A stretch of DNA of 14,631 nucleotides, taken from IMG/VR virus record IMGVR_UViG_2671180727_000007, positions 1-14,631 of that record; one strand, given 5' to 3'. This document shows positions 1 to 14,631 of this stretch, one piece after another (position 1 is the stretch's first letter; the number at the start of each line of letters is the position of its first letter). The notes under the pieces were generated by a model, which did not search any database, was not told the origin of the DNA, and saw only the letters and a program-made list of their open reading frames with translations. Origin of the DNA: a virus. Taxonomy: Duplodnaviria; Heunggongvirae; Uroviricota; Caudoviricetes. The translations under genes and the position numbers were made by a program.

Positions 1-98
<98 letters not shown>

Positions 99-129
99 TA
101 ATAAAGAAAACCCGCCTGTTGGCGGGTTT
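99..129 (-). terminator. Intrinsic terminator-like hairpin (stem AAACCCGCC / GGCGGGTTT, loop 117..120) with a T-rich tract on the minus strand; weaker on the plus strand
   Basis: 9-bp GC-rich inverted repeat at 108..116 and 121..129; minus-strand downstream sequence is TTTTCTTTATT. Sits immediately inside the left terminal repeat boundary. Confidence 0.45.
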
Positions 130-404
130 ATAAAGAATTATGGCGCTTGTTGAGGAAGTCACTCCTCTTACGCACTTTGTTTTGCCATGCCGGCAGTTAG
201 CTTCTGCCTTTGACTATTCATGCGGCAACCCCGCATTTCGCCACAATGGGCAATTCACTTTTATGGAATAAACTGGCCGTTGTGTCGATTTAATTAGCAT
301 GGCCTTACCATGCTAATTTATTCAACTTGTACAATCCTACAAATCTATCCACTCAGGCTTACACCGTCTTCGTTATTGTAGAAATGAGGATCATCAGCGT
401 TGAA

Positions 405-620
405 TCAGCTTAGAGCAACGACATTTGCTGCTGCTGGGCCTTTAGCCCCATTCTCGATAGAGAATTCGACCTGCTGGCCTTCTTCCAAAGTGCGGAAATT
501 ATTACTCTGAATTGCCGAAAAATGTACAAAAACATCTTTACTGCCATCAGCAGGAGAAATAAAGCCAAAGCCTTTATCAGAGTTAAACCATTTTACTAAA
601 CCAGTCATTTTATTAGACAT
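405..620 (-). CDS. CspA-family cold-shock protein (70 aa + stop)
   Basis: Translation [38 protein letters not shown]... carries the RNP1/RNP2-like motifs (KGFGFI, VFVHF) of the E. coli CspA/B/G/I family. Internal ATG at 618..620 is preceded by AAGAAGG 7 nt upstream; the 103-aa form in the ORF track is a leader read-through. Confidence 0.88.
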
Positions 621-835
621 AGATATTACCTTCTTAATTTTGTGAGCCACATAGTGCGGCGAGAATTTGATCTGTATAGATTGGGACTTACTTAGGCACT
701 TAAGGAGGAGACTCACGAAGAAGGGAAATCAGAAGATAACACTGAACTGAGACTGCTTTACTAAAACTGCTTACATAAGGTCTGTCTTGCAAACCAACGA
801 TGCTATTAACGCATACCCCTTCTTTTCATGCAACC
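621..835 (-). promoter_or_regulatory. csp promoter and long 5' leader with cold-box-like element
   Basis: On the minus strand: -35 TTGCAT (828..833), 18-nt spacer, -10 TTAATA (804..809), then a leader starting ~TTGGTTTGCAAGACAGACC (779..797) that resembles the cspA cold box as I recall it, giving a ~180-nt 5' UTR as in cold-shock genes. Confidence 0.55.
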
Positions 836-949
836 TTTATTTTTCAAAGATAACTAATTTTTGTCACCATTGGTTTAGTAAACGTTAACGAACCAGACGA
901 TGCCAGACACCTTTACAGAGAACAGATGCCCGCCAATTGGCGGGCATCA

Positions 950-1513
950 TTATGCGCATTTCGCAATATCTTTGCGGCGTTTAATCAGTTTCTCCGCAAT
1001 TTGCTCTATTTCGTTGAAATCTTTCGAGACGCTGTTTCGAAGCGCCAGATTCCATTTACTCAAAGTTCGGGCATTTTGGACAATTTGATCGCCCTCTTTA
1101 AGTCTTCCGTTATTCATGAGCCATTCAGCCACATCAGCCCAATCCCAGAGAGGAGACTGGCCTTTTATGCGTTGTACAGGGCAAGGGAAGTCGCCGCTTC
1201 CGCGCTTACCGTCTTTGAGCAACGCCACTGCCTGGCGAGACAGGTCTGTCAGTTCCGCGATATCGCTTAAGCCCACAAGAGCCGAGTCGACGGATTCAAC
1301 AATTGCACCGATACCGGCTGATTCAATATTGTCGACCGCAGATGCGATAGCTGCATCAAGTGATTGTGCTTCGCGGTCAAATTCTACATAGACGGAGTTT
1401 CCATATGCGCAAATTAGCGCATCGTCACAGCCGTTTTGGTACAGCGCGTCTTCCAGTCCTTCCGTCTCATACGATACGCCTGAGAGCGTCAGAGTGAAGT
1501 TATAAAGCGCCAT
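950..1513 (-). CDS. Hypothetical protein (187 aa); C-terminal region looks helix-turn-helix-like; second gene of a two-gene operon
   Basis: ORF with ATG at 1511..1513 preceded by AGGAAA 4-5 nt upstream; the track's 199-aa form starts at a TTG 12 codons earlier. No family recognised from sequence. Confidence 0.6.
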   Translation of the reverse strand: MALYNFTLTLSGVSYETEGLEDALYQNGCDDALICAYGNSVYVEFDREAQSLDAAIASAVDNIESAGIGAIVESVDSALVGLSDIAELTDLSRQAVALLKDGKRGSGDFPCPVQRIKGQSPLWDWADVAEWLMNNGRLKEGDQIVQNARTLSKWNLALRNSVSKDFNEIEQIAEKLIKRRKDIAKCA

Positions 1514-1573
1514 AGTTTTCCTTTGAAGATAGTTGGACAGTTTCTGCAAAAGGCGGCTAATGCCGCCTTGAAA

Positions 1574-1798
1574 TCATTTACAACGATCAACCATTCGTTT
1601 GATCTGTTTGGCATGGTTTTCGGGATTACCCGGAGTCGACCATACGCTCATTTGGTGAGTTTTGTGTTCACCTTCTGGATTACCGCATCGCAGTCTGCAA
1701 AAACAATGTGCAGCACCACCAGCTGCTACCCAGATCCAGCCTTTACTTAATGCATAGTCAATGGCTGCTTGAATATGCTTATTCGGATGTTGCTTCAT
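1574..1798 (-). CDS. Hypothetical small Cys/His-rich protein (74 aa); first gene of the operon
   Basis: ATG at 1796..1798 with GGAGG SD (complement of 1802..1806) and a consensus promoter immediately upstream; contains an HCFCRLRCG cluster. Family not recognised. Confidence 0.6.
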   Translation of the reverse strand: MKQHPNKHIQAAIDYALSKGWIWVAAGGAAHCFCRLRCGNPEGEHKTHQMSVWSTPGNPENHAKQIKRMVDRCK

Positions 1799-1815
1799 TC
1801 GCCTCCGATAATAGT

Positions 1816-1845
1816 ATTCTATTCACAGTGTTGACATCTGTCAAC
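1816..1845 (-). promoter_or_regulatory. Near-consensus sigma70 promoter (TTGACA-17 bp-TAGAAT) for the minus-strand operon, with the -35 embedded in a 16-bp perfect palindrome GTTGACA-TC-TGTCAAC (1830..1845)
   Basis: -35 is the complement of 1839..1844, -10 the complement of 1816..1821, spacer 17 bp; the palindrome overlapping the -35 is operator-like. Confidence 0.65.
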
Positions 1846-2010
1846 GGCGACTGAATTTCATCCGTTCATGCCACACCCCCATCCATCTCATGTATGTGAC
1901 CTAAAGATGGTCAGCACAGCTTACCAAAATAAGACAACTAATTATCTTCGGTGATCTCAATATTTTCCCCTGAACAAAGTTGACATGACGCCATAAACCC
2001 GTTCTCTGTT

Positions 2011-2019
2011 TGATATAAT
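2011..2019 (+). promoter_or_regulatory. Extended -10 promoter element TGaTATAAT, candidate promoter of the plus-strand recombination operon
   Basis: TG at 2011..2012 and TATAAT at 2014..2019; the -35 at 17-bp spacing is poor (CCATAA), and a TTGACA at 1980..1985 is too far upstream to pair. Confidence 0.4.
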
Positions 2020-2052
2020 TGATACAGATTTTATAAGTAGGAACCTATTAGA

Positions 2053-2484
2053 GTGAACACTGATATTTTTTCTAAAATCATGGCCGATCTGGAGTTCGAC
2101 CGCGACAACCTTGAGGAAGTATGGCGTAAACAGCCACGGCTTTTAATGGAGTATGGGTCAAAACTAGCGCAGGCAGATCGAGATGTCGCAGAGGCAAAAC
2201 TTAACCTTGAAGCTGTTGAAGCAAAGCTATACGACACAGAGCGTAAGAACTTGAGTATGAACGGCATTAAGTTCAACGAGTCTGTACTGGACGCTAAGGT
2301 TAAAACAAACCCACAGTATCTGTCTAAACGGCAGAAGTTGGATGAAGCACGGCACATCGCAGACATATACAAACATGCTGTCGCCGCCTTTTCGCATCGC
2401 CGAGACATGATCGTTCAGGCGTCAAAGATGGCCATCGTTGAATTAGAGCGATTAGGCTCTGAACGCTTTATTACTCCCCGTTGA
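2053..2484 (+). CDS. Hypothetical coiled-coil protein (143 aa), possibly a UvsY-like recombination mediator
   Basis: GTG start at 2053 with AGGAA 9 nt upstream (an internal ATG at 2080 has no SD). Size, predicted helical character and position next to gp32-like and UvsX-like genes; sequence resemblance to T4 UvsY is loose and from memory only. Confidence 0.5.
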   Translation: MNTDIFSKIMADLEFDRDNLEEVWRKQPRLLMEYGSKLAQADRDVAEAKLNLEAVEAKLYDTERKNLSMNGIKFNESVLDAKVKTNPQYLSKRQKLDEARHIADIYKHAVAAFSHRRDMIVQASKMAIVELERLGSERFITPR

Positions 2485-2601
2485 TTTTTGATAGATAATA
2501 AGTAAGTACTGATCTATCATTTAACAGCTCGAAAGAGCCACGAATGAACGAAAGCCCAACGCGCATAGCGCCATCGGCCAAATCACAACAAGGAGAAACA
2601 C

Positions 2602-3630
2602 ATGTCTAAGACATTACTTGATTTGCTTAACAAAACTCGTGAAGACATTGCCGCCAAACGTGGCAACAACGTTGATCTGACTCGCTTAAAAGACGGCGTC
2701 AACTATATCCGCATCTTCCCGAATAAAGACGACCCAAACGGTAAGTTCTTCCAGACTTTCGGTATGCACTACGTTAAGTATCAGAACGAGGAAGGTAAAG
2801 AAGCAACCAACGCTTATATTTGTGAGCAACATACTCACGGTCGCGCTTGTCAGCTATGCGAAATGGTTATGGAAGGTCGCGCTCGTCACAAGGGTAACAA
2901 AGCAATGGAAGAACGCATCGGTCAAATGCGTGCCACTCCTCGCTACCTGGTCAACGGCATTCTTTCTGCTCGTGAGGATTTCGCAGATGCTGAGAAATGC
3001 CAGTTAATCGAGCTGCCGTCTACTGTATTCGATGATATCTGCAAAGCAATCACCGAAGACATCGCTGATGATATCGGCAATCCACTGAGCAAAGAGGAAG
3101 GCTACGCATTCCTGATTAAACGTACTGGCTCTGGTCGCGATACCAAATATGACGTCTCGCCTAAGCGTAAAGTCTACAAAGGCGATATCGAAGATAAATT
3201 CTGGAACACCCAGCATGATCTGATCGCATACGCAAATCAGGCTGATGAAACTCGTCTTCTGTCGACAGTTCGCACTATGGGTCGTCTGATTGGCATCGCT
3301 GCACCAACTGCCGCAGCATCTGCACCAGCAATTTCCTCAACCGCGAAAACATCGGCTGCGGCACTACCTGGATTTGGCTCTGTCACTGGTCATACGGAGG
3401 GTGCGACTGCTGTAGCAACCGCTCACACCCCAGCTTCTGAACCAACCAGTCTGGTTGATGAAGAAATCCTCCGTGCCGTTGAAACTGAATTTAAACCAGA
3501 AGCAAGTTCCGCTGCCGTTGCCGTATCAGTCAAAGAGTCTGAAGCAGTCGCAGCGACATCTGTAGCAACCGCATCTGCGACGGAAGATGAAGGTCTGGAT
3601 GACCTACTGAGAGAGCTGGACTCTCTGTAA
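2602..3630 (+). CDS. gp32-like single-stranded DNA-binding protein with zinc-binding motif and acidic C-terminal tail
   Basis: GGAG SD 7 nt upstream of ATG. Cys74-X8-Cys83-X2-Cys86 with nearby His residues (CEQHTHGRACQLC) resembles the T4 gp32 Zn subdomain; C-terminus TEDEGLDDLLRELDSL is acidic as in SSBs; residues ~231-330 are Ala/Ser/Thr-rich low complexity. Confidence 0.7.
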   Translation: MSKTLLDLLNKTREDIAAKRGNNVDLTRLKDGVNYIRIFPNKDDPNGKFFQTFGMHYVKYQNEEGKEATNAYICEQHTHGRACQLCEMVMEGRARHKGNKAMEERIGQMRATPRYLVNGILSAREDFADAEKCQLIELPSTVFDDICKAITEDIADDIGNPLSKEEGYAFLIKRTGSGRDTKYDVSPKRKVYKGDIEDKFWNTQHDLIAYANQADETRLLSTVRTMGRLIGIAAPTAAASAPAISSTAKTSAAALPGFGSVTGHTEGATAVATAHTPASEPTSLVDEEILRAVETEFKPEASSAAVAVSVKESEAVAATSVATASATEDEGLDDLLRELDSL

Positions 3631-3646
3631 TCCCATTACGTGACCA

Positions 3647-3675
3647 GTAAGGCGTCTACGGACGCCTTACTTTTT
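3647..3675 (+). terminator. Rho-independent terminator after the SSB gene
   Basis: Stem GTAAGGCGTC (3647..3656), loop TACG, GACGCCTTAC (3661..3670), followed by TTTTT. Confidence 0.7.
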
Positions 3676-3690
3676 GGAAGGAATGTACCG

Positions 3691-4635
3691 GTGAATTATC
3701 TCTTCGTAGATGGCAATAGCCTGGGTTATTACCACCAACAATCTGACAAATTGCACAACGGCGAAATGGAAGTACAGGCTGCTTTCGGCTTTGTTAAGAA
3801 CGTCCGTCGTTATGCCTCCATCCTCCATGCCCGACCTATGATTCTTTGGGATGGATTTAGTGACAAGCGTCGCGACTTTTACCCGGACTACAAAGCAAAT
3901 CGCGACGACGATCCTGATATGAAAAAGATGAAGGAAGGCTTTGCTGTCCAGAAGCCATACATCCTCAAAATGATGACCGCGCTTGGTGTTAACCAAATCA
4001 TTGCAAAAGATGCAGAAGCGGATGATCTGGCCGGGCTGCTGGTATCCCGCATGGCACCGCAGCCAACCGTTGAACACATCTATCTGTTAACAGGCGATAG
4101 CGACTGGCTTCAGTTAGTTCGTGAAAACGTAAGCTGGGTAAGCCTGCGTGAAGACGCCAAAAACAAGCAGGTTAATTTTGAGCAATTTGCGGAGCTGACA
4201 GGATTCGCCACGCCTCGCGCATTTTTGGAAGCAAAAGCATTACAAGGCGATAACTCGGACAACATTAGCGGTGTTGGAGGCATTGGTGCTGGCGGTGCGA
4301 AAGAGCTGCTGCATGAATGGGGAAGTGTCGCAACGATGGTACGCGGCATCAACGACGGCTCAATCGTGGTTAATAAAGGGCGTCATAAGACCGCCTTCAA
4401 CAAACTAGCGAAGAATGCCTTCAACGAGAAAACAGGCTGTCGAATGCTCGAAGCGTTCAAGAGAAACATCACGCTAATGAACCTGATTGAGACGAAGTTT
4501 CCGCCTACCGAAATCGAAACAATCAAAGGCAATCGTGACGTGAAAGCATTCGAGCAAATGTGCTACGAGCTGAATTTCCGTTCGTTCCTTGAAGACCTTG
4601 AAGTGTTTGTTCTTCCATTCGAAAGGTATTGCTAA
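3691..4635 (+). CDS. 5'-3' exonuclease / flap endonuclease (T4 RNase H-like, FEN family)
   Basis: Motifs LFVDGNSL, RRDFYPDYKANR (cf. T4 RNase H RRDFAYYYKKNR), AEADDLAG, LLTGDSDW and an H3TH-like GVGGIGAGGA. GTG at 3691 with GGAAGG 9 nt upstream is preferred over the in-frame ATG at 3640, which lies inside the preceding terminator hairpin. Confidence 0.85.
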   Translation: MNYLFVDGNSLGYYHQQSDKLHNGEMEVQAAFGFVKNVRRYASILHARPMILWDGFSDKRRDFYPDYKANRDDDPDMKKMKEGFAVQKPYILKMMTALGVNQIIAKDAEADDLAGLLVSRMAPQPTVEHIYLLTGDSDWLQLVRENVSWVSLREDAKNKQVNFEQFAELTGFATPRAFLEAKALQGDNSDNISGVGGIGAGGAKELLHEWGSVATMVRGINDGSIVVNKGRHKTAFNKLAKNAFNEKTGCRMLEAFKRNITLMNLIETKFPPTEIETIKGNRDVKAFEQMCYELNFRSFLEDLEVFVLPFERYC

Positions 4636-4901
4636 TGCTTAAATCGATTATCAATGGCGCTACAACCACCCCTGCCCAACTAGCAAAAGAGATTGTCTTT
4701 TATCACGGTGAGTACGCTGTCATCGCACTGCCGTCAATTCTAGGCGCTGCCGGAATGAAAGCGACAGATCGCGAGTTTGGATTAGTCAGCGAGCAGGTCG
4801 TAAAAATCCTCGCTCGTGTATCCAGACTCCTTAACCACGATGCGATTGTATTCGATGAATCCGCCGCTTTAAAACGAATCAACGAAACAAAAGGAGCCTG
4901 A
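4635..4901 (+). CDS. Hypothetical protein (88 aa), translationally coupled to the exonuclease gene
   Basis: ATG overlaps the exonuclease stop (TAATG) with GAAAGG 8 nt upstream; ends 2 nt before the recombinase ATG. Confidence 0.5.
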   Translation: MLKSIINGATTTPAQLAKEIVFYHGEYAVIALPSILGAAGMKATDREFGLVSEQVVKILARVSRLLNHDAIVFDESAALKRINETKGA

Positions 4902-4903
4902 TC

Positions 4904-5977
4904 ATGGCAAAAGGAAAATCCGCACTGGCACTTGCTCTGAAAAAGAAAATCGGTAGCAACGACGAAATTCAGAAAGTAACTCATTGGATTGATACAGGCT
5001 TTCCACCGTTAAACAAAGCTATTTCTGGTCGTTACGATGGCGGCTTCCCATGTGGTCGTATCGTCGAAGTATTCGGTCCTCCAAGTGCAGGGAAAACGTT
5101 CCTTGCAACAGCAGCGATGATCTCCGCTCAAAAACAAGATGGTCTGGCGGTATTCCTCGATCATGAAAACAGTTTTGACGTTGGCCTGGCTGTCGCCAAT
5201 GGCCTGAACGCAGATGAGGATGACGGTCAGTGGGTATACAAGCAGCCAGATACCTTCGAAGACTCTGTAGAGTTGATCGGCACAATACTTAAATTGGTTC
5301 GTGATGAAGAGCTTATCCCCGAATCAGCACCAATCTGTATCGTGGCTGACTCTCTTGCGTCTATGGTTCCGAACTCCAAAGCCGAGAAGTTCGAAAAGAT
5401 GGCTGAAGGCACTGCCAAAGACAAAGATCAGCTAAACATGAACGACAATACGGCACTGGCTCGTGCGACGAGTGCGAACTTCCCTACTCTGGCTTTGTGG
5501 GCACGCAAATACAACGCCTGCATCATCTTCTTGAATCAGGTTCGCACAAAAATCGGTGTAATGTTTGGCGACCCTACTACGTCGCCAGGTGGAGATTCAC
5601 CGAAGTTCTACGCTTCTGTACGTATCCGTCTTGGTGCATCGGTGATGAAGGATGGTAAAGAGAAGATCGGCCAGGACGTAGGCGCAGAATGCATCAAAAA
5701 CAAAGTTGCACCACCGTATGGCAAATGCACCTGGAAATTCTACTTCGATCCTACTCGTGGCCTCGACGTTATCGAATCGCTCGTCGAGTACATGCTGGAA
5801 GAAGGATACCTGCCAAAGAACGCCAGCGGGCGAGTTGAAATTGGTGACAAGAAATACACCAAATCGCAGATCGTCGAGATGTATCGGGAGAAGCCACTGG
5901 CTGAAATCATTGCGGCTTTGCAGGCAATCGACGACCGAAGAGCAAAAGACAACCCCACCGAGTCAGTAGAAGAGTAA
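4904..5977 (+). CDS. RecA/UvsX-family recombinase
   Basis: Walker A GPPSAGKT (RecA: GPESSGKT), AVFLDHENSFD, Walker B-like ICIVADSLASM; GGAG SD 7 nt upstream of ATG. Confidence 0.8.
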   Translation: MAKGKSALALALKKKIGSNDEIQKVTHWIDTGFPPLNKAISGRYDGGFPCGRIVEVFGPPSAGKTFLATAAMISAQKQDGLAVFLDHENSFDVGLAVANGLNADEDDGQWVYKQPDTFEDSVELIGTILKLVRDEELIPESAPICIVADSLASMVPNSKAEKFEKMAEGTAKDKDQLNMNDNTALARATSANFPTLALWARKYNACIIFLNQVRTKIGVMFGDPTTSPGGDSPKFYASVRIRLGASVMKDGKEKIGQDVGAECIKNKVAPPYGKCTWKFYFDPTRGLDVIESLVEYMLEEGYLPKNASGRVEIGDKKYTKSQIVEMYREKPLAEIIAALQAIDDRRAKDNPTESVEE

Positions 5978-5982
5978 ACACA

Positions 5983-6006
5983 AGGCGTCCACAGGACGCC
6001 TTTTTT
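5983..6006 (+). terminator. Rho-independent terminator after the recombinase gene
   Basis: Stem AGGCGTCC (5983..5990), loop ACA, GGACGCCT (5994..6001), then TTTTTT. Confidence 0.75.
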
Positions 6007-6011
6007 ATCTC

Positions 6012-6040
6012 TTGAAAATATATAAGCACTTACTTATTAT
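6012..6040 (+). promoter_or_regulatory. Sigma70-like promoter TTGAAA-17 bp-TATTAT upstream of the membrane/SPFH operon
   Basis: -35 at 6012..6017, -10 at 6035..6040, 30 bp upstream of the ATG at 6070. Confidence 0.5.
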
Positions 6041-6069
6041 TTTCGCATAACAACCACATAGGAAAACAC

Positions 6070-6270
6070 ATGATCAAAATCTATCTATTGGCAGTAGCCA
6101 CAGGCCTTTCAGTGGCTCTCATCTACGGTTTACTGGTTCCGTCGCTGATTTCTACCAAGAGTGATTTAGCCGTCATGTTTGGAGTTATCGTTGGTTTTGG
6201 TGCTCCTGTAATCGGTCTTATTGCTGGTCGTAAGTTTATCAACTCACTAATCAAAGCAAAGGGGAAATAA
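6070..6270 (+). CDS. Small membrane protein with two predicted TM helices (66 aa)
   Basis: Two hydrophobic stretches (LLAVATGLSVALIYGLLV; VMFGVIVGFGAPVIGLIAG); AGGAAA SD; ends 3 nt before the SPFH gene. Confidence 0.55.
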   Translation: MIKIYLLAVATGLSVALIYGLLVPSLISTKSDLAVMFGVIVGFGAPVIGLIAGRKFINSLIKAKGK

Positions 6271-6273
6271 GTA

Positions 6274-7104
6274 ATGAAGAAAGGTTTACTTGCAGTTGCT
6301 CTGGCGGCTATTTGCACAATGGGTCTTACTGGCTGTGATCGCGTGGAGCCTGGATACGTTGGCATCAAAGTAAACAAATTAGGTGAAGACAAAGGGATTG
6401 GTGAAGTGGTTGGCGTTGGTCGCCAATGGACAGGTCTTAACACCGAACTTTACGTATTCCCGACCTTCAAACAAATGAAGACCTACGACGAGCCGTTCAC
6501 ATTCCAGATGAGTGACGGTACTGCTATTGGTCACAAAATTGGCGTTGCGTATCTGGTTAATCGTGACAAGGTAACGACGGTGTTCCAGACCTATCGCAAA
6601 GGCGTAGACGATATCACCGAATCAGATCTGCGTCAGAAAATTGCCGACTCTCTAAACCGTTTGGCCAGCCGTATGACCACTGACTCATTTATCGACGGTG
6701 GTAAGGCACAATTGCTGGACAACGCACTGAAAGATATTCAGAAAGAGATGTCTCCGGTTGGTATTGAGGTACTGAGCCTGTCATGGGTTGGAAAGCCTGA
6801 TTACCCAAAAACTGTCATTGAATCTATTAACGCCAAAGTAACGGCTAACCAGCGTACTCTGCAACGTCAGCAGGAAGTTGAACAACGTAAAGCTGAGGCG
6901 AATATGCTACGTGAACAGGCTAATGGTGAAGCTGATGCTATCCGTGCTCGTGCGCAAGCAGAAGCAGACGCCATTCGTCTGCGCGGTGAAGCTCTGCGTC
7001 AAAACCCGAACGTTATGGAACTGGAAGCCATCAATAAATGGAATGGCCAGTTACCGCAGTACATGACTCAAGGGGCTAACACTCCTTTCATTACAGTGAA
7101 ATAA
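6274..7104 (+). CDS. SPFH/band-7 (prohibitin/HflK-like) domain lipoprotein
   Basis: N-terminal signal peptide with lipobox LTGC; central SPFH-like region; C-terminal coiled coil with AEADAIR repeats typical of stomatin/HflKC proteins. Confidence 0.75.
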   Translation: MKKGLLAVALAAICTMGLTGCDRVEPGYVGIKVNKLGEDKGIGEVVGVGRQWTGLNTELYVFPTFKQMKTYDEPFTFQMSDGTAIGHKIGVAYLVNRDKVTTVFQTYRKGVDDITESDLRQKIADSLNRLASRMTTDSFIDGGKAQLLDNALKDIQKEMSPVGIEVLSLSWVGKPDYPKTVIESINAKVTANQRTLQRQQEVEQRKAEANMLREQANGEADAIRARAQAEADAIRLRGEALRQNPNVMELEAINKWNGQLPQYMTQGANTPFITVK

Positions 7105-7120
7105 CTCCCCTAAAAAGTTC

Positions 7121-7145
7121 AGGCGTCCAGTTGGACGCCTTTTTT
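7121..7145 (+). terminator. Rho-independent terminator after the SPFH gene
   Basis: Stem AGGCGTCC (7121..7128), loop AGTT, GGACGCCT (7133..7140), then TTTTT; same stem as the terminator at 5983. Confidence 0.75.
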
Positions 7146-7195
7146 ATCGCAATTATCTTATTAAGAAAACAATTTGTTTAAAAGGATAAGAAAAC

Positions 7196-7621
7196 ATGAC
7201 AGCTATTAAGAAACTCTACGATGCCGCAAACGTGGCTCTGGATGTTATTGATGATGAAGTAGCAAAAGGCTTTCCTGAACCTGATTGGGCGCATCAGCTA
7301 CGAAACGCTATCGCAGAAATGACCCCACCAGATCCAACCCCCGACGAGACAGACTGGCAGCGATTCATCCGTATGTACGCTCAGGAAATAGGTCCAACGC
7401 CAACGGCAGAGCAGGCAATGCTGCTGAAATACTTCAAAGAGGCGGGAGAGGATTTACCAATTGATGACTCAGCATATTGGTTCCACTGCGCATGGCGTAA
7501 GTATGACGTGATATTCACACAAGGCATGGGAAGCAAAGATATGGTTGTGTGGCATCTACTCCATATAGACACAGCCGTTGACAGAGTTATTGAACAGTTT
7601 TTCCCTAAACAAGAAGATTGA
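7196..7621 (+). CDS. Hypothetical acidic protein (141 aa)
   Basis: ORF with AGGA SD 8 nt upstream; Asp/Glu/Pro-rich; no recognisable family. Confidence 0.6.
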   Translation: MTAIKKLYDAANVALDVIDDEVAKGFPEPDWAHQLRNAIAEMTPPDPTPDETDWQRFIRMYAQEIGPTPTAEQAMLLKYFKEAGEDLPIDDSAYWFHCAWRKYDVIFTQGMGSKDMVVWHLLHIDTAVDRVIEQFFPKQED

Positions 7622-7676
7622 TCGCCTATTCATAACTAACAAAATAAGTAAACACTAACCACAAAAGGAAAAACAC

Positions 7677-7952
7677 ATGAGAGTTTTAGTTCGAATCGTT
7701 ACCAGCACTGTCTATGACGTGTTTCCGCTTTTTATGGTCAAAGCCGATGGCCTTAACGACGAAGAAACTGACGCGCTGATCCAGCGTATTCTCGTTGAAT
7801 ATACAGGTCATGACGCTGATTCAGTGATGGTTGATGATGATGGTGTTTGTTGGCATAACGGCAACTGTTGGTACGTAGAAGAGACTCAACAAATCAGTGA
7901 TGAAGATGCCGAACATCTTGAGCGTATTTTAAGCATCAGCACTTTTGAGTGA
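7677..7952 (+). CDS. Hypothetical highly acidic small protein (91 aa)
   Basis: ORF preceded by the conserved AAGGAAAAACACATG initiation context; roughly 24% Asp+Glu. Confidence 0.55.
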   Translation: MRVLVRIVTSTVYDVFPLFMVKADGLNDEETDALIQRILVEYTGHDADSVMVDDDGVCWHNGNCWYVEETQQISDEDAEHLERILSISTFE

Positions 7953-7991
7953 GTTTACAGTAAAATTTATATAAGTTAGTATCTACCTATC

Positions 7992-8171
7992 ATGAAGATT
8001 TTTATTGAATACTTGTTACTCATCGTTTCAATAGCTTTTGTCATCGACTGCATTTTCACTGGTGTCATTCGTAAAGTCTTTTCCCCGGTGCACGACGTAG
8101 TCATAAACGCTTTGGCTATCGTGCTCGTATTTAATTCAGCATTTGATGTAATCAAAGAGGTGGCAGCATGA
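7992..8171 (+). CDS. Putative small hydrophobic membrane protein (59 aa), below the ORF-track size cut-off
   Basis: My own translation: MKIFIEYLLLIVSIAFVIDCIFTGVIRKVFSPVHDVVINALAIVLVFNSAFDVIKEVAA; stop overlaps the next ATG (ATGA). No clear SD. Confidence 0.4.
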   Translation: MKIFIEYLLLIVSIAFVIDCIFTGVIRKVFSPVHDVVINALAIVLVFNSAFDVIKEVAA

Positions 8172-8503
8172 AGGCCATCCCATTCGCGCTGTTGTTCCTT
8201 TCTTCGATCGTTGTGGCCGACACCACTGTTTATCAGTGTGAAATGTCTGTAGCCGACGTTAAGAATGGCGCTCTTACCGACGTCATAAAAGCACCATATG
8301 GAGCGATGGTCGTAGACAGCGGCGACCAGTTCTATGTTGTGCGTGACGATCGAGTGTTGTCATCCCCATATCTCACAAATCGTAATGGCAAATTAACCGG
8401 CGTCGGAGAAGACCACTTCGTATACAACAAATACAAGGGCTTCTATGGCGTTCACGCTTCTCAGCAAAGCTACCTTTTCGATGACTGCAAGGAGGTTGGA
8501 TAA
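8168..8503 (+). CDS. Hypothetical secreted protein (111 aa) with N-terminal signal peptide
   Basis: MKAIPFALLFLSSIVVA-DTT has a signal-peptide profile; GAGG SD upstream. Confidence 0.6.
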   Translation: MKAIPFALLFLSSIVVADTTVYQCEMSVADVKNGALTDVIKAPYGAMVVDSGDQFYVVRDDRVLSSPYLTNRNGKLTGVGEDHFVYNKYKGFYGVHASQQSYLFDDCKEVG

Positions 8504-8715
8504 TGGCATTAACACTGGCAGGTCTGGAAATCGAGAAAACAAGCGGCTACTGGCGTGCTAAGGGTTTCAAGCAGCCTGGCATTCTTGAGCGTCTGGAACG
8601 TGAAGATGGGTATATCGTCCACCAGCGGCGTGAATGGCGTATGTACGATCCAGAAACAGGAAAACTGACTACAAAAGCCGGAACACTTTGGGGTCTGTTG
8701 AAGAAAATACACTAA
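8503..8715 (+). CDS. Hypothetical protein (70 aa), translationally coupled
   Basis: ATG overlaps the previous stop (TAATG); AGGAGG SD 9 nt upstream. Confidence 0.5.
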   Translation: MALTLAGLEIEKTSGYWRAKGFKQPGILERLEREDGYIVHQRREWRMYDPETGKLTTKAGTLWGLLKKIH

Positions 8716-8722
8716 TAGCACC

Positions 8723-9205
8723 AACCACTGCGGTGAGTAGTCTACTCACCGCATTCGTATCCAGCTCATTATCCACTGTAGTCAGTAACAAAACCTTCCT
8801 ACATATCTGCTAACCACTGTAGCGAGTAGACAGCCTTTCATTCGCATCAAACAACCACTATGGTGAGTATTGGAGTGAGATGTCCAGCGGGTATCCACTA
8901 TGGTGAGTAAGCCTTTGCTGTTTTCAGTGGATATCCACTCGCCACAGTGGATACGCTCAAAGATGAGGGCGACAACAACCACTATAGACAGTAAATTTTC
9001 CAAGATACCCAGTGACCACTAACCTCGCAGCCCTTGTTTCATCAGTGTTAGTGATCACTAACATTTAATTCAGTATTTGCATTCTACTGCCTACAGTGGT
9101 TATCAACAGATAACGATACTCACTATAGTGGATAGCGAATTACAGATATAAGTAAGGCTCACTACAGTGGATAGTGAGCCTTACTACTAACTACAGTGGT
9201 TGGGC
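8723..9205. repeat. Iteron array downstream of repA (incA-like control locus): about 8 copies of core AACCACTNTRGTGAGTA at ~40-bp spacing, then 4 copies in the opposite orientation (CTAYAGTGGWT), around a 16-bp perfect palindrome GTTAGTGATCACTAAC (9047..9062)
   Basis: CCACT cores at 8725, 8773, 8814, 8856, 8895, 8935, 8979, 9016; AGTGG cores at 9095, 9127, 9166, 9195; the same core as the upstream iterons. Confidence 0.8.
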
Positions 9206-10260
9206 TATTTGCGAGTCTTTGCCTTGCGCAACTCTTCGAGAAGCGCCAGTTCTTCTTTACTCAACATGACCATTTTGCCTTCTTTTTCGTCAGGCACAAC
9301 GTCGATAATGTCATCTTGATTCTCATCTGGGAGGCTATATTCCGTCTCATCATTATCGATTTTTGTTGATATTTGTGCCTGGCGTAACTTTGGCCGCCTA
9401 TAGTGGATGACGAAGTAGACCGAGTTTCCGCGCTTAACTTCCGTGTAATCGAGATATCCTATCTCTCGCAGCTGTTCCATAGCCTTTCTTACCGTCGCAT
9501 TCTGAGTAATAGTGCGACTTGTCAGATTAAGTCTGGCGCGTAAACGGGCTAGTGATATTGGTGCCGGATCAGGCGGCAAACTTTCAATAAAAGTATAAAG
9601 CGCCTGAGCGGATTCTTTTCTTGAGAGTTCGTTTATAGCCCGGAGTTGCAGAAGAACCTTTTTGTCGAACTGGTAGAGTTCGAAAATCTTGGGATCTGCT
9701 TTCAGTTCGACCGTATCGTGCTTGACACTATATTTTGCCGTTTGCACAAGATGCGTTACGTAAAACTCATCAGAGCCTTTGCTACGGAACGAGATGGTAT
9801 TTGTGGCAATACGGCTTAGCGAACTGTCCAGGCGTTTGCGTAACTTCGCTGATGACCTGGCGGTCGGAATGCCACACAGCCTTACAAACTCAACGAACGG
9901 CAACGTGACAGTATCGCCAACGACCTTGTGTTTGGCAAACGCGTGGATTATTCCCACCCACGTTTTAAAGTCGTTATCCATATCAAGCCGAAGGCCAGAG
10001 ATCCTTATGTCTTCGTACCCTTCGGCTTTTGCCAGAGACAGCTGTTTGAGTTCAGCAGAGGCATCCATAGAGACCATTTGCCCCTTTCTTCCTCTGGATG
10101 TCGATTTCAGCGTCGGAACGAAGAGGCCCAGACGCATCAAAGCAACAGGCTGAACAGTGTTATTAGTGTTAGGAACCAACGTAACAACTTCGCCTGTCTT
10201 TTTATCTGTTTCTGAAAATGCTTCAACGATCGCTATGTTTTTATTGCCGTTTTCGCTCAT
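9205..10260 (-). CDS. repA: Iteron-binding plasmid replication initiator RepA (RepFIB/P1 RepA-like family)
   Basis: 351-aa ORF flanked by iteron arrays. N-terminal [17 protein letters not shown] and later blocks ([30 protein letters not shown]; [29 protein letters not shown]; IGYLDY) match my recollection of RepFIB/P1-type RepA; not verified by search. Confidence 0.85.
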
Positions 10261-10305
10261 TCCAAATGTCTCTTGTTATTCGACGGCTTTGGTGGCCTTT
10301 GCTGA

Positions 10306-10428
10306 TTACAGTGGATAGTAGCACTCATCACAGCGGTTATCCTACCGTCTATAGTGGTTTTTCTCCTCTCTATAGTGGTTGCTTTGCTCCCTATAGTGGA
10401 TTATTCGCTCTCTATAGTGGATATCGAT
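10306..10428. repeat. Origin-proximal iteron array: six tandem ~21-bp direct repeats (consensus CTCTATAGTGGWT...)
   Basis: TATAGTGG at 10350, 10371, 10392, 10413 (exact 21-bp period), plus ACAGTGG at 10308 and ACAGCGG at 10331. Confidence 0.85.
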
Positions 10429-10470
10429 CATGTCTGAAGGCAGATGGCACAACGGTTTGAGGTGGGCGGG

Positions 10471-10520
10471 GATCTTATTGGGTCTTTATGGGTCTCTTTG
10501 GTTCTCTTTGTGATCTGAAT
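10471..10520. repeat. Five tandem 10-bp repeats (GATCTTATTG / GGTCTTTATG / GGTCTCTTTG / GTTCTCTTTG / TGATCTGAAT), DUE/13-mer-like, only two retaining GATC
   Basis: Exact 10-bp periodicity visible directly in the sequence. Confidence 0.7.
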
Positions 10521-10534
10521 TACTGGATCGGGCC

Positions 10535-10590
10535 TGTGGATAAAAATCAGAGAATTTCAAGAACAGGTAACTCTACTCTTCTGTGGATAT
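10535..10590. promoter_or_regulatory. DnaA boxes: TGTGGATAA (10535..10543, perfect consensus) and TGTGGATAT (10582..10590, 8/9)
   Basis: Match to the DnaA box consensus TTATCCACA / TGTGGATAA; further 8/9 matches at 10677..10685 (TTATCCATA) and 10908..10916 (AGTGGATAA). Confidence 0.7.
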
Positions 10591-10699
10591 TTAAGGACAT
10601 AAGAATCATGACTAAGAGTAGAGTTTAAAATATATCTATGTATATCAGTATGTTAATGAAGAATTAAGTCATTAAGTTATCCATAAAAGACAATGTGCT

Positions 10700-10810
10700 C
10701 TACTCTCTACAGTGGATATATACAGCTCTCCAGAGTGGTTGTTTTACTCTTCATAGCGGTTATTCAGCTCTCTACAGAGGTTTCTTTGCTCTCCATAGTG
10801 GATGGCAACA
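10700..10810. repeat. Second iteron array: five ~21-bp direct repeats, more degenerate
   Basis: CTCTACAGTGGATATATACAG, CTCTCCAGAGTGGTTGTTTTAC, TCTTCATAGCGGTTATTCAG, CTCTCTACAGAGGTTTCTTTG, CTCTCCATAGTGGATGGCAAC. Confidence 0.75.
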
Positions 10811-10848
10811 CCCTTTCAGACCAGTAACCGCAACGGCTAGAGGCGATC

Positions 10849-10910
10849 GGGGATCTCTTTGGATCTTCTATTTGATCTTACTTGGGATCTCTTATTTGGA
10901 TCTATCCAGT
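10849..10910. repeat. GATC-rich 11-13-bp repeats resembling oriC 13-mers (GATCTnTTnTTTT): five GATC sites
   Basis: GATC at 10852, 10862, 10874, 10886, 10899 within GATCTCTTTGG, GATCTTCTATTT, GATCTTACTTGG, GATCTCTTATTTG, GATCTATCC; followed by a DnaA-box-like palindrome TATCCAGTGGATA. Confidence 0.7.
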
Positions 10911-11003
10911 GGATAACTGGGATAAGTAAAACAGGCAAATGCAGATTAAGGTATGCCTAATGAGTTATCGTAGCATCGGCCAATAACTACTGAAAAAACG
11001 ATT

Positions 11004-11648
11004 ATGGATCTAAAACGCACGCGCTGGGTTCGTCGTCTTGAGGACGGCTCCTACACTATCGAATCAAATTCCAACCTGAATAAGCAGAAGTTACTTTGTG
11101 ATATCTGCGGTATAGCGGCGAAGTGCCCGATCTACGAAACCAGAATTAAACTTGATAAGGCTGGTGTGAACTTTCATTTGAATAGTTGTATCAGGTACGT
11201 TCCATTGCTCGCATTTCGTAAACCGATCATCGGATTGGATGCGCCCTACTTCAACACACTCCGTTCAGGGGTAACGTGGCGAGATCGTTTATCACCAGAC
11301 AAGCTGATTTGCCTCGTATCCGCAGACACAGGGAAAATCATCCGTTTTGGGAAAGTAGACAAGGTTTACTCAGGCCCAGTTGACGAGATGTTGCGGAAAC
11401 ACAGCCGGTTTAATCACCTCTGCATGGGTGGTGAGAAAATCGAGAAGGTTGAAGAAGTGATCCGCAAATCCTACGGACACTTCCTGACCAAAGATAGCCT
11501 GCTCACTGCAATCTACATCAGACATGTAAAACGTGAGTTCGACCTTGAATACCATAGCGAAGAAGAACTGAACCTTGTCGATCCACGTCCTAAAGCTGGC
11601 GTCATAAGCATAAATGCAGCGCGTAAAAAGCCCACTGACGCGCTGTAA
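11004..11648 (+). CDS. Hypothetical protein (214 aa) with an N-terminal Cys cluster (CDICGIAAKC)
   Basis: Long ORF, weak SD; no family recognised. Confidence 0.5.
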   Translation: MDLKRTRWVRRLEDGSYTIESNSNLNKQKLLCDICGIAAKCPIYETRIKLDKAGVNFHLNSCIRYVPLLAFRKPIIGLDAPYFNTLRSGVTWRDRLSPDKLICLVSADTGKIIRFGKVDKVYSGPVDEMLRKHSRFNHLCMGGEKIEKVEEVIRKSYGHFLTKDSLLTAIYIRHVKREFDLEYHSEEELNLVDPRPKAGVISINAARKKPTDAL

Positions 11649-11903
11649 CCCTCCAGATCGTATATTGGCGTAGATAGAATCTACGCCCCCCTCAAAATAG
11701 CTCTCATAGCGTTCTACAGTGATCCTGTCTTATTTTTAGTCATACAGACAAGCAAAGTTGCGCCACGATAAATAGGTATATACTTACTTATAAATTTTGT
11801 ATATTAAGGCGCTCGTTTCATTCCTAACATACCGTTATGCATAGTTGTTTACCTCCTCATTGCTCTTAGAATTTGTATCAAAATAACCACAAAGGAAAAA
11901 CAC

Positions 11904-12989
11904 ATGACTTTGCCATACGGCGTCATTTCTGACTGCCACTACCACAAATGGGATGCGTTCTCCACGACGAACGCTGAGGGGCTTAACTCCAGACTTGAAA
12001 TACAGTTGGAAGCAACGAAAGAAGCAGCCATCGCCATGAAGAAGGCCGGTTGTAAGTACATGTTGGTTGCCGGTGATACATTTCACGTCCGAGGAACTGT
12101 GTCCCCTTCTGTTTTGCATTACGTAACTGAAACGTACAAGTGGATTATCAACGAGCTTGATCTGACAGTAGTAATGCTGGCCGGTAATCACGATCTTGAA
12201 ACCAACGATTCAGTATATAGCGCCAACGCAGCAGCATCGCTGAGTTCTATCGGCGTGGTAATCGTATGTGGCAAGCGCCCACACTCAATAAAAATTGGCG
12301 ATGTGACTGTCCACCTGATTAGCTGGCGTAACAATCATGCGGAGCTTATCAGCGATCTGAAAGCATTACGTAAGAGCGTAGAAGGTGATAATCATGACGT
12401 TGTTATCCATACATCCATTAACAAAGCCATTCCAACAATGCCTGACGTCGGTATCGATGCGCAGGAGTTAAAGGATATCGGCTTTCGTCTCGTGCTTAGT
12501 GGGCATTACCACAACCACAAAGAGGTCATTCCTGGAGTTATCAGTGTCGGTGCACTGACTCATCAAAATTGGGGAGATGTTGGATCTCTGGCTGGCTACA
12601 TGATCGTAAACCCGGACGGCAGTTTCAGTCACTACGAAACCAGTGCGCCTAAATTCATTAACCTGGAAGATGATGTTGCTGATGACCAAATTCGCGGCAA
12701 CTACGTGCGTTTCCGCGCCGTAATTGAGAACGATGAAGAAGGCATTAAGTACCAGAACATCCTCAAAACAATGGGTGCAAAAGGTGTCGTGTGCAACTTC
12801 ATCCGTAAGTCATCAATGATGGAAGGTACAGCCAGCACAACTGAAACCAGCAAAATCGATAGCCTGGGAGAGTCGGTATCTGCTTATTGCAAGATTGTCC
12901 ACGATACTGACGGCGGATTTGATCTGAGCAAATTGGATATTTTGTGTCAGGAAATCCTCACCGAAGCGGAGAGTTCGGAGGCTGTGTGA
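11904..12989 (+). CDS. sbcD: Mre11/SbcD-like calcineurin-type phosphoesterase nuclease (T4 gp47-like)
   Basis: Metallophosphatase motifs in order: SDCHYH (D-x-H), AGDTFH (GD), LAGNHD (GNHD), SGHYHNH (GH-x-H); preceded by the AAGGAAAAACACATG initiation context. Confidence 0.85.
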   Translation: MTLPYGVISDCHYHKWDAFSTTNAEGLNSRLEIQLEATKEAAIAMKKAGCKYMLVAGDTFHVRGTVSPSVLHYVTETYKWIINELDLTVVMLAGNHDLETNDSVYSANAAASLSSIGVVIVCGKRPHSIKIGDVTVHLISWRNNHAELISDLKALRKSVEGDNHDVVIHTSINKAIPTMPDVGIDAQELKDIGFRLVLSGHYHNHKEVIPGVISVGALTHQNWGDVGSLAGYMIVNPDGSFSHYETSAPKFINLEDDVADDQIRGNYVRFRAVIENDEEGIKYQNILKTMGAKGVVCNFIRKSSMMEGTASTTETSKIDSLGESVSAYCKIVHDTDGGFDLSKLDILCQEILTEAESSEAV

Positions 12990-13218
12990 AGCAAAGTCGT
13001 TATGGGAGCTTTCGAGACTTTGCCATCACGATGAAAAGACTTGAACGAGGCCAGACGGTGATGTTTCACAAGCCCTACCCGCCACAAGGAAATCCCGTAG
13101 CGTTTTATCTTGGAAGGTTAACAAGAAAAGGCGTATTGAGGCGCAGATCCTTCCCGGCGCATACGGAGTTCAGATTGAAAGAAGGCCAAAAGCTAACACG
13201 CGGTATCAGAGGTGTTAT

Positions 13219-13222
<4 letters not shown>
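12986..13222 (+). CDS. Small, highly basic hypothetical protein (78 aa) coupled between the sbcD-like and sbcC-like genes
   Basis: GTG at 12986 overlaps the sbcD stop (GTGA) with GGAGG 5 nt upstream; its stop overlaps the sbcC ATG (ATGA). About 18 Lys/Arg against 4 Asp/Glu. The track's 92-aa form starts inside sbcD. Confidence 0.5.

Positions 13223-14631
<1,409 letters not shown>

Follow-up and report, generated by a model that had tools for sequence, protein, structure and literature searches.

What is the function of the two-gene operon, here A-B, that lies near one end of the 14,631-nt stretch of viral DNA analysed here (IMG/VR record IMGVR_UViG_2671180727_000007, Caudoviricetes; hereafter the window)? 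An earlier note, made from the sequence alone, had proposed that a small first gene and a DNA-binding second gene form an autorepressed unit of the toxin-antitoxin (TA) or addiction type. The operon looks like a real, uncharacterised TA-like module on an SSU5-type phage-plasmid of E. coli, and the agreement with the proposal is circumstantial, coming from the operator, the adjacency of the genes, the fold and charge of their products, the pattern of gene decay and a match to the candidate system PDC-M06. We consider an autorepressed, type II TA-like addiction or defence module rather better than an even bet, and we infer from these lines the toxicity and RNase activity of A and DNA binding by B. 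Casting A as the putative toxin belongs to the present analysis, the earlier note having assigned no roles.

The elements of the operon, all on the minus strand of the window, are collected in Table 1. The near-consensus promoter described in the earlier note came out as the top site between positions 700 and 2300, and its very short leader and Shine-Dalgarno sequence were likewise found, with transcription expected to start at about 1809 and a leader of about 11 nt. Both protein lengths given there were recovered, and the first product, called Cys/His-rich, carries four Cys and six His. At the position of the gene A Shine-Dalgarno sequence either GGAGG or AGGAG recurs in homologous loci. The window operon has a single promoter, a single terminator and an A-B spacer of 60 nt; the promoter scan found no separate promoter for B within A or past the hairpin between the genes, and no Rfam family matched within the operon. 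The terminator is also a perfect 12+12 inverted repeat (I3 in the inverted-repeat listing).

Table 1. Elements of the A-B operon, with positions numbered along the window.
Feature	Position	Strand	Description and basis
Sigma-70 promoter	1816..1844	-	-35 TTGACA at 1844-1839, 17-nt spacer, -10 TAGAAT at 1821-1816; consensus scan 11/12
Putative operator	1830..1845	.	Inverted repeat GTTGACA-TC-TGTCAAC overlapping the -35 and spacer; candidate binding site of B
Shine-Dalgarno of gene A	1802..1806	-	GGAGG, 3 nt ahead of the ATG at 1798; sequence reading
Gene A, putative toxin	1574..1798	-	74 aa; basic, Cys/His-rich, HicA-like fold
Intercistronic stem-loop	1550..1569	-	AAGGCGGC-AUUA-GCCGCCUU; sequence reading and folding
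Ribosome-binding site of gene B	1519..1523	-	AAGGA, weaker than that of gene A; sequence reading
Gene B, putative antitoxin/autorepressor	950..1513	-	187 aa; ATG at 1513, stop at 950; translation
Intrinsic terminator ending the operon	925..948	-	10-bp stem with 8 G-C pairs, T-rich tail; terminator scan

A putative regulatory signal lies over the -35. The earlier note had described it as a perfect palindrome; the inverted repeat is there, but it is built as 7+2+7 around a non-symmetric TC centre, and there is no perfect 16-mer. It has one match in the whole 14.6-kb window, at the operon's own promoter, and GTTGAC half-sites occur in the window at chance frequency. Taken within the window alone such a palindrome is mildly unusual, since one or more matches, at up to two mismatches, turned up in 17 of 200 shuffled sequences, so it is comparative conservation, not window statistics, that lifts the operator beyond chance. 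The core conserved across species is a 6+4+6 arrangement, GTTGAC-N4-GTCAAC. Of 71 species-level loci, 66 have it without mismatch, each time over the -35 and 41-67 nt ahead of the start of A; the remaining loci carry variants with one or two mismatches. This core is conserved across genera and present in most viral loci as well, while the N4 and the flanks vary freely, and the promoter architecture of TTGACA followed 17 nt on by TAnnnT is common to 66 anchored homologous loci. The B proteins of Pasteurellaceae have a different recognition helix and are paired with GTTTAC half-sites, and in L150, a distant pair and the one informative distant locus that single-protein scans yielded, a palindrome over the -35 is kept with a different sequence. 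Judged from sequence, conservation of this kind points to some protein bound over the -35. We take B as the probable occupant, and a palindromic operator so placed suggests autorepression.

Protein A is small and basic (pI 9.5, charge +6) and adopts a HicA-like (dsRBD-like) alpha-beta-beta-beta-alpha fold whose best structural matches are HicA chains; a Foldseek search of A against the PDB returned no match. Family members share H4, K7, H31, T55, P56 and H62 as conserved residues, and A bears an N-terminal HPNK motif. Among 87 diverse members H4, C38, P56 and C73 never vary, and H31 and T55 hardly do, H31 being present in 199 of 205 members; the family comprises at least 747 clusters at 50% identity. 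A four-ligand metal site is predicted at C38, H45, H48 and C73, forming a clamp from the beta2-beta3 loop to the C-terminus. Its third and fourth ligands relocate in a compensatory manner across the family, which argues for a genuine metal site, and the bound metal is probably zinc.

Protein B has three parts in its AlphaFold model (pLDDT 81). Residues 1-78 form an acidic ferredoxin-like domain of beta-alpha-beta-beta-alpha-beta topology (pI 4.05, charge -13.5), residues ~80-135 an AlpA/excisionase-type winged helix-turn-helix, and residues 143-186 a helical hairpin. The DNA-binding domain is thus C-terminal to the putative neutralising domain. An HTH-like C-terminus had been suggested for B; the HTH is present, but it lies in the middle of the protein, as the helical hairpin comes after it. 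B matches PHROG 2620 at 2e-105, and this family, like PHROG 66 and 2790 which B also matches, is annotated 'excisionase and transcriptional regulator'. Phage_AlpA gives a weak match in 8 of 39 B members.

Neither protein belongs to a Pfam or NCBIfam family by profile search, which fits the earlier note's failure to recognise them, and PDB profile searches with the two sequences gave nothing credible. Structure prediction, also proposed there as a check, gave the HicA-like fold of A and the winged helix of B. Sub-cut-off matches of A-type proteins to RuBisCO_small (33 of 43 close homologues, best E 1.2e-4; 16 of 87 diverse members) were dismissed as a chance motif resemblance. One NCBI record names its A-type protein after RuBisCO_small.

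The fold of A raises the question of whether the pair is simply a divergent canonical HicAB, with A and B genuine homologues of HicA and HicB respectively, as in the phage-plasmid Cyrano, where A and B carry the labels HicA and HicB through annotation transfer (PMC9928086). There are real points of likeness. The toxin-first order is that of HicAB, the first product is small, basic and alpha-beta-beta-beta-alpha like HicA, a conserved His starts the second strand of A and may answer to the catalytic His of HicA, the second product joins a putative neutralising N-terminal domain to a DNA-binding domain, and the palindrome over the promoter hints at autorepression. However, A and B match neither HicA nor HicB profiles. 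PF07927 (HicA_toxin) does not match A at E <= 0.1, any of 43 close homologues at E <= 10 or any of 87 diverse members at E <= 1, whereas E. coli HicA, the positive control, matches at 3e-7. In hhalign the A family and an E. coli-type HicA alignment share a short local match that is not collinear with the fold; a collinear alternative, pairing H31 of A with the catalytic H23 of HicA, is insignificant (E = 0.3). The HPNK motif and the four-ligand Cys/His clamp set A apart as well, the clamp having no counterpart in E. coli HicA or its close relatives. B disagrees with HicB as well: PF15919 (HicB) matches none of 39 members, hhalign against E. coli HicB gives a probability of 0.2%, and Foldseek against the PDB returns generic ferredoxin/ACT/PII/S6 folds with no HicB in the best 50 of 1444 matches (E <= 10). 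The N-terminal domain of B is ferredoxin-like, and its winged helix is of AlpA/excisionase type and followed by the helical hairpin, in contrast to the Xre-type HTH_3 of E. coli HicB. By these searches B is not a HicB, and we regard a divergent canonical HicAB as very improbable.

Other known systems offer parallels in layout. In higBA and mqsRA the toxin gene also comes first and an antitoxin with a DNA-binding domain acts as repressor at a palindrome that overlaps the promoter, much as putative toxin gene A here precedes putative antitoxin gene B with a palindrome over the promoter. Extra antitoxin-only promoters have been reported for these systems, whereas none was found in the window operon, where a hairpin separates the genes instead. 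In MqsRA a zinc site is known from the antitoxin and not from the toxin, unlike the predicted metal site here, which is in A. TA modules in which a HicA-like toxin comes first and the operon represses itself are familiar, and the one described here is no new principle.

The hairpin between the genes, overlooked in the earlier note, is stable, begins 4 nt past the A stop and is followed by a weak U tract. Most homologous loci with A-B spacers of at least 45 nt have stable hairpins of unrelated sequence in the same place (median MFE -13.3 kcal/mol; z <= -2 in 29 of 43). The 33 loci with A-B spacers under 45 nt were left out of that folding set; short spacers, folded separately, showed little or no structure. 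Its probable role is to adjust the amount of A transcript relative to that of B, or to make the A message more stable. Transcription in a Cyrano lysogen of E. coli LF82 stands 30-fold over prophage background for A and 14-fold for B (PMC9928086). These observations count against the TA reading: gene A has the stronger ribosome-binding site, the trailing hairpin and roughly double the RNA level of B, whereas a simple TA system would be expected to make its antitoxin in excess.

Gene pairing and decay are more favourable to it. Of 80 B-anchored loci 67 have A next to B, as do all 57 A-anchored viral loci (two B copies ambiguous), and A lies directly upstream of B nearly everywhere, whether on phage-plasmids, in prophages (P2-like included) or in the core chromosome; in Providencia A-B stands as an isolated pair amid housekeeping genes. 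A has been independently destroyed by nonsense mutation, frameshift or deletion while B stayed intact in 11 of the 80 B-anchored loci, and the canonical or near-canonical operator is kept in ten of these, the exception, L068, having lost both its -10 and the 5' end of A. The reverse, an intact A with a destroyed B, was seen in none of the 80, and none of the 57 A-anchored viral loci cleanly lacks B, one further dead A being found there. The excess of decayed toxins and orphan antitoxins over the reverse that is typical of TA systems was thus found, as a comparison that sets a B-anchored sample against an A-anchored one. Reverse polarity, with B as toxin and A as antitoxin, was rejected on account of the 11 loci where B survives without A.

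The same asymmetry could also mean only that A is dispensable and B useful in its own right. In a different account of the operon the pair is regulatory and non-toxic: B would be an AlpA/MerR-like transcription factor that represses the A-B promoter and perhaps other targets in host or plasmid, and A a small metal- or redox-sensing cofactor or anti-repressor that modulates it. NCBI PGAP gives B no name beyond HTH or AlpA-family regulator, a Cys/His-rich A with a metal site could sense zinc or oxidation, an excess of A RNA over B suits a modulator more than a toxin, and the 11 loci with B alone are compatible with an independent function of B. However, the sole operator-like site of the window lies at the operon's own promoter, with half-sites at chance, and the cassette occurs in isolation in unrelated contexts (phage-plasmids, P2-like prophages, the core chromosome), as selfish modules typically do and dedicated regulators do not. 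The closest fold of A is that of a toxin family, and repeated A knock-outs with the operator retained resemble toxin loss. We therefore think it unlikely that the pair is merely regulatory.

A further question is what a TA-like module would be for. By PADLOC's own models the locus is an instance of PDC-M06, since A matches all six PDC-M06A models (best 1.2e-19), B matches PDC-M06B (1.3e-32) and the two genes are adjacent. PDC-M06 is one of 145 PDC candidate systems added to PADLOC, whose models were derived by 'guilt by embedding' from cassettes lying inside BREX, DISARM and type I RM loci (Payne et al., bioRxiv 10.1101/2024.01.29.577857). Its candidate name carries no mechanism, fold, operator or toxin and antitoxin roles, and the window copy is on a phage-plasmid and not inside a BREX, DISARM or RM locus. 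The operon might then serve primarily against phage, by abortive infection or superinfection exclusion of competitors and not by plasmid stabilisation, through a mechanism that could match the TA reading. The origin of the models that both proteins match speaks for this, as do the expression of the operon as a moron during lysogeny and the prophage homologues that adjoin other TA modules. Yet the PDC systems entered PADLOC as candidates, our literature search found no paper mentioning PDC-M06 and no functional study of it or of the TA modules of SSU5 phage-plasmids, and many chromosomal A-B copies lie amid housekeeping genes with no defence island near. Cyrano has further TA modules (PMC9928086), and these fit stabilisation of a low-copy plasmid. 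A primary anti-phage role seems to us an outside chance.

Returning to the TA-like reading, the following course of events may be envisaged. The operon would be an autonomously expressed 'moron' of an SSU5-type phage-plasmid, its near-consensus promoter driving transcription of A and then B. A would be a HicA-fold basic protein stiffened by its Cys/His metal clamp and, most likely, an RNA-cleaving growth inhibitor acting through H31 with H4, K7 and H62, and the very acidic ferredoxin-like N-terminal domain of B would neutralise it. Dimerisation of B through the C-terminal helical hairpin would set two winged helices on GTTGAC-N4-GTCAAC, and the complex on the operator would shut off its own promoter because the site covers the -35. 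Should B not be replenished, because the plasmid is lost or an infecting phage shuts down host transcription, the freed A would arrest the cell, with plasmid addiction, abortive-infection defence or both as the outcome. The metal in A, the A-B contact, the lability of B and its seat on the operator are steps that we infer. More tentatively, and with the balance tipping against it, the A family might be one of metal-clamped HicA-fold toxins joined to a previously undescribed antitoxin architecture that reads a near-invariant operator, serving both addiction and abortive infection on phage-plasmids, and the Cys/His site might add a response to zinc or oxidative stress.

If these roles hold, PDC-M06 gains a fold, a probable active site, a metal site, an operator and toxin and antitoxin roles, and the nearly invariant 6+4+6 operator would offer a clean protein-DNA recognition pair for study and reuse. 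SSU5-group phage-plasmids have been reported in multidrug-resistant lineages of Shigella sonnei and S. Typhi, and a module carried by SSU5-type elements may help to explain their persistence or their exclusion of other phages. Of 5,426 complete E. coli genomes, 110 (about 2%) carry an SSU5-type phage-plasmid. Databases currently list pairs of this kind as a candidate system or as 'hypothetical protein plus HTH regulator'.

The A-B operon, comprising gene A for a putative toxin of 74 amino acids and gene B for a putative antitoxin and repressor of 187, is judged from its homologues to be a real and conserved system. We read it, with moderate confidence in the mechanism, as a type II toxin-antitoxin-like module that represses its own transcription. 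Promoter, ribosome binding site, both genes and terminator all lie on the minus strand (table below). The strong promoter, short leader and GGAGG described in the earlier note were borne out, the leader being ~11 nt. The "perfect palindrome" seen over the -35 is present as an inverted repeat, but its 7-bp arms enclose an asymmetric 2-bp centre. A hairpin just past gene A had been missed.

Features of the A-B operon, of protein B and of nearby genes, in window coordinates unless residues are given
Feature	Position	Strand	Description and basis
-35 TTGACA	1844-1839	-	promoter consensus scan
-10 TAGAAT	1821-1816	-	17-nt spacer; promoter score 11/12 in consensus scan
GGAGG	1806-1802	-	read from sequence
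Gene A	1798..1574	-	74 aa, 4 Cys + 6 His, ATG at 1798; translation
Gene B	1513..950	-	187 aa; translation
Terminator	948-925	-	10-bp stem; terminator scan
Inverted repeat GTTGACA-TC-TGTCAAC	1830-1845		over -35; 7-bp arms, asymmetric 2-bp centre
Hairpin AAGGCGGC-loop-GCCGCCTT	1550-1569	-	starts 4 nt past A stop codon
B N-domain	residues 1-78		beta-alpha-beta-beta-alpha-beta; model
B helix-turn-helix + wing	residues ~80-135		wing 102-122, sequence invariant, poorly modelled; model
B helical hairpin	residues 143-186		model
B segment 102-122	~1210-1148	-	most conserved part of B
Cold-shock protein gene	380-798	-	CDS end at 405
TTGACA near uvsY-like gene	1980-1985		within single GTTGAC half-site
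Extended -10 TGaTATAAT	2011-2019	+	apparent; uvsY-like gene starts at 2079
RecA/UvsX gene	4904-5977	+	357 aa
P1 Cra-like regulator gene	8503-8715	+	name per Cyrano annotation
Rep3-type RepA initiator gene	9205-10260	-

A profile of B retrieved 80 loci, each from a different species, in which A and the upstream region were then located. The start codon of A could be recognised in 71 loci, and in 66 of these the exact operator core, GTTGAC-N4-GTCAAC, stood 41-67 nt upstream of it (41-54 nt in all but one of the 66). Viral contigs retrieved with the A profile carried the same motif. At these loci the TTGACA of the operator also serves as the -35, with a TAnnnT -10 17 nt further on. The N4 and both flanks are essentially free to vary, save for a symmetric Y/R pair adjoining the arms. 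The right arm is invariant although it has no promoter role, a pattern which implies a dimeric protein bound at the site. Exceptions are near-variants: GTTGAC-N4-GTTAAC, with one mismatch; GTTTAC-N4-GTTAAC in Pasteurellaceae, where the recognition helix of B differs; and GTTGAC-ATAT-GTAAAC in a pair from a metagenome, whose B is only 38% identical. Beside an integrase, a far more remote pair has a different palindrome (11+2+11), likewise over the -35. Enterobacter pulveris was the sole locus seen with a duplicated operator, in tandem copies (GTTGACATCCGTCAAC and GTTGACAGGCGTCAAC) 10 nt apart and ~43-70 nt upstream of A. Within the 14,631-nt window the full operator occurs once and GTTGAC half-sites turn up about as often as chance predicts, which points to autoregulation rather than a regulon, at least locally. 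Together with the operator's conservation, this favours the autorepression that had been suggested earlier.

The two genes decay unequally, as seen in samples anchored on B for genomes and on A for viral loci. Both genes were intact in 67 of the 80 genome loci and both decayed in 2; in the other 11, A was dead through premature stops, frameshifts or deletions and B was intact, and the reverse was never found. Every one of the 57 A-anchored viral loci had a B-like gene immediately downstream: 54 had both genes intact, one had a nonsense mutation in A with B intact, none was a clean case of dead B with intact A, and in 2 the B copy was ambiguous. The operator remained canonical or near-canonical in 10 of the 11 dead-A genome loci, the exception (L068) having lost its -10 together with the 5' end of A. 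At L068 and four others (L013, L017, L040, L065), internal or near-complete deletion upstream of B has removed A, and in most of the five the promoter, operator and ribosome site run directly into B, which makes them natural "antitoxin-only" derivatives. If the toxin is A, with B serving as antidote and as repressor, A would be expected to be lost time and again while B is kept. As caveats, the two samples are anchored on different genes, and an A that is merely dispensable would also fit.

Profile searches agreed with the earlier view that neither protein matches a recognised family, A having none in Pfam or NCBIfam and B none in Pfam. Protein A does hit every one of the six PADLOC PDC-M06A models, along with PHROG 5923 (unknown function), and B hits PDC-M06B as well as PHROG 2620 ("excisionase and transcriptional regulator"), so that the pair corresponds to PDC-M06, a two-gene phage defence candidate from a "guilt by embedding" screen whose 145 systems are explicitly candidates only (10.1101/2024.01.29.577857). 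The A family comprises 747 representative clusters in an exhaustive profile search, with close homologues in Enterobacterales, Pasteurellaceae, Shewanella and Pseudoalteromonas.

Sequence and fold comparison did not place the pair in canonical HicA/HicB, the fold of A excepted. The AlphaFold model of A is confident (pLDDT 88) and runs helix, two strands, short helix, strand, helix. The HicA family PF07927 matched none of 87 diverse A members and did match an E. coli HicA control; hhalign aligned no more than a short, non-collinear stretch, a collinear solution that pairs H31 with the HicA histidine had E = 0.3, and a link between A and HicA cannot be shown at this level. Conservation over 205 members picks out two residue groups: H4, K7, H31, T55, P56 and H62, candidate active-site residues, and invariant C38 and C73, which look like metal ligands. 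The other two Cys/His ligands shift within the family. Sequences like that of the window have two histidines in the beta2-beta3 loop and none past C73; a His or Cys closely follows C73 in 65 of 68 members with one loop ligand and in only 23 of 112 with at least two. That the ligands make up for one another in this way speaks for a real four-ligand site, presumably of structural zinc, unlike HicA of E. coli and close relatives, which has no such site. In the best-supported reading, A is a metal-clamped HicA-fold toxin and probably acts as an RNase. Weak RuBisCO_small matches in 33 of 43 close homologues, and an NCBI record named "ribulose bisphosphate carboxylase small subunit", probably reflect mis-annotation from a chance motif, all the Pfam matches being sub-threshold.

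Protein B was modelled in three parts (pLDDT 81). The 50 Foldseek matches listed were all generic folds of the ferredoxin, ACT or PII kind, Phage_AlpA matched weakly in 8 of 39 members, and hhalign against E. coli HicB gave 0.2% probability. The N-domain is strongly acidic (pI 4.05, charge -13.5), complementing the basic A (pI 9.5, charge +6). In the best-supported reading, B has a new antitoxin architecture and would also read the operator. In and next to segment 102-122, residues K100, G102, R104, G105, F109, P110, P112, R115, G118, S120, P121, W123 and W125 are invariant; this segment is the sole one with AlphaFold pLDDT <50 and may fold only upon DNA or protein A.

During lysogenic growth of E. 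coli LF82, A and B of Cyrano (the SSU5-like phage-plasmid pLF82) were expressed 30-fold and 14-fold above prophage background in RNA-seq, and were listed as morons named HicA/HicB, gene names being given by BLASTP transfer or Pfam (PMC9928086). The two-fold A:B ratio agrees with the hairpin after A, which is awkward for a simple toxin-antitoxin model because that model predicts antitoxin excess. Of the A-B spacers that are 45 nt or longer, 43 distinct ones were folded over their first 45 nt and proved stable, with a median MFE of -13.3 kcal/mol, and 29 reached z <= -2 against shuffles; spacers were under 45 nt in 33 loci, the shortest (down to 0-3 nt) folding with little or no structure. Such hairpins are thus common at this place without being obligatory. 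Stem sequences are unrelated between loci. By eye, several precede a T run, terminator-like, and SSU5-type plasmids have long perfect stems with no T run; an automated T-tail count was noisy. Attenuation, 3'-end protection or processing may be its role.

Positions 850-2100 are 99.6% identical to Cyrano, and over the entire window ~107-kb plasmids of E. albertii and E. coli show 99.8% identity. Nearby genes encode a UvsY-like mediator, gp32-type SSB, 5'-3' exonuclease, RecA/UvsX, SPFH protein, RepA and Mre11/Rad50-like proteins, which places the operon among the replication and recombination genes of an SSU5-type phage-plasmid. It was present in 110 of the 5,426 complete E. coli genomes, always on a plasmid, RefSeq naming A "hypothetical protein" and B "helix-turn-helix transcriptional regulator". 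Phage-plasmids hold the pair at a constant site between the DNA polymerase III alpha and uvsY-like genes; elsewhere it is found next to a YefM/YoeB module in a P2-like prophage, adjoining integrases and, in Providencia, as an isolated cassette among housekeeping genes.

The RepA initiator and Cra-like regulator genes lie a few kb from the operon. Directly downstream on the same strand is the cold-shock gene (CSD domain, E 4e-33), whose 5' UTR is a full-length cspA thermoregulator (Rfam RF01766, scoring 185.7 bits where the gathering score is 78), hence a temperature-sensing csp gene aboard a phage-plasmid. RecA/UvsX has no intein in the window and is 780 aa in Cyrano and an Enterobacter phage-plasmid (loci compared: L001 13054-15393 and L085 1548-3890), the Enterobacter copy with intein and LAGLIDADG domains; LAGLIDADG or Hint insertions lie in this region in several near-identical plasmids. 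The uvsY-like gene, divergent from the operon, has an apparent extended -10 promoter, and the TTGACA 28 nt upstream of it, too distant for a normal -35, belongs to a half-site 135 bp from the operator.

Follow-up and report, generated by a model that had tools for sequence, protein, structure and literature searches.

A phage-borne two-gene cassette that pairs a small helical-hairpin membrane protein with an SPFH lipoprotein and may form an HflK/C-like membrane cage

The cages built by SPFH proteins such as HflK/C, prohibitin, erlin, stomatin and flotillin have recently come to be understood in structural terms. HflK/HflC (PDB 7vhq, 7wi3 and 9cz2) gives the best full-length fold match to the SPFH protein described here, which is also predicted to lie on the same side of the membrane, at the periplasmic face of the inner membrane. 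Sequence identity is only ~17%, however, and whereas HflK and HflC form a paralogue pair with an N-terminal transmembrane (TM) helix, the present locus has a single SPFH gene whose product carries a predicted lipid anchor (perhaps a signal anchor in one allele), is phage-borne and is paired with a 66-residue hairpin protein. The SPFH-NfeD operons (QmcA-YbbJ, PDB 8z5g; YqiK-YqiJ) likewise combine an SPFH scaffold with a small protein that crosses the membrane more than once, and in both cases this partner would lie inside the footprint of the cage. In those operons the partner has an NfeD OB-fold and the SPFH domain is cytoplasmic, in contrast to the bare hairpin and predicted periplasmic SPFH domain seen here.

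Among phage genes, the closest comparison is with morons such as HK97 gp15 and lambda bor/lom, which are also discrete inserts between conserved genes, with a sigma70-like promoter and an intrinsic terminator. The cassette differs from these in having two translationally coupled genes, a base composition like that of its flanks and, in other phage families, copies that lie inside early operons without a promoter of their own. T4 Imm/Sp-type exclusion pairs also bring together a small inner-membrane protein and a periplasm-facing, membrane-anchored protein that are expressed early, but there is no sequence or fold relationship, and the cassette pair by far exceeds the known exclusion proteins in conservation and in breadth of distribution. 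SPFH genes as such are spread among giant viruses and large virulent phages; why so many viruses should carry one is, as a 2026 phage paper explicitly states, unexplained. One prophage protein that has been described as HflK/C-like, the SPFH protein PM0222 (Pmorf0222) of Pasteurella multocida, acts via TLR1/2 and contributes to virulence (PMC9872710), a reported role that concerns the animal host and not the phage. Our literature searches found no functional study of the pair described below.

The window, by which we mean the whole 14,631-nucleotide stretch of DNA that was analysed, comes from a plasmid-like E. coli prophage, a phage-plasmid of the SSU5/pHCM2 type. It contains a two-gene cassette, with recombination and replication genes as neighbours, that encodes a small helical-hairpin membrane protein and an SPFH lipoprotein and lies between a promoter and a strong terminator (Table 1). 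A preliminary description had placed a small two-TM protein and an SPFH lipoprotein at 6070-7104, on a mobile element and with a promoter and terminator of their own. Both ORFs are present there, and the Band_7 domain, the lipobox and the hairpin model bear out their identities, as does the SSU5-type phage-plasmid for the mobile setting. The low dN/dS of both ORFs implies that they are real coding genes under purifying selection. The gap from the stop codon of the small ORF to the start of the SPFH gene is 3 nt here; in other lineages the two genes overlap by 4 nt (ATGA), implying translational coupling. The two ORFs are in the same reading frame.

Table 1. Features of the cassette, with positions counted from the first nucleotide of the window
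Feature	Position	Strand	Remarks
Terminator copy 1 (RecA/UvsX terminator)	5982..6010	+	Hairpin GGCGTCC-ACA-GGACGCC then T-run; left boundary repeat of the insert
Sigma70-type promoter	6012..6040	+	TTGAAA-17 nt-TATTAT, 10/12 consensus match
Predicted Shine-Dalgarno of small ORF	6060..6063	+	AGGA, 6 nt before ATG; kept in upstream alignment
Small partner gene, 66 aa	6070..6270	+	Predicted helical-hairpin inner-membrane protein
Predicted Shine-Dalgarno of SPFH gene	6260..6264	+	AGGGG, within 3' end of small ORF
SPFH gene, 276 aa	6274..7104	+	Band_7 lipoprotein
Lipoprotein signal peptide and lipobox L-T-G-C	6274..6336	+	Cys21 codon = 6334-6336
SPFH/Band_7 domain, aa 23-209	6340..6900	+	Pfam PF01145, AF2 model, Foldseek
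Single long helix, aa 179-243	6808..7002	+	AF2 model; Ala/Glu/Arg-rich
Conserved C-terminal tail and stop codon	7003..7104	+	Invariant alignment columns
Terminator copy 2	7121..7148	+	Hairpin GGCGTCC-AGTT-GGACGCC then T-run; right boundary of the insert

Comparison with cassette-free SSU5-type relatives shows the cassette to be a discrete indel of ~1.14 kb. At the empty sites of Cronobacter pFS2, Enterobacter pFJMB80299_2 and Klebsiella plasmids, which are otherwise collinear, a single RecA terminator is followed directly by the sequence found to the right of terminator 2 here, and the promoter is missing; in our element, two terminator copies flank the cassette. Presence or absence in relatives, together with the duplicated terminator at its bounds, thus implies a self-contained unit, as the preliminary description had supposed, and a discrete insert of moron architecture. 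Base composition does not set it apart, with a GC content of 0.42-0.49 for the cassette and 0.45-0.50 for the flanks. The promoter consensus match is by itself not above chance (19 found versus 21.2 expected in shuffles); its -35 and -10 elements and their 17-nt spacing are nevertheless invariant across 21 distinct upstream sequences in which the 5'UTR varies, a set that includes lineages with saturated synonymous sites. The terminator hairpins, at 5982-6002 and 7121-7140, are both stable (dG -14.7 kcal/mol, z = -6.1 for the first; -15.1 kcal/mol, z = -5.2 for the second); the stem of the first has a compensatory change in one lineage, and the second is kept in 15 distinct downstream sequences. 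At the level of sequence, the unit thus has the promoter and terminator attributed to it. We conclude that the locus is best explained as a two-gene membrane module that phages carry as a mobile, 'moron'-type accessory.

The larger protein belongs firmly to the SPFH family. It matches Pfam Band_7 (PF01145) over residues 23-209, scoring 106 bits where the cut-off is 23.6 (E=2.6e-30), and PHROG 200, 'lipoprotein', with E=3e-108. The AF2 monomer comprises an SPFH domain, a helix spanning residues 179-243 and a disordered tail (pLDDT <50 at residues 248-276) that is conserved as NPxVMELEAINKWNGxLPxYMTxGxxTPFxxVK. As modelled, this is the domain, long helix and conserved tail architecture of the cage-forming SPFH proteins, with the helix equivalent in the model to their cage-wall coiled-coil helix; the tail is predicted to be an oligomerisation or cap element. 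Foldseek gives a probability of 1.0 to HflK/C, prohibitin, erlin, stomatin, flotillin and QmcA, and its best PDB matches, aligned over the full length, are HflC (7vhq_G, 6e-14), prohibitin, HflK and erlin, with QmcA at rank 37. The likeness to HflK/C holds for the fold, where HflC and HflK are among the best matches, but not for orthology: HflK is the only PDB match at the sequence level, and the only NCBIfam matches are weak ones to HflC and HflK that fall far under the equivalog cut-offs (TIGR01932, 30.2 versus 134.4 bits; TIGR01933, 18.7 versus 159.4), so that we reject an HflK or HflC orthologue. An HflK/HflC gene pair is rejected too, since there is one SPFH gene and its neighbour encodes the hairpin.

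The N-terminus, MKKGLLAVALAAICTMG, is followed by the lipobox L-T-G-C21, which fits the pattern [LVI][ASTVI][GAS]C, and the Band_7 domain begins only 2 residues past Cys21, with no linker. A lipobox is found in 126 of 144 family members, and the residue that follows its cysteine (+2) is Asp in 99 of these, Tyr in 13 and Glu in 12, the Glu-bearing proteins being those of rV5-like phages and others. The protein described here has Asp at +2 and Arg at +3. In Enterobacteria, Asp at +2 is the inner-membrane retention (Lol-avoidance) signal of lipoproteins. A natural Cys21Tyr allele, in which LTGC has become IIGY, still has a hydrophobic N-terminus, and its partner, promoter and both terminators are retained. 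The Asp-bearing lipobox, the lack of a linker and the Cys-to-Tyr allele together favour a position on the periplasmic side of the inner membrane, and we infer that the lipoprotein is located at this membrane. Glu at +2 is not among the classical signals for inner-membrane retention in E. coli, however, and Arg at +3 may weaken retention by Asp, so that these two features may count against this placement. Alternatively, signal peptidase I could cleave the Cys-to-Tyr form and so leave it soluble in the periplasm.

The partner has two hydrophobic segments, which AF2 models as a helical hairpin (H2-27 and H32-65, pLDDT 90). Both termini are predicted to be cytoplasmic (N-in/C-in), with S28-S31 as a 4-residue turn on the periplasmic side, and the C-terminal tail is basic (net charge +3). 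A natural in-frame fusion of the partner to a signal peptide (P0021) is topologically possible only if the C-terminus of the partner is cytoplasmic, which favours this orientation. Pro24, Ser28 and Gly38 are invariant, the motif being found in 127 of 128 members. The protein matches PHROG 1130 (E=2e-25), which is categorised as 'moron, auxiliary metabolic gene and host takeover'. The NfeD/YqiJ-like partner that had been suggested does not materialise: Pfam gives no match at E<=0.01, nor a domain on any of 137 clusters of homologues, and the model is a bare hairpin from which a soluble domain is absent. Single-sequence searches with so small a protein recover little. With this short, hydrophobic query and the low-complexity filter on, tblastn gave only 6 phage records, and an exhaustive phmmer search gave only 8 representatives; the wider set comes from profile/HMM searches.

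The hairpin and the SPFH lipoprotein are an obligate pair. The partner lies upstream on the same strand at 109 of 121 SPFH loci, the 12 exceptions being distant TM-anchored homologues, and at all 109 loci of the lipoprotein type. Conversely, the search made with the small protein found the Band_7 gene next to it, with a 4-nt overlap, in 11 places out of 11. Apparent loss of the partner from two Shigella/E. coli chromosomal copies (L008 and L009) is rejected, an IS1 having inserted between the two genes. The ~107-residue, 3-TM ORFs upstream of distant TM-anchored SPFH genes of Bacteroidales were also considered as partners, and belong neither to NfeD nor to the hairpin family.

The pair is present in SSU5-, P1-, P2-, lambdoid, N4-, rV5- and Luz24-like phages, with N4-like Moo19, rV5-like 4MG, Luz24-like TL, P2-like P88 and lambdoid phiP27 as examples. 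Among 5,426 complete E. coli genomes, 760 have a relative of the cassette, always on a phage-plasmid or prophage, and 195 have the exact cassette. In P1-type phages the pair replaces tciABC, a second and independent swap; canonical P1, which has no cassette, carries tciABC at this position. P1 upl and plp are not the pair, since in RCS47 Upl and Plp are encoded by separate minus-strand genes that adjoin the cassette.

Selection on both genes is purifying. For the SPFH gene, omega is 0.02-0.07 at dS ~1.6, and amino acid identity is still 95% at saturated dS, a constraint that fits a conserved host or self-assembly interface. The small gene has an omega (dN/dS) of 0.1-0.25, and a test for positive selection on it, as a signal of an arms race, found none. 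A recombination breakpoint falls between the two genes, implying that partner alleles are interchangeable and arguing against a highly allele-specific interface.

What might such a pair do? We think it likely that the SPFH protein forms an oligomer on the periplasmic side of the inner membrane with the hairpin as its partner. The complete reading, which we prefer although we hold it tentatively, is that the phage builds an HflK/C-like cage on the membrane, equips it with a hairpin partner of its own and turns it on a client in the inner membrane, perhaps FtsH. The 276-residue protein would be exported, lipidated on Cys21 and held on the periplasmic face, where it could assemble into a ring or cage through its SPFH domain, its ~65-residue wall helix and its conserved C-terminal cap segment. 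The translationally coupled hairpin would be its dedicated TM partner, located in or around the patch of membrane that the cage covers. Its conserved P-x3-S turn would point towards the SPFH domain and its basic tail would be cytoplasmic, and in this role it may stand in for the N-terminal TM helix of HflK/C or for NfeD, with which other bacterial SPFH proteins are partnered. An inner-membrane microdomain could then be fenced off by the assembly, and a conserved host client thereby controlled. We infer both the oligomeric cage and physical contact between the two proteins. FtsH, by analogy with HflK/C, is the leading specific candidate for the client, a doubtful one, and both this identity and the benefit to the phage are speculative. 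It counts against FtsH that strictly lytic phages take no decision on lysogeny that the protease could sway. A broader proposal, which we consider somewhat unlikely, is that these are a virus-specific class of membrane cage, a host-takeover tool common to N4-, rV5-, Luz24-, P1-, P2-, lambda- and SSU5-like phages in which a periplasmic cage captures or insulates some universal machine of the host, FtsH for instance, the hairpin being a previously unrecognised minimal SPFH partner that replaces both TM anchor and NfeD.

Could the pair instead be a superinfection exclusion or anti-phage defence system, which stops the DNA of incoming phages from entering through the inner membrane, or else provokes or prevents a membrane-based abortive infection, and so protects the lysogen or the already-infected cell? 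Small inner-membrane moron proteins are known as exclusion factors, HK97 gp15 and T4 Imm/Sp being precedents. The moron architecture, with its own promoter, makes expression in the lysogen plausible, and the slot in P1-type phages is otherwise filled by an accessory cassette, tciABC. In strictly virulent carriers (N4-, rV5- and Luz24-like) the pair lies in early regions, adjoining in Moo19 a P22 gp17-like, exclusion-related gene. Set against this, no family in the PADLOC-DB 2.0 HMMs matches either protein at E<=0.01; omega values of ~0.03 for the SPFH gene and 0.1-0.25 for the partner are unlike those of fast-evolving exclusion factors; and the same pair is shared by phages whose receptors and routes of entry are unrelated and whose hosts belong to different genera. 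Its place in the early regions of strictly virulent phages and the SPFH omega of ~0.03 thus fit a generic host-membrane function better than lysogen-specific defence or arms-race exclusion, and we regard this explanation as unlikely.

Similarly unlikely, in our judgement, is a factor for membrane integrity or lysis timing, in which cage and hairpin would stabilise the energised inner membrane in a Psp- or flotillin-like manner, delaying premature holin triggering or buffering envelope stress with no specific protein client. It is favoured by the spread of SPFH genes across large virulent phages and giant viruses, by the early placement of the pair and by the resemblance of the hairpin to a class II holin (two TM segments and a basic C-tail), one UniRef entry labelling a homologue 'Holin'. 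Among the loci inspected, however, the pair is never in a lysis cassette. By bioinformatics this factor is also hard to tell from the client-directed cage that we prefer.

A surface or immune-modulating lipoprotein of lysogenic conversion, which would benefit the bacterium that carries it, acting for instance as a virulence factor or as a TLR2 agonist released in vesicles, is highly improbable. PM0222, described as HflK/C-like (PMC9872710), may offer a precedent, and the cassette has its own promoter and occurs on clinical Enterobacteriaceae plasmids; but host conversion is irrelevant to the strictly virulent carriers, and both the obligate coupling to an inner-membrane hairpin and the Asp at +2, which points to inner-membrane retention, speak against it. 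Lysis proteins (a spanin-like pair or holin) and a captured chromosomal QmcA/YqiK-NfeD operon are effectively refuted, the likeness to Rz/Rz1 (inner-membrane protein plus lipoprotein) and to SPFH-NfeD operons (SPFH gene plus small membrane gene) being superficial, since a 276-residue SPFH lipoprotein with Asp at +2 is no ~60-residue proline-rich o-spanin, the partner has neither a periplasmic coiled coil nor a periplasmic domain, the pair lies outside lysis cassettes at the loci inspected and, as regards the housekeeping pair that the preliminary description had weighed as a refutation, there is no NfeD domain (PF01957), no QmcA/YqiK match in NCBIfam or in PDB sequence searches, and the cassette is accessory in E. 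coli.

The cassette offers a compact and genetically clean entry point, with only 1.1 kb of DNA, natural presence/absence and lipobox-null alleles, an obligate 66-residue partner and counterparts in tractable N4-like, P1-like and P2-like phages. Should the pair capture FtsH or another inner-membrane machine, it would take over its host in a new way and provide a minimal model of how an SPFH protein and its partner assemble; should it be an exclusion or defence factor, it would matter for the ecology of phage-plasmids, SSU5-type elements being common in clinical Enterobacteriaceae.

Finally, as to expression, in most phages the pair would be made early in infection. The SSU5-type promoter looks constitutive from its sequence, and the cassette is probably also made in the lysogen. 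A palindrome, ATAAG-N6-CTTAT, lies inside the promoter spacer at 6022-6037; it is unique in the window and is possibly an operator.

The hairpin and SPFH genes form an obligate pair. Homologues of the SPFH protein are present in 413 phage records from very different lineages, and among 128 loci searched with HMMs of both proteins, 121 carry a full-length SPFH gene; the hairpin gene lies directly upstream of it in 105 of these and no more than 800 nt away in four more, two of which are IS1 insertions. One small ORF separates the genes in rV5-like 4MG and Luz24-like TL. The 12 SPFH loci (of 121) at which no hairpin gene was found are exactly the distant Bacteroidales and Uliginosibacterium homologues, which share 25-30% identity and are TM-anchored non-lipoproteins. 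The reverse search, from three divergent hairpin clusters, found a 274-275-aa Band_7 gene next, with a 4-nt overlap, in 11 of 11 genomic places. The pair is also present in N4-like Moo19, where the annotation likens it to N4 gp19/gp20. In phiP27 and the P1-type records of PLSDB the hairpin gene carries no annotation. In the Shigella flexneri and E. coli chromosomal prophage copies (L008, L009) the IS1 between the genes, at about 5230-6000, is recognised by InsA-like ORFs on the minus strand. A different ORF (~107 aa, 3 TM), with no significant Pfam match and not NfeD, precedes the distant TM-anchored homologues in five Bacteroidales MAGs (L016, L017, L022, L024, L029) and could be an analogue of the hairpin partner, unrelated to it.

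Both ORFs of the preliminary description were found as described, and both belong to known database families. The small ORF matches PHROG 1130 ('membrane protein; moron/host takeover', 2e-25); the large one matches Pfam Band_7 (2.6e-30) and PHROG 200 ('lipoprotein', 3e-108), and its N-terminus, MKKGLLAVALAAICTMG-LTGC-DR, has a canonical lipobox with Cys21. Relative to the window, omega is 0.02-0.07 for SPFH, even at dS about 1.6, and 0.1-0.25 for the hairpin, and both genes are genuine and constrained; no sign of an arms race was seen in the omega of either. In Cyrano and L084, a compared locus, the SPFH DNA is 99.9-100% identical to the window but the hairpin DNA only 80%, so that a recombination breakpoint must separate the two genes and hairpin alleles are exchangeable. 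The genes are joined by a 3-nt gap or an ATGA overlap, which would couple their translation and give near-equimolar synthesis.

The proposed promoter, TTGAAA-17-TATTAT, is among the three best in the window, but a consensus match alone is no proof because such matches are no more frequent than in shuffled sequence (19 versus 21.2). It is borne out instead by conservation across lineages: across 21 distinct upstream sequences of SSU5-type cassettes the 5'UTR varies, whereas no change is seen in the -35, in the -10 (TATYAT) or in their 17-nt spacing, and this set includes lineages with saturated synonymous sites in adjacent genes (dS about 1.6). Its spacer holds an inverted repeat, ATAAG-N6-CTTAT, found nowhere else in the window, conserved across lineages and a perfect palindrome in SSU5 (TAAGTACTTA), which is possibly a repressor binding site. 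The terminator likewise stands, as a strong hairpin: the two terminators have energies of -14.7 and -15.1 kcal/mol (z -6.1 and, for that of the cassette, -5.2), and one lineage shows a compensatory stem change.

Features of the window around the cassette
Feature	Position	Strand	Remark
Cold-shock-domain (CSD) protein	405-716	minus	near left end; Pfam CSD E=4e-33
gp32-like SSB	2602-3630		cassette neighbour
5'-3' exonuclease	3640-4635		cassette neighbour
RecA/UvsX recombinase	4904-5977		cassette neighbour; intein-free, 357 aa
Terminator 1	from 5982		left boundary
Promoter	6012-6040		
Spacer inverted repeat	6022-6037		
Hairpin gene	6070-6270	plus	66 aa
SPFH lipoprotein gene	6274-7104	plus	276 aa
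Terminator 2	from 7121		right boundary
Palindrome	about 7163-7180		
DUF7238 protein	7196-7621		cassette neighbour
Iteron array	8720-9201		
Rep3-type repA	9205-10260	minus	iteron-flanked
Iteron array	10298-10915		
SbcD and SbcC			further neighbours

Escherichia phages CMS-2020a, PhiR41_1 and Cyrano match the region at 94-99% identity, and it is collinear with Salmonella phage SSU5 and with hundreds of non-mobilisable enterobacterial plasmids of ~105-112 kb; on this sequence evidence the window is assigned to the recognised SSU5/pHCM2-type phage-plasmids. The cassette is absent from three SSU5-type plasmid groups (Cronobacter pFS2, Enterobacter pFJMB80299_2 and Klebsiella plasmids), where there is only one RecA terminator (GGCGTCCA..TGGACGCC-T-run), followed directly by ATTATC...AAGAAAACAATTTGTT, which in the window lies to the right of terminator 2. 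The filled site, ordered terminator, promoter, two genes, terminator, is thus a discrete insert of about 1.14 kb flanked by a duplicated ~25-bp hairpin. This layout is moron architecture; base composition of the cassette is not distinctive. A second, independent exchange is seen in P1-type phage-plasmids: in RCS47, vB_EcoM-813R1 and others the slot from upl/plp to tRNA-Met/ban holds the pair, whereas in canonical P1 it holds tciA-tciB-tciC. Comparison of L132 2593-3298 with L133 2570-3633 shows that the alternative occupants diverge right after a shared hairpin. Since the P1-type copy has no sigma70-like promoter of its own, and the copies of P2-like P88 and lambdoid prophages lie within early operons, an own promoter is specific to the SSU5-type copy.

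What, then, is the SPFH protein? In its AF2 model (pLDDT 78) the alpha/beta SPFH domain begins two residues after Cys21; after it come a helix of 65 residues (179-243), a second, short one and a tail. The tail is disordered in the monomer and ranks among the family's most conserved parts. Foldseek against the PDB aligned the model at full length with HflC, prohibitin, HflK and erlin, with stomatin, flotillin, vault and QmcA next in order. The membrane side on which HflK/C, prohibitin and erlin lie is the non-cytoplasmic one, where an exported lipoprotein would also be. Scores fall far under the HflK and HflC equivalog cut-offs, and the closest solved structure by sequence is HflK, at only E=0.007. 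A housekeeping QmcA/YqiK pair, the outcome that would have undercut the preliminary description, was rejected: the NCBIfam and PDB sequence searches matched the protein to neither, its sequence is far from that of any solved protein, and the family is accessory in E. coli. Among 5,426 complete genomes of that species, 760 have a relative, at 418 chromosomal and 440 plasmid places, and 195 have the full window cassette.

The hairpin family comprises 137 clusters of 52-92 aa, all called 'hypothetical'. None carries a Pfam domain, and the NfeD/YqiJ-like partner that had been envisaged was rejected on this ground as regards NfeD. Pro24, Ser28 and Gly38 are invariant and Pro46 nearly so; the motif [hydrophobic]2-P-x-[LMA]-[LIV]-S is present in 127 of 128 members, and the last 14 residues have a mean net charge of +3. 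The AF2 model (pLDDT 90) has helices 2-27 and 32-65 joined by a turn, S28-S31. By the positive-inside rule both ends would be cytoplasmic and the conserved turn periplasmic, a topology supported by a natural in-frame fusion of the hairpin C-terminus directly onto the SPFH signal peptide (P0021, from a 94-kb P1-type contig; 347 aa, 8 member sequences). As the fusion keeps the lipobox, the mature lipoprotein could still be set free by LspA.

A possible clue to localisation is the +2 residue, which among 126 lipobox-bearing members is Asp in 99, Tyr in 13 and Glu in 12. Under the '+2 rule' Asp is an inner-membrane retention signal in Enterobacteria, Tyr also gives retention in model lipoproteins, and lack of a disordered linker favours it too. 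In a frequent SSU5-type allele (P0005; L129-L131, 362 index blocks) the lipobox is erased (LTGC to IIGY), Cys21 being replaced by Tyr. All 14 substitutions lie within residues 4-92, a distribution suggestive of a recombinant segment at the N-terminus. Partner, promoter and both terminators are retained in this allele, as is a hydrophobic N-terminus of ~18 residues. A lipid anchor and a signal anchor therefore look interchangeable, which would be explained most simply by a site of action on the inner membrane's periplasmic face; signal peptidase I might conceivably yield a soluble form instead.

We consider it probable that the SPFH protein forms an HflK/C-like ring or cage on the periplasmic leaflet of the inner membrane, with the coupled hairpin as its transmembrane partner, the two together fencing off a membrane patch. 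The hairpin would stand in for a TM helix, as in HflK/C, or for NfeD, the partner used by other SPFH proteins, and the pair is predicted to be an SPFH-partner membrane scaffold in viral, lipid-anchored, periplasmic form. Extreme conservation, early expression and spread over phages with unrelated entry routes and hosts suggest that its client is a conserved host inner-membrane component; FtsH is the leading candidate, tentatively, by analogy with HflK/C. Superinfection exclusion or defence, as first envisaged, and generic membrane stabilisation or lysis timing are less likely but serious alternatives, each to a similar degree; PADLOC gave no match for the cassette proteins. A host-directed virulence role, reported for the SPFH protein of a Pasteurella prophage (PMC9872710), is unlikely as primary function because virulent phages also carry the pair. 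Readings as a spanin, a holin or a housekeeping orthologue all failed on family membership. Phage genome papers routinely note SPFH genes without explanation; in the literature searched we found no description of an obligate hairpin partner for phage SPFH lipoproteins, their HflK/C-type architecture, a lipobox-null allele, or the cassette's indel and allelic behaviour in two phage-plasmid families.

Directly adjoining the cassette, the RecA/UvsX gene shows a further presence/absence polymorphism: Cyrano and several related plasmids have a 779-aa version with an intein/LAGLIDADG (L001 3739-6078; L032 1501-3843). Just 3' of terminator 2, the palindrome AAACAATTTGTTT, kept in cassette-free relatives as AAGAAAACAA-TTG-TT, is a candidate operator or promoter element of the downstream DUF7238 operon. 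Finally, repA has iteron arrays on either side, with more than 20 iterons (consensus about CTCNCTAYAGTGGWT) and one array in inverted orientation; here lie the phage-plasmid's plasmid replicon and its copy control.

What the first reader, a model, noticed from the sequence alone, without database searches (positions are those of the whole stretch)
7196..7952. Two consecutive acidic small proteins (141 aa and 91 aa) - candidate DNA mimics or anti-defense factors
Both ORFs are strongly Asp/Glu-rich (the 91-aa protein about one quarter acidic, with runs such as DDDG and SDEDAEH). Small acidic proteins on phages and plasmids are frequently DNA mimics that inhibit restriction enzymes or other DNA-binding defense proteins. 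They have no recognisable domain and sit between the SPFH operon and the replicon.
Basis: inference. Interest (0 to 1): 0.5.

Follow-up and report, generated by a model that had tools for sequence, protein, structure and literature searches.

The report
Two acidic phage-plasmid accessory proteins
Two small acidic genes next to the replication origin of an SSU5-like E. coli phage-plasmid are real, conserved, silent-in-lysogeny accessory genes of unknown function; only the 91-aa one keeps its strong negative charge across relatives and so stays an untested candidate DNA-mimic or anti-defence protein.

Summary
Both ORFs exist as described: A141 at 7196-7621 and B91 at 7677-7952. Both have Shine-Dalgarno sites and are under purifying selection.

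The window is part of an SSU5-like phage-plasmid of E. coli, about 99.9% identical to many ~110 kb plasmids. It is bounded by inverted IS100 ends.

**A141** does have a recognisable domain, contrary to the finding: Pfam DUF7238 (E=5e-38).
- Its core occurs as a stand-alone early-gene product in over 400 enterobacterial phage records.
- Family net charge runs from +4 to -14, and most members are only mildly acidic.
- Most of A141's excess charge sits in a lineage-specific N-terminal extension.
- DNA mimicry is therefore not supported for A141.

**B91** is an ORFan family confined to SSU5-supergroup phage-plasmids, including pMT1 of Y. pestis and pHCM2 of S. Typhi.
- It is the most acidic of 122 proteins in the near-identical phage Cyrano.
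- 11 of its 20 acidic positions stay acidic down to about 40% identity.
- That fits a polyanionic decoy, but nothing shows it. The structure model is poor (pLDDT 56), and no sequence or fold match to any solved mimic was found.

Both genes are near-silent in a published lysogen transcriptome, and most Klebsiella relatives have lost them. They are dispensable lytic or entry-phase accessory genes. Interest is modest.

The parts
7121..7147 (+). Intrinsic terminator after the SPFH gene. It separates the SPFH pair from A141.
   Evidence: stem AGGCGTCC-AGTT-GGACGCCT followed by TTTTTTAT. A near-identical hairpin follows the RecA-like gene at 5982-6002.
7182..7186 (+). Shine-Dalgarno-like AAGGA for A141.
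   Evidence: Read; lies 9 nt upstream of the ATG at 7196.
7196..7621 (+). A141, a 141-aa DUF7238-family protein (orthologues: CYRAN_58, SSU5_064, pMT1 WP_002222869).
   Evidence: ORF. Pfam PF23885 E=5e-38 and phrog_1451 E=5e-51. Purifying selection. All-helical AF2 model, pLDDT 73.
7196..7357 (+). A141 residues 1-54: two N-terminal helices plus a Pro/Asp/Glu-rich linker. This extension is acidic (net -8) and specific to SSU5-type versions.
   Evidence: phrog_21166 matches residues 4-51. Only residues 4-40 survive, as a 58-66 aa remnant ORF, in Klebsiella relatives. Charge split.
7358..7618 (+). A141 residues 55-141: the conserved DUF7238 core (net -5). Invariant residues are Y61, G84, P88, R101, D115, W119, L121 and D125.
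   Evidence: Alignment A3 with homologues from Krischvirus, Vequintavirus and Slopekvirus phages and a Serratia prophage. tblastn finds it in 423 phage records.
7644..7655 (+). One copy of the genome-wide intergenic motif ATAAGTAAGTAC (here ATAAGTAAACAC), 22 nt upstream of the B91 start. Possible promoter or operator element.
   Evidence: 7 sites in the window against 0.95 expected, with 0 of 200 shuffles reaching 7; 25 of 35 sites in Cyrano lie in the 13% of the genome that is intergenic.
7665..7669 (+). Shine-Dalgarno-like AAGGA for B91.
   Evidence: Read; lies 7 nt upstream of the ATG at 7677.
7677..7952 (+). B91, a 91-aa strongly acidic ORFan protein (phrog_2209; orthologues CYRAN_59, SSU5_065, pMT1 WP_002228797).
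   Evidence: ORF. phrog_2209 E=1e-56. Only 13 clusters among 1.84 billion representatives. Found in 507 plasmids and 6 phage records. Conserved acidity. dN/dS about 0.08-0.09.

Best explanation
These are two unrelated, independently inherited accessory genes of an SSU5-like (pSLy3/Cyrano-type) E. coli phage-plasmid. They belong to the gene set that is kept off in the plasmid (lysogenic) state.

**A141** is a DUF7238 protein: a compact helical domain that many virulent and temperate enterobacterial phages encode as a stand-alone early-region product. Here it carries an extra acidic N-terminal extension. I infer that it works by binding a protein partner common to Enterobacterales or their phages, not by imitating DNA.

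**B91** is a lineage-restricted protein, probably of mixed alpha/beta fold, whose polyanionic character is itself under selection. The mechanism I commit to for B91 is a stoichiometric decoy. Its carboxylate-rich surface would occupy the nucleic-acid-binding surface of a DNA-binding enzyme or protein (a restriction or RecBCD-type nuclease, or a nucleoid protein) when phage DNA enters or replicates.

**Shown:**
- gene reality
- family membership
- distribution
- dispensability
- conserved charge in B91 and non-conserved charge in A141
- silence in lysogeny

**Inferred only:**
- the protein-binding role of A141 (about 0.4)
- the decoy mechanism of B91 (about 0.2-0.25)
For: **Element identity**
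- 97.8% identical to phage Cyrano, 99.9% to about 110 kb E. coli plasmids, and syntenic with SSU5.

**Real genes**
- dN about 0.17 with saturated dS.

**A141**
- Pfam DUF7238 and phrog_1451.
- The core is present in 423 phage records as 100-117 aa single-domain proteins inside arrays of small early ORFs.
- In a Serratia lambdoid prophage it lies between GamL/exonuclease and the integrase.
- Charge is not conserved.

**B91**
- The family is tiny.
- Net charge is -10 to -16 in every member.
- 11 of 20 acidic positions are conserved, in clusters at residues 24-30, 46-48, 53-55, 68-69 and 75-77.
- It is the most acidic of 122 Cyrano proteins.
- Its protein sequence evolves about 4 times faster than the neighbouring SPFH and Cra-like genes (dN 0.18 against 0.04).

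**Expression**
- The Cyrano orthologues CYRAN_58 and CYRAN_59 sit at or near the detection floor in LF82 lysogen RNA-seq. Values are log2(5+fpkm) 2.3-4.2 and 2.9-5.7, against 6.6-8.3 for repA (PMC9928086 S1 Table).
- Neither is among the moron genes of that paper's Table 1.

**Dispensability**
- Most Klebsiella pKpn-type relatives keep only an N-terminal remnant of A141 and lack B91.
Against: **No direct evidence of any activity.**

**B91**
- Charge density (-0.165 per residue; 20 acidic and 5 basic of 91) is lower than that of Ocr (34 acidic and 6 basic of 116; PMC4872106 abstract).
- Acidic small proteins are common in this genome: 10 of 50.
- No known anti-defence or defence gene lies beside it.
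- Profile searches of all PDB sequences give nothing better than E=0.07, to an acyl carrier protein.

**A141**
- No partner, motif or fold match supports any specific role.

**Expression**
- Low expression in lysogens also fits many other lytic-cycle roles.
Confidence: 0.3

Rival explanations
1. One reading: both proteins are DNA mimics or anti-restriction factors that together block restriction enzymes or other DNA-binding defence proteins on entry.
For: - Both are acidic and small.
- Both lie on a mobile element that must establish itself in new hosts.
- They are off in the established lysogen, as expected for entry-phase functions.
- A distant DUF7238 homologue sits about 3.5 kb from a weak Lar-like (restriction alleviation) hit.
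Against: - A141's family does not conserve the charge.
- The two genes are unrelated and not co-inherited.
- There is no sequence or fold similarity to Ocr, ArdA, Arn, Ugi, Gam or any anti-CRISPR in the PDB.
- DefenseFinder-type surveys do not flag them.
Confidence: 0.08
2. B91 (and possibly A141) is an accessory subunit or regulator of the element's own T4-like recombination and replication machinery. An acidic partner would bind the basic surfaces of the phage's gp32-like SSB, UvsY-like mediator, RecA-like recombinase or SbcCD-like nuclease, rather than act against the host.
For: - The genes are embedded between UvsY-like, gp32-like, 5'-3' exonuclease and RecA-like genes on one side and RepA and SbcCD-like genes on the other.
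- The Serratia DUF7238 homologue lies in the same operon as GamL and a PD-(D/E)XK exonuclease.
- Their expression level resembles that of the neighbouring recombination genes.
Against: - Klebsiella relatives keep the recombination genes but lose B91 and most of A141.
- B91 is absent from every other phage that carries the same recombination genes.
- DUF7238 neighbours in virulent phages are unrelated small ORFs.
Confidence: 0.15
3. They are ordinary, weakly constrained phage filler genes. Their acidity reflects solubility and composition of small cytoplasmic phage proteins and has no mechanistic meaning. Any function is unrelated to charge.
For: - 20% of the small proteins of this genome are equally acidic.
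- Both genes are dispensable in a whole sub-lineage.
- They evolve faster than their neighbours.
- No database gives them any function.
Against: - dN/dS is below 0.1 across Escherichia, Salmonella and Yersinia versions.
- B91 keeps 11 acidic positions and a net charge of -10 or lower down to 39% identity, while the rest of the sequence diverges. This indicates selection on the charge itself.
- The DUF7238 core is retained across very different phage lineages.
Confidence: 0.3

Closest known systems
Pfam DUF7238 (PF23885) / PHROG 1451, an uncharacterised phage protein family
   Same: A141 matches almost the full profile (positions 2-111 of 112, 130 bits). It shares the invariant core residues with homologues from Krischvirus GEC-3S, Vequintavirus Murica, Slopekvirus KP15 and a Serratia prophage.
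   Different: A141 and its SSU5, pHCM2 and pMT1 orthologues are longer (136-141 aa against 89-117 aa). They carry an acidic N-terminal extension with a Pro/Asp/Glu linker, which accounts for most of the extra charge. The family has no known function.
T7 Ocr (gp0.3) and ArdA, DNA-mimic anti-restriction proteins
   Same: - Small, cytoplasmic and strongly acidic.
- Encoded on a mobile element and not expressed in the established lysogen.
- For B91, acidic residues are conserved across homologues, as reported for ArdA (PMC2731889).
   Different: - No sequence or fold similarity.
- Lower charge density than Ocr, which has 34 acidic and 6 basic residues of 116.
- Predicted mixed beta/alpha topology for B91, rather than Ocr's helical bundle or ArdA's three-domain rod.
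- No evidence of a dimer or of a helical ribbon of carboxylates.
- No functional data.
Lambda Gam / GamL and T7 gp5.9, RecBCD-inhibiting acidic decoys (recalled from general knowledge)
   Same: Small acidic phage proteins encoded next to recombination genes. A DUF7238 homologue lies in the same operon as a GamL gene in a Serratia prophage. The window's element relies on its own recombination genes.
   Different: No homology of A141 or B91 to Gam or GamL (Pfam negative; PDB negative). In the Serratia prophage GamL is a separate gene, so DUF7238 is not its replacement there.
PHROG 2209
   Same: B91 matches end to end (1-91 of 91, E=1e-56).
   Different: The family is unannotated and confined to SSU5-supergroup phage-plasmids.

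Membership tests
Pfam DUF7238 (PF23885) | Score above the curated gathering threshold, with near full-length profile coverage. | tested here: met
   A141 scores 130 bits against a cut-off of 27, covering profile positions 2-111 of 112. All 57 relatives found carry only this domain.
PHROG 2209 | Significant full-length match to the family profile. | tested here: met
   B91: E=1.3e-56, positions 1-91 of 91.
DNA-mimic proteins (Ocr/ArdA type) | Very high excess of acidic over basic residues (Ocr: 34 acidic and 6 basic of 116). | tested here: inconclusive
   B91 has 20 acidic and 5 basic residues of 91 (net -15, pI 4.1) and is the most acidic of 122 proteins in Cyrano, but it is less dense than Ocr. 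A141 has 26 acidic and 13 basic of 141 and ranks 9th of 122.
DNA-mimic proteins (Ocr/ArdA type) | Acidic residues and overall charge conserved across homologues. | tested here: met
   This holds for B91 only: 11 of 20 acidic positions are at least 80% acidic, and net charge is -10 to -16 down to 39% identity.
DNA-mimic proteins (Ocr/ArdA type) | Acidic residues and overall charge conserved across homologues (A141). | tested here: not met
   DUF7238 members range from net +4 to -14, most between -2 and -6. Eight of A141's 13 net negative charges lie in the lineage-specific N-terminal 54 residues.
DNA-mimic proteins (Ocr/ArdA type) | Surface carboxylates arranged so that they superimpose on the phosphate backbone of B-form DNA, usually across a dimer. 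| not testable with these tools
   The B91 model is unreliable (pLDDT 56).
DNA-mimic proteins (Ocr/ArdA type) | Binds and inhibits a DNA-binding enzyme in competition with DNA. | not testable with these tools
   Needs experiment.
Any solved anti-restriction, anti-CRISPR or DNA-mimic protein (homology) | Detectable sequence or fold similarity to a solved member. | tested here: not met
   - Profile searches of all PDB sequences give a best E of 0.07-0.6, to unrelated proteins.
- Mimics are not one homologous family, so this does not exclude the mechanism.
Known defence-system components (PADLOC) and NCBIfam named families | HMM match. | tested here: not met
   No hit for either protein at E up to 1.

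The most novel reading that the evidence does not exclude
B91 would found a new, lineage-restricted family of polyanionic decoy (DNA-mimic-like) inhibitors carried by SSU5-supergroup phage-plasmids, including pMT1 of Yersinia pestis and pHCM2 of Salmonella Typhi. It would neutralise a host nuclease or defence system at entry or induction. The widespread DUF7238 family (A141) would be a separate, uncharacterised host-targeting early protein of enterobacterial phages.
Probability: 0.2. Interest if true: 0.55.

Novelty: new member of a known kind. Interest (0 to 1): 0.27.

Why it matters
SSU5-like phage-plasmids are common in clinical E. coli, Shigella, Salmonella Typhi (pHCM2) and Yersinia pestis (pMT1). 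Surveys find almost no recognisable anti-defence genes in them.

If B91 were shown to be a decoy inhibitor, it would add a new anti-defence family and help explain how these elements establish in new hosts. If DUF7238 were given a function, that would annotate a gene present in hundreds of T4-like, rV5-like and other therapeutic-candidate phages.

As it stands, the result mainly narrows the candidate list from two to one. It also corrects the annotation: A141 is DUF7238, and its acidity is not a family trait.

Tried and rejected
- **Homology to solved proteins.** Profile searches of the PDB with alignments A1-A4 gave nothing below E=0.07.
- **Fold searches.**
  - Foldseek against BFVD for A141 found only its own relatives.
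  - The afdb50 library was unavailable.
- **Defence and naming libraries.** PADLOC and NCBIfam gave no hits.
- **Domain fusions.** I looked for fusions that could hint at function. All 57 DUF7238 relatives are short and single-domain. The long 'hits' to B91 (P0078, P0082, P0084) are repetitive acidic proteins and were judged compositional.
- **A functional A141-B91 pair** (toxin-antitoxin-like or a complex). Rejected, because each occurs without the other and they share no similarity.
- **A conserved NinX-DUF7238 module.** The two are adjacent, with overlapping coding regions, in SSU5, pMT1 and a Serratia prophage. NinX is absent from the window and from the neighbourhood in virulent phages, so this was not pursued.
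- **A zinc site or disulfide in B91** (C58, C64, H80). Rejected, because these residues are replaced in several members.
- **Paralogy with the other very acidic small proteins of Cyrano.** None found.
- **Literature.** No paper mentions DUF7238, PF23885 or the SSU5 locus tags. The only mention of an orthologue is one peptide of the pMT1 A141 orthologue in a plague palaeoproteome (PMC5528255), which is weak evidence of expression.
- **Non-coding RNA.** Rfam finds none in the region.

Full report
**What the window is**

The 14.6 kb window is a segment of an SSU5-like phage-plasmid of E. coli.
- Positions 6000-9200 are 99.9% identical to many ~110 kb non-mobilizable E. coli plasmids. They are 97.8% identical to phage Cyrano (pLF82) and about 76% to Salmonella phage SSU5.
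- The gene order matches the Cyrano annotation:
  - HicBA
  - a UvsY-like gene
  - a gp32-like SSB
  - a 5'-3' exonuclease
  - a RecA-like gene
  - a 66-aa membrane protein
  - an SPFH lipoprotein
  - the two ORFs of the finding
  - three more small genes (a membrane protein, a secreted protein and a P1 Cra-like protein)
  - repA on the opposite strand, flanked by iterons
  - an ASCH-like gene
  - SbcD-like and SbcC-like genes
- The two ends of the window are 102-nt inverted copies of IS100. The window is therefore probably a contig bounded by repeated insertion sequences. The right-hand copy truncates the SbcC-like gene.

**The observation**

Each has an AAGGA ribosome-binding site.
- A terminator (7121-7140) separates them from the SPFH gene.
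- Composition:

| Protein | Asp+Glu | Net charge | pI |
|---|---|---|---|
| A141 | 18.4% | -13 | 4.5 |
| B91 | 22.0% | -15 | 4.1 |

- Both are real genes. Against the SSU5 and pMT1 orthologues, amino-acid identity is about 75% and dN about 0.17-0.18, while synonymous sites are saturated. This gives dN/dS below 0.1.
- Their protein sequences change about four times faster than the neighbouring SPFH and Cra-like genes (dN 0.04).
- The statement that neither has a recognisable domain is wrong for A141. It is a clear member of Pfam DUF7238 and of phrog_1451. B91 has no Pfam domain but matches phrog_2209 end to end.

**How unusual the acidity is**

I computed charge for 122 annotated proteins of Cyrano.
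- The B91 orthologue is the single most acidic protein, both by net charge per residue (-0.165) and by pI.
- The A141 orthologue ranks 9th and 12th.
- Ten of the 50 proteins of 150 residues or fewer have pI below 4.6.

'Small and acidic' is therefore common in this genome. Only B91 stands out.

**A141**

- *Distribution.*
  - tblastn finds the C-terminal about 85 residues in 423 phage records. These are mostly virulent myoviruses of Escherichia, Klebsiella, Enterobacter, Cronobacter and Salmonella, including Krischvirus, Vequintavirus, Slopekvirus and Ackermannviridae-like phages.
  - There the homologue is a 100-117 aa hypothetical protein inside long arrays of small early or middle ORFs.
- *Domain architecture.* A profile search recovered 57 relatives. 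All are short and carry only DUF7238, so no fusion hints at function.
- *Temperate contexts.*
  - In a Serratia lambdoid prophage, the 89-aa homologue lies between GamL plus a PD-(D/E)XK exonuclease and the integrase, directly after a NinX gene.
  - NinX also precedes the gene in SSU5 and pMT1. It does not do so in the window or in virulent phages.
- *Charge.*
  - Family net charge runs from +4 to -14, and most members are -2 to -6.
  - In A141 the conserved core is only -5. The lineage-specific N-terminal 54 residues, including a PPDPTPDETD linker, contribute -8.
It is a member of a widespread, uncharacterised early-gene family.

**B91**

- *Distribution.*
  - The family is tiny. A full HMMER scan of 1.84 billion cluster representatives finds 13 clusters, several of them fragments or compositional matches.
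  - tblastn finds it in 507 plasmids and 6 phage records, all SSU5-supergroup elements. These include Y. pestis pMT1, S. Typhi-type pHCM2, and Enterobacter, Citrobacter and Cronobacter plasmids. Only 44 Klebsiella plasmids carry it.
- *Charge.*
  - Every member has net charge -10 to -16.
  - Across 11 members down to 39% identity, 11 of the 20 acidic positions stay acidic in at least 80% of sequences. They cluster at residues 24-30, 46-48, 53-55, 68-69 and 75-77.
  - The invariant residues are M1, L4, S10, P17, G44, D53, V57, W65, Y66, E76, D77, L81, R83 and L85.
  - The charge itself therefore appears to be selected.
- *Homology.* No solved protein, including all deposited DNA mimics and anti-CRISPRs, is detectably related by sequence.

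**Are they a pair?**

No.
- They share no similarity.
- The A141 core occurs without B91 in hundreds of phages.
- A Klebsiella phage-plasmid has B91 (42% identity) without A141.
- Most Klebsiella pKpn-type relatives retain only the first about 40 residues of A141, as a 58-66 aa remnant, and have no B91.

Both are therefore dispensable 'shell' genes. They sit in a moderately variable slot between the SPFH gene and the Cra-like gene. The other occupants of that slot (NinX and three PHROG families of unknown function) give no functional clue.

**Expression**

The evidence comes from the published LF82 transcriptome (PMC9928086).
- The Cyrano orthologues CYRAN_58 and CYRAN_59 are at or near the detection floor in LB. 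They stay low in medium and in macrophages, at log2(5+fpkm) 2.3-4.2 and 2.9-5.7.
- repA is at 6.6-8.3.
- The three downstream genes CYRAN_60 to CYRAN_62 rise to about 8-9 in macrophages.
- Neither CYRAN_58 nor CYRAN_59 is in that paper's list of lysogeny-expressed morons.
- A141 and B91 thus behave like the neighbouring lytic recombination genes and are transcriptionally separate from the genes after them.
- A promoter-like site and a copy of a genome-wide intergenic motif precede the downstream gene. Another copy of the motif lies 22 nt before B91.

**Interpretation**

- *Securely shown:* two unrelated, conserved, non-essential genes that are repressed in lysogeny.
- *A141:* I infer a protein-binding early function, not mimicry.
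- *B91:* the most economical mechanism that uses its one distinctive and conserved property is a polyanionic decoy for a nucleic-acid-binding protein. I give this about 0.2-0.25.
- *Rivals:*
  - a partner of the element's own recombination proteins (about 0.15)
  - charge without mechanistic meaning (about 0.3)
[quoted passage not shown] B91 is not a member of any catalogued anti-defence family.

**Verdict**

- A specialist would not be surprised by small acidic hypothetical proteins in a phage-plasmid.
- The value of the work is a cleaner candidate (B91, conserved in pMT1 and pHCM2) and a better description of DUF7238.
- Interest is about 0.27.

Noticed in passing
window 4-105 and 14530-14631: The two ends of the window are 102-nt inverted copies (99% complementary) of an IS21-family IS100 element. 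The right copy truncates the SbcC-like gene, which is 463 aa here against 638 aa in phage Cyrano. The window looks like a contig bounded by repeated IS copies.
   Followed up: partly
window 684, 2033, 2498, 6026, 7644, 7971, 11780; Cyrano loci L010/L001/L011: The motif ATA(A/G)GTAAGTAC often forms part of a palindrome, ATAAGTAAGTACTTACTTAT. The window has 7 sites against 0.95 expected, and 0 of 200 shuffles reach 7. In Cyrano, 25 of 35 sites fall in the 13% of the genome that is intergenic, across both the structural and the early modules. It may be a genome-wide promoter or repressor-operator motif of SSU5-like phage-plasmids, by analogy with the dispersed C1 operators of P1.
   Followed up: partly
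window 8720-9201, 10301-10427, 10700-10808: RepA iterons (core CTATAGTGG / ACAGTGGATA) lie on both sides of repA. Tandem 21-bp-spaced copies are upstream, and dispersed copies, some inverted, are downstream. This is a P1/F-like layout of origin plus copy-control locus.
   Followed up: no
window 4904-5977; L001 4638-6977; L006 15-2330: The RecA-like gene is intein-free here (357 aa). In phage Cyrano (779 aa) and a Klebsiella relative (771 aa) it carries a LAGLIDADG intein, inserted in the Walker A region after GPPSAGK.
   Followed up: no
window 380-798 (- strand): A full-length cspA thermoregulator 5' UTR (Rfam RF01766, 186 bits) precedes a cold-shock protein gene next to the left IS100 end. 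This is a host-like cold-shock cassette carried on the phage-plasmid.
   Followed up: no
window 5982-6002 and 7121-7140: Nearly identical terminator hairpins (AAGGCGTCC...GGACGCCTT plus a T-run) follow the RecA-like gene and the SPFH gene.
   Followed up: no
window 7992-8715 (orthologues CYRAN_60 to CYRAN_62): The three genes downstream of B91 (a 59-aa membrane protein, a 111-aa secreted protein and a 70-aa P1 Cra-like protein) have their own promoter-like site at 7954-7993. In published data their Cyrano orthologues rise from the detection floor to log2 about 8-9 in LF82 inside macrophages, unlike A141 and B91.
   Followed up: partly
L002 5499-6264; L009 3646-4411; L012 5621-6270: A NinX (DUF2591) gene immediately precedes the DUF7238 gene, and their coding regions overlap, in SSU5, pMT1 and an unrelated Serratia lambdoid prophage. 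NinX is missing from the window and from virulent phages.
   Followed up: partly
Cyrano CYRAN_95, 101, 105, 110 (L011 27009-27194, 33191-33490, 35805-36155, 37903-38253): Four other small proteins of the same element are almost as acidic as B91 (pI 4.2-4.35). They are unrelated to it in sequence. If acidity is the criterion, they are equally good candidates.
   Followed up: no
pMT1 orthologue of A141 (WP_002222869; L009 4001-4411): A palaeoproteomics study of 300-year-old plague dental pulp lists a peptide assigned to this protein (PMC5528255). This is weak, single-peptide evidence that the Y. pestis orthologue is made.
   Followed up: partly

Follow-up and report, generated by a model that had tools for sequence, protein, structure and literature searches.

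What does the long repeat array directly downstream of repA do in a phage-borne replicon: does it set copy number, help to segregate the element, or end transcription? We examined this question in a 14,631-nt stretch of a Caudoviricetes virus (IMG/VR record IMGVR_UViG_2671180727_000007, positions 1 to 14,631), here called the window. The original prediction had described a two-sided iteron array switching orientation around a palindrome, and had proposed either copy-number control by handcuffing, as in P1 incA, or a centromere-like function.

Positions 8400-11200 of the window show 99.8% identity to Escherichia phage Cyrano, 99.8 to 99.9% identity to many plasmids of ~107 to 126 kb from E. coli and E. 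albertii, and 83% identity to Salmonella phage SSU5. This makes the window element an SSU5-like phage-plasmid of the pLF82/Cyrano type; over the array (8700-9210), identity to pLF82 is 99.8%. The genes around the replicon, encoding a gp32-like SSB, a 5'-3' exonuclease, RecA, an SPFH protein and SbcCD-like proteins, agree with this assignment, and PLSDB typing places pHCM2, pMT1 and other relatives in IncFIB. The recA gene of the window (4904-5977) encodes 357 amino acids, and the RecA of Cyrano (L001, 7238-9577) is annotated with 780; the difference of 1,266 bp matches the shift in coordinates that separates the two sequences upstream of recA. Given this shorter recA and the annotation of a Citrobacter relative as "intein-containing recombinase RecA," the window represents an intein-free relative of pLF82/Cyrano.

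The repA gene (9205-10260, minus strand, stop codon at 9205-9207) encodes a predicted iteron-binding initiator of 351 amino acids, in which the Pfam domains Rep3_N (WH1) and Rep3_C (WH2) both score over the cut-off. Analysis by tblastn revealed 47.5% identity to P1/P7 RepA (E value, 1e-71) and 61 to 66% identity to the canonical IncFIB RepA present in thousands of F-like plasmids, which places the initiator in the P1 RepA/RepFIB RepA family. NCBIfam returned no named family for RepA or the neighboring genes, and a PDB sequence search with RepA gave no match.

The whole window was scanned with a 21-nt weight matrix derived solely from the 11 iterons that lie upstream of repA; the scan returned 12 sites of 16.3 to 25.9 bits in the intergenic region 8716-9204. 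At a threshold of 11 bits, 24 sites were detected in the window versus 1.1 in shuffles, and outside the replicon region no site in the window scored above ~10 bits. The core YAGTGGWT occurs 22 times in the window (1.36 expected; a count of 22 was reached in 0 of 200 shuffles), with 12 of these occurrences in the interval 8723-9205. Matrix scores, the shared core and aligned logos agree that one recognition sequence is common to control repeats and origin iterons. The predicted sharing of the origin core by repeats of both orientations was thereby confirmed, as a matrix derived from origin iterons recognized all 12 sites. In the alignment of the 12 control iterons, the conserved part extends over only ~18 nt (consensus, TACTCACYAYAGTGGWTA), the core is partly dyad-symmetric (CACTATAGTG), and the spacers are unrelated. 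Since the spacers between the iterons are unrelated, Tandem Repeats Finder detected no tandem array in 8716-9204. A reading of the region as a 40-bp satellite was rejected on this null result, the repeats being interspersed iterons.

The array begins with a distal block of five iterons on the minus strand, located at 8720-8740 (19.8 bits), 8768-8788 (21.5 bits), 8809-8829 (22.1 bits), 8850-8870 (21.9 bits) and 8890-8910 (23.4 bits). The first of these, present in all relatives, begins 5 nt after the upstream cra-like gene ends and overlaps a hairpin at 8729-8753. Two iterons in origin orientation (plus strand) are embedded in this left half at 8915-8935 (19.6 bits) and 8935-8955 (17.0 bits), and they are followed by the eighth iteron, again on the minus strand, at 8974-8994, which has the top score of the array (25.9 bits). 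An iteron-free stretch of 89 bp follows (8995-9083; 110 bp between the starts of the flanking iterons). The proximal block consists of four iterons in origin orientation on the plus strand at 9084-9104 (22.9 bits), 9116-9136 (20.3 bits), 9155-9175 (17.9 bits), the latter in the top of a hairpin at ~9150-9186, and 9184-9204 (16.3 bits), which ends 1 nt before the repA stop codon. In order, the array thus reads five minus, two plus, one minus, the 89-bp gap and four plus. Control iterons are spaced 29 to 48 bp apart (~3 to 4 helical turns), except for one 20-bp pair, compared to 21 to 22 bp at the origin; the six minus-strand iterons follow one another at 48, 41, 41, 40 and 84 bp. The array (8720-9204) lies directly downstream of repA and outside the minimal origin, and it combines mixed orientation with wider-than-origin spacing, the extra plus, plus, minus reversal being a variation.

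The array as first described is largely real but idealized. The four iterons predicted on the repA side were exact in number, orientation and position (9084, 9116, 9155 and 9184, all on the plus strand), with the last ending at 9204 just before the stop codon. On the left, eight iterons of one orientation had been proposed; instead, six full minus-strand iterons were found (starting at 8720, 8768, 8809, 8850, 8890 and 8974), and the two full plus-strand iterons at 8915 and 8935 had been overlooked. The remaining two proposed units correspond to a weak overlapping core at 8930-8950 (9.8 bits) and a 9-nt half-site, ACCACTAAC, at 9015-9023. Because plus-strand iterons lie among minus-strand ones, the array has three orientation switches rather than a single one, the last spanning the iteron-free stretch 8995-9083 and not the palindrome itself.

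We compared this layout with pHCM2 (S. Typhi), pMT1 (Y. pestis CO92), SSU5, two Citrobacter plasmids and further plasmids of E. coli, Salmonella and Klebsiella, and added 27 IMG/VR contigs retrieved with a degenerate pattern taken from the iteron-free stretch. The layout was tallied at 35 loci (pHCM2, pMT1, SSU5, Citrobacter, Enterobacter and the IMG/VR contigs) and was kept across them, where the available sequence extends far enough. Relative to the palindrome position, four plus-strand iterons occur at approximately +37, +70, +109 and +138, running into the repA stop codon, and the equivalent of iteron 8 occupies a fixed offset of -73 on the minus strand in nearly all 35 loci. Left of the gap, the loci carry two or three plus-strand iterons at about -172, -152 and -113, with one further plus-strand iteron in relatives 39 bp beyond the equivalent of iteron 7. 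The distal minus-strand block ranges from five units (pLF82 type and pHCM2) to nine units in relatives, in steps of 40 to 41 bp, as expected for a noncoding tunable array. In the right-hand half of the array, mean column identity is 0.945 for iteron columns and 0.854 for spacer columns. In K. oxytoca pKO_JKo3_2 (L043; AP014953.1, positions 1-1096), an insertion sequence with ISxac2-type transposase genes replaces the whole distal block, leaving the iteron-free stretch and the four proximal iterons. As this 104-kb plasmid is complete, the distal block seems not to be needed for replication, which is circumstantial evidence for a control role.

Upstream of repA, six origin/promoter iterons with a spacing of 21 to 22 bp lie directly next to the gene at 10299-10425 (plus strand) and presumably pair with the control array. 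A second, origin-like set of five plus-strand iterons spaced 21 to 23 bp apart is located at 10700-10806, and both sets are kept in pHCM2, pMT1 and SSU5. The region upstream of repA is thus organized as two origin-like modules in tandem, at 10299-10591 and 10700-10916, either of which may fire and may pair with the control array. The first combines its six iterons with 10-bp repeats of the GATC/GGTCT type, partly decayed, and with two DnaA boxes, one perfect (TGTGGATAA, 10536-10544) and another at 10583-10591; in the second, the five iterons are followed by six GATC sites with a period of 11 to 12 bp (10845-10902) and a DnaA-box-like site resembling TTATCCACT (10907-10916). Another iteron-like site (9391-9411, plus strand, 14.5 bits) lies inside the repA coding sequence at codons encoding VIHYRR and scores 15.6 to 17 bits in all relatives examined. 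It could be an extra RepA site or simply reflect coding constraint.

Furthermore, we analyzed whether the same anatomy exists in replicons with related initiators. For P1, the five incC iterons of the annotated record supplied the matrix for the scan. In P1 incA, iterons 7 to 9 have the incC orientation, with the ninth abutting the repA stop codon, iterons 1 to 6 are inverted, and the spacing is 30 to 31 or 40 to 41 bp versus 21 to 22 bp at the origin. In a canonical FIB replicon (L038), the first downstream iteron is origin-oriented at the rep stop codon and the rest are inverted, with a gap of ~110 bp inside the array. A Pantoea plasmid (L039), whose RepA is 69% identical and whose iteron is almost identical to that of the window, carries one origin-oriented iteron ~70 nt beyond the stop codon and then many inverted ones. 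In P1, the FIB replicon, the Pantoea plasmid and the window alike, the upstream iterons are followed by GATC repeats and then a DnaA box. Since P1, FIB and Pantoea show the scheme too, the orientation switch inside the downstream array is a family trait. The mixed orientation of the window array therefore reads as something that control loci of this family inherit, and not as a special symmetry.

Because of the RepA homology and the anatomy shared with P1 and IncFIB, region 8716-9204 probably serves a P1/RepFIB-type iteron replicon as its locus for negative control and incompatibility, bound by RepA and acting by handcuffing. P1 incA is annotated in the P1 record as an incompatibility determinant with RepA-binding iterons, and it reportedly sets copy number through RepA-mediated pairing with the origin, as described in the work of Chattoraj, Abeles and Austin and cited in PMC11983097. 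For the present replicon, RepA monomers would bind the 12 control iterons that share the origin core, and RepA-RepA contacts would pair the array with the origin iterons upstream of repA, either in cis, with the 1.1 kb of repA looped out, or in trans, joining sister copies. Such handcuffing would sterically block origin opening and thereby keep the copy number of the prophage-plasmid low. In addition, bound RepA would be stored on the array, which, if supplied in trans, would make a co-resident plasmid incompatible. RepA binding, pairing and an effect on copy number are the parts of this scheme that we infer from the homology and layout described above. In IncFIB, the downstream EFGHIJ block alone cures the FIB replicon in trans and the origin block does not, and the authors of that study favor inter- and intramolecular handcuffing (PMC11983097). 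Two features of the window fit an incA-type locus less well: the extra reversal (two plus-strand iterons followed by a minus-strand one), which P1 incA lacks, counts against it, and a conserved iteron-free core at 9007-9045 is left over. Within the literature searched, no data on RepA binding, pairing, copy number or incompatibility were found for this replicon group; the pMT1 sequence papers (PubMed 9826348 and 9748454) may already draw the pMT1 iterons.

Alternatively, the array might be a pure titration sink that binds RepA and lowers the free pool without any pairing with the origin. Twelve high-scoring sites outside the origin could indeed sequester RepA, and the varying number of units among relatives would suit a dosage device; as far as the sequence goes, handcuffing and simple titration would be equally compatible with it. 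However, with an autoregulated RepA, whose promoter lies within the origin iterons according to the P1 annotation, titration alone would be buffered. Chattoraj's review of 2000 is said to treat this buffering by RepA autoregulation as an established argument for P1 and F. The FIB data likewise favor a direct interaction between downstream and upstream iterons (PMC11983097), and we consider pure titration unlikely.

The region also separates two convergent genes, and it might mainly terminate the cra-like and repA transcripts, the repeats being incidental. A strong hairpin is located directly 3' of each gene. The one at 8729-8753, behind the cra-like gene, has a folding energy of -18.9 kcal/mol (z = -5.3), and the one at ~9150-9186, behind repA in the minus-strand RNA, has a 15-bp stem and -26.3 kcal/mol (z = -5.2); the repA-side stem is kept in relatives. 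Neither hairpin carries a U-tract, however, and a terminator scan of the array found nothing. Two hairpins do not explain 12 conserved iterons over 489 bp either, and termination as the main function is quite improbable. It may rather be an added function, compatible with the control role. Each hairpin embeds an iteron, so that at these sites bound RepA could disturb termination and vice versa. A promoter consensus scan of the array gave nothing convincing, the promoter-like matches being the iterons' own TATAGT.

Handcuffing through the 12 iterons, our preferred reading, does not account for the conserved core in the iteron-free stretch. The 89-bp length of this stretch is kept among relatives. 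Within it lies the half-iteron at 9015-9023, and a ~39-nt core at 9007-9045 (ACCCAGTGACCACTAACCTCGCAGCCCTTGTTTCATC) is nearly invariant among relatives, with diverging spacers on either side. For the loci L010 to L036 this invariance is partly by construction, because part of the core was in the retrieval pattern. As a whole, the 89-bp stretch is not better conserved than repA (78 to 83% versus 85%). No IHF consensus was found in it by eye, and an Rfam scan of 8400-11100 (E ≤ 1) returned no RNA family. The 7-mer AGTGATC, common to the iteron-free stretch and the FIB gap, was dismissed as expected by chance. One could picture the stretch, with its core and two phased half-iterons (one of them turned into the palindrome in the pLF82 clade), as an architectural site for RepA dimers or for a bending or host protein; binding would fold the array so that its opposed blocks pair, and would thereby modulate how much of it is free to handcuff the origin. 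We regard this as a speculative and very unlikely addition; if true, the pLF82-specific palindromes would represent evolved retuning of copy number.

The palindromes were also examined on their own terms. The 16-bp palindrome of the original prediction, GTTAGTGATCACTAAC, is present and even extends to a perfect 18 bp, TGTTAGTGATCACTAACA, at 9046-9063. It might be a separate functional site, an operator-like target of RepA dimers or a Dam/SeqA-sensitive switch, that organizes the two opposed blocks. In line with this, each arm resembles the conserved iteron half (TTAGTGAT versus ATAGTGGAT), and six substitutions within 12 bp, four of which perfect the dyad, distinguish the pLF82 clade from all other lineages. 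A second perfect palindrome of 14 bp (AGTGGATATCCACT, 8926-8939), formed by the core of iteron 6 head-to-head with an inverted core, is likewise perfect only in the pLF82 clade, with pHCM2 reading AGCGGATATCTACT. The comparison with relatives, however, speaks against a separate site. The 18-bp palindrome was found in only 6 of the 35 tallied loci, all of the pLF82 type, and in a plasmid of 97% identity (L040). The remaining 29 loci carry the nonpalindromic sequences GTTTGTAACCACTAAC (21 loci) or GTTTGCAACCACTAAC (8 loci) at this position, a more distant Salmonella plasmid carries GTTTGCGAACACTAAC, and no clade outside the pLF82 group that shares the array layout, pHCM2, pMT1 and SSU5 included, has the palindrome. 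The symmetry originally proposed, with the palindrome as its pivot, is not supported.

In pHCM2, pMT1, SSU5 and others, the right arm of this position is instead a second ACCACTAAC half-iteron, 39 bp from the first and in keeping with the ~40-bp phase of the minus-strand sites. Seen against these alignments, the palindrome is best described as a lineage-specific rewrite of a degenerate half-iteron, and the clustered substitutions could have arisen in one step by a quasi-palindrome (template-switch) mutation. Its size is not rare by chance either: perfect palindromes of at least 16 bp occurred in 393 of 2,000 shuffles of the window, and since the window also holds one of 24 bp, the 18-bp palindrome is not statistically special alone. 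That longest palindrome of the window, perfect and GC-rich (GATGCCCGCCAATTGGCGGGCATC, 925-948), may be a terminator stem or an operator. The GATC of the 18-bp palindrome is the sole one within 8716-9204, below the ~2.4 expected for 489 bp, and the site lies ~150 bp beyond the repA stop codon and not at a promoter. Its arms are contiguous, unlike those of known Rep-dimer operators. A Rep-dimer operator at the rep promoter, of the mini-F repE or pPS10 repA type, was rejected because the palindrome is >1.2 kb from the promoter region, and an operator shared among replicons with the same initiator was rejected because 29 of 35 loci and further BLAST-derived relatives are nonpalindromic. Overall, a separate role of the palindrome appears highly improbable, and it is probably not required for function.

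The original prediction had also suggested a look for a partition ATPase outside the window. Such a gene exists in the near-identical phage Cyrano, where a ParA-type ATPase of 222 amino acids is encoded at 29307-29975, ~31 kb from repA, followed by the small gene CYRAN_29 (119-aa product). Cyrano-type ParA occurs in relatives from Escherichia, Salmonella, Enterobacter, Citrobacter and Klebsiella and in at most a handful of Yersinia records; among Yersinia records, P1-type ParA was found in 73 and the array in 63. Elements that share the array thus appear to use different ParA families, and the array seems to travel with RepA and not with one partition system. A parS/parC-type site co-inherited with an adjoining partition operon was rejected on the same two grounds, the distance of ~31 kb and the differing ParA families. 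A long phased-repeat array in a low-copy element, and the lack of an obvious repeat array beside the Cyrano parA gene in a quick scan, might suggest that a partition adaptor protein also uses the array as a centromere. This is hardly credible, given that the repeats are the RepA iterons themselves, that the ParA operon is distant, that ParA families appear to differ among array-bearing elements, and that incA and parS are separate sites in P1. This argument against a centromere, drawn from comparative data, is strong but not absolute.

SSU5-like phage-plasmids such as pLF82, pHCM2 (S. Typhi) and pMT1 (Y. pestis) occur commonly in clinical Enterobacterales, where the dosage of the cargo genes they carry depends on plasmid copy number. 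A 2026 preprint reportedly links RepA and the copy number of a phage-plasmid to heteroresistance. As the likely equivalent of incA, region 8716-9204 offers a defined fragment for curing and incompatibility tools, as done for IncFIB (PMC11983097), and a region in which copy-up mutations may be sought. Distal unit number (five to nine) is a marker that may track copy-number differences between lineages, and the copy number of pKO_JKo3_2, as a naturally occurring deletion variant, would be informative as well. To the concept of iteron control as such, this locus adds nothing new.

Among known systems, the comparison with P1 incA made in the original prediction holds by homology, with 47.5% RepA identity, and by anatomy, with three proximal origin-oriented and six inverted iterons. 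P1/P7 incA and the window share a homologous initiator, control iterons that start from the repA stop codon, a proximal part oriented as the origin and a distal part inverted, and wider spacing than at the origin. In contrast, the two iteron sequences are unrelated (TACTCACYAYAGTGGWT versus GATGTGTGCTGGAGGGAAA), and P1 incA has 9 sites, whereas the window has 12 together with the extra reversal and the 89-bp iteron-free stretch. The window also lacks an adjoining parAB-parS, its neighbor being a convergent cra-like gene, and unlike P1 it carries a second origin-like module upstream.

RepFIB (IncFIB; P307, F and pO157; iterons E to K) has the nearest RepA (61 to 66% identity). Here the left half of the iteron is common to both (ACTSACTACAG), and the arrays agree in a first downstream iteron that is origin-oriented at the stop codon, in other iterons that are inverted, and in a gap of ~110 bp. 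The right half of the iteron differs, reading TGGWT in the window and YTTAT in RepFIB. In addition, the window has four proximal iterons of the same orientation compared to one in RepFIB, and more sites overall, and it is carried by a phage-plasmid, whereas RepFIB is carried by F-like conjugative plasmids.

Mini-F (RepFIA) is more distant: its RepE is a more remote Rep3 protein that is autoregulated via an inverted-repeat operator, and its incC iterons form a single direct-repeat block. Mini-F nevertheless follows the same logic of upstream origin and downstream control as the window, with origin iterons upstream and incC control iterons downstream of repE and Rep-mediated pairing between them (cited in PMC11983097). 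Within this set of systems, region 8716-9204 is the likely counterpart of P1 incA and of IncFIB iterons E to K, and an ordinary member of its kind.

Follow-up and report, generated by a model that had tools for sequence, protein, structure and literature searches.

The window analysed here is a 14,631-nucleotide stretch of viral DNA (Caudoviricetes; IMG/VR record IMGVR_UViG_2671180727_000007, positions 1 to 14,631), and judged from its sequence it is an SSU5-like phage-plasmid of the SSU5/pHCM2/pMT1 type. The genes neighbouring its replicon (a gp32-like SSB, RecA, Cra and SbcCD) are of the SSU5-like phage-plasmid type. About 1.8 kb around the origin region is 99.9% identical to about 60 non-mobilizable, IncFIB-typed plasmids of about 110 kb from E. 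coli, E. albertii and Shigella, is equally 99.9% identical to Escherichia phage Cyrano, and shares about 81-83% identity with phage SSU5, Salmonella Typhi pHCM2 and Yersinia pestis pMT1. Some SSU5-like IncFIB-typed phage-plasmids carry resistance genes, e.g. pECOH89 (PMC3999498). The replicon consists of the following features:

8720 to 9202, both orientations: downstream (third) iteron array resembling P1 incA and the RepFIB E-K repeats, with at least 10 iterons
9205 to 10260, minus strand: repA, a Rep3/RepFIB-family initiator of 351 aa (Pfam Rep3_N, 1.3e-10, and Rep3_C)
10299 to 10427, plus strand: proximal iteron array, six direct iterons at a 21-22-bp period (cores at 10308, 10330, 10351, 10372, 10393 and 10414)
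10428 to 10467, plus strand: proximal linker, variable in sequence and fixed in length (68-80% identity to the pHCM2 group)
10468 to 10543, plus strand: proximal origin core, repeats R1-R5 and then a DnaA box (nhmmer profile score 54)
10544 to 10697, plus strand: spacer between the modules, 72% AT (10550-10697), evolving near-neutrally
10698 to 10806, plus strand: distal iteron array, five direct iterons at a 21-23-bp period (cores at 10709, 10732, 10753, 10774 and 10795)
10807 to 10843, plus strand: distal linker, with the same 57-bp geometry as the proximal linker
10844 to 10925, plus strand: distal origin core, six GATC and then tandem DnaA-type boxes (nhmmer profile score 76)
11004 to 11648, plus strand: conserved backbone ORF of 214 aa at the outer edge of the replicon, annotated with an ASCH domain in phage Cyrano

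The product of repA is 91% identical in amino-acid sequence to the RepA of pHCM2, pMT1 and SSU5, 61-63% identical to that of classical RepFIB, and 47.5% identical to P1 RepA. Nothing is annotated between repA and the gene at 11004 in any record inspected, an Rfam search over 8600-11100 returned no RNA family, and a Pfam search with the 11004 to 11648 ORF gave no match. Two small plus-strand ORFs that run across the repeats (10218 to 10460 and 10695 to 10916) were taken as spurious, because they are annotated in none of the inspected records. A weak sigma-70-like promoter match on the repA strand (10427->10400, 9 of 12 positions), the sole match found there, lies inside the outermost proximal iteron, and the proximal iteron array is probably the repA operator, by analogy with P1 incC.

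Iterons were located by pattern and profile searches, a generic periodic-repeat detector being too insensitive. Downstream of repA, the pattern search found five iterons per strand plus a weaker copy near 8726, with cores ACAGTGG/ATAGTGG at 8779(-), 8820(-), 8861(-), 8901(-), 8944(+), 8985(-), 9093(+), 9125(+), 9164(+) and 9193(+). This array, which corresponds to P1 incA or to the RepFIB E-K repeats, was missing from the initial annotation of the window.

Upstream of repA lie two copies of one module in the same orientation, a proximal copy at 10299-10543 and a distal copy at 10698-10925. Reading away from repA, each copy has 5-6 iterons at a 21-bp period, a linker that sets a 57-bp iteron-to-core spacing, repeats of 10-13 bp, and a DnaA box. 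Local alignment of the proximal with the distal module scored 66, against 17.5 +/- 2.4 for shuffled sequences (z = 20). The initial annotation had described the succession of iterons, short repeats and DnaA box as occurring twice, and both modules were indeed located where it had placed them. In the proximal core, GGATCT (10470), GGGTCT (10480), GGGTCT (10490), GGTTCT (10500) and TGATCT (10510) follow one another at an exact 10-bp period, as had been noted together with the non-GATC variants, and GGATCG stands further on at 10525. These units are assigned as R1 (GGATCT), two GGGTCT of which one is an extra unit, GGTTCT, R4 (TGATCT) and R5 (GGATCG), and the core ends in a perfect DnaA box, TGTGGATAA, at 10535-10543. 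The proximal copy had been said to have lost most of its GATC sites; the loss is real but amounts to half, since GATC is still present in 3 of the 6 units (at 10471, 10512 and 10526).

The distal core contains six GATC (R0-R5, at 10845, 10852, 10862, 10874, 10886 and 10899) and not the five originally counted, and it ends in tandem DnaA-type boxes, AGTGGATAA (at 10908) and CTGGGATAA. With six GATC in 58 bp, where 0.22 would be expected, it forms the densest GATC cluster of the window (Poisson P = 1.4e-7 per site). GATC spacings are 7-13 bp in the distal module and 41 and 14 bp in the proximal one. The short repeats had also been described as A/T-rich, which did not hold: the two repeat blocks are 54% and 60% AT, compared with 54% for the whole window, and the A/T-rich part of the region is the spacer. 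In addition to its base composition, the spacer has two DnaA-like boxes, at 10583 (TGTGGATAT) and 10677 (TTATCCATA), and a perfect 12-bp inverted repeat (10569-10580 / 10614-10625).

For comparison with known origins, we took from each of twelve replicons the segment that starts with the linker, includes the repeats and closes with the DnaA box, and turned the alignment of these segments into a core profile, whose common frame is CAAGGCCTG..(GATC)GGGGATCT..GGATCT..GATCT..GGATCT..TTATTGGATC..GTGGATAA(GTGGATAA). In nhmmer searches the profile matched both cores of the window as well as the P1 oriR core (E = 3e-20 for P1), which upholds the original proposal of a tandemly duplicated origin module with each copy homologous to P1 oriR. 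Because the core profile matches, the parts stand in the P1 order, and the RepA proteins share the identities given above, each module is, on sequence grounds, a full homologue of a P1/RepFIB origin. The annotated order in P1 (DnaA box, five Dam sites, five incC iterons holding PrepA, repA, and nine incA iterons) is that of one module here; the two initiators belong to the same family, and P1 likewise has a G+C-rich linker between its Dam-site repeats and its iterons. P1 differs in having a single module (one profile match) instead of two in tandem, in its 19-bp iterons of other sequence, and in the place of its non-GATC repeat, which is R4 (GGACC) in P1, whereas the proximal copy in the window is without GATC at R2 and R3. 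Since the working origin of P1 has GGACC at R4, one non-GATC unit is compatible with function.

Classical RepFIB (P307, F, pO157) has the closest RepA that has been studied experimentally, and its single core has five GATC and a DnaA box. It has 21-bp iterons both upstream of the gene (BCDD', the origin) and downstream (E-K, handcuffing control) (PMC11983097). Unlike the window, it has upstream a single set of iterons and a single core, which lies about 280-380 bp from repA, and no second module was found in it. When the window is set against the P1/RepFIB type feature by feature, it has a Rep3-family initiator related to P1 and RepFIB RepA, about five direct iterons at about two helical turns directly upstream of repA (six, 10299-10427), an iteron array 3' of repA (incA / repeats E-K), and about five GATC repeats with one or more DnaA boxes at a fixed distance (56-57 bp) from the iterons. 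A single origin module per replicon was not found, the window having two full modules. The replicon is, as read from these features, a P1/RepFIB-type iteron replicon that departs from the type, among the features compared, in module number.

pMT1 of Y. pestis, pHCM2 of S. Typhi and phage SSU5, which belong to the same replicon clade, share the two-module layout, and in the cores they do so base for base; the spacer (63-66%) and the distal core (78%) of the window have diverged from theirs, and neither module is annotated in the pMT1, pHCM2 and SSU5 records. To see how far the layout extends, we scanned one genome per species (80 loci with a related RepA) plus plasmid records. The profile found two cores upstream of repA at 43 loci, including Yersinia, Kluyvera, Buttiauxella, Rahnella, Erwinia, Pantoea and Cedecea, with the proximal core starting about 145-205 bp and the distal core about 450-570 bp from repA. 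Conservation of the duplication in related replicons had been put forward as a check on it, and within the RepA clade the pair is the rule. A single core was found in P1, classical RepFIB, FIB(K), Pantoea eucrina-type replicons and Photorhabdus; the module is likewise single in SSU5-like plasmids of Klebsiella, Shigella and Cronobacter, whose Rep and iterons are different. Single-module relatives, which the initial annotation had named as evidence against a duplication, thus do exist, but they were seen only in outgroups (P1, classical RepFIB, FIB(K), the P. eucrina type and the Klebsiella SSU5-like plasmids).

When the RepA tree is rooted on P1, replicons with a single core fall at its base, and the remainder make up one group with proximal iterons and a distal module. 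The pair is old and clade-wide, not recent. One old duplication is the simplest reading, and it rests on parsimony because the core identities carry no clear proximal orthology: masked identities across clades gave no clear orthology signal (about 65% proximal-proximal and about 65% proximal-distal). The start-to-start distance between the modules ranges from about 276 to 400 bp between clades, and no helical phasing of this distance is obvious across them.

The possibility that the pair arose by juxtaposition and not by duplication, through an incoming repA cassette that landed with its own origin beside a resident SSU5-backbone origin core, has one observation in its favour. The distal core with its outer flank (10834-10971) shares about 80% identity with the single core of Klebsiella-type SSU5-like plasmids, which lies in the same place and is served by another Rep and other iterons. 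The distal iterons, however, are of the resident RepA's type and not ACCGCTGACAGCATA, and non-phage plasmids of Pantoea, Rahnella and Erwinia, with unrelated outer flanks (34-48% identity past the core), have the two-module layout too. We regard juxtaposition as barely credible.

Compared with the pHCM2 group, the window has 62.7% identity at the four-fold degenerate sites of repA; by non-coding segment, identity is 94-95% in the proximal core, 89% in the proximal iterons, 84-86% in the distal iterons, 78% in the distal core and 63-66% in the spacer. In this comparison the proximal core surpasses every other stretch of the intergenic region in conservation; its identity exceeds the four-fold baseline with a binomial P of 6e-11, that of the distal core with a P of 2e-3. 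Similar results were obtained in five clades taken separately: cores (75-95%) and iteron arrays (73-93%) of both copies were higher than the spacer, linkers and outer flank (34-90%), and also above each clade's own four-fold baseline (49-80%). In the SSU5 and Rahnella clades conservation is higher in the proximal core than in the distal one, and in the three Pantoea/Erwinia clades the reverse holds. The geometry is kept as well. Counted from the last iteron core to the GATC of R1, 40 of 43 proximal modules have a spacing of 57 bp and 41 of 43 distal modules one of 56-57 bp, although the sequence of the linker drifts; a relic or a bare operator would not be expected to retain such spacing. Both copies are thus under purifying selection.

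These results bear on the view that the proximal copy is a non-functional relic in slow decay. The graded series among relatives, from near-complete proximal cores (Pantoea group A, 4-5 GATC) through truncated (Xenorhabdus) to absent, would suit such a relic, as would a proximal GATC count lower than the distal count in 42 of the 43 loci (it was never higher). Conservation far above the synonymous-site baseline in five clades and an invariant iteron-to-core spacing argue against it, as do the altered units themselves, the GGGTCT and GGTTCT units being invariant across the SSU5 clade and GGGTCT at R2 being common to Rahnella. A relic is accordingly very improbable, and for this lineage the suggestion in the initial annotation of a decaying duplicate that still titrates RepA is contradicted by the 94-95% identity of the proximal core against 62.7%, by its conservation above neutral in five clades, and by the exact 57-bp spacing.

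The loss of GATC from the proximal core is specific to position. At the 43 two-core loci every distal repeat from R1 to R5 has GATC (43/43 each), and the proximal repeats have it at R1 in 43/43, at R2 in 0/43, at R3 in 18/43, at R4 in 43/43 and at R5 in 39/43. Because the profile detects only proximal cores that still resemble cores, the high retention at proximal R1, R4 and R5 is partly a matter of ascertainment. At R2 the proximal variants are GAAC, GGTC, GTTC, GGCC, GGAC and GACC, always GNNC. The repeat frame, GGNTCT, persists in the altered proximal units; in the window, single changes turned GGATCT into GGGTCT or GGTTCT. R2 may owe its state to a single loss that was inherited and then drifted within GNNC; as the independent lineages number about seven and R2 is GNNC throughout, the lack of a central AT is not significant evidence of selection against a Dam site. 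Two origins of different Dam/SeqA sensitivity, the other suggestion made at the outset, is a viable reading and fits the position-specific loss of GATC.

The two modules have also been lost unequally. The proximal core is truncated in Xenorhabdus and gone, for example, from Pantoea sp. KPR_PJ, P. deserta, Phytobacter, Franconibacter, Scandinavium and a Tolumonas MAG, the iterons remaining in each case. It has thus been lost or truncated in several separate subclades, in all of which the distal module is complete, and the distal module is present at no fewer than 15 loci that are without a proximal core. The distal module is complete in every lineage except one, a Buttiauxella MAG (L067), where the proximal module is intact and decay has left the distal one with a single iteron and three scattered GATC. 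Such reciprocal loss fits elements or origins that are partly redundant.

We propose, with moderate confidence and largely by analogy, that the distal module is the main, canonical origin and that the proximal module combines the repA operator with a Dam-thinned auxiliary origin or control module. The distal module is a candidate for the canonical origin because of its near-universal completeness, its DnaA boxes on both flanks (38 of 57 loci), and its position in the place of the Klebsiella-type single core. As in P1 and RepFIB, one RepA would serve both modules and bind all three iteron arrays. The distal module would be methylated by Dam and open to SeqA sequestration. The proximal array, which lies 40-50 bp from the repA start codon, would act as an autoregulatory operator, because it is situated on the putative repA promoter region. 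The proximal module may still assemble an origin-like complex of RepA and DnaA, with fewer and poorly phased GATC. SeqA requires paired hemimethylated sites, and for this reason the proximal module should bind SeqA less well; its complex would be an auxiliary origin with less tendency to be sequestered. It could also provide, along with the downstream array, a cis pairing (handcuffing) partner in copy-number control, the downstream array being expected to handcuff the origins as in P1 and RepFIB.

A simpler scheme would make the distal module the only origin. The proximal module would then never fire and would be a repA operator joined to a pseudo-origin that titrates RepA and DnaA, handcuffs the real origin, and serves as a second cis incompatibility or control locus. 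It would account for proximal cores that are always without GATC at R2 and often at R3, and for several lineages having lost the proximal core while the proximal iterons and the distal module persist; in classical RepFIB and P1, extra iterons are indeed negative through handcuffing (PMC11983097). A pure operator, on the other hand, leaves unexplained the fixed 57-bp spacing, the 75-95% conservation of the proximal core itself, and the kept DnaA box and repeat frame. It also has to reckon with the Buttiauxella MAG that retains the proximal module alone, and with the working origin of P1, in which a non-GATC repeat (R4) is no obstacle. This scheme is a real possibility, though we consider it the lesser one.

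The roles could also be reversed, with the proximal module as the main origin adjoining repA as in P1, and the GATC-rich distal copy auxiliary or regulatory, for example a SeqA-binding sink or a back-up origin. The proximal module lies where the single origins of P1, FIB(K) and P. eucrina-type replicons lie (about 165-260 bp from repA), its core has a perfect DnaA box and is the best-conserved segment in the SSU5 and Rahnella clades, and it is the only module left in the Buttiauxella MAG. This arrangement is nevertheless quite unlikely as a general one: the distal module is complete with 5/5 GATC in 43/43 loci, persists at the 15 or more loci without a proximal core, and has the better-conserved core in the three Pantoea/Erwinia clades. 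In the SSU5 and Rahnella clades, given their better-conserved proximal core, the proximal module could be the main origin.

A further reading is that the two modules work as two gears. The distal origin, with its full set of Dam sites, would be gated by SeqA and fire once per cycle, and the Dam-thinned proximal one would escape sequestration and re-fire, its firing being coupled to occupancy of the repA promoter. We consider this unlikely. If it were true, proximal re-firing could serve establishment after infection or transfer, recovery of copy number, or amplification of the phage-plasmid.

More than one initiation site dependent on one initiator protein is found in R6K (alpha/beta/gamma) and F (ori1/ori2). 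The extra origins of R6K are without a full iteron array and need gamma in cis; here, by contrast, each module is a complete copy. Chromosome 2 of Vibrio cholerae has a Dam-dependent iteron origin, ori2, that is sequestered by SeqA, and an adjoining block of initiator sites (ori2-inc) modulates handcuffing (PMC6090056). The replicon described here would resemble this arrangement (ori2-min + ori2-inc) in joining a putatively Dam/SeqA-governed iteron origin to an adjacent regulatory block of initiator sites, and differs in that the V. cholerae initiator, RctB, is unrelated, its GATC lie inside the iterons, and its regulatory block is not a copy of the origin. No description of a double origin module was found in the inspected records or the searchable literature, a coverage outside which lie the original pMT1 papers and one 2026 heteroresistance preprint. 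Each part is standard by itself. What is unexpected is a tandem origin that is under selection throughout a clade and has lost Dam sites at specific positions.

Replicons of this clade maintain the plasmids pMT1 (plague) and pHCM2 (Typhi), the SSU5-like IncFIB phage-plasmids, and large plasmids of Pantoea, Erwinia and Rahnella. For such plasmids, a conserved second module with thinned Dam sites alters how copy-number control, incompatibility and Dam/SeqA coupling are to be modelled. The design of curing cassettes depends on which iteron block inhibits (PMC11983097), and the second module bears on such design. The pair is also a natural experiment on the role of GATC in P1-type origins: because one core is present in two states on a single molecule, its dependence on methylation is directly testable. 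As a minor observation, an ungapped overlay of the window on phage Cyrano breaks upstream of repA, where the two differ by indels.

The core of the P1 origin (AF234172, 182-277 nt upstream of repA) can be aligned with the window-type origin cores, each repeat with its counterpart. The five annotated Dam sites of P1 correspond to repeats R0-R3 and R5 of the window-type core, while repeat 4 of P1 reads GGACC, not GATC. DnaA boxes on both flanks of the origin have been reported for P1, and the distal module of the window type is arranged likewise, because it has an additional box on the repA side of its iterons:

10677: inner-flank DnaA box of the distal module, repA side of the distal iterons

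Among the related loci, 38 of 57 have a DnaA box within about 110 bp of the distal iterons on the repA side, mostly in the sense TTATCCACA.

The SSU5-like plasmids of Klebsiella, Shigella and Cronobacter encode a different Rep with iterons ACCGCTGACAGCATA, yet their single GATC/DnaA core and its flank, as far as the 214-aa ORF, share about 80% identity with the window's distal core (window 10834-10971; L004 2480-2600; L006; L007). These sequence comparisons therefore suggest that replicon cassettes are swapped on the SSU5-like backbone and that the cassettes are joined to it between iterons and core.

A decayed distal module beside an intact proximal module was found in a single locus, where the distal module is reduced to one iteron and three scattered GATC:

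L067: Buttiauxella MAG, DASXXQ010000321.1, 1-470 nt upstream of repA

An ordinary two-module replicon (L057) is present in this MAG as well. A natural variant in iteron number is found in E. fergusonii pRHB41-C20_2 (L017), of which the proximal array lacks exactly one 21-bp iteron, leaving five vs six:

Alignment A1, columns 112-132: proximal-array iteron missing from L017

Between the modules, the spacer (10550-10697) has an identity of merely 63-66% to the pHCM2 group and is far more A/T-rich in the window lineage, with a maximum of 80% AT at 10621-10680. It contains two further features:

10569-10580 / 10614-10625: perfect 12-bp inverted repeat
10656->10629, minus strand: promoter-like site (10/12 match) directed at the proximal module and repA

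The segment ATAAAAATCAG..AATT (10544-10560), immediately beyond the DnaA box of the proximal module, has almost no variation within the SSU5 clade. It is similar to an IHF site, with one or two mismatches to WATCAANNNNTTR. Copy-up mutations in the region upstream of repA may have been described in a bioRxiv preprint on phage-plasmid-mediated heteroresistance in E. coli (10.64898/2026.08.19.745698), the text of which has repA 41 times, "upstream of repA" 3 times and copy number 20 times.

Downstream of repA lies a further, large array, of which the iterons are irregularly spaced (30-150 bp):

8720-9202, about half of the copies on each strand: iteron array, at least 10 copies

It is similar to incA of P1 and to the E-K repeats of RepFIB. 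Just beyond the repA stop codon, a 21-nt imperfect palindrome (9144-9164 / 9172-9192) encloses the iteron at 9164.

A simple overlay of the window and Cyrano breaks down upstream of repA. A single 2340-nt gene is annotated in phage Cyrano and plasmid p.CT29-P1 (L101 3733-6072, vs window 3640-5977). The Cyrano annotation names its product RecA, that of CT29 a LAGLIDADG-family homing endonuclease. In the window, this stretch is instead split among the ORFs 3640..4635, 4629..4901 and 4904..5977, which lie in three different frames.

Follow-up and report, generated by a model that had tools for sequence, protein, structure and literature searches.

The short open reading frame between the SbcD/Mre11-like and SbcC/Rad50-like genes of the 14,631-nt stretch of DNA analysed here (the window) is, as judged from its conservation among relatives, a genuine protein-coding gene of SSU5/Cyrano-type phage-plasmids (Table 1). 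Its product is predicted to be a winged-helix-like protein, and we tentatively propose that it is a dispensable, fast-evolving DNA-binding modulator of the SbcCD-like nuclease, a reading that we favour while placing it somewhat below an even chance. The frame is already present in databases as a hypothetical protein and as a PHROG of unknown function, and T4 offers a precedent for small ORFs lying between the Mre11-like and Rad50-like genes of a phage; the new elements are a corrected gene model, a predicted fold, the pattern of single gain and dispensability, and the cassette-like hypervariability. No study of the small ORF, or of an accessory protein of a phage SbcCD, was found in the literature. 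Bacterial and phage Mre11–Rad50 (SbcCD) enzymes are regarded as two-protein machines. If a DNA-binding partner co-translated with the nuclease were confirmed, it would be the first accessory factor of the bacterial type, and could explain how the phage-plasmid keeps the nuclease off its own DNA.

Sequence identity places the window in an E. coli SSU5/Cyrano-like phage-plasmid. Its sbcD–sbcC region is 99.7% identical to that of Escherichia phage Cyrano (the pLF82 phage-plasmid), 99–100% identical to that of many ~110-kb IncFIB E. coli plasmids, and ~77% identical to that of Salmonella phage SSU5. In existing annotations the sbcD-like gene is labelled SbcD-like in Cyrano and exonuclease subunit 1 in SSU5, and the sbcC-like gene of the window is also assigned to SMC_N and SbcC-like families (Pfam, PHROG). 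Upstream lies a T4-like replication and recombination module with genes for a gp32-like ssDNA-binding protein, a 5'-3' exonuclease/FEN and a RecA/UvsX-like recombinase; RepA is also found in the neighbourhood, and sbcD, the small ORF and sbcC come after the module. This context makes the sbcDC pair part of a recombination set in the style of T4. In the window replicon the Rad50-like ATPase is truncated by an IS100 insertion that cuts sbcC after codon 440 of 638; up to position 14538 the gene matches its intact NZ_CP124417 counterpart with 100% identity, and it diverges beyond. The same insertion is found in sbcC of a set of ~100-kb E. coli plasmids, for example NZ_CP025870; istA is annotated in the plasmids with this insertion.

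Table 1. Coordinates of the sbcD–sbcC junction in the window and of the features compared with it
Sequence	Feature	Positions	Strand	Evidence or remark
Window	gp32-like ssDNA-binding protein gene	2602–3630		T4-like module (2602–5977)
Window	5'-3' exonuclease/FEN gene	3640–4635		T4-like module
Window	RecA/UvsX-like recombinase gene	4904–5977		T4-like module
Window	214-aa protein gene	11004–11648		5' of sbcD
Window	sbcD/Mre11-like metallophosphoesterase gene, 361 aa	11904–12989	+	Pfam Metallophos E 8e-10; phrog_100 SbcD-like E 3e-93
Window	GGAGG Shine-Dalgarno-like motif, within last sbcD codons, 4 nt 5' of small gene's GTG	12977–12981	+	sequence
Window	Small gene, 78 codons + stop; basic, predicted winged-helix-like protein	12986–13222	+	phrog_37951
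Window	AGAGGTG Shine-Dalgarno-like motif for sbcC, within small gene's C-terminal Arg-Gly codons	13208–13214	+	sequence
Window	sbcC/Rad50-like ATPase gene, codons 1–440 of 638, truncated here	13219–14538	+	AAA_23 E 7e-17; phrog_77 E 4e-97
Window	IS100 (IS21-family) end, inserted in sbcC	14539–14631	.	matches IS100 copies; homology to intact phage-plasmids ends at 14538
L005 (NZ_CP032196)	Direct sbcD–sbcC overlap	2776–2779		
L006	Direct sbcD–sbcC overlap	3179–3182		
L026–L028	Direct sbcD–sbcC overlap	4571		
L008 (Y. pestis pMT1)	Small ORF	1787–2011		
L014	Divergent allele	6001–6219		
L015	Divergent allele	4001–4219		
L111	Divergent allele	842–1078		
L001	247-aa protein gene	4864–5607		overlaps sbcC end by 11 nt
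L021 (T4, NC_000866)	46.2 (87 aa) and 46.1 (68 aa, DUF5487)	1982–2432	-	between genes 47 and 46
L030 (Castellaniella MAG contig)	sbcD–sbcC junction with two other small ORFs	4523–5142		

The preliminary description had proposed that the small gene is translationally coupled to both neighbours, and its starts and stops do overlap or nearly abut theirs at both ends. The GTG start (12986–12988) overlaps the sbcD stop (TGA, 12987–12989; ...GCT GTG TGA) behind the GGAGG motif described earlier, while the TGA stop (13220–13222) overlaps the sbcC start (ATG, 13219–13221) as ATGA. The product has the length and basic composition first ascribed to it, with 78 residues, of which 18 are Lys or Arg and 4 Asp or Glu, and a pI of 11.7. 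A junction start codon, GTG or ATG, overlaps the sbcD stop in all alleles (GTGA, TAGTG or ATGA), and GGAG or GGAGG is retained at this site in all ORF-bearing loci examined. At the other end, the small-gene stop in most alleles shares bases with the sbcC ATG and otherwise falls 8–18 nt short of it (pMT1 and loci L014–L019). Since the start overlaps the sbcD stop and the stop overlaps the sbcC start or lies no more than 18 nt before it, ribosomes ending sbcD could re-initiate on the small gene and then on sbcC. The Shine-Dalgarno-like motif for sbcC has counterparts in other alleles, where AGAGGC, CGAGGC or GAGAGG stands 5–7 nt ahead of the sbcC ATG, and this function probably accounts for the conserved ...RG.. 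tail of the small protein, which is a low-confidence region in the predicted structure. The three genes would share one transcript: no promoter-like or terminator-like sites were found on the + strand between 11600 and 13500, and no Rfam family matched between 12500 and 13700. Protein length ranges from 71 to 78 aa over the alleles. The Y. pestis pMT1 ORF is shorter by four codons at its 3' end (74 aa), so that 8 nt separate it from sbcC, and its RefSeq annotation begins at an upstream GTG.

Existing annotations of the family disagree on the start: RefSeq WP_032140380.1 is 92 aa, SSU5_074 (AFL47001.1) is 63 aa, other calls are 78 aa, and in Cyrano the gene is not called at all. The frame stays open 5' to the GTG at 12944 that gives the 92-aa RefSeq form, but in locus L014 it closes 12 nt ahead of the junction, and the extension lies within sbcD. 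The 63-aa form would begin at the ATG at 13028, yet the position of this Met varies (the residue in Klebsiella is Ile, with Met one residue earlier), and the residues ahead of it (FRDF/FWDF) are conserved at the protein level. The conserved junction start, together with the closure in L014, therefore supports the 78-aa gene model with 12986 as the conserved start. With this model, the inconsistent calls (92 aa, 63 aa or none) can be corrected across hundreds of Enterobacteriaceae plasmids of clinical origin, Y. pestis pMT1 among them.

A survey of 110 related loci from plasmids, GTDB genomes, IMG/VR and Logan assemblies bears directly on whether the frame encodes a protein. The preliminary description had asked for its conservation in related replicons and had suggested that frameshifts or stops beside conserved flanking genes would mark a spacer; instead, the ORF is intact, with the junction start codon, in 98 of 98 loci that have a 224–230-nt gap between sbcD and sbcC, without frameshifts or stops. 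These loci hold 35 protein versions, with identity down to ~38%. Over 15 distinct DNA versions there are no stops in the proposed frame, while the other five frames are nearly always stopped. Changes are concentrated at third positions (35, 28 and 63 of 69 sites are variable at codon positions 1, 2 and 3, respectively), Nei–Gojobori (NG86) dN/dS between alleles is 0.08–0.30 where dS is unsaturated, and pN/pS within most allele classes is 0.11–0.36. The most divergent alleles are still recognized as homologues by hhalign (probability 95%), and the fold prediction is confident and consistent. That the ORF is a non-coding spacer, or is open by chance, might be argued from its missing annotation in Cyrano, from the empty searches of Pfam (no hit at E ≤ 1) and NCBIfam (none at E ≤ 0.01), and from occasional plasmid copies disrupted by IS100 or by frameshifts at their ends (P0016, P0006, P0024). 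Against the conservation pattern, this explanation is extremely improbable and may be regarded as effectively refuted. Among protein clusters from plasmids, P0016 is a copy with IS100 inserted inside the gene, and P0006, P0003, P0024 and P0020 have frameshifted or extended C-termini; such copies are rare relative to hundreds of intact members.

Structure prediction depended on the depth of the alignment. An AF2 run on a shallow alignment (12 sequences of at least 69% identity) gave a pLDDT of 42 and was discarded, whereas adding alleles of 36–39% identity (18 sequences) rescued the prediction, with a pLDDT of 80.7 and a pTM of 0.68 for the best model and pLDDT values of 77–81 over the five models. 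The model comprises a helix (residues 6–20), a strand (25–28), a Pro-rich loop, a second helix (37–47) and a β-hairpin (51–55 and 59–64), followed by a poorly predicted C-terminal tail. With fair confidence, this predicted arrangement can be described as a minimal winged helix of order H1-β1-(Pro-rich loop for H2)-H3-β2-wing-β3. Residues conserved throughout the family are found in the core (L19, G22, V25, L42, L45, G49 and L51) and in the wing hairpin (R53, H59, E61, F62 and R63); the remaining surface varies yet keeps its positive charge.

In a Foldseek search of the PDB the top-ranked structure was eS10, a weak match (E 5e-3). An hhalign comparison with human eS10 gave a probability of 0.4%, so that the resemblance is at the level of the fold only. 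Foldseek against BFVD returned nothing at E ≤ 1e-3, and the sole hit of an hmmsearch of PDB sequences, Vipp1/IM30, was a chance match (E = 1). When set beside known winged-helix domains (the eS10/Plectin-S10 N-domain, ArsR, PadR, MarR, Z-alpha/Z-beta and SSV1 F-112), the small protein differs in that helix 2 is replaced by the Pro-rich loop (KPYPPxGNP), that it is a single domain lacking a dimerisation module, and that it has no sequence or profile match to any Pfam, NCBIfam or PDB winged-helix family. Because sequence-level matches are absent, we call the predicted fold winged-helix-like and place the protein outside any described winged-helix family (MarR, ArsR, PadR, S10_plectin and others). 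Nucleic-acid binding is plausible for such a protein, and the predicted fold and the basic charge of all alleles fit it; contacts would depend above all on charge, on helix 3 and on the wing.

The small protein matches phrog_37951, of unknown function, almost end to end (E 6.1e-39; residues 4–76 against profile positions 3–75 of 77). This PHROG, WP_032140380.1 and SSU5_074 are the same family at the same locus; the database entries give neither function nor fold, whereas the comparative evidence presented here favours a product of 78 aa. Homologues were sought in 5.8 billion protein clusters, in 1.84 billion representatives by profile, and in 50,697 phage genomes by tblastn (E ≤ 10). In these searches the family is confined to SSU5-like phage-plasmids of Enterobacterales, and every homologue whose context was examined sits between a Metallophos gene and an SMC_N gene. 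No paralogues were found by tblastn in the 50,697 phage genomes, where matches were to SSU5-like phages only, at one place per genome. The matches from outside the family in the profile search of the 1.84 billion representatives (P0026–P0028) were low-complexity noise.

The association of the three genes is one-sided: the small gene is always accompanied by sbcDC, but relatives in Klebsiella, Morganella and Xenorhabdus have sbcDC and lack the small gene. In these collinear, more distant relatives sbcD and sbcC overlap directly (ATGA or TAATG), bearing out the earlier remark that the nuclease and ATPase genes are normally adjacent, and SbcD (361 aa) and SbcC (638 aa) keep unchanged lengths. SbcD is 71% identical to that of the window in two Klebsiella plasmids without the gene and 57% identical in the Morganella and Xenorhabdus elements. 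Since sister lineages with SbcD and SbcC of the same length lack the small gene, the nuclease does not appear to need the small protein, and the gene is best described, on this comparison, as a clade-specific and dispensable addition. Parsimony would place a single insertion of the gene at the base of the clade in which SbcD shares 77% identity or more with that of the window. In GC content the small gene resembles its flanks or lies slightly below them, which is uninformative on its origin.

Within that clade the small gene evolves quite differently from its neighbours. Its dN is 3–10 times that of SbcD and SbcC, for which omega is 0.02–0.06 and 0.04–0.10, respectively. Between L014 and the window, SbcD is 98.9% and SbcC 92% identical, while the small protein is only 38–42% identical, depending on the alignment used; at the nucleotide level the identities are 92–100% for sbcD, 43–57% for the small gene and 72–92% for sbcC. 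The converse is seen between the window and L007, where similar small genes (dS 0.19) lie between diverged sbcD genes (dS 2.7). There are at least six allele classes, of which the IMG/VR loci L100–L105 are the most divergent; the divergent alleles (L014, L015, L100–L105 and L111) are 25–42% identical to that of the window, with flanking sbcD and sbcC genes that are either nearly identical or moderately diverged. Every allele encodes a strongly basic protein (pI 10.0–11.7). The pattern reads as cassette-like exchange under purifying selection, not as decay. After the single gain, the gene may have passed between lineages via recombination in its flanks.

A functional link to the nuclease is suggested by the exclusive linkage to sbcDC, by the coupling at both ends in all alleles, and by the predicted DNA-binding fold. 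The small protein would be co-produced with the SbcCD-like nuclease in replicative or lytic growth, and might modulate it, for example by aiding or restraining access to DNA ends or hairpins. Start–stop overlaps are, however, common in phage genomes and are no proof of complex formation, and we consider it only moderately likely that the protein is a subunit of the nuclease. The existence of relatives whose SbcD and SbcC do without it argues against an obligate subunit, as do the far faster evolution of its surface than of SbcD or SbcC and the exchange of the cassette independently of sbcD. Identity of 38% beside a 99%-identical SbcD would be unexpected for a tight interface with conserved partners. 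Unrelated small ORFs at the T4 and Castellaniella junctions may, by analogy, point the same way, with the junction tolerating insertions. A physical link to a Mre11–Rad50-type enzyme, if shown, would raise interest considerably.

Many of these observations would also be accounted for by an independent gene of a hyperplastic region, that is, a small basic nucleic-acid-binding protein unrelated to SbcCD that occupies a permissive junction and borrows the expression of the operon. Host takeover, anti-defence, exclusion or regulation of other genes would be its candidate jobs, and this reading is a serious possibility, only slightly less probable in our view than the one that we prefer. Presence/absence polymorphism among otherwise collinear relatives fits such a gene, as do the sharp drop of identity at the gene borders between the window and L014, the rapid evolution of the protein relative to its neighbours, and the unrelated small ORFs carried by T4 and Castellaniella at the same junction. 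The T4 gp46/gp47 complex has been studied as a two-protein enzyme, which counts in the same direction. On the other hand, the family was never found outside the sbcD–sbcC junction in any database searched, it matches no PADLOC or anti-defence family, it has no promoter or terminator of its own, and selection on it is purifying rather than diversifying. Even if unrelated to the nuclease, it would be a clean case of a small orphan gene inserted precisely between coupled genes, selected and cassette-swapped.

The T4 junction resembles that of the window in that 46.2 and 46.1 lie between gene 47 (SbcD-like) and gene 46 (SbcC-like) of a phage recombination module and have start and stop codons that overlap. 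It differs in having two ORFs instead of one, and in that their products are acidic whereas the small protein is strongly basic. No DUF5487 hit was obtained with the small protein in Pfam, and the sequences cannot be aligned by eye, so that position alone is shared. The sbcD–sbcC junction would thus repeatedly host small accessory genes. The Castellaniella contig, with an SbcD 33% identical to that of the window, has a 582-nt sbcD–sbcC gap; one of its two small ORFs encodes a hydrophobic protein of 79 aa, and the other a Cys-rich, zinc-finger-like protein of 127 aa.

Rather than acting on the nuclease, the small protein might bind RNA or DNA at its own junction and tune sbcC translation or operon expression, in the manner of T4 RegA. 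Its closest structural analogue, eS10, is an rRNA-binding winged helix, the small gene overlaps and encodes the sbcC ribosome-binding site, and winged-helix proteins are commonly regulators; a JGI record names one family member 'predicted DNA-binding transcriptional regulator', although this is an automatic name. We nevertheless regard autoregulation as quite improbable. The analysis detected neither a conserved operator-like repeat nor a conserved RNA structure, the Rfam search was empty, relatives express sbcDC without the small protein, and coupled regulators between two enzyme genes are unusual. Moreover, it is the junction sequence that is conserved and not the protein surface.

The modulator that we favour can be compared with the accessory partners of Mre11–Rad50 and SMC complexes (Nbs1/Xrs2, CtIP/Sae2, winged-helix kleisin/KITE subunits and Lamassu LmuC), with which it shares being encoded together with a Mre11/Rad50-type pair. 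Accessory subunits of SMC complexes usually bind the heads through winged-helix domains. A bolder version of the proposal is that the protein is a third component of a phage Mre11–Rad50 machine, a head- or DNA-binding adaptor functionally like the winged-helix kleisin/KITE subunits, that gates the action of the nuclease at particular DNA ends; it might, for instance, protect replication or packaging intermediates of the phage-plasmid itself while DNA of the host or of competitors is processed. The hypervariable alleles would then reflect an arms race over the DNA or host factor recognized. This version we consider unlikely. The small protein has no detected homology to any of the partners compared and is far smaller. 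The order effector–small gene–SMC does recall Lamassu, but SbcD and SbcC of the window are ordinary phage recombination-module genes, present without the small gene in sister lineages. PADLOC returned no family for the small protein or SbcD, and SbcC hits its LmuB and PbeC models via generic SMC-type ATPase similarity only.

Two further genes flank the locus. The gene for a 214-aa protein is conserved 5' of sbcD; the protein has no match in Pfam, NCBIfam or PADLOC and carries the Cyrano annotation 'ASCH RNA-binding domain'. On the 3' side, sbcC of intact relatives is followed by two uncharacterized genes, a RuvC/RNase H-like gene and nrdAB. A protein encoded directly downstream of sbcC in these relatives, 247 aa in L001, has no family match and varies between 238 and 298 aa among clades; its gene may belong to the same operon as sbcC.
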